In this document: positions 1-64,000 of the stretch, piece after piece
Numbering within the stretch: the first letter of the stretch is position 1
Layout of the letters: each line of letters begins with the position of its first letter
Source of the DNA: Trichosphaerium sp. ATCC 40318
Taxonomy: Eukaryota > Protista > Tubulinea
Length of the DNA stretch: 64,000 bases
Assembly: GCA_038496445.1 (NCBI GenBank)
Contig: JALMLS010000228.1
Location: 310,001 to 374,000 of the forward strand
Reading direction: 5' to 3'
Made by a program: the position numbers and the translations under genes
Notes under the pieces: generated by a model
What the model saw: only the letters and a program-made list of their open reading frames with translations
The model's database searches: none
What the model was told of the DNA's origin: nothing

Positions 1-2657
1 CTCTTTTCGAAGTACGTCTGTTGCAAAAAAGAAGAAAACCCAAAAAAAAAGAAAAAAAGAAGAAAAAAAAGGAACTCTTCACTTCTCCAGAACTTATTTA
101 TTTCTAGAACGAACCACCTGCATGGGAAGTTAAAAATAACTACCCAAATGACCTTGTGCTGAAGTATAGGATTGCTTTTTACAATCCAAGAATCGGACAA
201 AACCCAAGCCAACAAGTATGAATTCTTTTGGGTTTTTGTAAGCGTTATTTATCACTCATTGTTTTTGTAGCGAGCTATTATTGGTGTACTTAGTCATAAT
301 TCGAAACTCCCTTATGTTATTTTTGGTCCACCTGGTACAGGTAAAACTGTAACAGTCGTAGAGGCTGTGAAACAAATGTACAACAAGGCACGTGTCAGTA
401 CATCTTTCGCTCTAACTGTTCATGTTGCTGCGATGTTACACCTCCAACCTGAGGTTACTGTACTCTACTTACGTCTGATATTTTTATTAAACAGAAACAA
501 ACTGTTCTTGTTGTTGCTCCCTCTAACAGTGCCGCTGATCTTCTGGTGGAACGCTTAGGGCATGGTTAGTTAATATCTAGCTCATCTTTTCTGTTTTTTC
601 CTGATATCCTTTTTTAGGAGGGCCTATTCCTCGTACTCAGTTGTTTAGATTGAATGCGTATAGTAGGAACCCAAGAGAGGTATCAGATATTGTTAAGAAG
701 CACTCTATTATTGGAGACAATGATCGGTTTGCTATGCCAACTTTAGCTCAATTAAAAACAAAACGTGTTGTCGTATCAACTGTTGTATCAGCCGGCTACG
801 TTTATTCATTGGGGATTGAAAAAGGTACGCGGAGCAAACCCCAAGACATCTTCTAATAACTTGATCCACCACATCGTATTTTTTTCTTGTTTTTTCAGGA
901 AACGTCTTTTTTCGTAAGTGAACGATTGCTCTTTACTAATTTCTCTACTTATAAGGGTTTTACGACTGTGTAGTAGTAGATGAAGCAGGTCAAGCAACCG
1001 AACCTGAGCTGCTTATAGCAGCATCTTGCGCCGGACCAAAAACAAAACTAGTACTTGCAGGTGATCCAAAACAACTCGGTACAAAATTTCAACTAAATCA
1101 TTATGTGCCTCACTAATCGCTAAAAGGTCCTATCATCCGTTCTAAGATTGCTGTAAGCTATGATTTGCACGTGAGTCTTCTTGAAAGGCTTCACAACATA
1201 GAGCCTTACAAGTATGTCGATAACGGAGATGTCGGAACTTATTGCAATGGCTATAACAAGAACTTCATTACAAAGCTCACTTATAACTATCGATCTCATC
1301 CTACTCTTCTTAAAGTACCTTCTGCTTTATTCTACAATAATCTTTTGGAACCAAAAGCAGATCCTCTAAGGACAACTTGTTTAATGAATTTTGAGAAATT
1401 ACCAAATAACAAAATTCCTTTCATCTTTCATGGTTGTGTTCATGGGTACGTTTTCAATAAAATTATTTATCACAGCGAATGCCTAGTGTTTAAGCTAGTA
1501 AAATAGGGTAGTATCATATCTTTTATGATACATCTCTTTCTGATGAAGCATCGTTTCTTTTTTTTTTCTTAATTTGTTTGTTTCGTTTTCTCGATCTAAT
1601 TTTTTGCTTGTTTAGTAAGGATGAGAGGGAAGGTAATAGCCCTTCTTGGTTCAATGCTTTTGAAGCTAAACTAGTATTTCAATACATACAAGCACTATCT
1701 TTCATGAGAAAGAACAGACCAAGAATGGAAGAAATCGGTACACATAGTGGTTGTTCTTTTGCTAGCGTAGTGCTTTTCTTTTGCATTTTTATGTCATTGA
1801 CACGCGTATTTTTACATAGGTGTTATTGCTCCATACAATAAACAAGCAAAGAAGATACGTGATGTGTTATACGCATCTGGATATGAAGGCGTAACTGTTG
1901 GACCTGTGGAAATCTTCCAGGTACACTTTTTTATTTTTGTTTATTGAAAATCACAACTTTTTTTTGGTCAATGCTTGCTTTATGCTATGTTTGGTTTTTT
2001 ATGCATTTACCTACAATACTTCTATATATTCCATTTTTCAATTCCCTTGAAAAAAGGCCTCATAAAAATAGCATTAGTGCGAGAAAATAACAAACGAAAA
2101 AGCTTGACCTCTTTTTTTTTACCTCATTTTTACTTGATGTCAGTCTTCGTTGCTGGCTACCCTTTGTCTCAAGATTATTCTAATATTCGATATTTATAGG
2201 GCCGCGAGTATAAAGTTATAATCATAAGCACTGTAAGGTCATCTCACAAACACATTGACTTTGACTACAAGTACAACTTGGGATTCTTAAAAAATCCAAA
2301 AAGGTTCAACGTAGCTATAACAAGAGCACAAGCACTTCTCATTGTCATTGGTAATCCGCTAGTATTATCATGTGATGAAAATTGGTCTCACCTTATCGCA
2401 TACGCACTAGCAAACAAGTGTTACACAGGTACGATAGCAAGCAATAGTAGCAACCTCAAAATTCCGACAACAGAAAAAAAAAAAAGAAAATATGAGAAAA
2501 CTAACGTCAGATTATAGGAGACAGCTTCGACCCAAAGAAGGAGTTACCAGGAAATCGTATACTTGATGCGCTTCAAGTAGAACAAAATGATGATGATGAC
2601 GAGGACGTGGAGGCATTTGAACCTAACTTAGAAGCACCTTTTAACCGTAATGAATAA
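1..2657 (+). CDS. MOV10: MOV10/SDE3/Armitage-like SF1 (Upf1-like) RNA helicase, multi-exon, 5' end outside window
   Basis: Spliced motifs PYVIFGPPGTGKT, VLVVAPSNSAAD, DEAGQATEPE, LAGDPKQLGP, SLLERL, KLTYNYRSHP, EREGNSPSWFN, GVIAPYNKQ, FQGRE..VIIISTVRS, LGFLKNPKRFNVAITRAQALLIVIGNP; stop TAA at 2655-2657. Confidence 0.92.
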
Positions 2658-2773
2658 AACTAAGGATGGAACAAATAAACTGAATAAAGAGTTCAACACA
2701 AAAAACTCCAATTAACAGAAGTCGTTTGGAAAATAAATGATTTTACTGTATTATTGAAAATACAACAACATTA

Positions 2774-5253
2774 CTACATACGTATTTGGTACTCGCCATT
2801 TTGGGTAATGTAACGTACCTATAAAAAAATATAAGCACCAAAAAAAAAAAAAAGTTCAGTGAAGAAGAAAGAAAAGAGTGACTAAATTCAACGTTTTTTG
2901 ACTTTACAAAACGACTAGGTCATTTGTAATCAATACAACATTGTGCATATTGCATGTACAGGCACCGTACAAAGTTTAAATAATGAATAAAATAATGTTG
3001 TAAGTACTAAGTGTTCTTGAAAACCAAAACAAACAAAAAAAAAAGATAAAAAAAACCGTACCCAAGGTAATGCTCTATAGCCAGACTTTTCCAGAATCTT
3101 CAAGTATCGCACTTGAATACCAGATACAGTGTAATAAGGGATTTCATACTTGACTGATATTGGCTTTTTCTTTGCTGAACCATCATCTAAACCGAGCAAA
3201 AGCAAGTAAGATAATTTGCTTGTAAAAGCAAAAACCAAAAAAAACATTCTTTCACAAAAACCCTTACCATCGCTGATTGAAGGAAGACCCATATGAGCAC
3301 GCATGAGGTATTCCTTACCGCCAGGGAAATGCTTAATACTCCAAACAATAGCATCCAATTCAGGAGCGTATCTCACATCACCAACATTAGTCTAAAAAAA
3401 AACATCAACCACCTTGCTTACGATATAAAAAGAACACAAAAAAAATCCATTGCAAGTTAGTTATCAGTACCCTGAACTTTGGTGAATCAGCATCACGAGG
3501 TACTGGGATAATAATCTCTACATTATTTGCGGTAGATCGAGATTTGAATTGAGAGCGAGCCTATAGAGATAAAAAAGGTAAATATATTGCAAGTAAAGAG
3601 AAGATATTACTGTTTCTTTACAACAAAAAACCCCGGTACCTTGATGAGGTATTCTACTCTACTACGCTCGTGAATATCAACTACAGCTTCGATCCAGATC
3701 AAAGGCTTAACAGAGGTAGATAGACGGTATGACATGAGCTCAAATTCGCCATCTGAATTAGGGATTAGAGAAGGTCAAAAAACCAAAAACAAGCTTGTTT
3801 TGACTTACCTGGTGGAATAAAAGAAATAGTTCTATCAGACTCAAACTTTGATAGTTTTACGCATTGATGGAATGCTACATCTTCAAGATCGATAGCTTTT
3901 TGATTGGTTCCTGTAGAAACGAGTTAAAAATAGTAAAAATAAAAAAAACAATGACACTTACGTCTTCTGTTTTGCTCAAAAAGGATTCTGTCATTAAGAC
4001 CCAACCTCAATTCTGGCATACCACTAAGCTTAGATTTTATCCTAAAACATTATAAGCATCAAAATCAAAGCACAACTTTACACAAAGGGCAACAATAAAC
4101 GCGAAAACGTTTTCTCGTTTCACTTCTTCAAAAATAAAGGCGTACTTAACAGCACCAATAATTTCAGAGCGAATAAGTGTTCCATTGCTTGCAACAAGAA
4201 GGTTGACTTTCTCAATAACATCAAGGAATACCTAAAAGAGAATTAGACGTTAAGTTACGACTTTTTTTGTTTCAAAAAATGAGTAAAAACACCCTCAGAG
4301 GATGTCACAAACGCTCAAGTCCGCGATTTAAGATCAGGCGGGTTTTCCTAGTACCTCGTTCTTTTTGTATTTAATACCGTCTGGACGCCATCCTACGACA
4401 CCAGTAGCAGCTGTAGGTACACGCACTTCGGCTTTGTGTAGTTGATGAGATTGTTGAGTGATATACCTAAACAGACTATGAGCTAGAACAAGCGGAGTAA
4501 CAGAAAATCGCTCGGACTGAAAAAAAATCAAAAACTTTTACTAAACTTTACGAAATGCTCCGTTTCGATCAAAAAGTAGACGTTGATGTCTACAATGTAC
4601 AGTACACTGTTCGTAGGGACCGTGTCACCGGTAATTTATTTGAAAACGGGTGTAAAAACGCAACGAAAGAAAAACCAGTCGCTCCACGTACTCTTTAAGG
4701 ACTTTAGATTCAGAGAGCTGTGGGTATCCAAAGTCTATCATTTCATCAAGCAACTCGTAGGTTATTACAAAGTTATCACGTATACTCTCCTCTTCTAACG
4801 ATGAAAAGTACTCTTCTAGCACCTGGTGATGTATTTAGCGCTTGCGTTTGAGTAATACAACTTGGCAACGTTTTAGCTTATAACGAACCTGAATCAGTTT
4901 ATATATGAACATTAGAGCCATACAAGCGTCGGCGTTGTTTCTCGTCACTGTCAAGACTAAAAGGTATTTAATTCACTAATTGATCGTTGCGTAGCCAGCA
5001 CAGTAGCGTCCGCAGGGTATCTAAAAAAAAAAGAGCACTGTTTGAAACACGCACAGTAGAGATTGTTATGCTTGACGTAGATGTAATTAATACCATCGTC
5101 TTCGAATATAGGCTTTAAATTCAACTCGTCCTCTTCTGTGAGTTTTGCATTAAAACGTTCAACAGCAACTGAGGCAGGAATGTCTCCACGGTAGTCGCGT
5201 GATATAATAAGGCGCCCTCTAAGATCTAGAACAAAAAGCGCTGACACTGCCAT
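2774..5253 (-). CDS. AP1M1: AP-1 clathrin adaptor complex mu subunit, multi-exon
   Basis: MAVSALFVLDLRGRLIISRDYRGD, LEEESIRDNFVITYELLDEMIDFGYPQ, WRPDGIKYKKNEV, KFHQCVKLSKF, FIPPDGEFELMSYR, SGIQVRYLKILEKSGYRALPWVRYITQNGEYQIRM*. Confidence 0.96.
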
Positions 5254-5337
5254 GTTTGAAAGTGTTACAAGACTAAACTGCCAAAGTCAACGGCTGTCTT
5301 TTGAAAAAAACGCTGAGAAATCAAAGGTGAGGACTTT
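5254..5337. promoter_or_regulatory. Very short bidirectional promoter region between AP1M1 and the PPR gene
   Basis: Only 84 bp separate the divergent ATGs; similar gaps at 13333-13451 and 52045-52172. Confidence 0.5.
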
Positions 5338-7276
5338 ATGAGGTCTTTACGTGCTCTTGGCACTTATTCAGTGCGTTATACGCGCAAACAAAGTAATTCG
5401 ATGCGCGTATGCGTCCCTTGTCAAAAGAAGATACAAAAGAGGTCTATCTTCCTCACTAGACCACTAAAAATGAGATATAGCGGGTTTATGAGGGAAGGTA
5501 ATTGATATTACCCGTTTAGGGATTCTAACAAGCTTGTAGAACCGGTAAAAAAGCTATACACACAAGGAGATTTGTATGACGAAGTCAATAAATCTGTATG
5601 TACAAGTATAGTGAAACTATATCACATTGACTGTTATTAGCTCATGAATGTACTACCTGAAGTGAAATCCGAAAAAGAAATCGCGTCGGTACACTTGACA
5701 TACACTAAACTCATAACCTAAATACAACTAGTTTGTAACCAATTTGCACAATGTAGTTATATCATACGATGTATCTATAGTCCTTCTAGAGGCTATGTTA
5801 TTAATAGGAGTTCAAAAGACGCTGGTACAGTAAAGTTCAAAAAAAAAAAACCGTTTAAATCGCTTTTCCTTCTATCAACGCGAAAAGCAGCGAGAACTAA
5901 TATGAATATCAGTACAAAGAAGTATTCTATAAAATTTCGAAAGATGTTGGATTACACGCTGAACACTATAGACTTTTTATACGTATTGGTGATGTAAGAA
6001 ATATATACGATGTAATGAAACCGTACGACAATCAATTGCAAGAAAAAAAAAATCAAAAAAAGTTGTTTTTTGCTATTCCTCTGAACCCTCACGTGATTTT
6101 TCATTATTTTTCTTAGAGTTACGTATCAATATAATAATTCCTTTTTCGTGAGAGCTCTAAGAGTTCCAGTTTTGTTTATAAATGAGAAAAAAACGAGAAT
6201 TTGAAGCAAGAAGTTTTCCGAATTTCTCAAGAAATTTAAAGATTTATTAGGTTGTAGCAACACTTATTGTATTTTTTAGGCTATACAAGGAGATGTTGTC
6301 AAAAGGAAGTGAGTATTTCAGTTTAAATTTACACGTGCAAAGAGAGAACTATAGTTTTTTGTTATTGCGACTAATAGCCTTATCTTACATGTCTTACTAG
6401 TGCTTCCTGATGTATCCACCTATAACATTATGCTTAATGCTGCAAAAAGAGAGAGAGATTATGACTTTGTACCTTATCTGCTACGTTCAGTAGATCCTGG
6501 CGCAGCTACTCTTCCAGCAAATAGATACATATCATCGAAACTTAAAAGTACGCGAACATTTTAATGTTTACAGCATTATTTCTGTCTTGTTCTTTACGGA
6601 CCTTATGTGTTTACTTTTGGAAATCTTACACTTTACCTCATCAGAATATACAGTGTATATGTGTATAGAGTATGCTTTAGCGAAATTGAATGATAATAAA
6701 GGAAGTACTGGTGACGATATTGTAGCTTATATTTTGGAAGTTTTTTTCAAAGATATACAAGTTAGAGAAGTTACTCTGAATAAAAAAATATGGCTAGCAT
6801 TAGAAGATAAGCGTTTCAAATTGATAGTACGTAATACCTTATATCTCTTACCGTTAAAAAATCCATTTTTCATTCTTTGCGTGCTGTGTAATTATACCCG
6901 CACACCATTTTATTTCTTTTTTTGTTCTTTTGTTCTTTTTTTTTTTCTAAACTCACGTTGATGTGGTGTTGAAAAAAGGTGAACGAGTTTCATCATTTCT
7001 AATCAGTTCTGATTAAAGAAGAGCGTTTGTTTAGTTGTATTTGGACAATGTTACTTTGTAACGTTACAAAACGAGTCATCTTTCTTATTTTTTTTTATGT
7101 TTTACCAACTTTTTTTTTTCTAGAAGGATGAAAACAACTTTAATGACAAACCTTTATTTCAACTATTACCAAAGTATGTGAGATATAAGCAAGATATAAA
7201 AATACAAGACATTACAGCTCCTATTAAAGAAGAATCAGAGTTTGATCCTTGGGTTGGATTAAGAGCAACAATGTAA
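5338..7276 (+). CDS. PPR-repeat protein with basic presequence-like N-terminus and C-terminal H15 (linker histone globular)-like winged helix
   Basis: Spliced LYKEMLSKG|MLPDVSTYNIMLNAAK is a canonical PPR motif; exon 6647-6827 YTVYMCIEYALAKLNDNKGSTGDDIVAYI...LNKKIWLAL resembles H15; N-terminus MRSLRALGTYSVRYTRK has no acidic residues; internal exons approximate. Confidence 0.6.
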
Positions 7277-7525
7277 GATGAATAATACTAAAACATCATA
7301 AATAAAAACTTTTTGGTTTGTTGTATGTAACAAGTCTGTGCGAGTCATCTCATTGTTTAACTTTACATCAACCAGACTTTTCAAAATTAAAATGGTGGAG
7401 ATTTATTGGTATTATTCAGTTCTATGATGCATTACAGAAAGCGTTTAGCGCCACAGCATAGGTTAAACTTCACAATTGTAAAGCACGTGTTGACTTGTAT
7501 TCTTTGATGGTTTCATTTTCGTTTG

Positions 7526-9374
7526 TTAATGTATTATGTTGCCACCGAGTGAGAAAATACCTGATGGCTTGATTCTCTCCATACTTTGCCAAAAAGGAAT
7601 ACCTGGTTCAGACTGTGACATATATCCTTTCTGGAGAGAACCATGGATGTAATTGCCATCAAAGGTCAGGAAACCATTTCTGGTCCATTGTTTTTCACGT
7701 CCATGTTTCTTGCCTTCCTTGTAGTTGGTTTGCTCATTCAACTGACCGCTTTCATACCACCTTGTGTGTTCTCCTTCTTCTTTGCCGTTATCAAAAGAAG
7801 CTTGTATCTCTAATTGGCCGTTGGAGTGCCACACTCTTATTTCTCCGTGTAATTTGTTGTTGACAAAGTTGGCCTTTTGCTCCAGTTGGCCATTGTCATG
7901 CCACTTGATCAGCTTGCCTTCTAGCTCACCTTTGTCAAATTCACCAATCATCTTTACCTTCCCGTTGGCATGCCACTTCTTCAGTTCTCCATTTATTTGA
8001 CCATAAATGCATTGAGAAAAAGAGTCTAGCCGTCTTAGTCTGATTGTAGCATTTTGTTGTGAAGCACGTGAGGAGTAACAGTGTAATTTTGAGTGACTAT
8101 TGCTGTATGACGGCCTGTGATATGATTCTTTTGTTCTGTCATCCACAAAATTATACTCTACTTCCAATTGACCATTTGAATGCCAAGCCCTGTGATTTCC
8201 AGACAACCGACCAAGGACATAATTACTTTGCAGTTCAAGTTGGCCGTTGATATGCCATTTCTTGAGCTCACCATGTATCTCATCAAAGAGACAATAGCAT
8301 TGAATATTTACTTCGCCAGTCTCATACCATTCCTTGTACTCTCCGAGTTGTTTTTCTTCAGTGAAATACCTCTTTGCTTCCACTTTCCCACTCTTAAACC
8401 ATTGAGTGGTTATTCCTTTCGGTTTGCCGTCCTCAAAGTGTTGAGATAGTTTTAGTTGTCCATCATCATACCATTCTTTAAGCTCTCCTTCAATTTTACC
8501 ATTTGAGTACTGACATTGCTCTTCCAATTGGCCGTTCTGATACCAAGAACGGTAAAGCCCATCGCGGTTTTTGGGAGAGAAGCTACAGTGTGAAGACAAG
8601 TGACCGTTTTTATACCAAGATTTGCAAATTCTATGCGATTTACCAGAACGATGTCCATGTTTGTCCTCTTCAACCTCAATCTTACTTGAGAAGTGAGATT
8701 GTGTCATCAGCTGCCCGTTCTTGAACCAATGGCTGAACTTGCCATCACGTTGTCCGTGATCATAGTTGCTCTCTTCCATCAGTTGCCCATTATACCAAAC
8801 CCTGTGCTCGCCATGTAGTTCCTCCTCGAAATAGGTGCCTTTCTCTAACATTACGCCACTTTTGTCCCACTTTTCAAACCCTCCATGCATGAGGCCATCA
8901 GAGTATGTCATGCGCTTTAACATTGTTCCATTTTCGTGCCAAGACTTGAATTCTCCGTCAAGCTTGCCATTTTTGTAGGTACAATCCTCCACTAGTTGGG
9001 TTGCATGCCACTTTTTAAACTCCCCATGCTTTACACCGTGCATCCAACTCTCTTTGAGTACAATCTGTGATTTCGAATTTGTACTATCATTCTCGCTTTT
9101 GACAACTTTACGTTTTTCCCATTCCCCGTGTCGTTTCCACTTGTCGTCAAATCTGGTGGTCGTTGCCGTATGCTTAGATAACAAAGGCCACTTTAAGGAA
9201 ACTTCAGTGTCCAGATCGACTATCTCCAGTTGCAATTCGAGTGGAAGTCTCAGCAGTAGTTGCTTAGAGCTATCTATCGTTGGTTCGTTGGTCTATTGAT
9301 GCGATTAATGACTGATATAATCTTGTGCGTTGATTAATAAGTAATCGTACCTTTGTTAAAGTAGGAGGTTCCAT
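7526..9374 (-). CDS. F-box-like + MORN-variant (MORN_2/YwqK-type) repeat protein
   Basis: Roughly 20 repeats of type G.L.G.(F/Y)K.W(H/Y).NGQL; frame extends upstream of the listed ORF to LLLRLPLELQLEIVDLD (F-box-like); short first exon MEPPTLTK (ATG 9374) joined by a phase-0 GTACGA..AG intron. Confidence 0.85.
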
Positions 9375-9522
9375 ATGCTCTATCACGTAGATTATTGGCT
9401 TTTGTAGAGGTGTTGCAATACTTGTGTGGTAATAAAATATCTGTTTATTCTGATTGAAATTAGAAAAGTCAAGAACAATCAAGATGGGAAAAAAAAATAC
9501 GTAATTCTCGTAAAAAACGCAA

Positions 9523-12500
9523 TCAAAAATCAATCAGTTCATTGAAACAATGCTGTTCTGATGGAAAGGTGGCGTCGTTAACCCTCACTACCAAGTCCTT
9601 TTGGAGATCAACAAGTACTTCCACTATTTGCAGTTTTGTCAGTTCTAACTGCATTAACGAAGCTTTACTTTTTCGTTTTCACAACAATGCTTTTTCTTTT
9701 CGTTTAGATTTAGCAATTTGTTTTATTGTGGTTATACATTACCAGCACCAACAATAGGCGCTGGATTCGAAAGTGTCGCAGTCATAGGCGCATAGTTATA
9801 GGTGGGAGAGTTGTAGGAGTCAACGTTGTTGGCTTTGAGGTAGTTGGACTGTATGTTGTGAAGGTGTCAAAGCATTGCTCAAACTCACACTATAACAACA
9901 TCAAAGTAATAAATAAATTCCGCTGTAGTCTATTTTTGCTCTATTTTTATTTAACAATTCTCCACGTGCTTGGAACCTTTTTTGCTTTTTTTTTTTGGGT
10001 GTTATGTTGTACCAACATAGCAAGCAGCTACTGACTTTATAAATAAGTTTAAAAATCTGGAACCAGCGCAAGGCATCATCAAATACTCAGTATCACTAAT
10101 AGAGCTTATAGTTTTAGGTATAGTGTCCTCACTTGTTGATCCAAACGTATAGTTTACTTCCTGTCAAGAAAGTTAATGCAACAAACTTAGCCTTAAAATA
10201 TCGTTGTTTGGTTAAAAGCTATATTTATAAAACACAAAAAAGCGTACGCCAGTGTTATGTGCTATACGTTGATGGTGAATTTTGCCATTTCTTGATACTA
10301 CGAAGAAGCATTAACATATGACTTAACCATCAATTTAAGCATACCTTTAGATATCGTAAATGCTCCAGGAGAACGAGTCGAGAATCTTAAATGTATGTTA
10401 AGTTGTGCATATAGCATAGAGTGATGCAAGAAATTAATGTGAAACAATGAACGTACCTGACAAGAAAAGTACCGGCGATTTTGTTCGATAGTCTATTTTC
10501 AGCTTCTCTTGTTGTTATATCTCCATGGAACCACGGCTTGGACATCAGATCACGTATCTATTAAACAAATGAGCATACATTGAAAAAAAAGAGGCTTACC
10601 TTCTCGAATATTGCCAACTGAGACTTCTGTTCGTTGGGTACTATACAAAAACTTAACAACAAAAAACACAACAAACTTGAGTCACATACGTTCTAATGGA
10701 CCAAACCAATCTAAAAGACTTCCAAAATCTTCTATGGATACATAAAGATCACTATCTAGAGCACCTTCTTTTCGTGCTAAATGAGAGGAAGAGAGTCAGC
10801 AAACAGCGGGAGGGGAAAAATGCCCAAATTCTTACCAACTAATATCTTTAAGCATTCAATACTCTGATGTAAGTGTGTATCATTTTTAACATCAGGATGA
10901 TCCATCATGTACATATCGGATATAGGAATATGACTACTATGTATCTCCATTGCTTCACCAAATTCATCCATGAATTGCTTCCAGTGTATCCTCCCTGAAG
11001 CCTTATCATCCGCGTTAAGTTAAGTCACTCTTACACCAAGTACCTTTTTCAAAAAACAATCTGTCCAAAACTTTCTTCCTACTGGATCACGAATAGCATA
11101 ATCTACTATAATCTTATCCAATGTCGCTACTATATATCGTGCTGAAGGCCTTTACAATAGTGATTAATAAAAATAAGATAACAGAGGCCTTTTAAACGAA
11201 CCTCTCTTCTGGATCTTTAGCCCAGCACTTTTCTATTAATTCTCGAAGCCTAAGTACTACTTAGCCTCAGACAACATCACAAAAAAAAAGCGAGCGAGCA
11301 AGTACTGTGGGTTTGTATTGTTGGGTATAACAGGCCTAACATTATCATTGCATACTGCATTTACAAAAGAGTCTATATCATCAAATCCTTCCTCTTCATA
11401 TGGCTCTTCTCTAGAAACAAGTTCCCAAAGAACTAAATATTTATTTAATTGTAACGAATTATCACATGATTTTTCAGTATTCTTGTCGTGAAACACGCAC
11501 CTATACCAAAGCTATATATGTCTACCTTATGATTGTATTCCTTTTTTAGTAGAAGTTCAGGAGCCTTAAAGAAAAATTAGTCAAACAAAGAACACAAGAG
11601 TGATTGATTAAAAGTATTGCTTACCATCCAAAATAATGATCCTACTTCACCTTCATCACGCAAGCTTTCACCAAAAACAAGACGCTAACTTGTATATTAC
11701 ATACAAATGTTGGAGTGATATATTACGTACAGTTGTGAGACCAAAATCGCTCACTTTAACGCGTAAGCTTGAATCAACAAGTAAATTACTTGTCTTTAAG
11801 TCTCTGTGTACAAAACACGTGGCCCCTTCGTGCAACCAATTTAATCCAAGAGCAGCATCCTTTGCCATTCGCATACGTGTGAGCATAGTCAAATTAATAT
11901 CTGAATGTTAGAGGTTAACAAAAAAACAAACAAGTCTGAGAGATCAGTTTAAAAGTCTTTTAGACTTTGTAGTTACCTGAATCTTGCAGAATACTCTCTA
12001 GATCCATCTCCAGTAATTCGGTTACGACTGACAGTTCACCAGGAACAACTACAGCGCCCATCTAATAAATTTATGATGAATTAATTAACGTTTTTCTCTT
12101 ATTTTAATAAGGAGTATAGATTACGTACGAATAGGCATATATTTGGATGAAATATGGACGAAAGGACGCGTATCTCCTCTTTAAATTTCGCCAGTTCTTC
12201 AGCGTTTAAATCCTGCTTCAATAGTTTTTTAATGGCCACCACCTTTTCTCTACAACGCCCTGTGGATGAATTAGCGCTTAAAACTAATAATCAAGTGACA
12301 CCTTTATAAACAACGCCAAAACTGCCGTCACCGACTGCTTTCTCTATTTCTAGCTCGTGAGGAGCAATTTCAGGTGGTCCTAAACCTGTTTCCGGCATTG
12401 AAATGTTATTATACATCTGAGCGTTAATTAGAACAGTTTACGCCGACAGTTGTGTACCAGCTTTATTTTAGCTTCTTGTGAAGCTGTAGTTAACCCTTCA

Positions 12501-12550
12501 GTTGCTTCCTTTTCTTTTTTTTGCTTATTACGCGCCATTAGCGCCCTCAT
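9523..12550 (-). CDS. Shk-like TKL protein kinase with C-terminal SH2 domain, multi-exon (last exons tentative)
   Basis: VGDGSFGVVYKG, VAIKKL, FHPNICL, VHRDLKTSNLLVD, VKVSDFGL, WMAPELL, DIYSFGI; SH2 WFHGDITTREAENRL...GTFLVRFSTRSPGAFTISK; architecture matches Dictyostelium Shk kinases. Confidence 0.88.
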
Positions 12551-12673
12551 TGTGTAAGAATTTCGACAGCTTACGCTTTTAGGCTTGTGTACACTTTTAC
12601 AAAAAAAAACGACTGAAACTTAACATAAAGCCAACTGTACTCAAAAATTGTTTTATTCACAAATAACAATAGT

Positions 12674-13332
12674 TTATTGCAATTCTAAAGATAATAAGTG
12701 AGATCTTAACGGAGAAGAATGTCATTGATGTGAAAAAACAATGTACCTGCAAATGGCAGCACCATACGCTTGCCTTGAATACGGCAATTGCCACCAGATA
12801 CATCACAAGTGTAGCCGTTTGGACAACAATGAATTTCGTCCGCACAGCATATACCATTGCGGTATGGGCAGCAACCAGTTCCGTCAGACATGTTACAACA
12901 TGTGTCTTGCTCTGGACAAGTGAATGGTTGACATGCGGACACATTGTCCTAAACGGAGTAAGTGTGGTTTTTTTCGTTATTGCAGTAATACCTTAAGGTC
13001 TTTAGGTATCATTTTTACCTCATCGCCATGTAAACCAATGCAAGCTCCTCCTAAGGTTATTGTCAGAGTAAGAAATGGCAATATAAAATTCTGTACTGCT
13101 TAGATCGCAAGTATAGCCTTTAGGGCAACAGTTTAGGCCATCGGAGCAACATTCCGCATTTTCTATAGGGCAACACCCAAATGAGCCTAGTATCGCCTTA
13201 GGATTACCGCCAGTCGTAGTTACACTCACCTTCATAGCCACAGCATGTGTCCTTGCTTGAACAAGTGCCAGCTGGGCAGTATTGACTCAGTACCACGTAA
13301 ACGCACGCCAATAACAAAAATAACACTTTCAT
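12674..13332 (-). CDS. Secreted progranulin-like protein with two granulin modules
   Basis: Signal peptide MKVLFLLLACVYVVLS; CSSKDTCC..GCCPIENAECCSDGLNCCPKGYTCD and CPEQDTCC..GCCPYRNGICCADEIHCCPNGYTCD. Confidence 0.9.
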
Positions 13333-13451
13333 ACGTTCCGAGTTTGCAAACAAAGCGAATAAAGTGGAATTTCGCTTGGTTTTTCTGGTCAAATGTCTTA
13401 GAAACTCAGAATTTAGTTCAAACTAAGGGTGTTACGTAGGTACGACTTTTT

Positions 13452-14812
13452 ATGGCGAATTCATGGCGAGAAACAGCGTTTAGTAACATAGCCTTCTAGT
13501 ACATTTTAACGGAATCTAAATGTCGTGTGGTGGCGTACCAATCGCGTATTCCAGCCGCATAAATAGTTCTACAGCCCCACCCCGCGGACAAAGTAATCTA
13601 TACAACAAGGTGGCGTTATAGCAGGCTCTAAACCGTTTCACTAACAAATTCTAGGTTGTAATTAATTTATCGGCCAGAGAATCAGTATGGATGAAAAAAA
13701 CAGGCGCGTTGAGTCTGTTAAAAAAGAATCCAGCCGTGCGTTATCGTTTTTGTAAAATATTTTTTTCCTAAAACATCTGAATCGGTTTGTAGGTTTTCAC
13801 ATACTACAATACACTAGCTCTACCTGATAATATTGATACTAAAATCCGAAACGACATTCACAGGACATTTCATCATTTTAATAAAACAAAGTACGTTGTA
13901 CACAACTCAACCCCTTGTGTACACACTACAGTGCGTTGTAATTAACACAGCTAAGACAGGAAGGACTATATCAAGTTCTAAGAGCGTATGCTCACTTCAA
14001 TCCTGATGTAGGTATGTTAAAGCCTCATTTATGAACGTCTGTGTTGAATTCATCGTTAGGATATTGTCAAGGGATGAATTTCATCGCTGGTGTAATTCTA
14101 GAGAACCTGCCACCTGAGAAGTGCTTCTGGGTGTTTCTTCAATTTATGAGGTACGCTTTTAATTGCTTACAACCGTCTTGAAGTAATATTTCTGATAGAA
14201 AACTTGGATTGGCGTCGTTATTTATGCCTGGTTTACCAGGTACGCCAAATACTATCTATATACGTTAAAGAGATTGTGTTAACGCTATACAATAGGTCTT
14301 GAAGAGAAATTAAGGGCTTTTAAGATAGTTCAAGGACGATTTTTGCCTAAACTTCTTGAACATTTTGTGCGTATTTTTTCAAGTGTTTTTCTTCACAACA
14401 GTCGGTTTAACACGTAGACTTTTAGGAAGGTTTAGGCCTAGAGGGTCTAGTTTTTGCGAATAAGTGGTTTTTAACGCTATTCGGATGTAAATATGATATA
14501 GTAACACTCACAAAGTTTTTTGATGCGTTTTTGGTTTTTGGGTGGAATTCCATGTATGCGCTATCTCTGGCTATCTTACAACATAAACAAACGTGCGTCG
14601 CGTTTATTACAAGTGTTGTCGGCTGATTTTTAACTTCAGAGAGCTCTTACAGTGTGATAACATTGGTGATGCATTTGTACGTTGGTAGCTAGCGCTACAC
14701 GCATATTTTTGACACATTGTAGGTATTGTTAGAGACAGCTCCGTCTGAACTTCCATTCATTAAGATTACTACACTCGCCTCTACGTTTTTAGCTAATATG
14801 GAACCCAACTGA
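13452..14812 (+). CDS. Rab-GAP TBC domain protein, multi-exon
   Basis: IDTKIRNDIHRTF, LYQVLRAYAHFNPDV|GYCQGMNFIAG, PPEKCFW, LFMPGLP, KWFLTLFG, FFDAFLVFGW. Confidence 0.88.
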
Positions 14813-14876
14813 CCTGTATTAAATTAATGTTTATAACCAATACTCTTTTGTTTGATTATCTCAATGATTTGCAGTC

Positions 14877-16121
14877 ATGTTCATGAACAAAACAAGATAT
14901 TGCCTACTTTTACGACTCTCCATGCAACAACTAGTCATTCTAAGAGCCATGCAAGAGGTGAGTAAATCGCTACATGATGTACAATATTACTGGGTGAGAC
15001 TAACAGCTAGACGGCTGTCCCTTTCTTTGGAAATATTTTGGCAATTTCAACTACTCTGTTAATTTGGGTTGCAAAAAAACAAAAAGGTCAAACTTGGCCT
15101 GTAGTTCTACTTAAAGAATTGATGAAGCGCAAAAGAACACAAACTGATTCAACCCGTAAGTACCCTCTTTGAAGTCTCCTTGAGCGTTCTTATCTTTAAT
15201 GGCAGTTTCGTAGACTCACAAATACAAGCTCCCAAAAAAAGTAAGACACAACTGCAGTATGAACTTTCGTATTTTTTTCTTAGCCTTTGCTCAAGTTTCT
15301 TAGGCACTACTTACTGTTTTATATGTGTACCAATCCAAAGTAAGTGTATGATGGGTATTCTATCCAACATGCCACGTTTTATTTATTGAGCTGATGTGGA
15401 ACGAGGTTGAGAAAAAACACACGTTTATTGAGTCTCCAGAGTTCGCATACAATGCAGCTGGCTCAGAAGGAACTAGGCTTATAAATTGGTTCCTGAGTTC
15501 AACACCTGAAGAACTTGGTTGGTCGTCAGATTTAGCGATAACCATAGAAGATATATGATTCTTCCAACTAGAGTTTTGGGAACTGGGGCTGCATTGAAGG
15601 CATTACCAAGTTTGTACGTTTTTAATCTCAAACTTTTTTGACATGCTATTAGATTAAGTCTGGTATGACAACTGGTGGAAGAAAGTACATTATCACGTGG
15701 CCTGTTGGTGATAAAGTTCTTACCTCTTCTAATTTGCCTTGTTTTTGTGACGTTGTTAGCACACTGGAGTCAATACATAACGCTGGGTATGTGTAATATC
15801 AGACATTTAGTTGTACTTTTTTTGTGTTAATCTTTCGTTTAAGGGATATCAGCCCATCAAGCATTGTCATTCAGAGAGAAAGATTCATACTAATTGCTCA
15901 CGGAACAGTGATACCTATCAACACTAAAACAAAGTTCCAAGGTTCCGTGTTATTCTACATATTGCGAGGAACAGCAAGACTTCAAGAACTTGGTGAATGA
16001 ATGGAAGAAACTTCTTAACATAGCTACGTTAAAACGTGCTGTAAAGATGTGCAAAGAATGTGACTATGAAGCGTTGAGAATGTACTACATAGAAGAACAG
16101 GGATTGGTTGAAATGGAATAG
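14877..16121 (+). pseudogene. Degenerate protein kinase (FunK1/Crinkler-kinase-like) with broken frames
   Basis: VVSTLESIHNAG..DISPSSIVI..FILIAHG..FQGSVLF mimics the HRDISPxN / LIDFG / F.GT motifs but catalytic residues are lost; frameshift near 15955 into ..LVNEWKKLL..CKECDYEAL; in-frame stops near 15556. Confidence 0.45.
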
Positions 16122-16435
16122 TTAACAATTTGCTTAACAATAACCACTAAATAAATACCTTCCTTTGTAACTTTAGCTGTGTCTATGGCACTAGCCATTC
16201 CAGAACCCTTACAATATCCACATTTTAGCAGTGTAGCTGCCAACGCGCCAATACCAAGGGCGTATACGTATTCGGCACCACAATAACTACCGCTTCTATT
16301 TCCAGTTCTTCCGCCTTGTGCGCCTTGGCTACGCAGGCTTTCTCTAAAATTGCAAGATATTCATAGTAGTTACTACAAGGAAAAAGTTGTATCCACCGCG
16401 GTATAATAGTGAGCAAGCGTTAATCGACTTTCGGC

Positions 16436-16605
16436 AAACCACATATCTGGATATCTAGATATTTTCGAGGATAAAAAAAAATCTAGATATCCAGATATGT
16501 GGTTTTAGTATGTCTTAAAATGGTGTGCTCTACGATGCCTTGAAATATATCTAGTTTTTATTGACCCTTCCTTTTCTCAAAACTAGATATCTAGATATCT
16601 AGATA
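16436..16605. repeat. Foldback cluster: perfect 25-bp inverted repeat, 12-bp inverted repeat and tandem CTAGATAT units
   Basis: aaaccacatatctggatatctagat (16436-16460) / atctagatatccagatatgtggttt (16481-16505); atatctagtttt (16547-16558) / aaaactagatat (16579-16590); about 3 tandem ctagatat at 16583-16605. Confidence 0.9.
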
Positions 16606-17497
16606 ATCACAACATCTCTGAAACAATTCTTGCTGTTATAACTACACTGTGGTGCTGTGCGGAGTGTTTGAGGTTAGCACGAACTCCGACTTGTTTGTTT
16701 TTTTAATTCTAGCGGGACAAAGTATCACGTGGGTTAAACAAACAGAAGGCTTCCAATCAATTATCATTTTTTCCACATGTGTTTACCGTTTTAAGGTTTT
16801 AGAGGTATTTCGCACCAACATCATAGTATGTCATAAGAAACGCAAAACTGGCCGCCGCTTTTTGCGTGTGAAGTATTTCTTTTTTGATACAAAACAAAAA
16901 AGTGACTTTTTCATTCTCGTGGTATTCATAGTCTTTTGTTTGCGTATGCTGTTCCGCATGTCATAAAGCGAATGTTCGCATATGTGTACAGTAAGTGAGT
17001 CATTCTTAAAGCAGCTGTATTGTGCCTTGTCAACATGCAATCAACTGAACATATGAGAGAATGGTAGCGGTGATATGAAAAGATTTATGGTTCAGGACAT
17101 TACCACACCGTTGTTGGTGCCACTTAAGCAAAGTACAACCAGACACATAAAGGAAAACGACTTGCGGGTTTTCTAGCGCTATTTATTGGTTTTGTGTCAC
17201 TGTGTCAACAACAGGGTTTCAAACACTGATACACCCAAAACTACTTGTTAGCATTTTCTAGCGCTACTGAACACTTTTGCTAGCGAACCAAAGAAGTACA
17301 CAGTTCGCTAGCTCTCTTCCTTTTTAAAGGAATTTATTTTCATTCAACACAAAAAGCATTCGCAGCAGCTCTTCACTTGCAAATCTTTTAAGTACGTCAA
17401 TTGAAACTATATCAAAGCTTATTTTTGGATGTTTTTACCATCTTGTGTTTCTGATCACGTGATACTAAAAACGTCACTAAATTGTTTCTTTTTTAGA

Positions 17498-20400
17498 ATG
17501 CGCGCTTGTTTACTACTTTGCGCGCTCTTGGTTATGGTAGCCATGGTAAACGGTGCCTCAAGGCCTACTGAGTCCGTACCTAACTGTGATGCTGCTTCTC
17601 CTGACTGGGGATGTCCTCCTGGTGATTACAGAGTATTCGGAAACGGTAGAGTCGACAGACTCACTTGTAGAAAGCAACCAGAGCCTCGTATGTCTTGGGC
17701 CACAAAAGTAGTTCGCAGCAATGCCTACAGCACTTGGGCTGGTAACGAAGACGATAAAAAGCGCGAATACGTTCCTGACATGGTCATGGACATAAGTATT
17801 CGTGTCAACAACTACGCTTTCAAATACCGCGGTATTCTCATCTATGCTCAAGATGCGGGTGGTAACAGAGTTGGTGAATGGCTTCTACCAGATGAAACGA
17901 ATCGTAAGCGTACCAGAAAAAGTTCTTTTCATTTTCTGAAAACTAATGTGATTCATGACCTTTTTGGCTTTTTTTGTTGTGGTTTATTTTCTGACTCTTT
18001 TGTAGCATTCTTTCAATTGCCTTGGCCTAATACACACGTGTGTCGCCAAAGTATTACACACAACAGCGCTGAAATCAAGCCTCTTAAGTCAACATGGAAG
18101 TGGAAGGCTCCGGCAAGAGGAACAGGAGCAGTAACTTTTCACTGTTTGATTAAGCAAGGTGATGCCAATACTGGCGCCTTTTATTGGCCAAACAACGGTG
18201 GCGCTGGTCCACTCAAACTCACAGAATCAAGAAGCGGTAAACCACGTCAAACATGGTTTCAATCCAACGTAAGCGTTTTTCTTTTTACTTTTTCTTTTTT
18301 AAATGTTGTTCCCTCACTAATGTTTCTTCTTAGAGAGGTCAATCTTGTACTGATAGATGTGCTGAAGAGAATCTCCAATGTGATGTCGTCCATATGGAGC
18401 GTGTTAACAGCCCAACGAGAATCGAACAGCTCATTATTCCACAAAGTTTCCCTTGCAAACTTCCATATGTCAGCGGATGTAGCAACAAAGGAGCTACAAT
18501 GGGCACTGATGGCCTTTGCTATTTTGACGATACAAGATGTGCATCACAAGGACGTAATACAGGAAGAGTTACCTGTGACTCCAGAAGCGGTGATACAAGA
18601 ATCGGGTATGCTACACTCAAAGTCAAACCGTTTTGCTTTTTTTAAATTCGGGTTTCTTTGAACTTACCTTCTTTGTTAGACTTCGTATGTGCAAATGTCT
18701 TGCAAATACTCTTCCACCTGCCAACCCAGGCAATACTGTTATTGCCGCAAGAGGTGCAACCTCACCTGCAACAAAATCGACAACATCATTCTTGTTCATG
18801 GCTCTCTCTGTCCTCGGTTTGACAATGCGTTCTTCTGGAAAAATGACAACTTCAGTTGTCTTGGCTCTCTTCCTCATTGCTTTGGTTTCCTTCCCTACCA
18901 CTCAAGCTCACAACTGGCAATTTGGAATTGGTAGAAGCGCAGATATTGCTAGTACCCAAACACCATGTCCATCCAGAAGCCAAGCTTCTCCTCACGTTCA
19001 AGTCGGTCCAGGACAACGTTTTGAAATTGAGTGGGCTGTTGGTCATACACACCCTTCATACTACGTTATCGTCAAAGCAGAAGATGAACCAAGACTCAGA
19101 GAAGTTACTTTTGACTCCATGGAGACGTACCTCAATGAAGCATCAAATGGAGACTGCCAAAACTTGCCTGTATACCACAGACAATTCAGAGCTCGTGATG
19201 CTGGTTTTAATGCTTTCTTACAATACTACAGCGGAGCGATCCCTAAAACCTCTCCAAATTTCATCCCCAGACCAGAAGCCTTCGGTGTTTGGGCAGATGA
19301 TGCTACATTGTTCGGATACAAGGACAACCTAGAAGTAAGAAACTACTGCGAATACAGAAATAGCAAGATGCCTTTCGTTAGAGGTATATTCAAGTTTGAA
19401 CATTTTGCACACAGAGCTCAAGACGCCGACATGGTCAGACTTCGAGTTCCTGCCGGATCTGAGTTTGGTGCTTATGTTGTACAATGGCTATGGAGAGGAT
19501 ACAGAGATTGTATTGACCTTGACTACGTCAACAGACAAGTTAAAGATATCTATGGTCTACCAAACCCTGATGGTGGTTTCACGTACGTTCACTTTTCTTG
19601 TTTTTTCTCTTCACATGTGTTTTCTCACGTGCCAATTCTTTTTTTTAATACTAATTTATCACATTAATTAACTTGATTTTTAGTCGTATTGATCACTGTT
19701 ATTTCCCTGATCTCCGTGAAGTTTTTGGTAAGTTGTTTTTACTTAATAACTGCGTTGCATGTACTTCTTACTAACATGCTCATGTAGATTGTCACAGAAT
19801 TTACAACGATGCTAGTGTTTGCGCTAGACAATGTGAACAGAGACAAGGTGGATGTGAAGGATATATTGTCATGCCTCGATTCCCTGAAGCAAACCAATAC
19901 AACGGGCAAGCTAATCTCCTTCCTCAGCTTTGCAAAGATGTTGTAGTCAACATCGGCGCTGACTGGCAAACATCTGACGTTTGCTTTACTGTCCGTGCTC
20001 GTTTGGCTTCCGAAACCTTCGGTCTAACAGAAATCGTACATGCCGGAGATCCAGCCTACCACTCGACATGTTATTTGAAGGGATCAGGACGTCTATTTAC
20101 CGACTTTGAAATCCCACCTCTACATCAAGATATCCCATGGAGACACGGAGATGAGTGCATTTCTTGTGATGCTGCGAACCTTAACAAAAACATCACACGT
20201 ATTCCTAAATGGCCTATGACAAACGACTGTAGAAACTGCGACTTGGAACCAAAGACTGATACACCTCCATTCAATCCACCTCAACTCATCCTCAAACAAG
20301 CCGGCATGTTCTGTGACGGTTTCTACGGATTCTGGTTCAACCTTGGAGGTGGCGTAAGACACCACACATGCAACAACGGTGCTGAAGGTACATGCCATAA

Positions 20401-20662
20401 AGAAGTACTCATTAGAGGACGTATTGCCAACTGGAATCAATGGCATTTCCCTGGAGAATGTGCAGCTGCCGCTTCACTAGATCCAGAGTGTTCTGATGAT
20501 ATCTACACTCTAGACTTGACATTTCTCACATACAGAGACCAAATGGCAGTTAGATGTTGGTGTATTCGAAAACAAAGCTGTTGTAATGGGTGCAGACCAA
20601 CAGATCCTGGAACTGACTCTCACATGTGGAATATATGGACACTTGATCGTGGTACATCATAA
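17498..20662 (+). CDS. Secreted multidomain protein: signal peptide - reeler domain - Cys-rich module - hydrophobic anchor - internal signal peptide - LPMO-like His-brace domain - Cys-rich C-terminus
   Basis: SP MRACLLLCALLVMVAMVNG; reeler motifs EYVPD..ISIRV..FKYRGILIYAQD..RVGEW, SITHNSAEIK..WKWKAP..GTGAVTFH; GQSCTDRC..C..RMCKC module; MTTSVVLALFLIALVSFPTTQA|HNW...EIEWAVGHTH...YVVQWLWRGYRDCID; five GT-AG introns, upstream three checked for frame. Confidence 0.8.
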
Positions 20663-20839
20663 ATAACAAATAGTCAAGCATACTTTTTTTTAAATACAAT
20701 AATAAATAAAATAATCTAATATCTCATCCCTCAAAACGTCTCAGTTATCACACATTAAGTTTTTGAAATAAAAAAATTGTTTGTAATATAGCGAGTTATT
20801 AAGTTAAGACAGTCACGTGTGTTGGTTGACAATCAAGTT

Positions 20840-22679
20840 TTATTGTTGAGCGGTTTGTGATTTTTTTTTGGATTCTTCCCATTTACTTATAATATCTCTA
20901 TTTGAATAGTACCTAGAAGCAAATCTCCATACAACACCCCAAGCACCTAAGAATATAATACTTCTACTAGCATCTAAAAACTGGTCAGAAAATACTCAAA
21001 AAAGAAAATTTATTACGTGAAACAAAACAACCTATACTTACGGTATGATGCTTTACGAATTCTGGGTACAAGCCATTTCGCTACTGTTTCTGCTTCTTCT
21101 GATAAACAGTTAAGTATCTTTCTCTTCATAGGTGTTAGATCTGTGGCGCCTAATAATAGATCTGTAGCAACCATGCCAGGCTGACATATATGTAATTTTA
21201 TTTTGCTGTATTTATCTATTTATTGCAAAAATAGAGTCAGTACATGTTTTGCTGTACGAAGAAACATTCATGAAAGATGCGTACCTCCAGCTTTCTTTAG
21301 CTCTTTGTTTAACGTCTTAATCATTTGTCCATAGGGAGCTATAGAGAATGAGAAATTAAGAAAAATTAATAAATAAATAAATAAAATTAGGGTATCCATT
21401 ACCTTTTGAAGCTCCGTATGATGCGAAAGAAGGTGTGCTCATGTCTAATACAACTCATTAGATAAAATCGTGTTATAATATCAAAGGGTAATCAAGTTAC
21501 TTACATTTAGATGTAGGACCACCAGCGCCATCCATAAGAAAGATATTTCCGCCATTTGGTTGCTTAGCCATTAAATTAATAGCAACTTGAGTACCATAAA
21601 TAGCACCTAAAATACCACATTAAGATGCTTACACTCTCTTACCACTCAATGTGCTACCCAAAAGTTGCAGTTAACCCCAACAGCAAACTTAATCGGGTAG
21701 TTTGGAGTTGAGATGTTTGAAAAAAAAGTAAATCCATAAAAATATTTTTAACTTCAATGTTACAGTGTTCTCTTTAAAATGTTGTGTTACATACCAAGTA
21801 AATTTGTTTCAATAACCGAACGTATATCGTTGCTATCAGAAACTTCCCAAATTGGTTTCCTTGTTGATTGAGTCTTACCTGCATTATTAATCCAAATATC
21901 TATCGAACCTAGAAAAAAAAGAGAAAAGTAAGTTAAAAAAAACCCAACTAAATCTTTGCGAGAAATACACGTAAATCACCAACTACGCGTGGACATTGAG
22001 TCCGCGCGTAGCTATCAATTAGAGGCAGTTTTTCCAAAAAAAAAAGTACAAGAATAAAACATCAACCGCTGGCACGTGCTGACTATAATAGTAAAACTGA
22101 GTCTTTTTTTTTTACCTAGTTCTTGTTGTGCCCATTCACCAAAGTTTTTGAGTTCTTCAGCGTTCGTAACGTCACATGCTCTTCCAATAATGTTTACATT
22201 TTCAAAATCTTTGTTTAGTGTACTAACAGCGTTATCAACCTTTTGCTGAGATCTAGACATTATAACGACGTTATCACCCAAGTTTGCAAACTCGTGAGCC
22301 AGCGCATAGCCCAAACCTAAAAGGTTTGTTAACGGACAATCAATTTTGCGAACAAGAATCTAGTATATGAACAGTTGGGGCAGTGAAAGCGCGTAATAGC
22401 GTATTAAAGCGGAGAATAAATAAGAGGAAAGGATAATTATTTTATAGCGTTTGATAGACGCTGTAGAATGTATTTTAGTTCAGTTTAGCGAATGCAGGAA
22501 CGTTTAAAGCAAGTTTAGACAGAGAAAGCGTTAGTACCAGCAGAACTTCCCGTTATTACTACGTTGCGGTTATTTCTCGTGTAGTCTACGCTACTACAGA
22601 ATAAAAACCTGTAACCCAAATAAACAGCAGCAGCTGAAACACCGGCGATCAAAGCTGTGGAAAGGTTGTCTTTGTTCAT
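20840..22679 (-). CDS. Short-chain dehydrogenase/reductase, chlorophyll(ide) b reductase NOL/NYC1-like, N-terminal membrane anchor
   Basis: NVVITGSSAG|LGYALAHEF..GDNVVIMSRS, IDIWINNAG, GNIFLMDGAG, TPSFASYGASK, QPGMVATDLLL, LSEEAETVAKWLVPRIR. Confidence 0.85.
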
Positions 22680-22900
22680 GTTAGTGACAGTATGTACTAA
22701 AAAACAGTTAAGACAAGCCTTGAAATTGGTGGTATCTTTCACGTGCCACTCGTTTGTTGCTTGGACTATGACTTTGTCTTATTGGGAAACGCCATTGGGA
22801 GTTTGGAACGACTTGTTTGTAGTTGTTTTCTCCACGGTAAGTCACTGTACGTTATAGTTGGTTGTCCATGACTAAACGCGGCGACTATACCTATTCCTTG

Positions 22901-24004
22901 ATGTCCTACACGCTCACTACACTACCTACGGAGATTGTATGCGCCATTCTGACTGAAACGGGCGCGAGCGCCTTTGTAGCAGCTCAAACTTGCGTATTAT
23001 TCGCAGATATTATCCACGGTGTTATTGGCTACCCTCGAGCTCGTCTCAGGACAAAGGAAGACGCCACCACCTTTAGTAAATACAAAGGGTGCATGAAAAA
23101 CACGCTAGTAACTATGTACAACGTTAAAGTCGATCTACGTCCTTTCGCTGGTATACGCTCTATAGTACTAGACCAATCAACTGTTATGCACCTCTGCGCT
23201 TTAAAAGGTGTACACAGCATTACTCTAAGGTATTGCACGGGCTACAAGTCAACTGACTTACAATCTCTATCTGGCGCACATAGCATAAGCCTCATAGGTT
23301 GTGATTTCACGGATATGGATGAAGTGTGTAAATCATTTGTTGGAATCCACACTTTAGATTTGCAGCAATCAAATGTTACAGATAAAGGTGTTAAACTATT
23401 GGCTGGTGTTCATACAATTGACCTTTCTAACACTGCTGTGACAGATGAAGGTATTAAAGCATTAGCTGGTGTTCATTCTATTAACGTGGATTATACCCGT
23501 GTTACAGATGAGGGTATTAAAGCGCTCAAGGGAGTACACAATATTACTGTAAGTGAGTGGGTTACTGATGATGGTTTAAAGGCACTTAAAGGGGTTCATA
23601 CTATTAATTTAAGTAGTAATAATAACATATCAGATGAAGGGGTTTGTGAATTATCTGGTGTGTATAGTATAAACCTTAGAGACACTGATATAACAGATAA
23701 ATGCTTAAAGTCACTTTCAGGAGTACATACGATTAATCTAATGTCATGTGATGTAAGCAATGAAGGTATTCTACAATTATGTGGCGGTTATTCGTTTTGT
23801 CTAGCTTATATTGGTGATCTCAACAATGATACGTTAGTACAACTAGCACGATCAGGTATGAGAGACGTTTGTGTTGGTAGATACTATGAAATGTCGGCAG
23901 AGTGTGTAAACGCTTTAGCTAGTTTCAATGTTAATGTTCGAAGAGCACGTGGAGTGAGGAGATCAACAAATGGACCTGCGCCTCGAAAAACCGTTGTTAA
24001 GTAG
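22901..24004 (+). CDS. Intronless F-box + leucine-rich repeat protein (alternative ATG at 22868)
   Basis: LTTLPTEIVCAIL F-box; about 22-aa repeats LAGVHTIDLSNTAVTDEGIKA / LKGVHTINLSSNNNISDEG. Confidence 0.88.
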   Translation: MSYTLTTLPTEIVCAILTETGASAFVAAQTCVLFADIIHGVIGYPRARLRTKEDATTFSKYKGCMKNTLVTMYNVKVDLRPFAGIRSIVLDQSTVMHLCALKGVHSITLRYCTGYKSTDLQSLSGAHSISLIGCDFTDMDEVCKSFVGIHTLDLQQSNVTDKGVKLLAGVHTIDLSNTAVTDEGIKALAGVHSINVDYTRVTDEGIKALKGVHNITVSEWVTDDGLKALKGVHTINLSSNNNISDEGVCELSGVYSINLRDTDITDKCLKSLSGVHTINLMSCDVSNEGILQLCGGYSFCLAYIGDLNNDTLVQLARSGMRDVCVGRYYEMSAECVNALASFNVNVRRARGVRRSTNGPAPRKTVVK

Positions 24005-24321
24005 AGATTATTGAAAATTAAAAACATTTACAACTACCATAGTTATATCGCTTGTGTACTGCAAGAAAAGTTCATTATACATTACATCCAATCAACAGAG
24101 TAGGATAAAAGGGTAACAAACCTGTTATCTTAATTATACTGCAAGCGAATGATAACAATTACACGAGAAATTACCGACAATTTTGATGTTCATTTTCTTA
24201 TTATTTTCTGACACTCATTTTGACACATGTATTTTGCAATAGCCAAAATTTGGCAAGCGTAAACTATTACTGTGATCTCATACAAAATTTATTTCATATA
24301 TAATTGTTTTGCCAGCATCAA

Positions 24322-25680
24322 TTAAAGGCTCGATTCTTCATTGTAGTTGAATTCTTCACCTTCGTTCTCTAAATCATCAAGTTCTTCTTCAAATGGGTCT
24401 TCATTCATGAGTTCGCTTTCTAATTCATCAAGCAATTGTTCGTCTTCACTGTACTCTTGTTCAAAAGCGTCTTCATTGCTTTCAGCGTGCGCTTCATCAT
24501 CAACACTTTCGTACTCTTTCCCATTGAAAGGATCAAATGCTTCTTCATTGCCTTCGACAACGTCACCATCGTCAAGTTCCTCTTGCTCTGTATTTTCAAA
24601 TTCATACTCCTTTCCATTGAAAGGATCAAAGGCTTCTTCATTACCTTCAAATACTTCTCCGTTATCAATTTCGTCATATTCTTGTTCCAAAGCTTCTTTG
24701 TTACCTTCAGCATGCTCTTGATCACCAACACTTTCATACTCTTTTCCATTGAAAGGATCAAAGCCTTCTTCATTGCCTTCAAAAACTTCTCCGTCTTCAA
24801 CTTCTTCATACTCTTCTTCGTCTACAGGTTCTTCACTTTCTTCGAGCACGTCTTCTGGCATGTAGTTGTCGTCAACAAACATCTCTTCTTCATCCATGTC
24901 GTTTTGTTCTGGTTCCTCTTCTTCATCAAAAACGGTCTCCTCATCTAAGCTCTCCCAATCTTCATCTGGTTGGATCTCATTTCTGTCTTCTTCATCCTCA
25001 ACGCTTCTTCCACCGTTCACACGTCCGATTCTATCGCGAAGCTTACCAATATGGTCCATTACATCTCCAACACGCTCATTCCACGCACTTTGATCGTCGA
25101 AAACCAAAAATGCGCAAGTACGTATGATTGTCATCTCTTCTACGTCTTCTACAAGAGCCCGAACAGCTTTTTGGCATCCTTCTTCATCTTGGTCTGCAAC
25201 TGCAGTAGGAAGTGCGACAATGTTACGGTAATATTGTTTAAACCAGTCCTTAGCCTTGTTTAGCTTCTGTTTCACGGCGAATTTGAAACCATCGATCATT
25301 TCAAGTCCCTTTTGTTGTAATTCCTCTATAGACATTTGAACGCGTTCTTTGAGCTGGTCGGTTTTGTCTATAAGCCTGTCTCTTTGGTTTTCGAAGGTTT
25401 CGCGTGCACTATCTCCCAAACGTTGTGTACGATCCTTTACAGCGCCTGTGAAGTCGTCTCTTCGTTGCTTGATGTATTGCTGTGCATTGTCTCTAGTACG
25501 AGCGGCACCGCTTTTAATAGTGTCTATACCGCCTTCGTATTTGTCTCGCAAGTAGTCTTCAACTTGTTGCTTTTTGAGCTCTGCACGCCTTTGTTGTCTC
25601 TCAATGTTATCCCGTATAGAATATCTTGCGCACACAATGGCAAATAGTGCAACTAGCACTAGCAGAGTAGACGTACGCAT
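24322..25680 (-). CDS. Intronless secreted protein: LEA/apolipophorin-like helical N-half and highly acidic repetitive C-half
   Basis: 452-aa ORF; SP MRTSTLLVLVALFAIVCA; three copies of EGNEE(G/A)FDPFNGKEYE. Confidence 0.85.
   Translation of the reverse strand: MRTSTLLVLVALFAIVCARYSIRDNIERQQRRAELKKQQVEDYLRDKYEGGIDTIKSGAARTRDNAQQYIKQRRDDFTGAVKDRTQRLGDSARETFENQRDRLIDKTDQLKERVQMSIEELQQKGLEMIDGFKFAVKQKLNKAKDWFKQYYRNIVALPTAVADQDEEGCQKAVRALVEDVEEMTIIRTCAFLVFDDQSAWNERVGDVMDHIGKLRDRIGRVNGGRSVEDEEDRNEIQPDEDWESLDEETVFDEEEEPEQNDMDEEEMFVDDNYMPEDVLEESEEPVDEEEYEEVEDGEVFEGNEEGFDPFNGKEYESVGDQEHAEGNKEALEQEYDEIDNGEVFEGNEEAFDPFNGKEYEFENTEQEELDDGDVVEGNEEAFDPFNGKEYESVDDEAHAESNEDAFEQEYSEDEQLLDELESELMNEDPFEEELDDLENEGEEFNYNEESSL
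24450..24820 (-). repeat. Coding repeat, 3 copies of the EGNEExFDPFNGKEYE unit with related spacers
   Basis: ccattgaaaggatcaaa recurs near 24522, 24614 and 24746. Confidence 0.85.
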
Positions 25681-26011
25681 GAGTACGATTTGTTTTTTGT
25701 ATTAAAACGGAAAGAATTCTACATTTGCTTCCATTTTATTGCAAGATTCAGTAATTCCTCGTGACCTTTACATACGTAGTTCTCACAGTCGTTTATAGCT
25801 CTAAAGTAGCGATTCTAGGTATCACAGTGCAATCAATGTTCTTTGAGAACAATCCATCACGTGTTTTCACGCTTTCGAATAAATGCGAATCCCTGAAGGT
25901 TAACAGCTTCTTCTGTACTGCAAGAAGAATGTATGGTGGCAAACGAAAAAAACCAGACTACCAAAGACTCTGTTGTGATTGTTTTTGATAACGGGTAATA
26001 GTTTGCCCAAA

Positions 26012-27568
26012 ATGTCTGAGTTGAAGCAACGAAACGTCGGTAGACAGCAAACAGTCATCGAAAGTATCAATAACTTTAGAGATATTGGTGGTTATGCTAC
26101 ATCTAGCGGTAAAACAGTTAAAAGAGGCATTTTTTACCGTGGTGCAGATCCTTCATGTACGTAGGCGTATTTTACGGTACGTCAGTTTCGTTTGGCGTTT
26201 GCAGGATTGAAACTTTTACAAGTACCGTAAAGCATTAAATACTACGTTCTACGCATTATTTAATGCGTATACAACGCTAAGAAGTTACTCTAACTGTTTT
26301 TAAGGTATTTCCGCTGGTGATGCGTCAAAATTCGCTAATGAGGTTGGCATGACAACTTGGGTACTTAATTTGATATTTCCTTCCCACAAAAACGTGTGCT
26401 TCGTGAACAAGCTCTCAATTTACTGTAAACTACTCTTTCGAGTTCTTGAAGGGCTCCTAAACATTAGAAATACAATGTATGCGTATTGACCTAACTTTGG
26501 GTTCTAGATCGATTTTCGTTCTCTAAAGGAGATAAAGAGGATACACGGCGATAAACAAGGCGAATTAGAACAGTTTTATGAAAATGTCACATTGGCACGC
26601 AATTTTGTCTTTTTATCAGCGAGTAACCCGCTTTTCGCGTTGACGTACCTAAAACCATTGAGTTTGTGAGGGTTGTTGGCGGTAGCCAAGTTTTTTTCAA
26701 ATTTTTTTTATCAACGTAAAATGTTGGTTTTGCCTTATTGACATTGTCTGAAGATCAAGGGCAAAAAAGTGGACATAAACGGTCTTGGTAACCGTGTAAG
26801 ATTTTGTATTGAGCCAGTAGCAGAAAGACGTTGGCTTTATTTTTCTTTAATACATGCTTCTTTTTGGCAAGCATGTGTTTTTATTTTTTATCTACTGGTT
26901 GGACTACACAAGACTCTCACGCGTTTCCTCTTGGATTTTATGGCTGATGAAGGACCTGAATACTTTTATGGCATTATGCTATATGTTATGGAACCATACT
27001 TACCCGGTGTACGCCATAACTCAAAAAAGTTTGGTTTTTTTATATTCTGTCTTATCTTAACTTCGCTGTTAAGTACATTGATGCCATTGCTAAACGAGAG
27101 TTCCCAATGTTCATTAACTGTACACTCGGGAAAGATAGAACTGGTACATTTGTATCCGTATTACTTTTTATACTGGGCGTTGATACTAAAGATGTTATGG
27201 CTGAATACATGAAAACAGGTACCTAGTAATTTTGTTTTTGAACTTAGTGGCAATTCACGAACACGTGTTCACTCACATGACCACGTACGCTTTTCTCACG
27301 CGATTATAGCTGAGAACCCTATAAAATATGCACATAAAGCAGTATATTCTAAGAAAGTTGAAGAGTTTACTTTGGCCCTGTACCCAGAGGTAACCTGCAA
27401 CTCTTTTGTACAATGCTATAAGACTTTTTGTTAAGTTTTTTATTACAGGCGTTGGGTAATGTTTTAAACAATAAAGCAAAGGCCCATGGTAGTTTTGATA
27501 AATACCTTGTATCTCTAGGTGCATCTCAAGAATCACTTGATGCAATACGTGCTAAATCACTTGAATAA
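26012..27568 (+). CDS. Tyrosine/lipid phosphatase, Y_phosphatase3 (MptpB/LipA-like) family, multi-exon
   Basis: SINNFRDIGGY..GKTVKRGIFYRGAD, IDFRSLKE, P-loop FINCTLGKDRTG, LDAIRAKSLE*. Confidence 0.88.
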
Positions 27569-27852
27569 AGTACATAGTAAAAAAACAGCTGTATTTCTTA
27601 TTTTCCACTTTTGTGCTTGTGGAACTTTCCTACAAGTTGTAGTAGCTTCCGCAAATTCACTAGGTCTAATGGGAGTTCTTAGTCTTTCTTGGTGCAAAGC
27701 TACTTTTTTCTTATAAACATTCCTTTTCGCTTAAAAATAGGTAGTACTATTCCAAGTTATTTTGCGAAAAAAAAATTAGCGAAATAGAATCATAACATTC
27801 CACTCATTTTCAACAACTAAAATAGTAATAAAAGCAGTTCTATATAATCGAA

Positions 27853-30163
27853 ATGGCATCAGAAAACCTTGTGCGTTATATTTTCTATGCGTATGTAGCT
27901 AATACTAATTACAGATAACGAATCAAGCCCAAAAGCATATTTCTCTGCCCACAGAGGTTTGGTTTAGCGTGTTTGAACATTTAACCGTTTCTTCAATACT
28001 CTGTACCGCTACAGTACGTTAAAACGCGTGGATTACACGATTTGACAGCGTAGTAAGGTTTGCAAAAGTTTTAAAGAGGTTTCTGTTCACCAAAGCTTGT
28101 GGAGAGCAAAATGCACGCGCCGTTGGCTTAAGCGGATAGAACAAGCAAAATCTGATTCGAAAACGAAATACTTCACAGAGGTTCAGGACGAAATTGAAGA
28201 CTGCGTTGAGAATGCCAGTACGCCCAAATACGCTTGTAACTCAACGGTATTTATACTAATGTTTGCTTGAGGCTTCAATGAAACTCACAAGCACATGATA
28301 TCTGAAAAAGATTTTGATTGGAAGAAATTGTTTATAAAAGATATCGCGTTGGATAAGCATCAAGGACATTACGCTGACAACCGAAAGGGATTTTGGATAC
28401 CTATGGTATTCGCTTCTGCTTATATATCAGAAATAATGCTATACTTTCCACTGCATGTTAAAAAGTACGACGCGAGCGAAGATAGGTATGTTGGTTTTCT
28501 TCTGAATTTTTTTCATATTTTTGGTTTTTTGCTTCACGTGATATTGACTTTACTTAAAAAGTTCCACTATTCAATGGCAAGGTGAAAAAATAGAAACGGG
28601 CAAAGTAAGATTACTCCCAATGGGTATGTTATGCTTTTCTTGACTTGGGAGCTAAAATCAACCCAAAAAAACCCTAACAAACAAACTCAACTGTTTGCCT
28701 AGTTATAGCTCATATTAAACTTACACCAAGCTAACCTTACTTTAAAGGGCAACGGTTTTTTCAATATAAAGCAGAAACAATGTATGAAGCATCTGAAGAA
28801 ACAGGTAAACAACCACACGTGCTATTAAAAAAAATGACAAGTTTGTTAGACTATGTCAACGGTTTGTTGACTTTGCAAAATGACCACGAGAGGAATTTCT
28901 TGAAAATGTGGCAAATAAGTGTTTATAAGAGTGGTAGAGGAGACATAGTTCGCAAAAACGAACTCATACAGGAGGAAATAATTGTTACTGAGGAGGATGA
29001 GGAGGATGAGGATGAGTTGCCTGAGAAGAAAACTATCATAAACGTACGCACACTTTGGAACAAAAAAAAACTTCCATCACCACTCAAACAGCTTAAAATC
29101 CATTGCGCATGTACCCTTTAATTCCTACCAAAAAAACTACTTGGTTATATTTTAATGGGAATTAAAGAAACTAAACAAAGACTGAGAAAAAGCAACCACG
29201 TTTGATATATTTTCTATTTATTGTGCAAACTTTTCTAACAATTCTATGTTATAGCTTACTTCTATTGATCTGGAGCAAAATAACAATAAAGGTGTTCCTA
29301 TAATCAACCTGTAAGTCAATTCAGTCGTCCTAGCATCATCAAGCTAGTCAATATCGTACACGAATAGGCCAATTGCAACCTATTCTTTTGTATACGCTAT
29401 GCAATAGCTTCAAGTTCAATAAATCAACGAATGTACGGAATTAAGTTGAATTTTCATGGTTATAAAGTTGATAGAAGTAGCCAATTTTTGTGTAGGAACT
29501 ACACAACTTAAAACCACTTGTAACGTTAGGAATTCATAGAACTCGCTTGTGAATAGTACGGTTCATGGAAATCAAAGAGGTAGCACTAAGAATAAGTTAT
29601 GGACTTGGTCAGTGCGCAGGCACCTAAAGAAGCTTAGAACATTGGTTGGCGTACCCTATCTTAGTTTTTTGGTCACAAATGGAGTAGGAGAATCAACCAA
29701 ACCTGAGAATAAAGAATTGCTAGTTTGTTTGATTTGGGCTTCGTGATATATTGACTACACATACCTGTGTTTATTAGGACTAAAATGATGGATTTATAGT
29801 TGCTGGTACCCACATTTTAAAGACAGGTATCCGAATAGAGTACCACTAAGATATTGTTTGATGATCAAACTTTTTTTCAAGAAAGGTATTGTCCGTATCA
29901 TTCAAGTTGCTAATCTTTGCAACTTTTGGCTGTTTGTGACTTTTGGTTTTCGTGTTTAGTCAGATCTGACAGATCTTGCAACTTCTGTTAGTTCTTACAA
30001 GATCTGTCAGTTTTGTTAGTTCTTGCAAGATCTTACACTTTGATACTTCTGCCAAACCTGTCGCAAACTTGAATGATACGGACAATAACACTAAAACGTT
30101 ACGTCCATCTTCTGCGATTACAATTGAATGTTGTAGCTGGTTAAAATATTGTAATTTAAAGTG
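27853..30163 (+). CDS. F-box protein, multi-exon, 3' end uncertain
   Basis: ISLPTEVWFSVFEHLTVSSILCTAT|VCKSFKEVSVHQSLWRAKCTRRW, DFDWKKLF; later exons not assignable to a family. Confidence 0.65.
29887..30087. mobile_element. MITE-like non-autonomous DNA element with 20-bp TIRs flanked by TA
   Basis: TA-ttgtccgtatcattcaagtt (29887-29908) and aacttgaatgatacggacaa-TA (30066-30087) are perfect inverted repeats; internal 13-bp IR ctgacagatcttg/caagatctgtcag and duplicated tgttagttcttRcaagatct. Confidence 0.78.
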
Positions 30164-30671
30164 AAGTCTGCATTTTGCCATAAATCACGTGTTTTGGAAG
30201 TACGCGATTGTTTTTTATTATTGGACCAATTAAACTTTTAACGTAGTTCGTTGTACAGAGATACACCATCGCTCAAGCGATTTAAAGTAAAACAACACAA
30301 AATCCTTTCCACCAAGACTAAATTTTACTTCTTCGTTAACATTAGGCATAGAAGACGTTTTGAAGCTAACGTTTTCTGCTTTTTTGCCGTTCATAGTAAC
30401 ACCAACGATTTTATCCTTTTGCCATACTCCCTAACGTTTATATAAGATGACAAAGAGGAATAAAGTAAGCACAAGCTGTTGTTGCCTTTTTTAATAACCA
30501 CATTATCTTTATAGTGTCATCTCCTATTGTGTAGGTATAAACGTATTCTCCTCCTTGACTCATTGCTTCATTTAAAAGGACTTCAGTTTTTTAGTGGGAA
30601 CTCGCTTAATCTTTGAAACTTAAAGAGAGCCTCATTTTTTTTGTATCAAATCTTGTCAGATTGGACGCCAT

Positions 30672-33274
30672 TAGAACTTCACCAGGATACATGCTGATAA
30701 GGTAGGTTTAGGTGAAGCAGGTTTACTCCCCCGGCTCTACATGCGAACATCAAATTAGAGAGCAAAAACCAGAGAATTTTTGCACAAAGAAAATAGGATT
30801 CGTATTTACAGTCAAATTAGTCAGTTATAATGTATGGTGCCATTAATAAAAAGGGCGGACCCTACCTTATACCCCAATGAGTATTTTGGACGAACTGACA
30901 CTTTGCTCAATAGTTAAATTTTAATCAACATTAGAGCTGTTTTAATTCTAGTTGTTTTAATGTATTTTACATGCATCACCACCCATTACCTCCCTATAAT
31001 ATATTTTACACTAACTCATACAGATTTCTGAGCTTGGAGTTTTTTATACTCCTTAATCATAAACTGTAGTTTTTTACCATCCATATCAGATTGCTCTTCT
31101 AAAACCTTTATACGTTCTGCAGCAACCTTCTTTTCTTGTTCCCATACTCTTTCTCTCTCATGCCACTTAGTAGTAAGATCAGATATATGTCTCTTAAGAG
31201 ACGTAGAATCATTATTATTAGTCAAATCAGAATCAACTTCTGATACGACTATCTCAGATTCTATTTCATGCCAACTTGCTTCACTGCTATAATCATCCAT
31301 TCTTTTACTGCTGTTGTTGCTACTAGGCGCATTATTGATCTTAGCTGTTAATTTTTGGTTCTGTTGTTGTTGTAGTATCAAGCTCTTTTCAAGTGCTTTA
31401 TTATCTTGTAATAGCTTAACAACACGTTGCTTCTCAGTATCCAAATCCTAAAAAAAAATCAAAAAAAACCAACGACTTTGTAAACAACCAACTACTTCTA
31501 GGTGTTGTTATGTAGCTATAATAATTTAACGTACACTTGTGAGTATATCATATTGTACTTCTAACTTAGCTAATGAGTTCTTTAGGGTCTCATTAGCCCT
31601 TAAGGCGTCTTGTGATGTTGTAGCCAATGACGTCACAAGTTGTTGTTTTTGGAGCAGATCTTCGTCTTTTAGCTTCGCTTCTGTTTGTAACCTTTATTTT
31701 TTGTTAGTGGCACTCCTCTCGTATGCAATAAAACTGTTTTAAACGTACTTTTTGATACGCTTTCTCATAATTTTCTGTTTCTTTTGTTGTGCTTCCAAGT
31801 CGCTTGACATACTCTGTTGATGCTCTGCTGCTTGTTCTTCAACATAAGATTGTTTCAATCTTAATTGAACTTCCAACTCTGTTATCCTCAGTTGTTGGTT
31901 GCTTCGCGCAATGTTCCTTAAGTAGGTGTTAAGTTAAGTGGTACAAAATGACGTTTTGATACAAATCTACAACACGTACCATGCTTCTACTTCTTTGTTT
32001 CTATGCTCGGTAAGCTCATCAAGTTGTTTGATTGTTTTATTCTTTATAAGCTGCTCTTGAACAAGTGTTTCTTGAATTTGCATAAATTGCGTTCCAAACT
32101 TAGATGACATATCATCAATCTCTCTTTGTAGACTTTTGACCTCGACACGTAATCCCTCATCGGTTTCTAAAAGTGTATAAGCAACTCATAGTTGTATAGT
32201 ACAAAACAAACTGAACCAGCGTAAATATGACACTAACCTGGAAGTGGTACATCTTCAAGTCTTCTCTTTAGTTTTTTAATTTTTTCTGTCAACACCAAAT
32301 TAGTTTCTTTTGATTTTTTCAGCTGTACTACATCCTCTTCGCCTTTTGAAACACTAAGAAAGAAGAATAGTATGAGTATAAAGGAATACACACTAACACA
32401 ACTAAAAATAAGGCGATAAAAGGTGGACATACATTAACTGTAAGTTTTTAATGGTTTCCACTATCTCGTCATCTCTTGTATTACCCAGTAGTACCATTAT
32501 GTCTTTAATAAGCGGCATATTGCCCTAATTAGATAAGTAATGAGATACATTCGGCCAAATCAAGAAAATGAGTATTTTTCCGTACTGTACTGCCGTCATG
32601 GTTCTGTTGAAGTCTATTCTTCTCCCTCTCAACTTGTAGAGCTACTTCAAGCTTTTCTCGCTGCTGAATCACATCGGCAACTTTTTGCTGCTCTGTTTCT
32701 AGTTGTAGGTCCAAACTATGTTTGGCTTGTTGTACACGCGCCTTTAAGCTCTGTAGAGCTTCCTACGAGTAAAAATGAATCAGACTTTTAGTACAAACGC
32801 TAAAATAGCTTCTGTCGCTCAAATTAATAGCAAGCGTGGTATACAAAGCGGTTAGTACCTTTGACAACAGTAGCTGTGCAGTACTCTGCTTTAATGCAGC
32901 GCGAAGTATTTGCGCTTCGTTTGAACCGCTCACCCAGCGTTTTTCATTGTCAGTGGAGCCCTTATTTTAAAAATAAGCTTCAAAAATGGCAATACAAACT
33001 TTTGTACATCGCTTTGGTCTCTGTGGTCCTTTTGCATGTCTCTGGTAGCTGGATAGTTTGTTTAATTACGACAGACGAATGTTTTGCGTAATTTTAGCCT
33101 TATCGCCACAGTACGTTGGACACTACTACGCAGTGATCTAAATCTACGCACTGTTTCTTGACACCTATTTTCAAAAGCCACTACAATGAATCTAGGATCA
33201 CTGTGGCTATCAGGTAATGCATTCACGAGCTTAAAAGATTGTACGAGACCATCTACGACTTTGCTGGCCACCAT
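30672..33274 (-). CDS. Long coiled-coil protein of unknown function, multi-exon (3' end uncertain)
   Basis: Successive E/K/Q/L-rich heptad exons (e.g. DLQLETEQQKVADVIQQREKLEVALQVEREKN; DTEKQRVVKLLQDNKALEKSL) with GT-AG boundaries. Confidence 0.7.
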
Positions 33275-33333
33275 TTTAAATTGCTACAGTTCACTGAAGC
33301 TCTAAAGCATCTACCACTTGGAATATTGCAACT

Positions 33334-34755
33334 ATGCTAGTTACCATACTACTGACTTTGGCTGCGGCTGTTTTAATTTACTTTTACACTCAAAAAGCTC
33401 CCAAAAAACGGAATAACGCACCAGGAGACGCTGTATTTATAACAGGATGCGAGTGCGTTTATTTTACGCGGTTTTTGTTGTCGTCCGCCATTGACGTCTT
33501 TATTCCTAAGCACTGGCTTTGGTAATATTCTAGCAAAGCGCCTGGACGCTTCAGGATACTGTGTTTTCGCAACATGCCTTACAGACGAGTCTACAGCTCT
33601 CCTCGATTCACAAACATCAAAAAACGTAGTTACCATTCAGTGTGATGTAACAAAACAGGCATGTAGCTTATTTCCGGAGCCATCAAAGCTGAGCACAAGG
33701 TCCATCGTTTACCTTTGATTTTGACATGTTCTCACAGGAAGACGTTGATCGTGCTCACCAAAGAGTATTAGAAATATCTAAGGAAAAGCTGTGGAGCGTT
33801 TATAGCATAGTAAATAACGCTGGTATCAATGCTGGATTCCATTTCGACTTTACGGATATTGAGGACTTTGAAAAAGTGTTCAAAGGTACACAAGACTCTT
33901 AGTACTTGTTCGAGCTTGGAGTTCTTATTTTTATGTAGTGAATCTTTTTGGTGCTATACGAGTTACAAAGAAGTTTATGCGTATGCTTTAGAGCGGCTTA
34001 TTGTTGTTATTAACCACGTGATATCATAGCAATGCTTAAGAAAAAAAAAGGAAGAGTTATAAATATATCAAGCATTCTTGGCCTTTGTGCAAGTCCTCTG
34101 GTAACTGTGTACGGATCAGCGAAGGTAAATTCATTCTTAGTGTATGAGCGACAATTCATTAGTATAGTTTGCCTTGGATGGGTTTAGTAGGTCATTGAGA
34201 ATAGATATGAAACCGTTTGGTGTTAAAGTAATACTTCTCAGTAAGAACAATTGTAATGACTAGCCAACTGCTAACCTCTTTAAGACCCAGGTGGTTTTGA
34301 TACAGCTATTTTAAACAAAGCTGGAGAACAAATGCAACCTTGTACATAAAGATAGTATGCACACGTGATTGAATTTTGACTTTCCTTTCTAGACTTCGAT
34401 AGACACCCTGAACTACATGAAGAGTACGGTGATAAGTATATGCAGAAAGTAGTTGCAGCTTCTAAAAGATATCCTCTTGGTAACCCTAAATTGGTTGTAG
34501 ATGCTCTTGTACGTCTTAAAATCGGTGTAAAAATATCCTTACAGCTACTAGATGGTTGCACTAACAAGCGAGAACCCACGGCCGAGGTATGCTAGAGTTG
34601 TTGTTTAAGTACTAATACTGTTTTGTAGGTACATAGTTGGCGCTGATGCTCAATTGCTTAGATTCGTTGCGATGCTTCCAGATACATTGTATGATTGGCT
34701 GCAAGAGTCATTTGTGCGGCTTCCTAAACCTTATTGTACACTAAAGAACAAATAA
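33334..34755 (+). CDS. Membrane-anchored SDR (SDR9C: retinol dehydrogenase/17-beta-HSD/BDH1-like), paralog A
   Basis: N-terminal TM; AVFITGCD|TGFG, LWSVYSIVNNAGI, GRVINISS, YGSAK|FALDGFSRSLR, RYIVGADA. Confidence 0.9.
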
Positions 34756-34822
34756 ACTTATGGATCAGTAATTAATGAGAATGTTGAAGGTTTGTCAAAT
34801 ACAGCTATTTATTAACATAAGG

Positions 34823-36296
34823 CTAGTTCGATAGACATTGAGGTAGAGGCAGAGGTCCCAGAAACTCTGTTACAACATCTTGGTAGTTATCTGGAAGCAA
34901 GGATATCGCATTTAAAAACAAACCATCCATTCCAACAATATATCTATTCACGTGGTTAATAACTTGAATGTGTGTTATCCTACCTAGGACGAGGGTGTTC
35001 AGCTGTGAGGGCATTCATCTAGCAAAACCACTTAGCAGTGTTAAGGTAAAGGCGTTTTGTACCAAAGTATCAATAACTTCATTTGGGTCTCCAAGCATGG
35101 TTGTCTTCTTAACGAGTGCTTCATATTCCTTAATATACTTGTCTCCATACTCTTTTTTAGATTGCTCATGTTCTTCAAAATCTGAACATTGTAAAACAGA
35201 TGCAAAATCTTTATTAATACCTACGCACGTTTTTCATGTAAGGTTTTTGAGTTGTTTAGTATCGGTGTTGCGTAAGCTCCAGGAGCTTAACGAGTTAGTG
35301 GTTGCTCTAGAAAGTGTATTCGTACTCATAGTTATGACGGGAATACCAAACATTTTAAGCTCTTTACGTAGCATTCGACTAAAACCATCTACTGCAAACT
35401 AAAAACATTTTAATTGGTAGGAGTTAACATCGGAGATATTGATCCCGGAACGTCTTATTTTGTTTTATCTTACCTTCGATGATGCGTATGATGTAAACCC
35501 AGGTAACGCACATAATGCCAAAGCGCTTGACATATTGATAAATCTGCCACGTGTCTTTTTTAATATCGCTATGTGTAACGACATTAAAAATCAAAGTTTG
35601 CTCGGAACTACGTAACACTTTTTTCTTGACGTACGTAAAAACGCTTTTGTAATATTAACAAGACCAAATACGTTAACTAACACGATTTTTAGAAGGAGTT
35701 ATATCGGAGATAACGCGAGGATACAAAATAAAAAACTAGAGTGAATTCCGTTTTTTGTTTTTTTAACTTGCCTTCAAAAGTTTGTTTAAAGTCTTCAACT
35801 GACGTGAAATCAAATAGGAATCCTTTTAATATACCAGCATTATTAACGACACCAACGACCCTCCATAATTTCTTCTCACATATCTCATTGATAGTATTTA
35901 CAGCTTTCAAGATATCTTCCTTTCAAAAAAAGTCAGAAAAAACGAAAGGGAGAAAAAATTCGAAACAGTACTTGCCTTTTTTGTAACATCGCATTTTAAC
36001 GCTATAACTCTATCGGAGGTAGCTTTGTTGAGTGCTTTTACTGCATTTTCTCGAAGACATGACGCGAAAACGCAATACCCAGAGGCATCTAAGCGACGTG
36101 CAAGCATGTTACCAAACCCAGTGCTATTTGTTGTTTAGATAGGTTGTATTTACTATTTTAATACGTACTCACAACCAGTTATAAACACTGCATCACCTTC
36201 AACATACACACGCTTACGCTTGTTTCTCATGTACGCTCTTAAAAGATACAACGCTGTACCTCCAATCGCAAACAATAGAGTAATATGAAGCAACAT
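34823..36296 (-). CDS. Membrane-anchored SDR (SDR9C), paralog B, tail-to-tail with paralog A
   Basis: MLLHITLLF..GDAVFITGCD|TGFGNMLARRLDASGYCVFASCL, VVNNAGI, YASSK|FAVDGFSRMLRKEL, RYIVGMDG. Confidence 0.9.
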
Positions 36297-37239
36297 GTAA
36301 AAGTCAAGGTACTACAATGAATGCAGGAACTTATTTGACTATTGGTGCATAGTAGGAGTTGACAATATCTGAACTGTATGTCAAAAAGATCTGAACGGAA
36401 ATTAAGTGACGTCAACACGGAGATATCAGAATTTGTTTGACTGTGATTAGTTTTTAACTCGGTTTTCAAACGGTTTTTTGTTTTCGCTGTTAAGACAAGA
36501 TTTAGGTATTTCATTTGTTGTATACTCCTTGGCGCTAATCCTAAATCATAAAAGGAAATTAATTACACAAAAGTTCCGGAACGTGTCCCCATGCCGTCAT
36601 TACTTCTCGTTACGCGTAGACTAGAATTATGGTGTTATTTTAGAAGTTTGTGGCATGATATCACGTGATAAATTTATTCGGAGGTAAAAACTTGCGAGCA
36701 TTGGTACATATTACTATGGCGAGGTTGTTATAACATAAAACCAACAGAACACTATTATTGACTCATATTTCTCCCTGTTTGATACATTTACAAATAAAGA
36801 AACCTTGAAAAACTTTCTACATTAAATACATACCTCGCTTTATACAGTTAATTAAACATAACTGAGGCACTCCGAGGTTTCTTTGTTGTAATTAAAACAA
36901 ACGTGGTATAAAGTATACTAGTACACGCCGTGTGGGCACTCTACAGTATCTCAGATCGAAGCCCCTAAGATTGCGACCGTGTCGCGGAAGTGTGAGTTAG
37001 AGCAACGTTCCGAAGCATTATTTTGTGCGTGGTGAGGCTGGATAGAGACGAGACCTTTTTTGAACAATCAGGTTTTCTACTCTTTATGGCAGAGAACAAA
37101 CGAAGTGTATTTGTAGGTGAACGACTTTGTCTTATCTTTTGATTCACAAAAACTGCGTAAACTCTTAGGAGTTTCAGTCCATCACGTTGTGGTTTTTTAA
37201 GCTACTTTATTCAGTATCTAACTGACACAGCAACAAGCA

Positions 37240-39929
37240 ATGCATCTCTTCAAAGCATCTATCGTAACACTATTATTTATCGCGCTATCTGCCTTTGCTG
37301 TTAAGTTTTCGAACGTTGCGCTTCATAATGACCTCTCTTCGTTCATCCATCATCCTCATCGCACTGCCACTGAAGGATATGAGCCCGTAAAGGTACTAAA
37401 TTAAAGCTACATGTAGTTTTAAATCAAGTTTTTGCTGTTGACTATTCTAATAAAATTTGACATTTAGACAGCTCCTGGTGCTCCGTACCCTTTCGCTTCC
37501 AGACCGCAGTTTCCTGGTGAAGAAGATTTACCTTACGCACCTGTGAAGGGATATGGGAGGAACGGAGCTATATTGATCGATTTCGACGGTGACGGAGATT
37601 TGGATATCTACTTAACAGATGCATACCAAAATGACAACAAGTTGTTTATCAACCTCCTCAAAGAGGTACGCTATTGTTTTTTGCTAACTGTGATCTCTGC
37701 GTCTTACTCTATTTAGTGTGGGAGCATGCAATTTGATGATATAACATCGGAGATGGGTGACGTTGGACTAAATGATCACGACTCAGCTGCCTTGTGCTTC
37801 GGTGATATGAACAATGACGGATTGGATGATATTGTAGTTATGGGACATGATTCTAACGAAGAATCTGGAATACGTCTTCTACAGTAAGTAACATACACAA
37901 AACTATTAATAGCTCACTTTTGGTAACAGAGGTGTGAAACGCTCTAGAAAAGGGAAAAAAATGAGAAAAGGAAACTGTAGATACACTCTGTACTCAACTT
38001 TCAGTGACGTTTCAGAAAGATCAGGTGTTAAAACTCCTGGGTATGAATCATACACGCCTTCTGGTTGTACAGTTGCAGATTTTGACGGTGACGGTAAACT
38101 TGATATCTACGCTTCTACTTTATGGTTCAATATGAGTGACGGTTCATTGATTTTCAACGATGTTCAACCTCGGTTGACTCATAACATGCTATTTATGCAG
38201 TCTTCCTTGCCGCTAGTTTTCACAGAAGAAGCTGGACCTCTTGGACTCCAAAATCAAGAACTAAAGGGTATCACATGGGCTGTTGGTGCCGCAGATTTCG
38301 ATGGAGATGGTGATGTAGATATTTTCGCTTCTGAAGATCAAGGAGCTATGTTTGCAACAAGTGCGACTGTTTTTGTACTATTGATTGTACTAACTCCTGT
38401 TTCAAGCTGTTAGCCAAGAATTTGGTCTTGATAGAGGCTACCTTCGCGTATTTAAGAATAGGCTCGTTGAAGACGGTGAACTAAGCTTTCAAGACATCAC
38501 CCTTGATATGGGTATTCCTCCAGCGGATTATATGTCTGTTAGCTTCGGAGATTTAAACTGTGATAGTACGATATGCCATTCCTTTTCTGTTTTTTTTCTT
38601 CGTAGTTGTGATGGTCTTCTTACCTTTTGTATTTAGCTAAAACGGATATATTTTATTCACTGTTTGGTGACTATGGTCAAGTTGATAATATTCCAGCTTT
38701 TGCACCATACACTCAACCAGCTGAAACAAGCCGATGGCGGTATTTTGATGGAACAACTTTCAAAGATTCTTGGGAATCAACACCACGTATTGGTGGCGTA
38801 ATCTCAACTCCTTTCGGCTGGGGATCGACTCTAGTAGACTATGATAATGACGCTGACATGGACATTATATTCAACGGAGGCATCCATGTAGGAAGATTCA
38901 TTGACTTCAGTCCTGGAGCTGTTCTTGAAAACCAAGGATGTCGTTCAGGTCAAGACTCGTTTAATACCCTTTTTGAACGTGATGTGGGAGCCTACAGTAC
39001 AGTAGAAAACGGAGGTAACCCTTTTACAAGCGAGATGATAAACTGTGTGATTTCAGGGGACTTGGACAATGACGGGTTTAATGACCTTCTTCTAACTTCT
39101 AGTTTCGCTGCTCCACCTGAAGCGCCATACTCATTATACACCGCTGATTTGAATATTGGTAATGGGAGCCCTCAGTTTCCTGTTTCAGATTATACCGGAT
39201 CTTCTTTTAACGATGACTATGGTAAATGGATAAACTGGGAAGTAGTTGATCCTACTGATCCTGATCCTCAAGATTTCACTTGGAAAGGTATAGATGAGAT
39301 TCCAGAAGGACGAGTTTTCCTCTTGAAGAATGATGGTGATGTGCCACACAGTAAGTATTGTGCAACTATAGTTCTAGTATTAACTGAATTTATTAGAAGG
39401 GCGATCTGTTCGGGTTACGGCTGTAGGAACAATTGGTATTGTACCTTCTGGTTGTGTCAACAGAAATGGTATCGGTGCTGTTGTTGTTGTCAAGCCAAGG
39501 AAAAACCAATACGAATTAGCTAATTTTGCTTATTCGAAGCCTATTGTTGGTGGTTCAGGATTTGCAGGACAAGATGGATTGGCAAAGACTCTCGGGATTA
39601 AAAATGCGAAGTACACAAACATTGAAATAAGATGGCCAAGTCCAAATGGTGTTCTCACGAATGAACTGAAATGTGTAGAGCATGGCGAAGATATAATCTT
39701 TCCTGAGATACCATGTGATATCACACACAATAGATGTCCATCTGGGAGCCCACTAGAAGGATTTTATTCCTTTAGATCTTGTATTCTAAACAATATTAAC
39801 TCGCTAAGAAGATCAAAAGTACTTGGTGGAAAAGAAGCATCTTTATTCTATAAACGTATGTGTAACGCTTTCTTAGAGAGACATGGTATCCATAGAAATT
39901 GGTTGTGTCCTTCAATAAACTGTAACTAA
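37240..39929 (+). CDS. Secreted FG-GAP/VCBS repeat protein with ASPIC/UnbV-like C-terminal domain (CRTAC1-like)
   Basis: SP MHLFKASIVTLLFIALSAFA; repeats IDFDGDGDLDIYL, GDMNNDGLDDIVV, ADFDGDGKLDIYA, DYDNDADMDI, GDLDNDGFNDLL; NRNGIGAVVVV..GGSGFAGQD..IEIRWPS. Confidence 0.88.
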
Positions 39930-40350
39930 ATATTGTAATTTTAAACATAACTAGTGTATGTATTTTTGTTCCTTCGCAGCTTCGACCTCTGAAATCTCGG
40001 TTGCCAATTTAACACATGTATTGACATTGGATACAGCAAACAACTGTATTGAGGAAGGTAAAGATTCGTTGCCTGTAAATGTCAAAAAGCCTACGCTGTG
40101 ACGTCAGGTAAAACCAATTGAGAAGCTCAACAGGTACAGCTTTTTGCCAAGAACTCGATAGTGGCAGCACTGTTCTTTTTATGTGGGAACGGTAGAAAGG
40201 TATTCCCGAGTGTTGGGTTTTGTACAGTGCAGCAGTATTCTCATCGTATGACTTCGTAACATAAGCGGAGCTGCGGCACAATTAAACATCCGAAAACATA
40301 CAGAATTTCTGACACGAGTCAAGACATCATCATTTATCTAGTAATACAAC

Positions 40351-40791
40351 AATGACACAACAAACGACTAGCACTGATGTAATATATAAACCTGTACCTA
40401 ACTCTCCGAGAATGGGTTTTTCTAATGGAGCGAGAATTTACAATCCAGAATGAGAGCAACAACATTTAATGAAGTCGTCAATACTATCGAGTCTTTCTAC
40501 GCCAGTAAACATTCATTTACCTTCTACATCAACGGAACAATAAGGAAGGACTACACAAGTGTCAGACAATGGGCTGAGAGCGTAGATGATAATATGAAAT
40601 CAACATTTGTTGGCGGAACAATAGTAGTTGGTAACTTGGATTTTTCTGAAGAGACAATGACATTGAAGGGTATTGTTTATCAATTTAAGGATGGGAAATT
40701 TGCAACTTCTTGTTACTTAGTTACAAAGGTTGTAATTGAAAATGACAAAGTATTACTTAAACACTGTGATATGTACTACGACTACATTTGA
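40351..40791 (+). CDS. Small hypothetical protein, possibly NTF2/SnoaL-like fold
   Basis: 113-aa ORF 40450-40791 with alpha-then-beta pattern, followed by AATAAA; possible short first exon from ATG 40351. Confidence 0.45.
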
Positions 40792-41207
40792 TATAAAGTC
40801 TTAAAATAAAGTATATTCATATTCGTTTATAGTGTTATCGTGTCCTAACAATCTCCAAATAGGATTGTGGCACAATCAGGTTATAACATGCGTGCATACC
40901 TAACTCCAATGCAAAAGTGGGTGCATTGGTGAATATAGAACTTACTTGGTACCAATAAAAAAAAAGATTGGGTATGAAATTTACTCTTTTTTAATGTCAA
41001 AATAGAAAACTAGAAAAACAACCAATAAAAAACCCGGTTGCTAGGAAATGCAGCTGAAATCAAATAAAAATACCTATACTCACCAAAGGAGGATACTAGA
41101 GTAAAGAAGAATAATGTGGATTTGATTTTAGGCATTTTGGCGACTACGATAGACTTGCCTTAAAGGGTTTTTTTTATTGAAATTATAAACTTTCACACAT
41201 ACACAAG

Positions 41208-43419
41208 ATGGAAAGTCTGGTTTTATCTCTGTTACTGCTATTTTCAATTATGACTCTACTTGCTTTTGCGCAACGTGATTTGTACAGCAAGGGTGTACAT
41301 GATATGCGTCGTTTTCAGGTATACTTCCAACAACTTTTCTATTTTCCTGTTTTCGGTTTGTACGGATACGTGTTTGTTCCACGCACGTGTTTTGTTACCT
41401 TAAATAACATTTAGACGTCAGCTGTGCCAGGATCTGTAAATGTTTATGATTTTGGAGCCAAGGGTGATGGCGTAACTGATGATACAGGTAAACACGAATG
41501 GGATGTTAGTTTGTGCTCAAATAATTTTTCAGCGGCGTTTTCGAAAGCTCTAAAAAGCCTCGAGAATACTGGAGGTATAGTACATGCTCCTCAAGGAAAG
41601 TTTAAGTTCAACGGCGAACTAACTATACCAAAAGGCACGTGATTTCGGACATCACAAAAAAAATTAACTTTTTGTTTATAACAGCTGTCACTCTTGAAGG
41701 CACATTTCGCAGGTACGATATGACTCTTGTCAACGTTGGTATTAAATGTTTCTTTGCGACCTAAAGTGTACCATCTCACGACCAGAAAGTTCCAACTACT
41801 AAGGGCACTTTTTTCATGCCTTACAATGGTATGTAGCAACTTGGGGTTTTGTAGTATTTGTTTGTTGCAGTATTCGTTTCTCAGGCTTACTTTGTATTGT
41901 TAGGTCGTGGTAAAGTTAATGGAACCTCCTTTATCACTGTCTCTGAAGACGCCACCATTCGTGGAGTGGTTATATACTATCCAGAAGTAAAGGTTTGTGA
42001 GACAAACAAAAAGAAAATGATTGTTAACCCAGCTGCAGAAAGATGTTGCTCCTGTTCCATACCCTTGGTCTATTGACATGGTAGGCGCTAATGCTGCTGT
42101 ACTAGATATTGAGTGTCTTAATTGTTATAATGCGATTCGGGCTGTCCATTCTTCTAGACATTATATCGCCAGGCAAGTAACTAATCAAATACTTGTTGTG
42201 AAGAAAATATTATGGAACTTTTCGTTCACAACTGTTACGTGTCATTTTATACCATAAATGTTAAATATGACCATAGGGTTCAAGGGCAACCAATAAATAT
42301 TGGTGTTTATATTGATGAGACATACGATATTGGTAGAGTCGAAGATGTTCATTTTAATCCATGGTAACCGAATTTTTTTTAACCAAGAAAAAACTGAGAT
42401 CTTACCTTACGCAAATAGGTATAGCAACAACAAGGTCTTCATGAAAGTATGATAATATATTGTACTATTTCTATTTAACTTCAATAGCATCAATTACTGA
42501 ATGGCCGTGCTTTTGTTATCGCTAGAAGGTACAAACCAGAAACAAGATAACTTAGTACTTTTTTTTACTTTTTCTGTACTCTAATAACCTCTTACAGTGA
42601 CTGGGAATACTTCTTTAATACTTTCGCTTTTGGATATGCTGTTGGCTATGATTTTATTAAGAGCAGCACTGGATCTTGTAATGGGTAAGTGAACACGTGA
42701 AGCAAAATGTGTACTAAAAAAAACCTACTAGGAACTTCCTTGGTATTGGCGCAGACATGATGGTTAACGTACTTCTTATATGTCCATTGTCTATGTTGAC
42801 CCTTTAATCAATAACTAGGCTTCTGTCCGTGTTGCGGATGCTAAAAAATGGGGTATATTAATTACAAACGGAGAGTTTACTGCATTTGTAAGCGAACAAT
42901 TTGGAACTGGTACTTTATGCTTCAGAACCCTTTTTACTTCGTCCCTACATTCTAATCAATACCCAAAGCGTATGGACCAAGTTACCAAGTACTAGTAGAG
43001 CCATCAATGACAGGATCAATCCGGTTTGAGAACAGTAAGTTTAGTAAACAGTTCACGTTTGTTCTAAGATTAAAACACTATTTAGCTGCTTTTTGGGGAC
43101 CTTCAACTGCTGTTGCTGTTGTGAATGCTGGAACAGCATCGTTCTCTAACTGTGTATTCAATGATTGGGGTTCCAAACGTCATGCTATTGAAGTAAACAA
43201 AGGATCGATACTAATCGCAAACAATGACTTTCAAAAGGATGACAACCAAATCTACATTGGAAAAGATGCTGATAGAGCAATCATCACTGGTAATATGGTA
43301 GCGGTACGCTTTGTATAGGTATTTTTCGACGTTAGCATTAACCAATTTACCAGGGAGCTATTCGGTTCTCTGTGAATAATGCACGAAAAGTTGTAGAGAA
43401 CAACTTGGGAACAAGCTAG
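41208..43419 (+). CDS. Secreted parallel beta-helix carbohydrate-active protein (Pectate_lyase_3 / GH28-GH55-related N-terminus), multi-exon
   Basis: SP MESLVLSLLLLFSIMTLLAFA; SVNVYDFGAKGDGVTDDT|AAFSKAL..GGIVHAPQGKFKFNGELTIPK|AVTLEG; IGVYIDETYDIGRVEDVHFNPW; DWEYFFNTFAFGY. Confidence 0.88.
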
Positions 43420-43476
43420 GAAACAACATGCTGTGGATTTTCGGATGAAGAAAAAATAAAAAACCATCCCCTTATT

Positions 43477-43761
43477 AGAGTGAAAGCCAGCATGAGGACG
43501 TAAATCATCTTCAAAGTCTGTCATATTACTAGTATGTTCTTTATACATCTTTTGTATTAGCTAAACACTGTGACGTCTTCCATTGTCTTGAGATGATCAC
43601 GAGCGTAGCCAACATTATCGTGAATAAAATTTGCTTTCACAGAAAGTGACTTAAGCAGAAATAGCGACTAAGGAGACACAAGACAAACAAGTCATTCCAG
43701 ACACCCATTATCGTTCCCAATTGTTATCTTCGGTGCAAAGGATAAGAGGTTCATAGTCCAA
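43477..43761 (-). pseudogene. Truncated, decayed copy of the 5' part and upstream DNA of the F-box/LRR gene at 22901
   Basis: IHDNVGYARDHLKTMEDVTVFS*YKRCIKNILV..DDLRPHAGFHS aligns with IHGVIGYPRARLRTKEDATTFSKYKGCMKNTLV..VDLRPFAGIRS; upstream ttggactatga..ttgggaa..tggaaYgacttgtttgt..taagtcact matches 22761-22846. Confidence 0.85.
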
Positions 43762-43995
43762 GTTTATAACATGATTAAAAACCACATGGAAAAATTCGTA
43801 CATCAAACGCGGTTTAACAAGCTATTTACTCTCCCACATGGTTTAGTTATGCTAGTATGTTCTTACAATTTTTACACTCTTTTTATTATTATTATTGCTT
43901 TTACAGTCATTTAGTTAGTTTTTCGAACGCGTTTACAGCAGCTACAATACATTTTTGTTTTTGTTTTTTTTTTTGCTTTTTTTTTGCTTTTTGTT

Positions 43996-46900
43996 TTAAA
44001 AGTTATGCCAATTGAACTGGTCCAAGTCTGCTGGAGCTTCTTGGACTTCTTGAGCAGCTTTAAGTGCAGCAGCGATAGCCTATATAAAAATATTAATTAT
44101 ACATCCAAGCAATGACTAAGAAACACGTGCGCAAACGCGAAAAAACAACGAAAGAAAAAAAGCAAAGAAGCTGTCGTTATCGTCAGGAAAGGTCACATGT
44201 TTCATAGTAGAGAGAATACGTACGTTAACACTCTCAGGTGTAAGATTATCAAAATCAGGTAAACCTCCTGAAGCAAGAAGCTCATTAATAGCAACATTAT
44301 CATCATCTTCTTCTTCTTTACCACTACTCTTACCGCGAAGCTCTGATGACAACTCACCAAGACCCAAGAGATCAACAGATCCTTTCTGTTGCTGTTGTTG
44401 TGTTTTCCCAGTAGTAGTAGATCTCCTTATACGAGGTTGGTCTTGTTGCTCTGATTTGGAGCTTGTTTTGCTTGCTTTGCGTTTTTTTGTGCTGGCTTGT
44501 TTTTTTTCTTTGGCTGGCAGCTTTGTCTTTGTCTTTTTCCTTGACCTTGCTTTCCAGTAGGTTTTCTCATCACCATCTTCTTTTTCTTCTTCAAAATCCT
44601 CATCATACTTAGCAAAGTAAGCTTGTTCTCTGACATTCATCTTTCTTTGCATAGCTTCAGCTTGCTCTTTTTGTGAAGGAACTTTCTTCTTTTTTTTCTT
44701 CATTCTCAAAACTTTCGGTATTACACTGTAGTCTTTAGAGCTAATGTCATCTAAACTACGTTTCCTTGTTACAGGACTCTTAGCAAATTTCAAATCCTTC
44801 TTCATTTTTTGTTTCTTAACATCACGTTCAACTAAAGACAAGAAAACATGAGATTCACCATATCTTTCTTTAAAAGCTTTTTTTTTAAAAATCTTACGTG
44901 ATCTTCGTTGGGCAAGTCCTGTACGTTTAACACCTTTGCCCCATTTCATCTCCTCTGATTCTTCTACAACAAGATTAACACTTAAAGAATTGGTATCGAC
45001 TCAAGAAAGCTACATACGGCGTTGTATTGGTTGCTTCACAGCAGGAATTGAGCTACTGCCAATCATACGTGGTTTCAATTCAGGAGATCTTGGGCTCGCC
45101 CGACCTCCTCTGTTTCTACCTGAAGACCTTCTACCGCGACCTAAACTAAATCTCTTCTCTGTTGTTTTAGCTAATAGCACAATCAACAAACTTATCAACA
45201 AGCCAACAATAATATACAATATAAAATAACGAGAAAATAAAATCAACAATAATAGCTATTCATGCGCACGTGAAGGTTTCGGACTTTGTTTCGCAGAAGA
45301 TTTAGTTGGTAATCTTTGTCTTTTTACACTTACAGAGGACTTTGTGTCTGAGACATTAGGCGCGCGCCTTCCTTAAGAAGAGGTAAGTGGTAAATAAGAA
45401 AACAAGCCAAAACCAAACAAGGGGCGTACTGCTCTTAGCTCTTTTACTTGGCGATTTGGCCTTGTCAAAGCTTGACGTACCACGTCTTTGTTTTGGCGGT
45501 ATAAATGGTTCGACATCTTTCTCGTCCGTCGTAGTAGGTAGTAATGGAGAATCAATACTAGTAGTATACTGTGGGCTATGCGAGAAATTCCCTGAGTAAT
45601 TCCGTTGTTGCATCAACTCATCAAGTTTGTTCATGTCATTAGTAGGTGACATTGATCTTTGCCTACCCATAGGTCGAGGTGGTGGCATTCCAGGTATTCC
45701 AGGCATTCCAGTCATTGGCACATCCGAAGGAGGACTGAAAAATGGAGGTGGAGCTCCACCCGAGCCTGGCTGTGGCGGTGGAGGTGGAGGTGGCCCACCC
45801 ACTGATGGTGGTATTCGTCCTTCTGGAGGTTTAAATGCTCCTTGGTCGAATTTTTCTGCTCCCATCATCGGTGCTAATGGTGCTGATGGTGGTAGTGAAG
45901 ACACAGACTTTGGTTGTGGTTTTAAGTAGTCAAGAGCTTTACGCTTTCGTTCAGCACCAATTTTCTTCGAAGTAGGCTTTTTGCTTTGTGATTTTTTTCT
46001 AGTTTTTGCTTTTCCCTTTTTTTTGTTCTCCTTTTTAGGTGTCTTGGCCTTTGAAAAAATAAAACTATCATTCTCGCTCGCTTTTTCATTTAAAACTTCA
46101 GCCTTTTCTTGGCGGTCTCGACGGATTTCTCGTTCTCTCTCCGCTTTCTCTTTTTTTTCCTCCTGTCGTTTTTTCATTTGTTCCTCATATTGACGCATTT
46201 CTTCTTGTTGTGTTGCTTTCTCTTCCTCATTTTGTCTAAGGCTTTCTTCTTCCTTTAATAGTTCTCTCTCATTTCGTTTACGCATTTCTGCTTCTTCCAC
46301 CTGTGATACAGGGCTAATCGCATCTTGACTTTCGTCTAAATCGGCGTAATCACTCATTTCTACATCGAACTTATCATCCGCATAATCCATGAATAGATCG
46401 GGTGTAATAACATCCGCAGTTTGTTTACCAACACGTGTAGACACAGAGCGGGAGAGGCTTTGTGATAGATCTGAGTCAAGTTCGCTCTCAAAATCTGAGT
46501 CATCACTACCACTTTCTTCTTCACTACTACTTTGGTCACCATCACTCATATAAGCATCATCTCCAGTTTCTTCTGACAGCTGCAAAGCATAAGTTAAAAA
46601 TAACAAACTCAAACAATCATAAAAAAATATATTTTGGTTTTCGTACTCCCTCATCTGTGCTTCTATAGCCTGGAGGCAATCGTGAACTACTTGAAGATCT
46701 TGTAGATTTACGAGAACTATTCTCTACATTGTTATCAGGGCGCACCCCGGCAATTTGAAGTGCTAGAAAAGGGAGTAAGTCTTTTTGTTTCGTACGAAAA
46801 TACAAAAAAAAATAAAGCATGCTATCATCGTGTACATTACATGTACATTCATACATAAATACATAACGCAATATCATAATTTTGGGTATACAGAGAAAGT

Positions 46901-49900
46901 AATTTAAAAGATATTTAAGACAAATACGTACATTCCATTGGTGCACTCGCACCTGCTGGGCTACGGCTTATAAGAATACAGAAGCAACAAAAAATAACAA
47001 AGAATGCGCGGGCAATGTATCCACATAGCCCTGCACAAAGACCAATACAAGAAATACCACCCCTTGACATTCGTCAAAAAAAAAACGGCAAATGACCTTT
47101 TTCTCTTTTTTTGTCTCTTTTTTCTTAAGGAAGTATTGTTTTCAACCTTTTTTCGAAAGTGTCACTAAAATAACGTACCTAGACTTTTTGGCCGATACCC
47201 ATTGATTTTCCTTTGACGCTGCACTTATTGTATGCGTTTGACTTGAGCGTTTTTGCAGCATCTTAATCCTCTCATTTATAGACAACGAGGTTGATTCCCA
47301 ATCCTGTTGCGATTGGCTTACGTTACTAGCGGTATCATCATCTAAATCATGATTGCCATAGTAACCATCTTTAATTTGTCTTTGTGATTGACTAGGCTCG
47401 TCATATCCACCCGATGCAGTCGTTGCAGATGTGAATGACCCCGCCACGGACAGCTCAGAACTTTGCGAGGCAGCGGATGTTGACAAAATTGAAGATTTAG
47501 AATCTCCTCGTTCAAGCTTTTGCTGTTTCAACATTGCCCTCTTGACAAGTTTTTCAAGTAGTTTAGGGTCTGCATTCTTAAATAACTGCCTCCACTTGTC
47601 TGGTAGGCTTTTTTGCGGCTTGAAAAAAATTCGTTAGTCAGGTTGGGTTGTACTTCCAAAAAAAGAAGAAAACTCACTTGTGTATCGGCTGTGTTCCTAG
47701 CAACAATATTCTGAACATGCAGAACGGATTCAAGAGCACCTCCACCAACAGTACTCATACGACTAATGTTGGCTTCAGTTGAACGTGTGAAAGGATGGGT
47801 TTCTCCCAAAGATTTCGCGAAAACATTTCGAGCTCGCTGGAAGTGTGATTTGGCTTTATCAAAGTCTTTCTTCTTAGCGTATACCATCGCAACATTGTTT
47901 GTTGTAACAGCTACAGCTGAATGGTTTGCTCCAAGGGTCTTTTCAAGAATAGTTAACGCTTGTTTGTATTCTATCAAGTTGTCAATAAAGTAATATTAAT
48001 TGTTTTAACGAAAAACTTCGTACGCAAAAGACATTCGTTCATAATTGTTGTTTTCTCAACTTCAGACATCTCTTCTTTCATCATTTGAAGACTGTTTGAT
48101 GCTAAGTGATCAAGCGAGTATGCAACGAACGAATGAGTCTCACCAAGTGTCTTTGTTTTGATCTTCAAAGCTTTTCTAAATAAACGTGTTAAAAAGAAAC
48201 ATTCCATACTCTCGTATGTACCTAAAGAGCTTATCCGCCTCAACACGCTTTCCTTGTACTGCGTAGACCTTACCTAAGTTATCTAAAGCAATTCCAACCT
48301 ATTACATGCTTAGTAATGCCATTTAAAATACGAGAATATGCGCAAGTATTTTTACCTCTGAGTGATTTTCTCCTTTTTGCTTTTGGAGAATATGTACAAC
48401 TCTTTTACAAATAGGCTCTGCCTTGTTAAACTTTTTCCATTGGAAAAGCATTTGTGCTTGATTATTCATAGTCCTTGCAACTTGCCAATGGCTTTCACCC
48501 AAGTTTTCTGTATACAGAGTCAGTAAAATCTGGTTTTTTCCTTTTTTTTGGTTGAAAGCAAAACATGACGTACGCTTTTTAACATTTACAGCTTCGGTGT
48601 AGAAAAGATGGGCTTGTTCGAATTTTGCTTGCTTTGCACATACCCCAGCGATTTTATCTAATACTTTCGCAACCTAAATACAAATGAGCACTCAAAACAA
48701 ATCGACTATCATTATTTTTTTTTCATACCTCAAGATGCTTTTCATTAAACAAAGACTTCTTGATTTTAAGAGAATGACCATACAATGTCTCAGACTCTTT
48801 ATACCGATCGCGCTTTCCGTAAAACTCAGCACGACGCTCAATAGTCTCAATTGTTTCTACACAAAAAAAGTTAGACGAAGAACTAAAGAAACACTTTTTA
48901 TCTCATTACCTATGTGTGTTTCGCCCAATTTTTCTTTTATAATCTCCTCTGCTTGTTTATAATGACTCTCAGCATCAACATCCCTTCCCTAATAACTCAT
49001 TAATCACCAGTTTAAAGCATATAAAGAAACAAACAGCAAATTCCACTTGGTTCTATTCAATGAATCTGAAAACCGAACCTTTTGTTGTGCATACAAATCA
49101 GCAATGTTGAGCAAAGTCTGAGCAACTTGTTCATGTTTATCACCAAGGGCTTCCTTACGCGCTTTCAATTCTTTTAAATAAAACGTCTCAGCCTGCTCAA
49201 ACTTCCCCTCTTCAGTTAGATTATCTACAAGAGGCACAACAGTAACATATTTCGTCAATACTTCAACCTAAACTAACATTATTCCCACAATAAAGAGAAA
49301 AAAAACACAAAAATATTTCGCTAAAATCGCAGTGTGGAAAGTTTTTTTTCTCGTAATGACATGAAAATATTATCGTACGCCTTTGAGGTCTTTATATTTA
49401 AAAATTTCGCCTTTCTCATCTTCTTTAGCACGCTTACTAAAGAAATCATCTTCATTGGCTATAGAATGAACAATTTGTTGCTTAAACCGAAGCCCTACAA
49501 TATCACAAAGCCTAAGACAACAAACGTCAGATTCAAGTTAATACCAACGAGAACATTACCTTGTGAACATGGACTTTCTATCTGTTAGTGCTCTTTCCAT
49601 CCAGTTAGACTTCTCTAGCGTATCTAACGCGTTCTCTTTGATCTTATCAACGTCACCAGTGACCCTGGAGAAAACAAATCTCTCCATGATGTGTTTCTTT
49701 AATACTTCCAACCACCATTTTGAGCAATCATCATCTAACTTACAACCTAGTCTGCGAGAGAAAAAATTATAAGATTCGATAATTTACATTTTTACTTACC
49801 TTGCACCGAAGAGAACATTCATTATTTTAATGACTTGCTGCTTACATTTCTGCTCAGTAGCCATTTTACGCATACGCTTCGAGCTATGTTAGTCATTGTG

Positions 49901-52044
49901 ATAGGAATAATTATTTACCTTAAATATAATCCCTTTGGTAGCTCTAACAACAATCTAAAATCAAGTTAAAACAGGTTTTTTCCAAATGATAACTAATCCA
50001 CACCTCAATTGTGAACTTTGTGAGTAAATCATCTTGTTTCTCTGTGTAAATACCATACATGAGAGCCATACCCAAATATCTCAAGTTAACGCCACGACTG
50101 TGAAAGACATCCTAAAAAAAGAAGTGTTACACAAAAAAAAAATTGATAATTTGTACCCTTATTGGTAATGTATCATCGAAGTCATCACATACTTCTGGAA
50201 TGAGCTCTTTCCAAATACGTGATGTAGCAGTTCTCACTTCTCTGCAAGATAAGAATAAGAACAAACACGCACAAGGTGAATAAAAACGCACGGATTATTT
50301 TCTTTAGCTTCTACTTTCCCGAAATAACTGAAGCTATCACTACTCAAAGGAACAGGACTCATCCTCACAAGTTCTGGTCGCATCAATCTATATAAATGAC
50401 ACCCTCTTACGCTAAGTAGAATATTAATAAAGAAACGCCAAAGCAATATTCATTACCCTTTGCATGGAGTAGTTGGTGGGAACAATCTCGCTATTGTATC
50501 GGTTTAGTACAAACCACACCGCTTTACTACAGTGTAATACCTGTATCTATAACGTAATAACGCCCATCAGAAGCTAAATGGCCTTCAATATCTACAGGGC
50601 CCCAAATCTCCTTTGTTTTATGTGTAGAACGCTCAATAACTTTATGTCTCTTGAGATTAAGCTTCTTCATGGCTTGTTTAATCAACACTTTTGAAAAACT
50701 AAGTTAAACCAATTAAACAAAGTAATCGAACCTTCTATGTTGTAATCTACTTTAACAGTATTACTAGCATCTCCGGAACCATAAATAAGCGTCCTTCCTG
50801 TTAAAGGAAGCTAAGAATAGTCAGATTTTTGAAGCGTTCAAAATTGGCTCTTGCGAGCGTACTTTGCTGATTACAATTACGTAATGACCCAGTACAGTGA
50901 TAAGACACATCAGTGGGAAATGTAAATTAGGTATACCACAGGAAATCAAGGCGTTTAGAGATTTCAACTAAATGACATTTAAAACGAATAAAAAAAATTA
51001 AAAAAAGTGATCATATACCTCATGAAGCGCAGCTTTTAACGCCCATTCATCGCCACCGTATAGATTAATTTCTACGTTATCCTTGGCGAACTTTAAGAAC
51101 AGCTGTCCTATAAGACACGAGAGTGTCAGCAAAAAAGAAATAAATCCTTAAAAGGAATTACAAAATCCGAAATTATTCCGAACCTGTAATGTATTTATCT
51201 CCACCAGCAATACCACCAACGCCAGCAGGTTTAATCTTTACATATACATTAGAATAAAGTAAAATACTAATATAGTAATCGAGAAAAAAAATAAATAAAG
51301 TCAAATCCTTACTGTTTTGTTTGCATCATCTTCATGAAGTTCTCTAACAATAGTCTCTACTATCGGTACAGCTACTTCTAAAAACCCTCGCGTTAACTCT
51401 TCAATATCTTTCTGCCTTTGTAGCCCCTAGTGGGAACGTTTTGAGCCGATAAAAATTATGTCAACGCTCTAAATATTTAATACCTCCTCAGGTGTAGTGG
51501 TAGGGCGCTCGAGTATGCGTTGAAACCGCTCATTCCAATAATACTGCTCTACAAAGTTTGTTTGACTATGATCCTGTTTTATGTGCTTTGGTTTGGTCCC
51601 CTTTTCATCATTGGTACTACTAGAGAACTCTGTTTTATAAACGTCGTCGTCACTTCCATACGCAGCGACGTCACCTTTTTACGTCAGATTTATCAATAAC
51701 TATAAGGTACCAATTGACTCAGAGTCACTGAAGTCCTTTGGCTGTTTACCACCGTAATAGCTTCCTCGTGGGCTTTGAGTTGTTGCCGAGTTTGGCGTTT
51801 CCCTGTCGTACCCGCCATAATCAAGAGCGAGTTTATCAGGGTTATAATAAAAATTGTTGTATAAATATTCTTCATTTCCAGTGAGTGAGACATTTTCTTC
51901 GTCTGCAGGAGAGTTGTTACCAATATAAGCTCCGTGCTGCAATTCATCATCGAAACCAGCCGATTTGATGTACTCATGTAACGGTGTATCTGTGCTAGTG
52001 TTATATGCGTATAAATGCAACGCTTGAGGCTCAACAGCTGCCAT
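43996..52044 (-). CDS. Large Clu (clustered-mitochondria)-domain protein with kinesin-light-chain-type TPR array and long acidic/Pro-rich/Lys-rich tail, multi-exon
   Basis: WNERFQ, GGIAGGDKY, LYGGDEWALKAALHE, LHFPLMCLI, TLIYGSGDA, GPVDIEGH..DGRYYVID, LYRLMRPELV..PLSSDSFS, HSRGVNLRYLG; TPRs ALGDKHEQVAQTLLNIADLY, TLGANHSAVAVTTNNVAMVY; continuity across the 46.8-47.2 kb intron is inferred. Confidence 0.8.
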
Positions 52045-52172
52045 GCTTACACAGGCATGCACAAATGTATGCTTTTATCTTAATTTCAAAACCGAAAGTA
52101 ATTGAACGGGCGAACAAAAAAAAAATCGCCAAATAAAAAAGTTAGTTTACAAAAGTCTTTAAACGCACTAAA

Positions 52173-52994
52173 ATGCATTTTCTATGGAAGCGAATACTAG
52201 TGGGATTCATTTTTTATGTTTCTTTCGCTGTCCTACTGTTTTTTATGGAGAAAAAGCTTGGTAGCTTTATTAAAGTAGTGGCAGAAAAAGGATTGCTTGG
52301 TAACCGATTTTACTACACCTACGATGACGTGGAGACATACTTGTTTGCAATGGACCACTTCAGAATTCAGTATTGGCTGGTATATCAGTTGTTTGACTTA
52401 TTCTACGCGTGCGCTGCCTGTATAGTGATGGTTGATATGCTGACGTATTTTTGGGGTACGGAATCGCTCCCAATAAGGCTACGCGCACCTGTGTATTAAT
52501 CTAGAGCGCCTGTGATAGTTTGGAACAGCTCACAATTATTACTACCCATTTGACATTTTTTAGGCTCTATTGTTGGCATGAAGAGCTCATGGATCACTCT
52601 AGACCTTCTGCCTGTCATAACCTTCCTCGCTGACTTTGGAGAAAATTTTTGTTTCTTTGCTTTCGTTGCTCAGTATCCGTCTCCAGACCTTCGTGTACAG
52701 CGTTTGGCAAGCGCTTTAACGCGTGTAAAGCACTATTCTCAAATGTGCATGTACATTTTCCTAGCCGCGTGTATATTCGGTTGGGCTTGCTTGAGCTGTT
52801 GTAGTAAGGTACGCGTAATGCTCCAAGAATGCATGATCTTGTTATTAAATGTGCTCAAAGCGTATAAATCAGCTTGTTTTATTTTTATTCTTAGTCTTTT
52901 TTTTTTTGTAGGTAAAGCCGACTTCGCTGCCAAAGCAACCAACAGCCAAGCCAAAAGAAGAGTAGATAAGCTCCTAGCGAACGCAACAAACTAA
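52173..52994 (+). CDS. Multi-pass membrane protein of unknown function
   Basis: About 4-5 hydrophobic segments; FYYTYDDV..FDLFY and LPVITFLADFGEN..YPSP..ASALTRVK motifs; two GT-AG introns. Confidence 0.7.
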
Positions 52995-53118
52995 ACTAGG
53001 TGACATGTACTTCGAGGCAGGTGTTACTCTGAATGTACATAAACTGCCAAATCATCAAATATTTGTCTTCATTTTTTTTTGTTTGAATGTCGCATTATTT
53101 CAACAATTGTTTGTATAA

Positions 53119-54480
53119 ATGGTTGAATTGGCACGTCTGTTGTCTGCCTTTGGGTTCTCTACGTTCCTTTGTGGTCTTGGTTTACGTAAAAAGTGGTTAT
53201 CTATTGATGGTAAACAGCAACGGTTTTTTAAACGTATTTGGCTAACATCGCTGTCTTGAGGCGCAATTGCGGCGTTTGGAGTTGGTTTTGTTCACACTTT
53301 GGCAGGGAACGCATTTGTACTCTGCCTCGGCGTATTTTTCGTCTCGTCCTCTATTCTGACGAAGTACAAAAGTAAAGAAAAGCAAAAAATCGAAGTTGAC
53401 CACAAAAAAGGTTGAAACGCGTCTGGTTATTCTCTGCTGATAGTTTATAAGGTAGTCAACGTAATTGGATACAGGTTGTGGCCAATGCAGGTAATTAAAC
53501 GCTACCACAAATGATCAAATTCTTTCACCGAAATTAAAACAAGTCTAGGCACAAGCAGCATTCTTTGTCTTGCAATGCTCTACAGAGTAGGCCCATCCAA
53601 TGCGGCTCTAAATTTTGATGCTGATAGCATTAATTCCATGCTTGCAGCCGCCTTCATAGGGTACGGAACAATATACCAACAAAAATCACGTGATGCGCTT
53701 GAAGTCTTTACACGTGATCTTGCAAAATAAAGACTCATTCGAGTTCTGTAAGTTAAAGATTGTAGCCAATACGCTTGTACAAATGGAGACACGTGGGCAA
53801 GCGAGATAGGTGTTTTAAGCACTTCAGATCCGTATCTTATAACAACAGGAAAGAAGGTAAAGAGCAAATTACTATTTGTTATTTGGTATGATTTATAAAT
53901 GTTTCAGGTACGAAAAGGTACAAACGGTGGTGTTTCTGTACTTGGTACTATTGCTAGCGCAATAGGAGGATTAGTAATTGGTAAGTCATTGCTTTTTACA
54001 CATTGCTTATTATTAAAAGGTGTCACATGCATGCTTAGTTTCTCGCTATTTAGTGAACCTATGTTTAATTTGAATCATTACCCAGGTACATACCTATTAA
54101 TTCTACTGCACTACATTTAGTCCTTACGAACACCTTTAGTTGTTCTTTTGGGTCTTTTTGGAGGATTTACTGGATCACTGGTACGCTAAAGAGTTCAATG
54201 AAAGTGACACCTTGTTTATTATTTTGACAGATTGATTCTTTGCTTGGAGCTACATTACAATATTCTGGCCTTGATGTTGCATCAAACAAAGTTGTAGAAG
54301 GGCCAGGAAGAAATATAAAACATATTGCAGGAATGAACATATTAGATAATCATCAGGTATTGTGAATGCACAAATATCGCGCTAATGTCCTTCAAGGTTA
54401 ATTTTGCAGCGGCGCTGTTGACAGCTGCAGCTTCAGCTTGGATAGCACCATATTTATATACGTATGCACCACGACTATAA
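53119..54480 (+). CDS. TMEM19: TMEM19 / DUF92 integral membrane protein, multi-exon
   Basis: [54 protein letters not shown]|[35 protein letters not shown]. Confidence 0.93.
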
Positions 54481-54745
54481 TAAAGCAACATAACTACTTC
54501 AATCATTGCCACAAAAGTCGTAAGGTTTTTTGGATACAAACCATAATCCAATTTGATTTTTTGTACTCGCCGTGTTATACTTCGCTTTTGACACTTGTCA
54601 TTTCGTTGATTGTTCATTTTACACCGCATTTTTGGAATGTTATTCCTAGCCATGAACGTCAAATCGATTACGTTTTCAGTGTTTGACGGACTTAACCGTT
54701 TTGTACTCAATTCTTGGAACCATCCTTTTGCCGCCGTAGTTCCCA

Positions 54746-57700
54746 ATGGACGAAATGGAAGTAGAATTAGAAGGTAAACGGCGTCAAGAAGTCACAAATG
54801 AACCAAATAAGCGACAACGCTCAGAAACTGTTGACGTCGCTGAAGAAGCACCTTACGTACCATATGAAGTATTATACGAAATATTTGAGCTACTGAACCT
54901 GAAAACTATTCAAAGTTCATGTCGACTTGTTAACGTACGCTCATTTGCCTTTATCCCATTGCTACATTACAACAACGTTACTTGTTACCATTCTCTTATT
55001 TGTTAACATCTCACGAAGCGTTTGTGGAGCGATGTGTCGTATGCCCATAAGTTCTGTTGGACTAGACTAAGTACGCTCATTTAAATCATCACAAAGCTGC
55101 AACCAAAGGAAAAAACCAAATGACAAAATTTTTTTTTTCTGATTTTCAATTCGCTAGCGAGTTTGAGCATTGAACGAGAGGGTTTCAATCGTTATTGTGG
55201 ATATGTGCGCGCCCAAGGTGATTATGATGGAATTGTCAAAGTTGCAGAGCTAGGTTGGCGCGGGCGAAGCCTTATGGTATGTTTTTTTCGATTTTGTTGA
55301 TTGTTTTGTTTTCACCTTTGTGGTGACTTTGAAGCAACTTGTTAATAAGGTTTATCTATAGCTTGGTAACTCCAAGGGTCACGTGTTCTTTAAAGGGTCT
55401 ATAGATCCCTGCACCAAACAGCTGGCATCGTTTATTCAGAGTAAAGTTTTCGAAGGTTTATTGAATGGAGAAGAGAATAAGATTTTAACTCTTCAGTGGT
55501 CTGTTGAGCCGAAAGACTTGCAAGAAGATGATAGCCAAACAATAACACTCGATTTTCTCATAAATATAGCAACGCACGTGATTTTTAAGTTGTATTATTA
55601 ATTGTACTATTAAGATACTAGCTTTGATTTTTTTTATTATTATTTTTTAATGTGCCTTTTAGTTTCAGGCGCTCTCTCCTTCCTGATGCAAAGGCTATTG
55701 ATCCAGATATCAAAAAGCTTATATATGTAACAGTGGAATACGATTTATTTTGCGACTTAAGAAAGAAACGTGATGATATGCTAAGGACTTTTTCAAATTC
55801 GTTCATACCAAAGGTGCGTTTTTTTTTGGTTTACTTGTCTTAACATTGCTACGGAGTAGAAAATAGTTGATAGACTGACACAACCTGATGGAATGAAAGC
55901 TACTTTATATAAGTACCAACTCGATGCAATAACATGGATGGAGTCTGTAGAAGATGATGTTGACAATAAGAATGGTTTGTTGTTTTTTATGTAAATTTGT
56001 TACTTGTTAACGTTGATTAGTTTTCAGCTACAGTTGTATATGGCAGTGGCCAAAACTCTCTGAGCATGTGTTCTTGCTTAAACCCAGCAAATTTTATCCA
56101 AAAAGTGATATCCTGTCTGTTGTCAAGGATAGATATTTAGACCTCAATTTGACATTCCGAGGTGGTGTTTTAGCTGACGAAATGGGATTAGGTGAGTTTT
56201 TTGCTTTTTTCCCATTGAGGTTACCTACCGAAAGCGTTAATGTACTTTGCGCAGGTAAAACTCTAGAAATGATTGGTCTCATACTTGACAAACCTGCACC
56301 TCCAGAGTTCTGTGGAACAGAGGAAGCACCAGTGTTTACTGATTTTAGGCTTCACACTAAGGCAACATTGAGTAAGTTTTGGATTTTAATTTTCAATTCA
56401 CTTATTACCTCAAACAGTCGCTTGCCCGAATCATCTTTGCAAGCAATGGATTTCTGAGTTTGAAAAGCATGTTTCATCTGAGCTTTCAATTCTTAAGGTG
56501 ACAACTATCTCTCAATGGAAGAAACTCAATTACAAAAAAGTACTTAATGCAGGTATGTCAGAACTTTATTTAGAACAAGGAGTTTAAACTTCTACGTTGT
56601 CTTTGATTTTGTGATCTTTTTCTTCTTGTTTGTTACTAAGAATACACGTTTCTCTACTCACCTCTTGGTTCTTAACTGACCTTTTTTTACTAGATGTTGT
56701 GGTTGTGTCATATGAATTTATAAAAAATAACAATTACAGTTTTGCTATTTGTGGAAGTCTTAACACAGTTAACGCTGAATCTGTGTTGAAACGGTTTTCT
56801 ACATCTAGAAGTAAAATGAAAGTAAGCGTCATCATCAATCACGTGGGTTTAAACGTTATTTAAACTTGTTTTAGAAGCTGCGCACTTCTAACACACCTGT
56901 GGAAGAAATTTTAAAAGGAAGGTTTGCTATTGAAAACATCGTCTGGCATAGAGTTATTACTGATGAGGTACCTCCTTTAGTTACTATTAAATCTATTATT
57001 GAGTCTTATTAAAGGGTCATGATCGCCTTGATAAAGATCTTTACTATGGTACCTAAAGCATAAGCAGCTTCTTTTTGTTGTTTTATTGTTATTATCTAAC
57101 TTGTTCTTTGAAGTTTTCTTTCGTGATCTTCAAGCAACATACTGTTGGTACATGTCAGGTAATAATACACGTGAACACCTAACATCATAACATACTTATA
57201 TAGGAACACCATTTCCTTCATGGGAAGCTGTAGATGGTGCAATGACATTCTTACATTTCAAGTCAAACAACGAGGATAAAGAAATATTTTATCCTTATCC
57301 TGAGTATTTTATACTTCCTTGGTGCGTACCTTGGTTAACAATCATGTTATATAATAATTTTCTCAGGCAAGACAAAAAGAGTGCCGCTATTAAAGCGAAG
57401 AAAGATCAGACATGGACAAGTGATACATCGTTTGCTAATCATCACCAGTTCGTATTTTTTTTTCTCTTTTTATCCTTTTCTTTACCTTTTCTGATTTGTT
57501 CTTAACCCTTCTTTAGATGGGTTGCTAGTGATATTTTATTTAATAACCTATATTGGCGTCATACAAAATCGAGCACAGCTGATGAGTTTGATATTCCTGA
57601 CTATGCTCAAGGTAGAGAAATGTTTTATTTTTTATTTAACGTCACAATTTACTATGCAAGAGAATGGTCCTTAGTATTAATATTCTGATATCAATGCCTA

Positions 57701-59884
57701 TTTAGATTACAGATTCCTCGAATTCAGTGCTACTGAACGCGCAATATATAAGAGTCTTGCTGTAGATAACAAACTAGGTACTATATTAAAGCAACTTGTT
57801 TGGTGCCATCAAAACAACCCTTATTGGTGGATGCAAAAGAAACATCTTTTAGCTTGGTAGATTGACGTATTCTTCTAGATAACATGAGCGAGTTATGCTC
57901 TATTTTGAGTAGTAATAATATTGACGCAATGAAGCAAAAGTTTGTCAGAGCAGCAAACGCACGTGCTTTTTAAAGTAGAAAAGTTGTTTTCTTTTTTTCC
58001 ATTAATATTTACGTATTGTTTTAGTCTGTAGTTATGCAGTTTCCAGGCGAACATAGACGCAGTAAGGAAAACTTGGAACGTTTGATGACTAGGAAAGGTG
58101 AATTACCAGATCTTGTAAAAAAAGCTACAGCGGCTTTTGATAAAGCACAAAAACGATCGGTACTTATTACCATAGAGTGTTCAGGATTAATCTTATTTTG
58201 TTGCCAAGAGTCCAAGTCCTTATGTTTTGAGAGAATCTCGAAACAGGTTAGCATTGCTTAAAAGCGAATTGAAGAGTGTTCTTAAACGAATAAAGAGCGT
58301 TGAGAAACATATAATCAAGCTGAAAGCAGGCCTTAAGTTGGCTAAACAAAAGCTAAGAATACTGAACAAAGTAGTAAGTTGAATCTTTCTTTTTTTTTTT
58401 TGAAGCATAAAAATCTCACATTGTGTAGCCTAATTTGGACATGTCTTTTATAAATACGCATCAATATTATCGTGGTAAAGCTAGTATAAGTGGATCAGGA
58501 ACTAATTTTAAATCTTGGTCTATAAAACAGTACGAGAAGTCAACTTAGTTGAGTTGATGTTTTAAGTTGTTTCGAAACTTAATTGATTTCTGTGATTTAT
58601 TATCCATATAGGATTAAAGAAGAACTCGCTCTTCGTACAAAAGACCTTGAAGGAAACAAAAAAAAGTTGGGTGATCGATTGAGAGAGTATGTCGATGAAG
58701 AAGAAAGACAAATTAAAGTATGTTTTACATCTTTTATGATTATAAACTTACTCCAAATTAGAAAGGACTACCAAAGTATATGTACCGAAACTTAACAGAA
58801 GAACAAAGTATAAACTTATACGGTACAAAAATGGCTAACGTTATGTCATTCCTATTGGCTCTATGGGAAGAAGACTCAGATGAACAAGTCATCTTATTTA
58901 GTCGGGTCAGTAACTTTTTAATTCATAAAAAGCTCCTTCATTGCACCCTTCTTTAACATACTTGTAACATTACTCATAGTTCCCAAAAGTACTTACAAAG
59001 GTTCACCACTTACTGGCTGAGAACAGTATTAACTCAACGAGTGTTTCTGGGTACATTGAAAAACAGATTTGTGAAAATTCTAACCTGTTTTCGAAAAAAG
59101 CAATGTGCATCAAAGAGAAAAAGCAATATCAGCGTTCACTGGTGGTTCTGCAAAAGTAATCCTTCTGGGGTACGTTATCTATCCATCAACTCATTTTTAA
59201 GACATCTAATTTGCTTTCAAAAGGTTACAAAACGCAGCATCGGGAACTAACTTGATGAACGCGAAATATATTGTATTGTTGGGTACGAAAAAACACTTAG
59301 AAGCCGCCCAGAGTGTTGAATTAATTTTGTTTTCTACAGATCCACCAAAAGGTACTCGCGAAGAAATAAAGGCAATAGAAGAACAAGCAATAGGAAGAGC
59401 TTATAGGTAAGCTTAAAAACACCAATTTTTTTTTTCAAAATTATAGTTGCACGTGTCAGGTGCTTGATAGTTTCTTACAGCTACAATCAATAATGCCACA
59501 AATTGAATTATTGTCAATTTGTTAGCACAGCAAATTATTTGGGGTTCTCATTATAATTAGGATGGGACAAAAACATAAAGTAACTATTGTTCGATTTGTT
59601 GTTAAGAATACTTTCGAAGAAGATGTTGTAGTTGCAGCCGCAAAAGCTGAGAAAGGCACGTGATTATAATACAATACTTGTTATACACATACTTAGCGTA
59701 ATGATTTTAAATAGAAGATAAGGAAGCCTTGGAGGAGTCTAAGAGAACACCAAAGAAGAGAAAAAAGAAAAAGATAAAATTGACTAGAACAAGTAGCTTG
59801 GGTACAATTATTGTAAATTCTCCAACAAAGCTATTACGTGAGTCAAGTTTGAACGATATGGAAAAGATGCTAACAAAGAAATAA
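54746..59884 (+). CDS. F-box + SNF2-family (RAD5/16-like) helicase/ATPase, multi-exon
   Basis: VPYEVLYEIFELLNLKTIQSSCRLVN; LYKYQLDAITWM, RGGVLADEMGL|GKTLEMIGLI, WHRVITDE|GH, WYMS|GTP, YGTKM, VILFSR|F, SGTNLMNA, EEQAIGRAYR|MGQKHKVTIVRFVVKNTFEE. Confidence 0.88.
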
Positions 59885-60160
59885 TCGATACACTGAGTCG
59901 CTATGTTGTTCAGAAAAGGCATCTTGAAGACAAACGCATTCTCACAATAAATAAGGCTTTGTCTGTTTTCTTGATCGTCTCATTCTTTGCTTGATATCGC
60001 CTTGATCATTTATTGCATGCGCTTGGGTTGCTACTCAATAAACAAAAAGTAAGCCAATGTCAAGAAAAAAAGCGCACTGTTCACAGAAAAGTGTGAAAGA
60101 CTGTGTCTGACTTATTGTTTAGTGCGTGAACTTTAAATATCCAAAAATAACAACACAACT

Positions 60161-61242
60161 ATGGCAAAACGACAACGGAGTCTCCAAAAGAAACGTGAAC
60201 GGCTTAATAAGACTAGAAACAAGAAAAAGGGCATTAGCGCTGAAGAGACACGAGGAGTACTCTATGATGGCTTAGAAGACATTTTGTCGCTTGGAGAAGG
60301 TGATTCTATGTACAAAGCGAACTTCTTTCCAACAGAAACCGAAAAAGACGACATTTTCTTGAATATACTCAATGAGGCTTTCTTTGAGCAAATGTTCTTC
60401 TTTTCTCATGGAAACAACGAAGACGAAGAAGTAAAACCCATTCCTAGATTAATAACAGCACAAACCTACAAATCAGACGAAGCCTCGCCTATTTATCGTA
60501 TGCCTGGGTGTAATGAACGTAATATTGGGACTACGAAGTGGACTCCTACTGTTGCTAAAGTCAGAGACGCTGTATCCGAGCACTATGGTCAAAGATTCAA
60601 TCATTGTGTTATTACTCTTTACAGAAATGGTCAAGACACCTTGGGTTCTCATAAAGATAAACTCCTTGATTTACAACACAACTCTCTTATTTTAAGTGTA
60701 TCCTTTGGAGCACCAAGGCCTATATGGTTTAAAGGTAGTGAAGATTCTGAAAATCATACAGTCATGCTACAATCTGGTTCTGTTTTGTCAATTGGCACGT
60801 GCTTTTTTCTTTTTTCTTCCTTTTTTCGTCTCTTTGTTTCTTTGACTAACAGGACGTTTGTAGGTCCCAAGACAAATTTGAATTACACACATGGCATTCC
60901 TCGCGTAGAAGATCTTGATGCTCCTCGGATTTCATTATCGTTCAGGACAATCGCAACAAAGATAAACGAAAAAACAAACGAGATTATTGGTAAAGGAAAT
61001 AAATATCAAACTAAGAATTATCCGTTTATTAGAAGGTACTGGCCTCCGTCCCTTTACTTTTGGTTTCCGAGTATTTATTAATTACTATATTTAGTTATCC
61101 TAACAGAAAATCATACACCAAAGAAGTGTTAAAGATAGTCGAGAGTCATGAAGAGAAAGCACGTCTTGAGTTAATCAAAATTAGAGAAAAAGTTGCTGAA
61201 GCAATTAAAGAAAAGCGGGAAGTAGCTGTACCAGCAGCTTGA
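60161..61242 (+). CDS. AlkB-family 2OG-Fe(II) dioxygenase
   Basis: FNHCVITLYRNGQDTLGSHKD (HxD), SVSFGAPR, YTHGIPR, PRISLSFR; two introns. Confidence 0.9.
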
Positions 61243-61872
61243 GTAGTGAAACAAATATTCAACACCCTCCTTAAGAGAAGAGTATAACCTGTTACCTCAC
61301 AAGAGAATACTGCAATAAAATAGTTTTTAGAGCGGATTTCAGTTATGGCTTTTTAACTTGGCAAAAATGGAGAATGCTAAGCCTCATAGTACTATACTAA
61401 CTGGTGAAGTCGAAAACTGGTTTCCGGGATCTCTGTACTCCCGTGATTTTCTATCCTATTTCGCATGTTTGTCTGTTGTGTTTGTGTATTGGTGTGTTGC
61501 GTATACGTCGACCAAACCACGTTATACTTACATTTAGATAACATGATAACCAACCTGAAACAGCATTATCAGCAGTGATGTATCCTTGCAAGCCTCATTT
61601 TGCACAGAGCTGCAATACGTTAGAAACAAATACAAAGAAGTTAACAAATTGGGTTTCAAATCGTTGAGAATAGCTGGATTAGCTCATGATGTACTCCGTT
61701 CAGCATTATAAATGACTTGACTGATGCTATAGCTCTCACGGAGCAGCTCTACAAGAAGGAATTAAGAAAATTAAACAATAACTTTAAGTCACCTCAGATT
61801 TACTTCTGTGGACTATGTCATAGTAGTACGTTCATTTTTTCACGTGAGCAATTATACTGTAGCTTATTGAAA

Positions 61873-62493
61873 ATGGAGAACGTACCCAATGAAATACTCT
61901 ACAACATTATAGGATACCTTGACATGCCTTCCTATGCTTGTTCTCTAAAAGTATGCTCTAATTGGCTAGCTATTGGAAAGATAGATAGTTTACAGAGTTT
62001 ATTTGTGGATAGAAAGCAAATTAGATTGTATAAACAGCCCAGAAACGAAAAAAACACAATCAGGCACAGATCAAACTGGAAAGATAAGGGTTGGCCATAC
62101 GAGTATGTCAAGGCTAATAAGGAAGGTATGGGAAGACTTGTAAAGCTTGTGTCTTGGAGTTTTGTGTATAGGTATCATCAAGGAAGCAGCAGGCATTTTA
62201 TCAAAGGATGGGAAGCTGTTGTACCTGGTTCATGTCTAAAGGTTGTTTACAGTCAACAATTAGGAAGCAATTTTATTATATCGATTACATGGAATGGAAG
62301 CACATTGAAATACCACCATTATTTAAGTACATCGGCATTCGAATTTGAAAAAGAGGGAAAAAAGACAGAGGAGGGTAAAGAAGAGTTTTACAAAGACTTT
62401 CTTTCTTATGTTGGTTTACCTCGTAGAATATCTCTTTTTAGAAAGTTCCTTGAAGCTTGTGGTGTACATCGGTTATTAAAACAAAATGTCTGA
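61873..62493 (+). CDS. Intronless F-box protein
   Basis: MENVPNEILYNIIGYLDMPSYACSLKVCSNW F-box; remainder unassigned. Confidence 0.75.
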   Translation: MENVPNEILYNIIGYLDMPSYACSLKVCSNWLAIGKIDSLQSLFVDRKQIRLYKQPRNEKNTIRHRSNWKDKGWPYEYVKANKEGMGRLVKLVSWSFVYRYHQGSSRHFIKGWEAVVPGSCLKVVYSQQLGSNFIISITWNGSTLKYHHYLSTSAFEFEKEGKKTEEGKEEFYKDFLSYVGLPRRISLFRKFLEACGVHRLLKQNV

Positions 62494-63117
62494 ACAAGTG
62501 AGACATTTCAGGCGTTTGAACAAACTGGACTGATACAACAAAACAGACAACCGACTCAAGCAGGTTTATACGATAGCAAGCAGAAATCACCCTCCCACTA
62601 CCACCCTTCATAAAAAAAAAAAAAAATTTGTTTTCTCTTTTTGTATTTTATTGCATTCGCGATCATGTTTTGTAAATAAACCTCACACATGCTCGCTCTG
62701 TGCCAGAGCTATCGGCCAGGGACCGTGTGTTCCTTTCCTCCCAGATCGTCTTGCACCACTTTTGTTGGGATTGAGGTATTGGTCTAACGTCCATTAAATA
62801 CAAAGTGGTGTGGGGGTGGACAACTCAAGCATCTGGCGATGATGGTTTATAAACTTAAGTATTCATTGAAATGAAACAGACTGTTTTTATTGTTCAAAAT
62901 AATCGTCGAATGAGATAGTTGGTAGAAATGATGTAAAGTTTCTGGAGGTACAGTCGTTCCATGCTAGCAGATCTGTGTCGTTGGCATTGGGACAAGCTTC
63001 AAGCTTTAGTGAGAGCGTGGGTGCTTGTAAACGCATTAAATGGCTTTCCAAACTCGAGGGTTCCACAGGAAGTGTTTTGACCAAAATAAATAACATAGTT
63101 TTTTGTGCTAAACAGAA

Positions 63118-64000
63118 ATGAACATAAAACCACTACTACTTTTCGTAGTAGTCTCGTTGGCTCTAGCAAGTAAGCCAGAAGACTGGAGAAAGATACGTGA
63201 GGCATTACCTCATGAATCTATCAAGTTTTGGGTTGGTTTACACCAACAAAACGTTGACGCCTTCCAAGTATGATAAATAAGACCAAATCCGCTTTTTTAG
63301 GCGTCACGTGATTGCTCATTTTCTTTTTTTCCGTTTTGTATCTTCAAGCGAATAACGTCTTTAGGCAAAAGTTTTGGACTTAGCTGACCCTTCATCTGTA
63401 AACTATTGTACGTTGCTGTGTTGTTCTAGCGATTTTAACCCATTTTAAGCTCAATGGATGTCTCAAACGGATATTATGGATATGATAAGACCAAACAAAG
63501 AACATCATGCTGCAGTATACGGATGGCTTTCACGTGTTGGTACGCAACGTTTTTCTTCATCTTAAATTTACGCGAAGCGCGTGAACCTTAACTTTCTCTT
63601 AGAAGGCATGAATATCGTTGATCTTGGTGATGCTTTTGAAGTTACAGCGAAAGCCAGTGCTGTTGGGAAACTATTCCAATGCACATTTTACCAATTCATT
63701 CATCTTCCTTCTGGTCACGTTGCTATCCGTCAAGAAGGTGGTGCTACAATCCCTGTAGAAGTTGCCGATTACATCGATATTGTTACAGGTTAGCAAAATT
63801 ATTTTGTTAAAAATGTCACGTGAGGTCACAAACTAACAACTTAAAAGGCCTTACTGGTTTTCCAATTATTATGCCAAAGAAGAACAGAGAATCAGTAAAC
63901 AAAGTCGACGCTGATGGAAAGTATGGATATATTGTACCTGAAGTTATAAGGAGATTATACAACATACCAACAGGCGAGGCAGCCACAAACCCAAAGAACA
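63118..64000 (+). CDS. Peptidase S53 (sedolisin / tripeptidyl-peptidase I / physarolisin-like), pro-domain exons; runs off window
   Basis: SP MNIKPLLLFVVVSLALA; FWVGLHQQNVD..|KVLDLADPSSVNY|.QWMSQTDI..AVYGWL; ATIPVEVADYIDIVTG|LTGFP; IVPEVIRRLYNIP. Confidence 0.88.

Follow-up and report, generated by a model that had tools for sequence, protein, structure and literature searches.

Copper proteins of the LPMO type (CAZy AA9, AA10, AA11, AA13, AA15 and AA16) and the X325/Bim1 proteins share a beta-sandwich and a second invariant His, and the first His of the mature chain is bared by signal-peptide removal. A free amino terminus on this residue, His1, is needed for copper binding and is unmasked when the signal peptide is cut off (PMC10952591). 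N-terminal signal peptides are found in all known LPMOs and other histidine-brace classes, according to a 2023 review (PMC10952591). Processing at internal signal peptides has been described for viral envelope polyproteins. In the bunyavirus glycoprotein precursors, an N-terminal signal peptide precedes a stop-transfer segment; after a short loop in the cytosol comes an internal signal peptide with its -3/-1 site, and the retained hairpin anchors the upstream product (PMC7926653). Host signal peptidase processes the flavivirus prM-E-NS1 junctions in this way too. A third group, the Reeler proteins (PF02014), comprises insect and mollusc defence proteins, F-spondin, and ferric-chelate reductase 1, which combines Reeler with DOMON and cytochrome b561.

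We analysed a gene of Trichosphaerium sp. ATCC 40318 that brings elements of these three systems together in one chain. What appears to be new is the internal position of a His-brace-type domain behind an internal signal peptide, as inferred from sequence alone; LPMOs and signal-peptidase polyproteins are themselves already known. This layout was not found in the literature searched (LPMO with internal signal peptide; histidine brace in a polyprotein; LPMO in a haptophyte), which also held no paper pairing reeler with lytic polysaccharide monooxygenase. The gene lies in a stretch of 64,000 nucleotides, the whole of which is called the window here, and it is built as follows.

17498..20662, + strand: whole gene; hand-built model with six exons and five introns, all GT..AG
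17498..17903, + strand: exon 1 of the gene model; signal peptide and first half of the Reeler module
18006..18268, + strand: exon 2; second half of the Reeler module
18334..18605, + strand: exon 3; Cys-rich part of the N module
18680..19582, + strand: exon 4; closes the N module (RMCKC) and contains the linker, the hairpin and the entire His-start domain
19684..19727, + strand: exon 5; 44-nt mini-exon that opens the C module, its residues aligning to those of homologues
19788..20662, + strand: exon 6; Cys-rich C-terminal module and TAA stop, without a hydrophobic tail

The introns measure 102, 65, 74, 101 and 60 nt, and the joined frame of the six exons is open over 920 codons, giving a single frame of 920 aa. 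Exon 4 had at first been placed at 18680-19583, which held in part: the exon ends at 19582, and the donor GT begins at 19583. Introns 1-3 are confirmed by RNA contigs about 92% identical to the window, which derive from a relative and not from the window's own genome. The 17903|18006 joint is present in contigs of runs X1 and X2, and the 18605|18680 joint occurs in spliced contigs of the same two runs (depth 152 in X1). One contig of 696 nt (depth 152) spans 18065-18268|18334-18605|18681-18895, leading from exon 2 by splicing into exon 4, across the hydrophobic hairpin and beyond an ATG at 18843; the next contig downstream has a nearly equal depth of 158.5. An RNA joint 19582>19787 with intervening letters is consistent with the mini-exon. 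All listed differences between window and RNA contigs are synonymous (six in exon 3; 14 listed from 18417 to 18788). The open frame and the splice joints are established. A tblastn search with the gene model found no paralogue elsewhere in the 64-kb window.

The initial annotation had proposed one open reading frame on one mRNA, and this is supported by the relative's spliced RNA contig, by transcriptome ORFs and by an intronless homologue, although contigs are not proof of a single full-length molecule. It had also named splicing that removes the hairpin as an outcome that would refute it, and the contig of the relative retains the hairpin. A misassembly or a wrong splice model that merges two neighbouring genes is all but excluded. 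In favour of such an artefact, the model was built by hand, and if intron 3 is left unspliced the upstream frame meets a stop at 18661. Against it stand the 18605|18680 joint in the spliced contigs of both runs and the identical domain order in many independent assemblies and transcriptomes.

The encoded chain begins with a signal peptide and a Reeler and Cys-rich module, and continues with a 14-aa hydrophobic segment, the loop RSSGK, a second hydrophobic segment that ends in PTTQA, and the residues His391-Asn-Trp.

17498..17554, + strand: N-terminal signal peptide MRACLLLCALLVMVAMVNG (aa 1-19), read from the sequence
18786..18827, + strand: H1, first hydrophobic segment SFLFMALSVLGLTM (aa 350-363); proposed stop-transfer segment
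18828..18842, + strand: loop RSSGK (aa 364-368, net charge +2); proposed to be cytosolic
18843..18908, + strand: H2 with c-region MTTSVVLALFLIALVSFPTTQA (aa 369-390), ending Pro-Thr-Thr-Gln-Ala; proposed internal signal peptide
18909..18911, + strand: His391 (CAC; His1 of the domain); proposed N-terminal residue of the second product
18909..19580, + strand: LPMO-like 'HNW' domain (224 aa)
19044..19046, + strand: His436 (H46 of the domain), invariant in 69 sequences; candidate second copper ligand

The residues quoted in the initial annotation, its ATG at 18843 (Met369, 18843-18845, the exact start of H2) and its CAC at 18909-18911 are all in the sequence, and the upstream part does have its own N-terminal signal peptide; a similar hydrophobic N-terminus occurs at the matching alignment position in homologues. 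For the description of H1 as GPI-signal-like, the evidence is mixed. The segment follows a Ser/Thr/Ala/Gly-rich linker, as in GPI signals, but it is short and does not lie at the C-terminus of the encoded chain, where the basic loop and the second hydrophobic segment come after it, and GPI anchoring is not shown.

We propose that the gene encodes a secretory-pathway polyprotein, with one mRNA giving one 920-aa precursor. Led by the N-terminal signal peptide, the Reeler and Cys-rich module (roughly aa 20-320) would enter the ER lumen; H1 would halt translocation, and the basic loop would remain cytosolic. The second hydrophobic segment (aa 369-385) would then re-insert in the manner of a signal peptide and offer its c-region to ER signal peptidase, which would cut at Ala390|His391. 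The predicted upstream product is a Reeler protein that the hairpin would retain in the membrane; the downstream product would be a soluble protein of 530 aa that starts with His391, may form an LPMO-type copper histidine brace with His436, and ends in a Cys-rich tail of possibly PAN-like binding function. We consider these two products of a signal-peptidase cut the likely outcome. How the chain crosses the membrane, whether it is cut, whether the product binds copper or acts as an oxidising enzyme, and what becomes of the hairpin are all matters of inference, in the case of the cut from conservation alone.

The N module is tied to Reeler through its homologues, as the initial annotation had supposed. 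Pfam Reeler matches P0003, P0004 and P0006 with 30-36 bits against a cut-off of 21, and P0023 has a precomputed match above the cut-off. Such homologues match the N-part of the window protein with E of about 1e-34 to 1e-40 (6.5e-40 for P0004 over aa 28-322; 9.4e-34 for P0006), and this part is homologous over ~300 aa to the N-parts of most fused relatives, with E down to 3e-67. Reeler clusters are also the language-model neighbours of the module. Pfam searches with the separate exon translations of the window gave no Reeler match, because intron 1 splits the domain. While the homologues' N module passes the Reeler cut-off, it departs from known Reeler proteins in two ways: a family-specific Cys-rich region ending in R-x-C-x-C follows the Reeler domain, and Reeler shares one chain with a His-brace domain.

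A full HMMER scan returned 364 relatives of the His domain. The initial annotation had suggested searching protist proteomes for a reeler-TM-SP-His layout, and this layout was found: the domain is internal in 82 of the 150 best relatives, and a two-segment hydrophobic hairpin precedes it in 71 of these 82. The source organisms are named for few hits only, and most hits are metagenomic. Fused ORFs are present in Trinity transcripts of Flabellula baltica (two), Rhizamoeba saxonica and Cavostelium apophysatum, so that three amoebozoan genera have them in de novo transcriptomes; further ones occur among MMETSP transcripts, and one homologue is a single intronless ORF of 4 kb on a genome contig. 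In the 71 homologues with a hairpin, the median lengths are 15 aa for the first hydrophobic segment and 5 aa for the loop, whose charge is mostly positive (median +1).

The putative cleavage site is conserved throughout the 82 fused clusters, which are <=50% identical to one another yet related and hence not independent trials. Position -1 is Ala in 70, Gly in eight and Ser in four; position -3 is A, V, S, T, C or G in all 82, with A or V in the family profile, and Pro is the commonest residue at -5/-4. Such a -3/-1 pair falls on 10.5% of random positions in the same proteins, and the pattern at the internal sites exceeds chance, with the reservation that the clusters are related. Positions +1 to +3 read H in 80, N in 81 and W in 81 clusters, with D at +1 in the other two, and the H1-N2-W3 start of the domain is invariant in alignment A1. 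Lack of His at +1 in homologues, which the initial annotation would have taken as refutation, is confined to these two of the 82 clusters. The second signal-peptidase site of that annotation, with small residues at -3 and -1, held as a sequence motif, the cleavage itself remaining an inference. A crude matrix derived from 25 N-terminal signal peptides of the family placed the true internal site among the top four in only 47 of the 82 proteins; neighbouring positions of the same hydrophobic stretch compete with it, and the matrix is too weak to pinpoint the site.

Unfused relatives carry the same His directly behind an ordinary N-terminal signal peptide, and the -3/-1 pattern at the internal sites matches the one before their N-terminal His. 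Fused and unfused forms are interleaved on the domain tree, and the internal segment and the N-terminal signal peptide therefore seem interchangeable, although 5' truncation of the gene model may explain why some of the relatives count as unfused. We regard conservation as shown both for the architecture and for the motif at the cleavage site.

Two rival readings bear on these data. First, the chain may not be cut at all: it would be a two-pass membrane protein with an uncut helical hairpin, its Reeler and HNW parts both exoplasmic and His391 an ordinary internal residue. Two hydrophobic segments with a short basic loop would make a stable hairpin, cleavage has not been observed, and uncut helices may also end in small residues. 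However, this reading gives no reason for the -3/-1 rule in 82 of 82 clusters, for the Pro at -5/-4 or for the invariant His at +1; it is at odds with the position of that His in the unfused relatives and with the interleaved tree; and a His blocked by an amide cannot form a histidine brace (PMC10952591). We regard it as unlikely.

Second, the downstream protein could have a transcript to itself or be started at Met369, with H2 an ordinary signal peptide and the fused frame incidental. Supporting this, a Met stands exactly at the start of H2 in the window gene, unfused family members exist, and the contigs do not prove full-length molecules. Yet only 13 of the 71 fused homologues with a hairpin place a Met in the loop or where H2 begins, and internal initiation is therefore not conserved. 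Moreover, the RNA contig links exons 2, 3 and 4 past 18843, with similar depth on both sides, and the junction is open and in frame in all 82 clusters and in transcriptome ORFs of several genera. We judge two messages or two start sites very improbable.

Searches of word-indexed protein collections gave 6 matches for P0001, 5 for P0002:1-350 and none for exon 4 at E<=1e-10; neither a close relative of the protein encoded in the window nor a clear stand-alone N module that stops at H1 came out of them. Conceivably, the hairpin goes back to a GPI-anchored Reeler gene that became fused to the gene of a secreted protein downstream, an idea for which we have no supporting data.

Returning to the cleaved polyprotein, the HNW domain is likely to have an LPMO-like fold, judged from structural matches and without a sequence link to any LPMO family. 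Its model has a pLDDT of 92. LPMO and X325 chains form the majority of the 50 best VIA-align matches, and in all of these chains residue 1 of the model falls at or near the mature N-terminus; the best of them, AA15 5msz and LaX325 6ibh, align from residue 1. Foldseek searches of PDB, AFDB clusters and Swiss-Prot returned mixed Ig-like folds with low TM scores, LPMOs included, and were not decisive. VIA-align was the more informative of the two methods for this domain. Within a 69-sequence alignment, His1 and H46 are invariant and H29 is conserved in >90%. These features support the initial annotation's proposal of an internal LPMO-like His-brace domain, with copper binding and activity inferred; the closeness of H46 to His1 was not measured in the model, and its role as second ligand is that of a candidate only. 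The window domain has no Pfam match (LPMO_10, AA9, BIM1-like or other LPMO models), the 69 family members gave one AA9 match at E 0.0057 and none at any cut-off, and neither phmmer nor the 69-sequence profile found a PDB chain.

The domain resembles LPMOs and X325/Bim1 in its likely beta-sandwich, its second invariant His and, if the inferred cut takes place, a first His bared by signal-peptide removal. Unlike them it has no sequence-level membership, and it is mostly internal, whereas every known LPMO and every other His-brace class has its signal peptide at the N-terminus, according to the 2023 review (PMC10952591). An H-N-W start and an early second His, at position 46, also differ from the characterised LPMO families. 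It remains possible that the precursor is cleaved as proposed and that the HNW domain is no polysaccharide-cleaving enzyme: it could bind or handle copper like the fungal X325/Bim1 proteins, or work alongside the Reeler module as its partner in redox reactions or in binding. The role in attack on prey or cyst walls put forward in the initial annotation is not shown, nor is a 1:1 product ratio as a selected trait.

The C-terminal module travels with the HNW domain, both in fused and in unfused relatives. Ten of its 14 invariant columns are Cys. It has no Pfam match, and its model reaches a pLDDT of only 69. In the Atlas its neighbours, at 0.86-0.88, are PAN clusters that share few features with it, and the best Foldseek matches of this model are HAI-1 and its MANEC domain (E 0.66 and 3.1). 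A PAN/MANEC-like fold is possible on these weak signals.

The whole pattern of signal peptide, stop-transfer segment, loop, internal signal peptide and small residues at -3/-1 is present in the window and, element by element, in 71-82 of the 82 fused homologues. It parallels the bunyavirus-type precursors, including the proposed anchoring of the upstream product by a retained hairpin (PMC7926653). In contrast to viral polyproteins, this is a spliced cellular gene family of protists, and the cut seems to serve the creation of a catalytic or metal-binding N-terminal residue, beyond the separation of glycoproteins. On balance we lean towards a bolder reading: that these genes form a widespread cellular polyprotein family in protists (Amoebozoa and many unnamed environmental lineages) with ER signal peptidase as the maturation protease. 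Removal of the internal signal peptide would create the metal-binding N-terminal His of a new LPMO-like family, and the same cut would place the Reeler partner in the same membrane at equal dose.

If this reading is true, cells would have their own counterpart to the processing of viral glycoprotein precursors, and the family would be an exception to the rule of the 2023 review that His-brace proteins come directly after an N-terminal signal peptide (PMC10952591). Confirmation would mean that the chemistry of a free N-terminal His can be obtained from an internal signal peptide within a larger precursor, and would end the working rule that a non-N-terminal LPMO domain is an annotation error. 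It would also add a large family from protists that escapes the present LPMO models of Pfam and provide a cellular, non-viral model of polyprotein processing by signal peptidase. The obligatory pairing with a membrane-held Reeler module would offer a lead to the partner of the His-brace protein, be it in substrate capture, electron relay or copper delivery.

Read from 17300-20900, the six exons join into a 2763-nt frame of 920 codons closed by a TAA stop, and five of the five introns are GT..AG, with sizes of 60-102 nt. The gene and its translated product are laid out as follows.

Exons of the joined frame (window coordinates) and segments of the translated sequence
17498-17903, + strand, exon 1
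18006-18268, + strand, exon 2
18334-18605, + strand, exon 3
18680-19582, + strand, exon 4
19684-19727, + strand, exon 5, a 44-nt mini-exon
19788-20662, + strand, exon 6
aa 1-19, + strand, N-terminal signal peptide
~300 aa, + strand, N module with the C-terminal end R-M-C-K-C
between N module and H1, + strand, linker rich in Ser/Thr/Ala/Gly
aa 350-363, + strand, hydrophobic segment H1, SFLFMALSVLGLTM
between H1 and H2, + strand, loop RSSGK
aa 369-390, + strand, hydrophobic segment H2 and c-region, MTTSVVLALFLIALVSFPTTQA
from His391-Asn-Trp, + strand, 224-aa His domain
last 306 aa, + strand, Cys-rich tail without a hydrophobic end

The internal ATG (18843) and the His codon CAC (18909-18911) are seen in the sequence where the initial annotation had placed them; its only coordinate needing correction was the end of exon 4, which lies at 19582. 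Homologue alignments begin at the chosen start, 17498, and RNA depth is low 5' of it. An alternative in-frame ATG lies at 17429, 23 codons upstream, and ATG 17498 is immediately preceded by a stretch of pyrimidines with a terminal AG (tttcttttttag), a possible 5'UTR intron acceptor. No second copy of the gene was found in the 64-kb window by tblastn.

Related sequence is present in two RNA runs, compared here over 17400-20800. Their contigs are only ~85-99% alike to the window and thus derive from a close relative or related copies, not from this exact genome. Splice joints 17903|18006, 18268|18334 and 18605|18680 are present in these contigs, and a joint 19582>19787 with letters between fits the 44-nt mini-exon. 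One 696-nt contig (depth 152) spans 18065-18268, 18334-18605 and 18681-18895: exon 4 is spliced on, H1 and the loop are crossed, and the contig ends 52 nt past ATG 18843. The next contig 3' has a nearly equal depth of 158.5. Among the 40 best-supported differences between window and contigs, 26 affect the third base of a codon; 26, among them 14 of 14 between 18417 and 18788, are synonymous, a pattern that indicates purifying selection on the joined frame across the exon 3/4 joint into the linker. A single mRNA for the whole precursor is thus strongly supported, though not demonstrated in this genome, with the proviso that the RNA is a relative's and that contigs cannot prove a full-length molecule. 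In run X1, 32 contigs match at 85-99% identity over 17400-20800, with as many as four different contigs at one place (e.g., 20175); the organism of that run therefore seems to express several related copies, in line with a gene family.

An exhaustive HMMER scan with the His domain (window:18909-19580) against 1.84 billion representatives returned 364 proteins with E<=1e-3, of which 166 also pass E<=1e-10, the closest only 38% identical. When query residue 1 was mapped onto the best 150 of the 364, the domain proved internal in 82 (His at residue 154-921, mostly 340-400) and lay behind an ordinary N-terminal signal peptide in 28 (residue 15-45). Position -1 of the 82 internal sites is Ala (70), Gly (8) or Ser (4), and position -3 is Ala (37), Val (21), Ser (9), Thr (7), Cys (5) or Gly (3); Pro is most frequent at -5 and -4, -2 is polar, and Asn and Trp each occupy +2 and +3 in 81. 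Randomly chosen positions in these proteins show this -1/-3 combination in 10.5% of cases. The 82 fused clusters (mutual identity <=50%) are related, and hence are not 82 independent trials. The internal signal-peptidase site that had been proposed at A|H in the window is thereby upheld as a motif, the -1/-3 pattern holding at 82/82 internal sites, with cleavage itself being inferred; loss of His at +1 in homologues, which would have counted against it, is confined to two sites with Asp, the other 80 keeping His. Three relatives (P0044, P0097 and P0108) read DNW with a signal-peptidase-like site still upstream, and may possibly be copper-free derivatives.

In 71/82, the last 70 residues before the His contain a pair of hydrophobic segments, 15 and 16 aa long at the median, and between them a loop with a median length of 5 aa and a median charge of +1. 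Only 13 of these 71 have a Met in that loop or where H2 begins, so the conserved feature is not translation re-initiation. A separate transcript, or initiation at Met369, is very unlikely given the RNA contig running past 18843, the near-equal depths and a Met that is not conserved; the relative's RNA argues against the dominant transcript starting just before 18843 that would have refuted the initial annotation.

A histidine brace requires the free NH2 of His1, unmasked by signal-peptide removal, and N-terminal signal peptides are reported for all known LPMOs and other His-brace classes (PMC10952591). Internal signal peptides of viral glycoprotein precursors are also cut by signal peptidase (PMC7926653). 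In the model we favor as likely, with topology and cleavage inferred from sequence, the N-terminal signal peptide would deliver the Reeler module to the ER lumen, H1 would halt transfer, the basic loop would stay in the cytosol, H2 would restart translocation, and signal peptidase would cut at Ala390|His391. One product would be the hairpin-held Reeler module, which may later undergo trimming by signal peptide peptidase or exchange for a GPI anchor; the other would be soluble His391-Ser920, with the His brace and Cys-rich tail. The alternative, an uncut two-pass membrane protein, is unlikely, as it accounts neither for the conservation of the c-region nor for an invariant His at +1.

Over ~300 residues, most fused relatives have an N-part that matches that of the window's protein (aa 1-345; E 3e-67 to ~1e-30). 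Pfam Reeler scores above the gathering cut-off in four homologues (P0003, P0004, P0006 and P0023), and the Atlas neighbours of P0002:18-325, from another relative, are Reeler clusters (top score 0.91, 229 shared features).

The His domain has no meaningful Pfam match in the window or in any of 69 relatives, and neither phmmer nor a profile search found a relative among PDB sequences. In the domain alignment A1, where H1 denotes His391, residues H1, N2, W3, R9, H46, Y74 and G216 are invariant, and H29, D144, Y149, D174, Y189, W195 and Y198 are >90% conserved. The AlphaFold2 model built with A1 (pLDDT 92, pTM 0.89) is a beta-sandwich with two helices, and Atlas feature and shape searches lead to clusters rich in haptophytes, with LPMO_10 present in 13-23% of their members. 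The domain resembles LPMO and X325-type His-brace proteins in its inferred working, yet it falls outside every curated LPMO family and is probably best named a new LPMO-like family, copper binding and activity being inferred. We lean slightly toward a redox enzyme over an X325/Bim1-like copper-handling protein, because most structural neighbours are catalytic LPMOs; this activity, too, is inferred.

The C module (19684-20659), partner of the His domain in fused and unfused relatives alike, has 14 invariant columns, ten of them Cys; its model is moderate (pLDDT 69) and PAN/MANEC-like signals are weak. Substrate binding by the second product may fall to this module. Seven longer relatives (P0010, P0015, P0023, P0078, P0079, P0092 and P0106) have an extra hydrophobic segment ~50-200 residues before the C-terminus, absent from the window's protein, and in those lineages the second product could be membrane-anchored.

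The same architecture, which the initial annotation had suggested seeking in protists, was found, including in transcripts of three amoebozoan genera: complete fused ORFs occur in Trinity transcripts (EukProt) of Flabellula baltica (two paralogues), Rhizamoeba saxonica and Cavostelium apophysatum. Others come from MMETSP transcriptomes, and most remaining matches from metagenomes or metatranscriptomes; one unfused member is from the acantharian Phyllostaurus. The homologue P0023 is encoded on a genome contig by one ORF of 4023 nt without introns (L001:103-4125, NCBI assembly GCA_977009655.1), and the five introns of the window's gene versus none there make gene structure strongly lineage-dependent. 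An opposite-strand gene lies 170 nt downstream of that ORF. That the fused gene is an artefact is all but excluded by the spliced RNA joints and the many independent assemblies.

Fused forms are interleaved with unfused ones in a quick maximum-likelihood tree built from 69 domains, with at least seven changes forced by well-supported branches and two fully supported fused/unfused sister pairs (P0078 with P0079; P0054 with P0039). In these pairs the Reeler module may have been lost or gained recently; the alternative is truncated gene models, which may account for part of the unfused rows. The tree is compatible with an upstream module that was lost or gained repeatedly, the internal segment perhaps being able to act as an N-terminal signal peptide.

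The prey-wall or cyst-wall attack role proposed initially, and the value of a 1:1 product ratio, remain speculation. The full-text literature searched holds no described precedent for the Reeler/internal-signal-peptide/His-brace architecture and only viral cases of internal signal peptides in polyproteins; most subscription journals lay outside its coverage, and absence is not proof. The gene thus likely represents an apparently undescribed architecture that combines two known kinds, His-brace proteins on the one hand and polyproteins processed by signal peptidase on the other.
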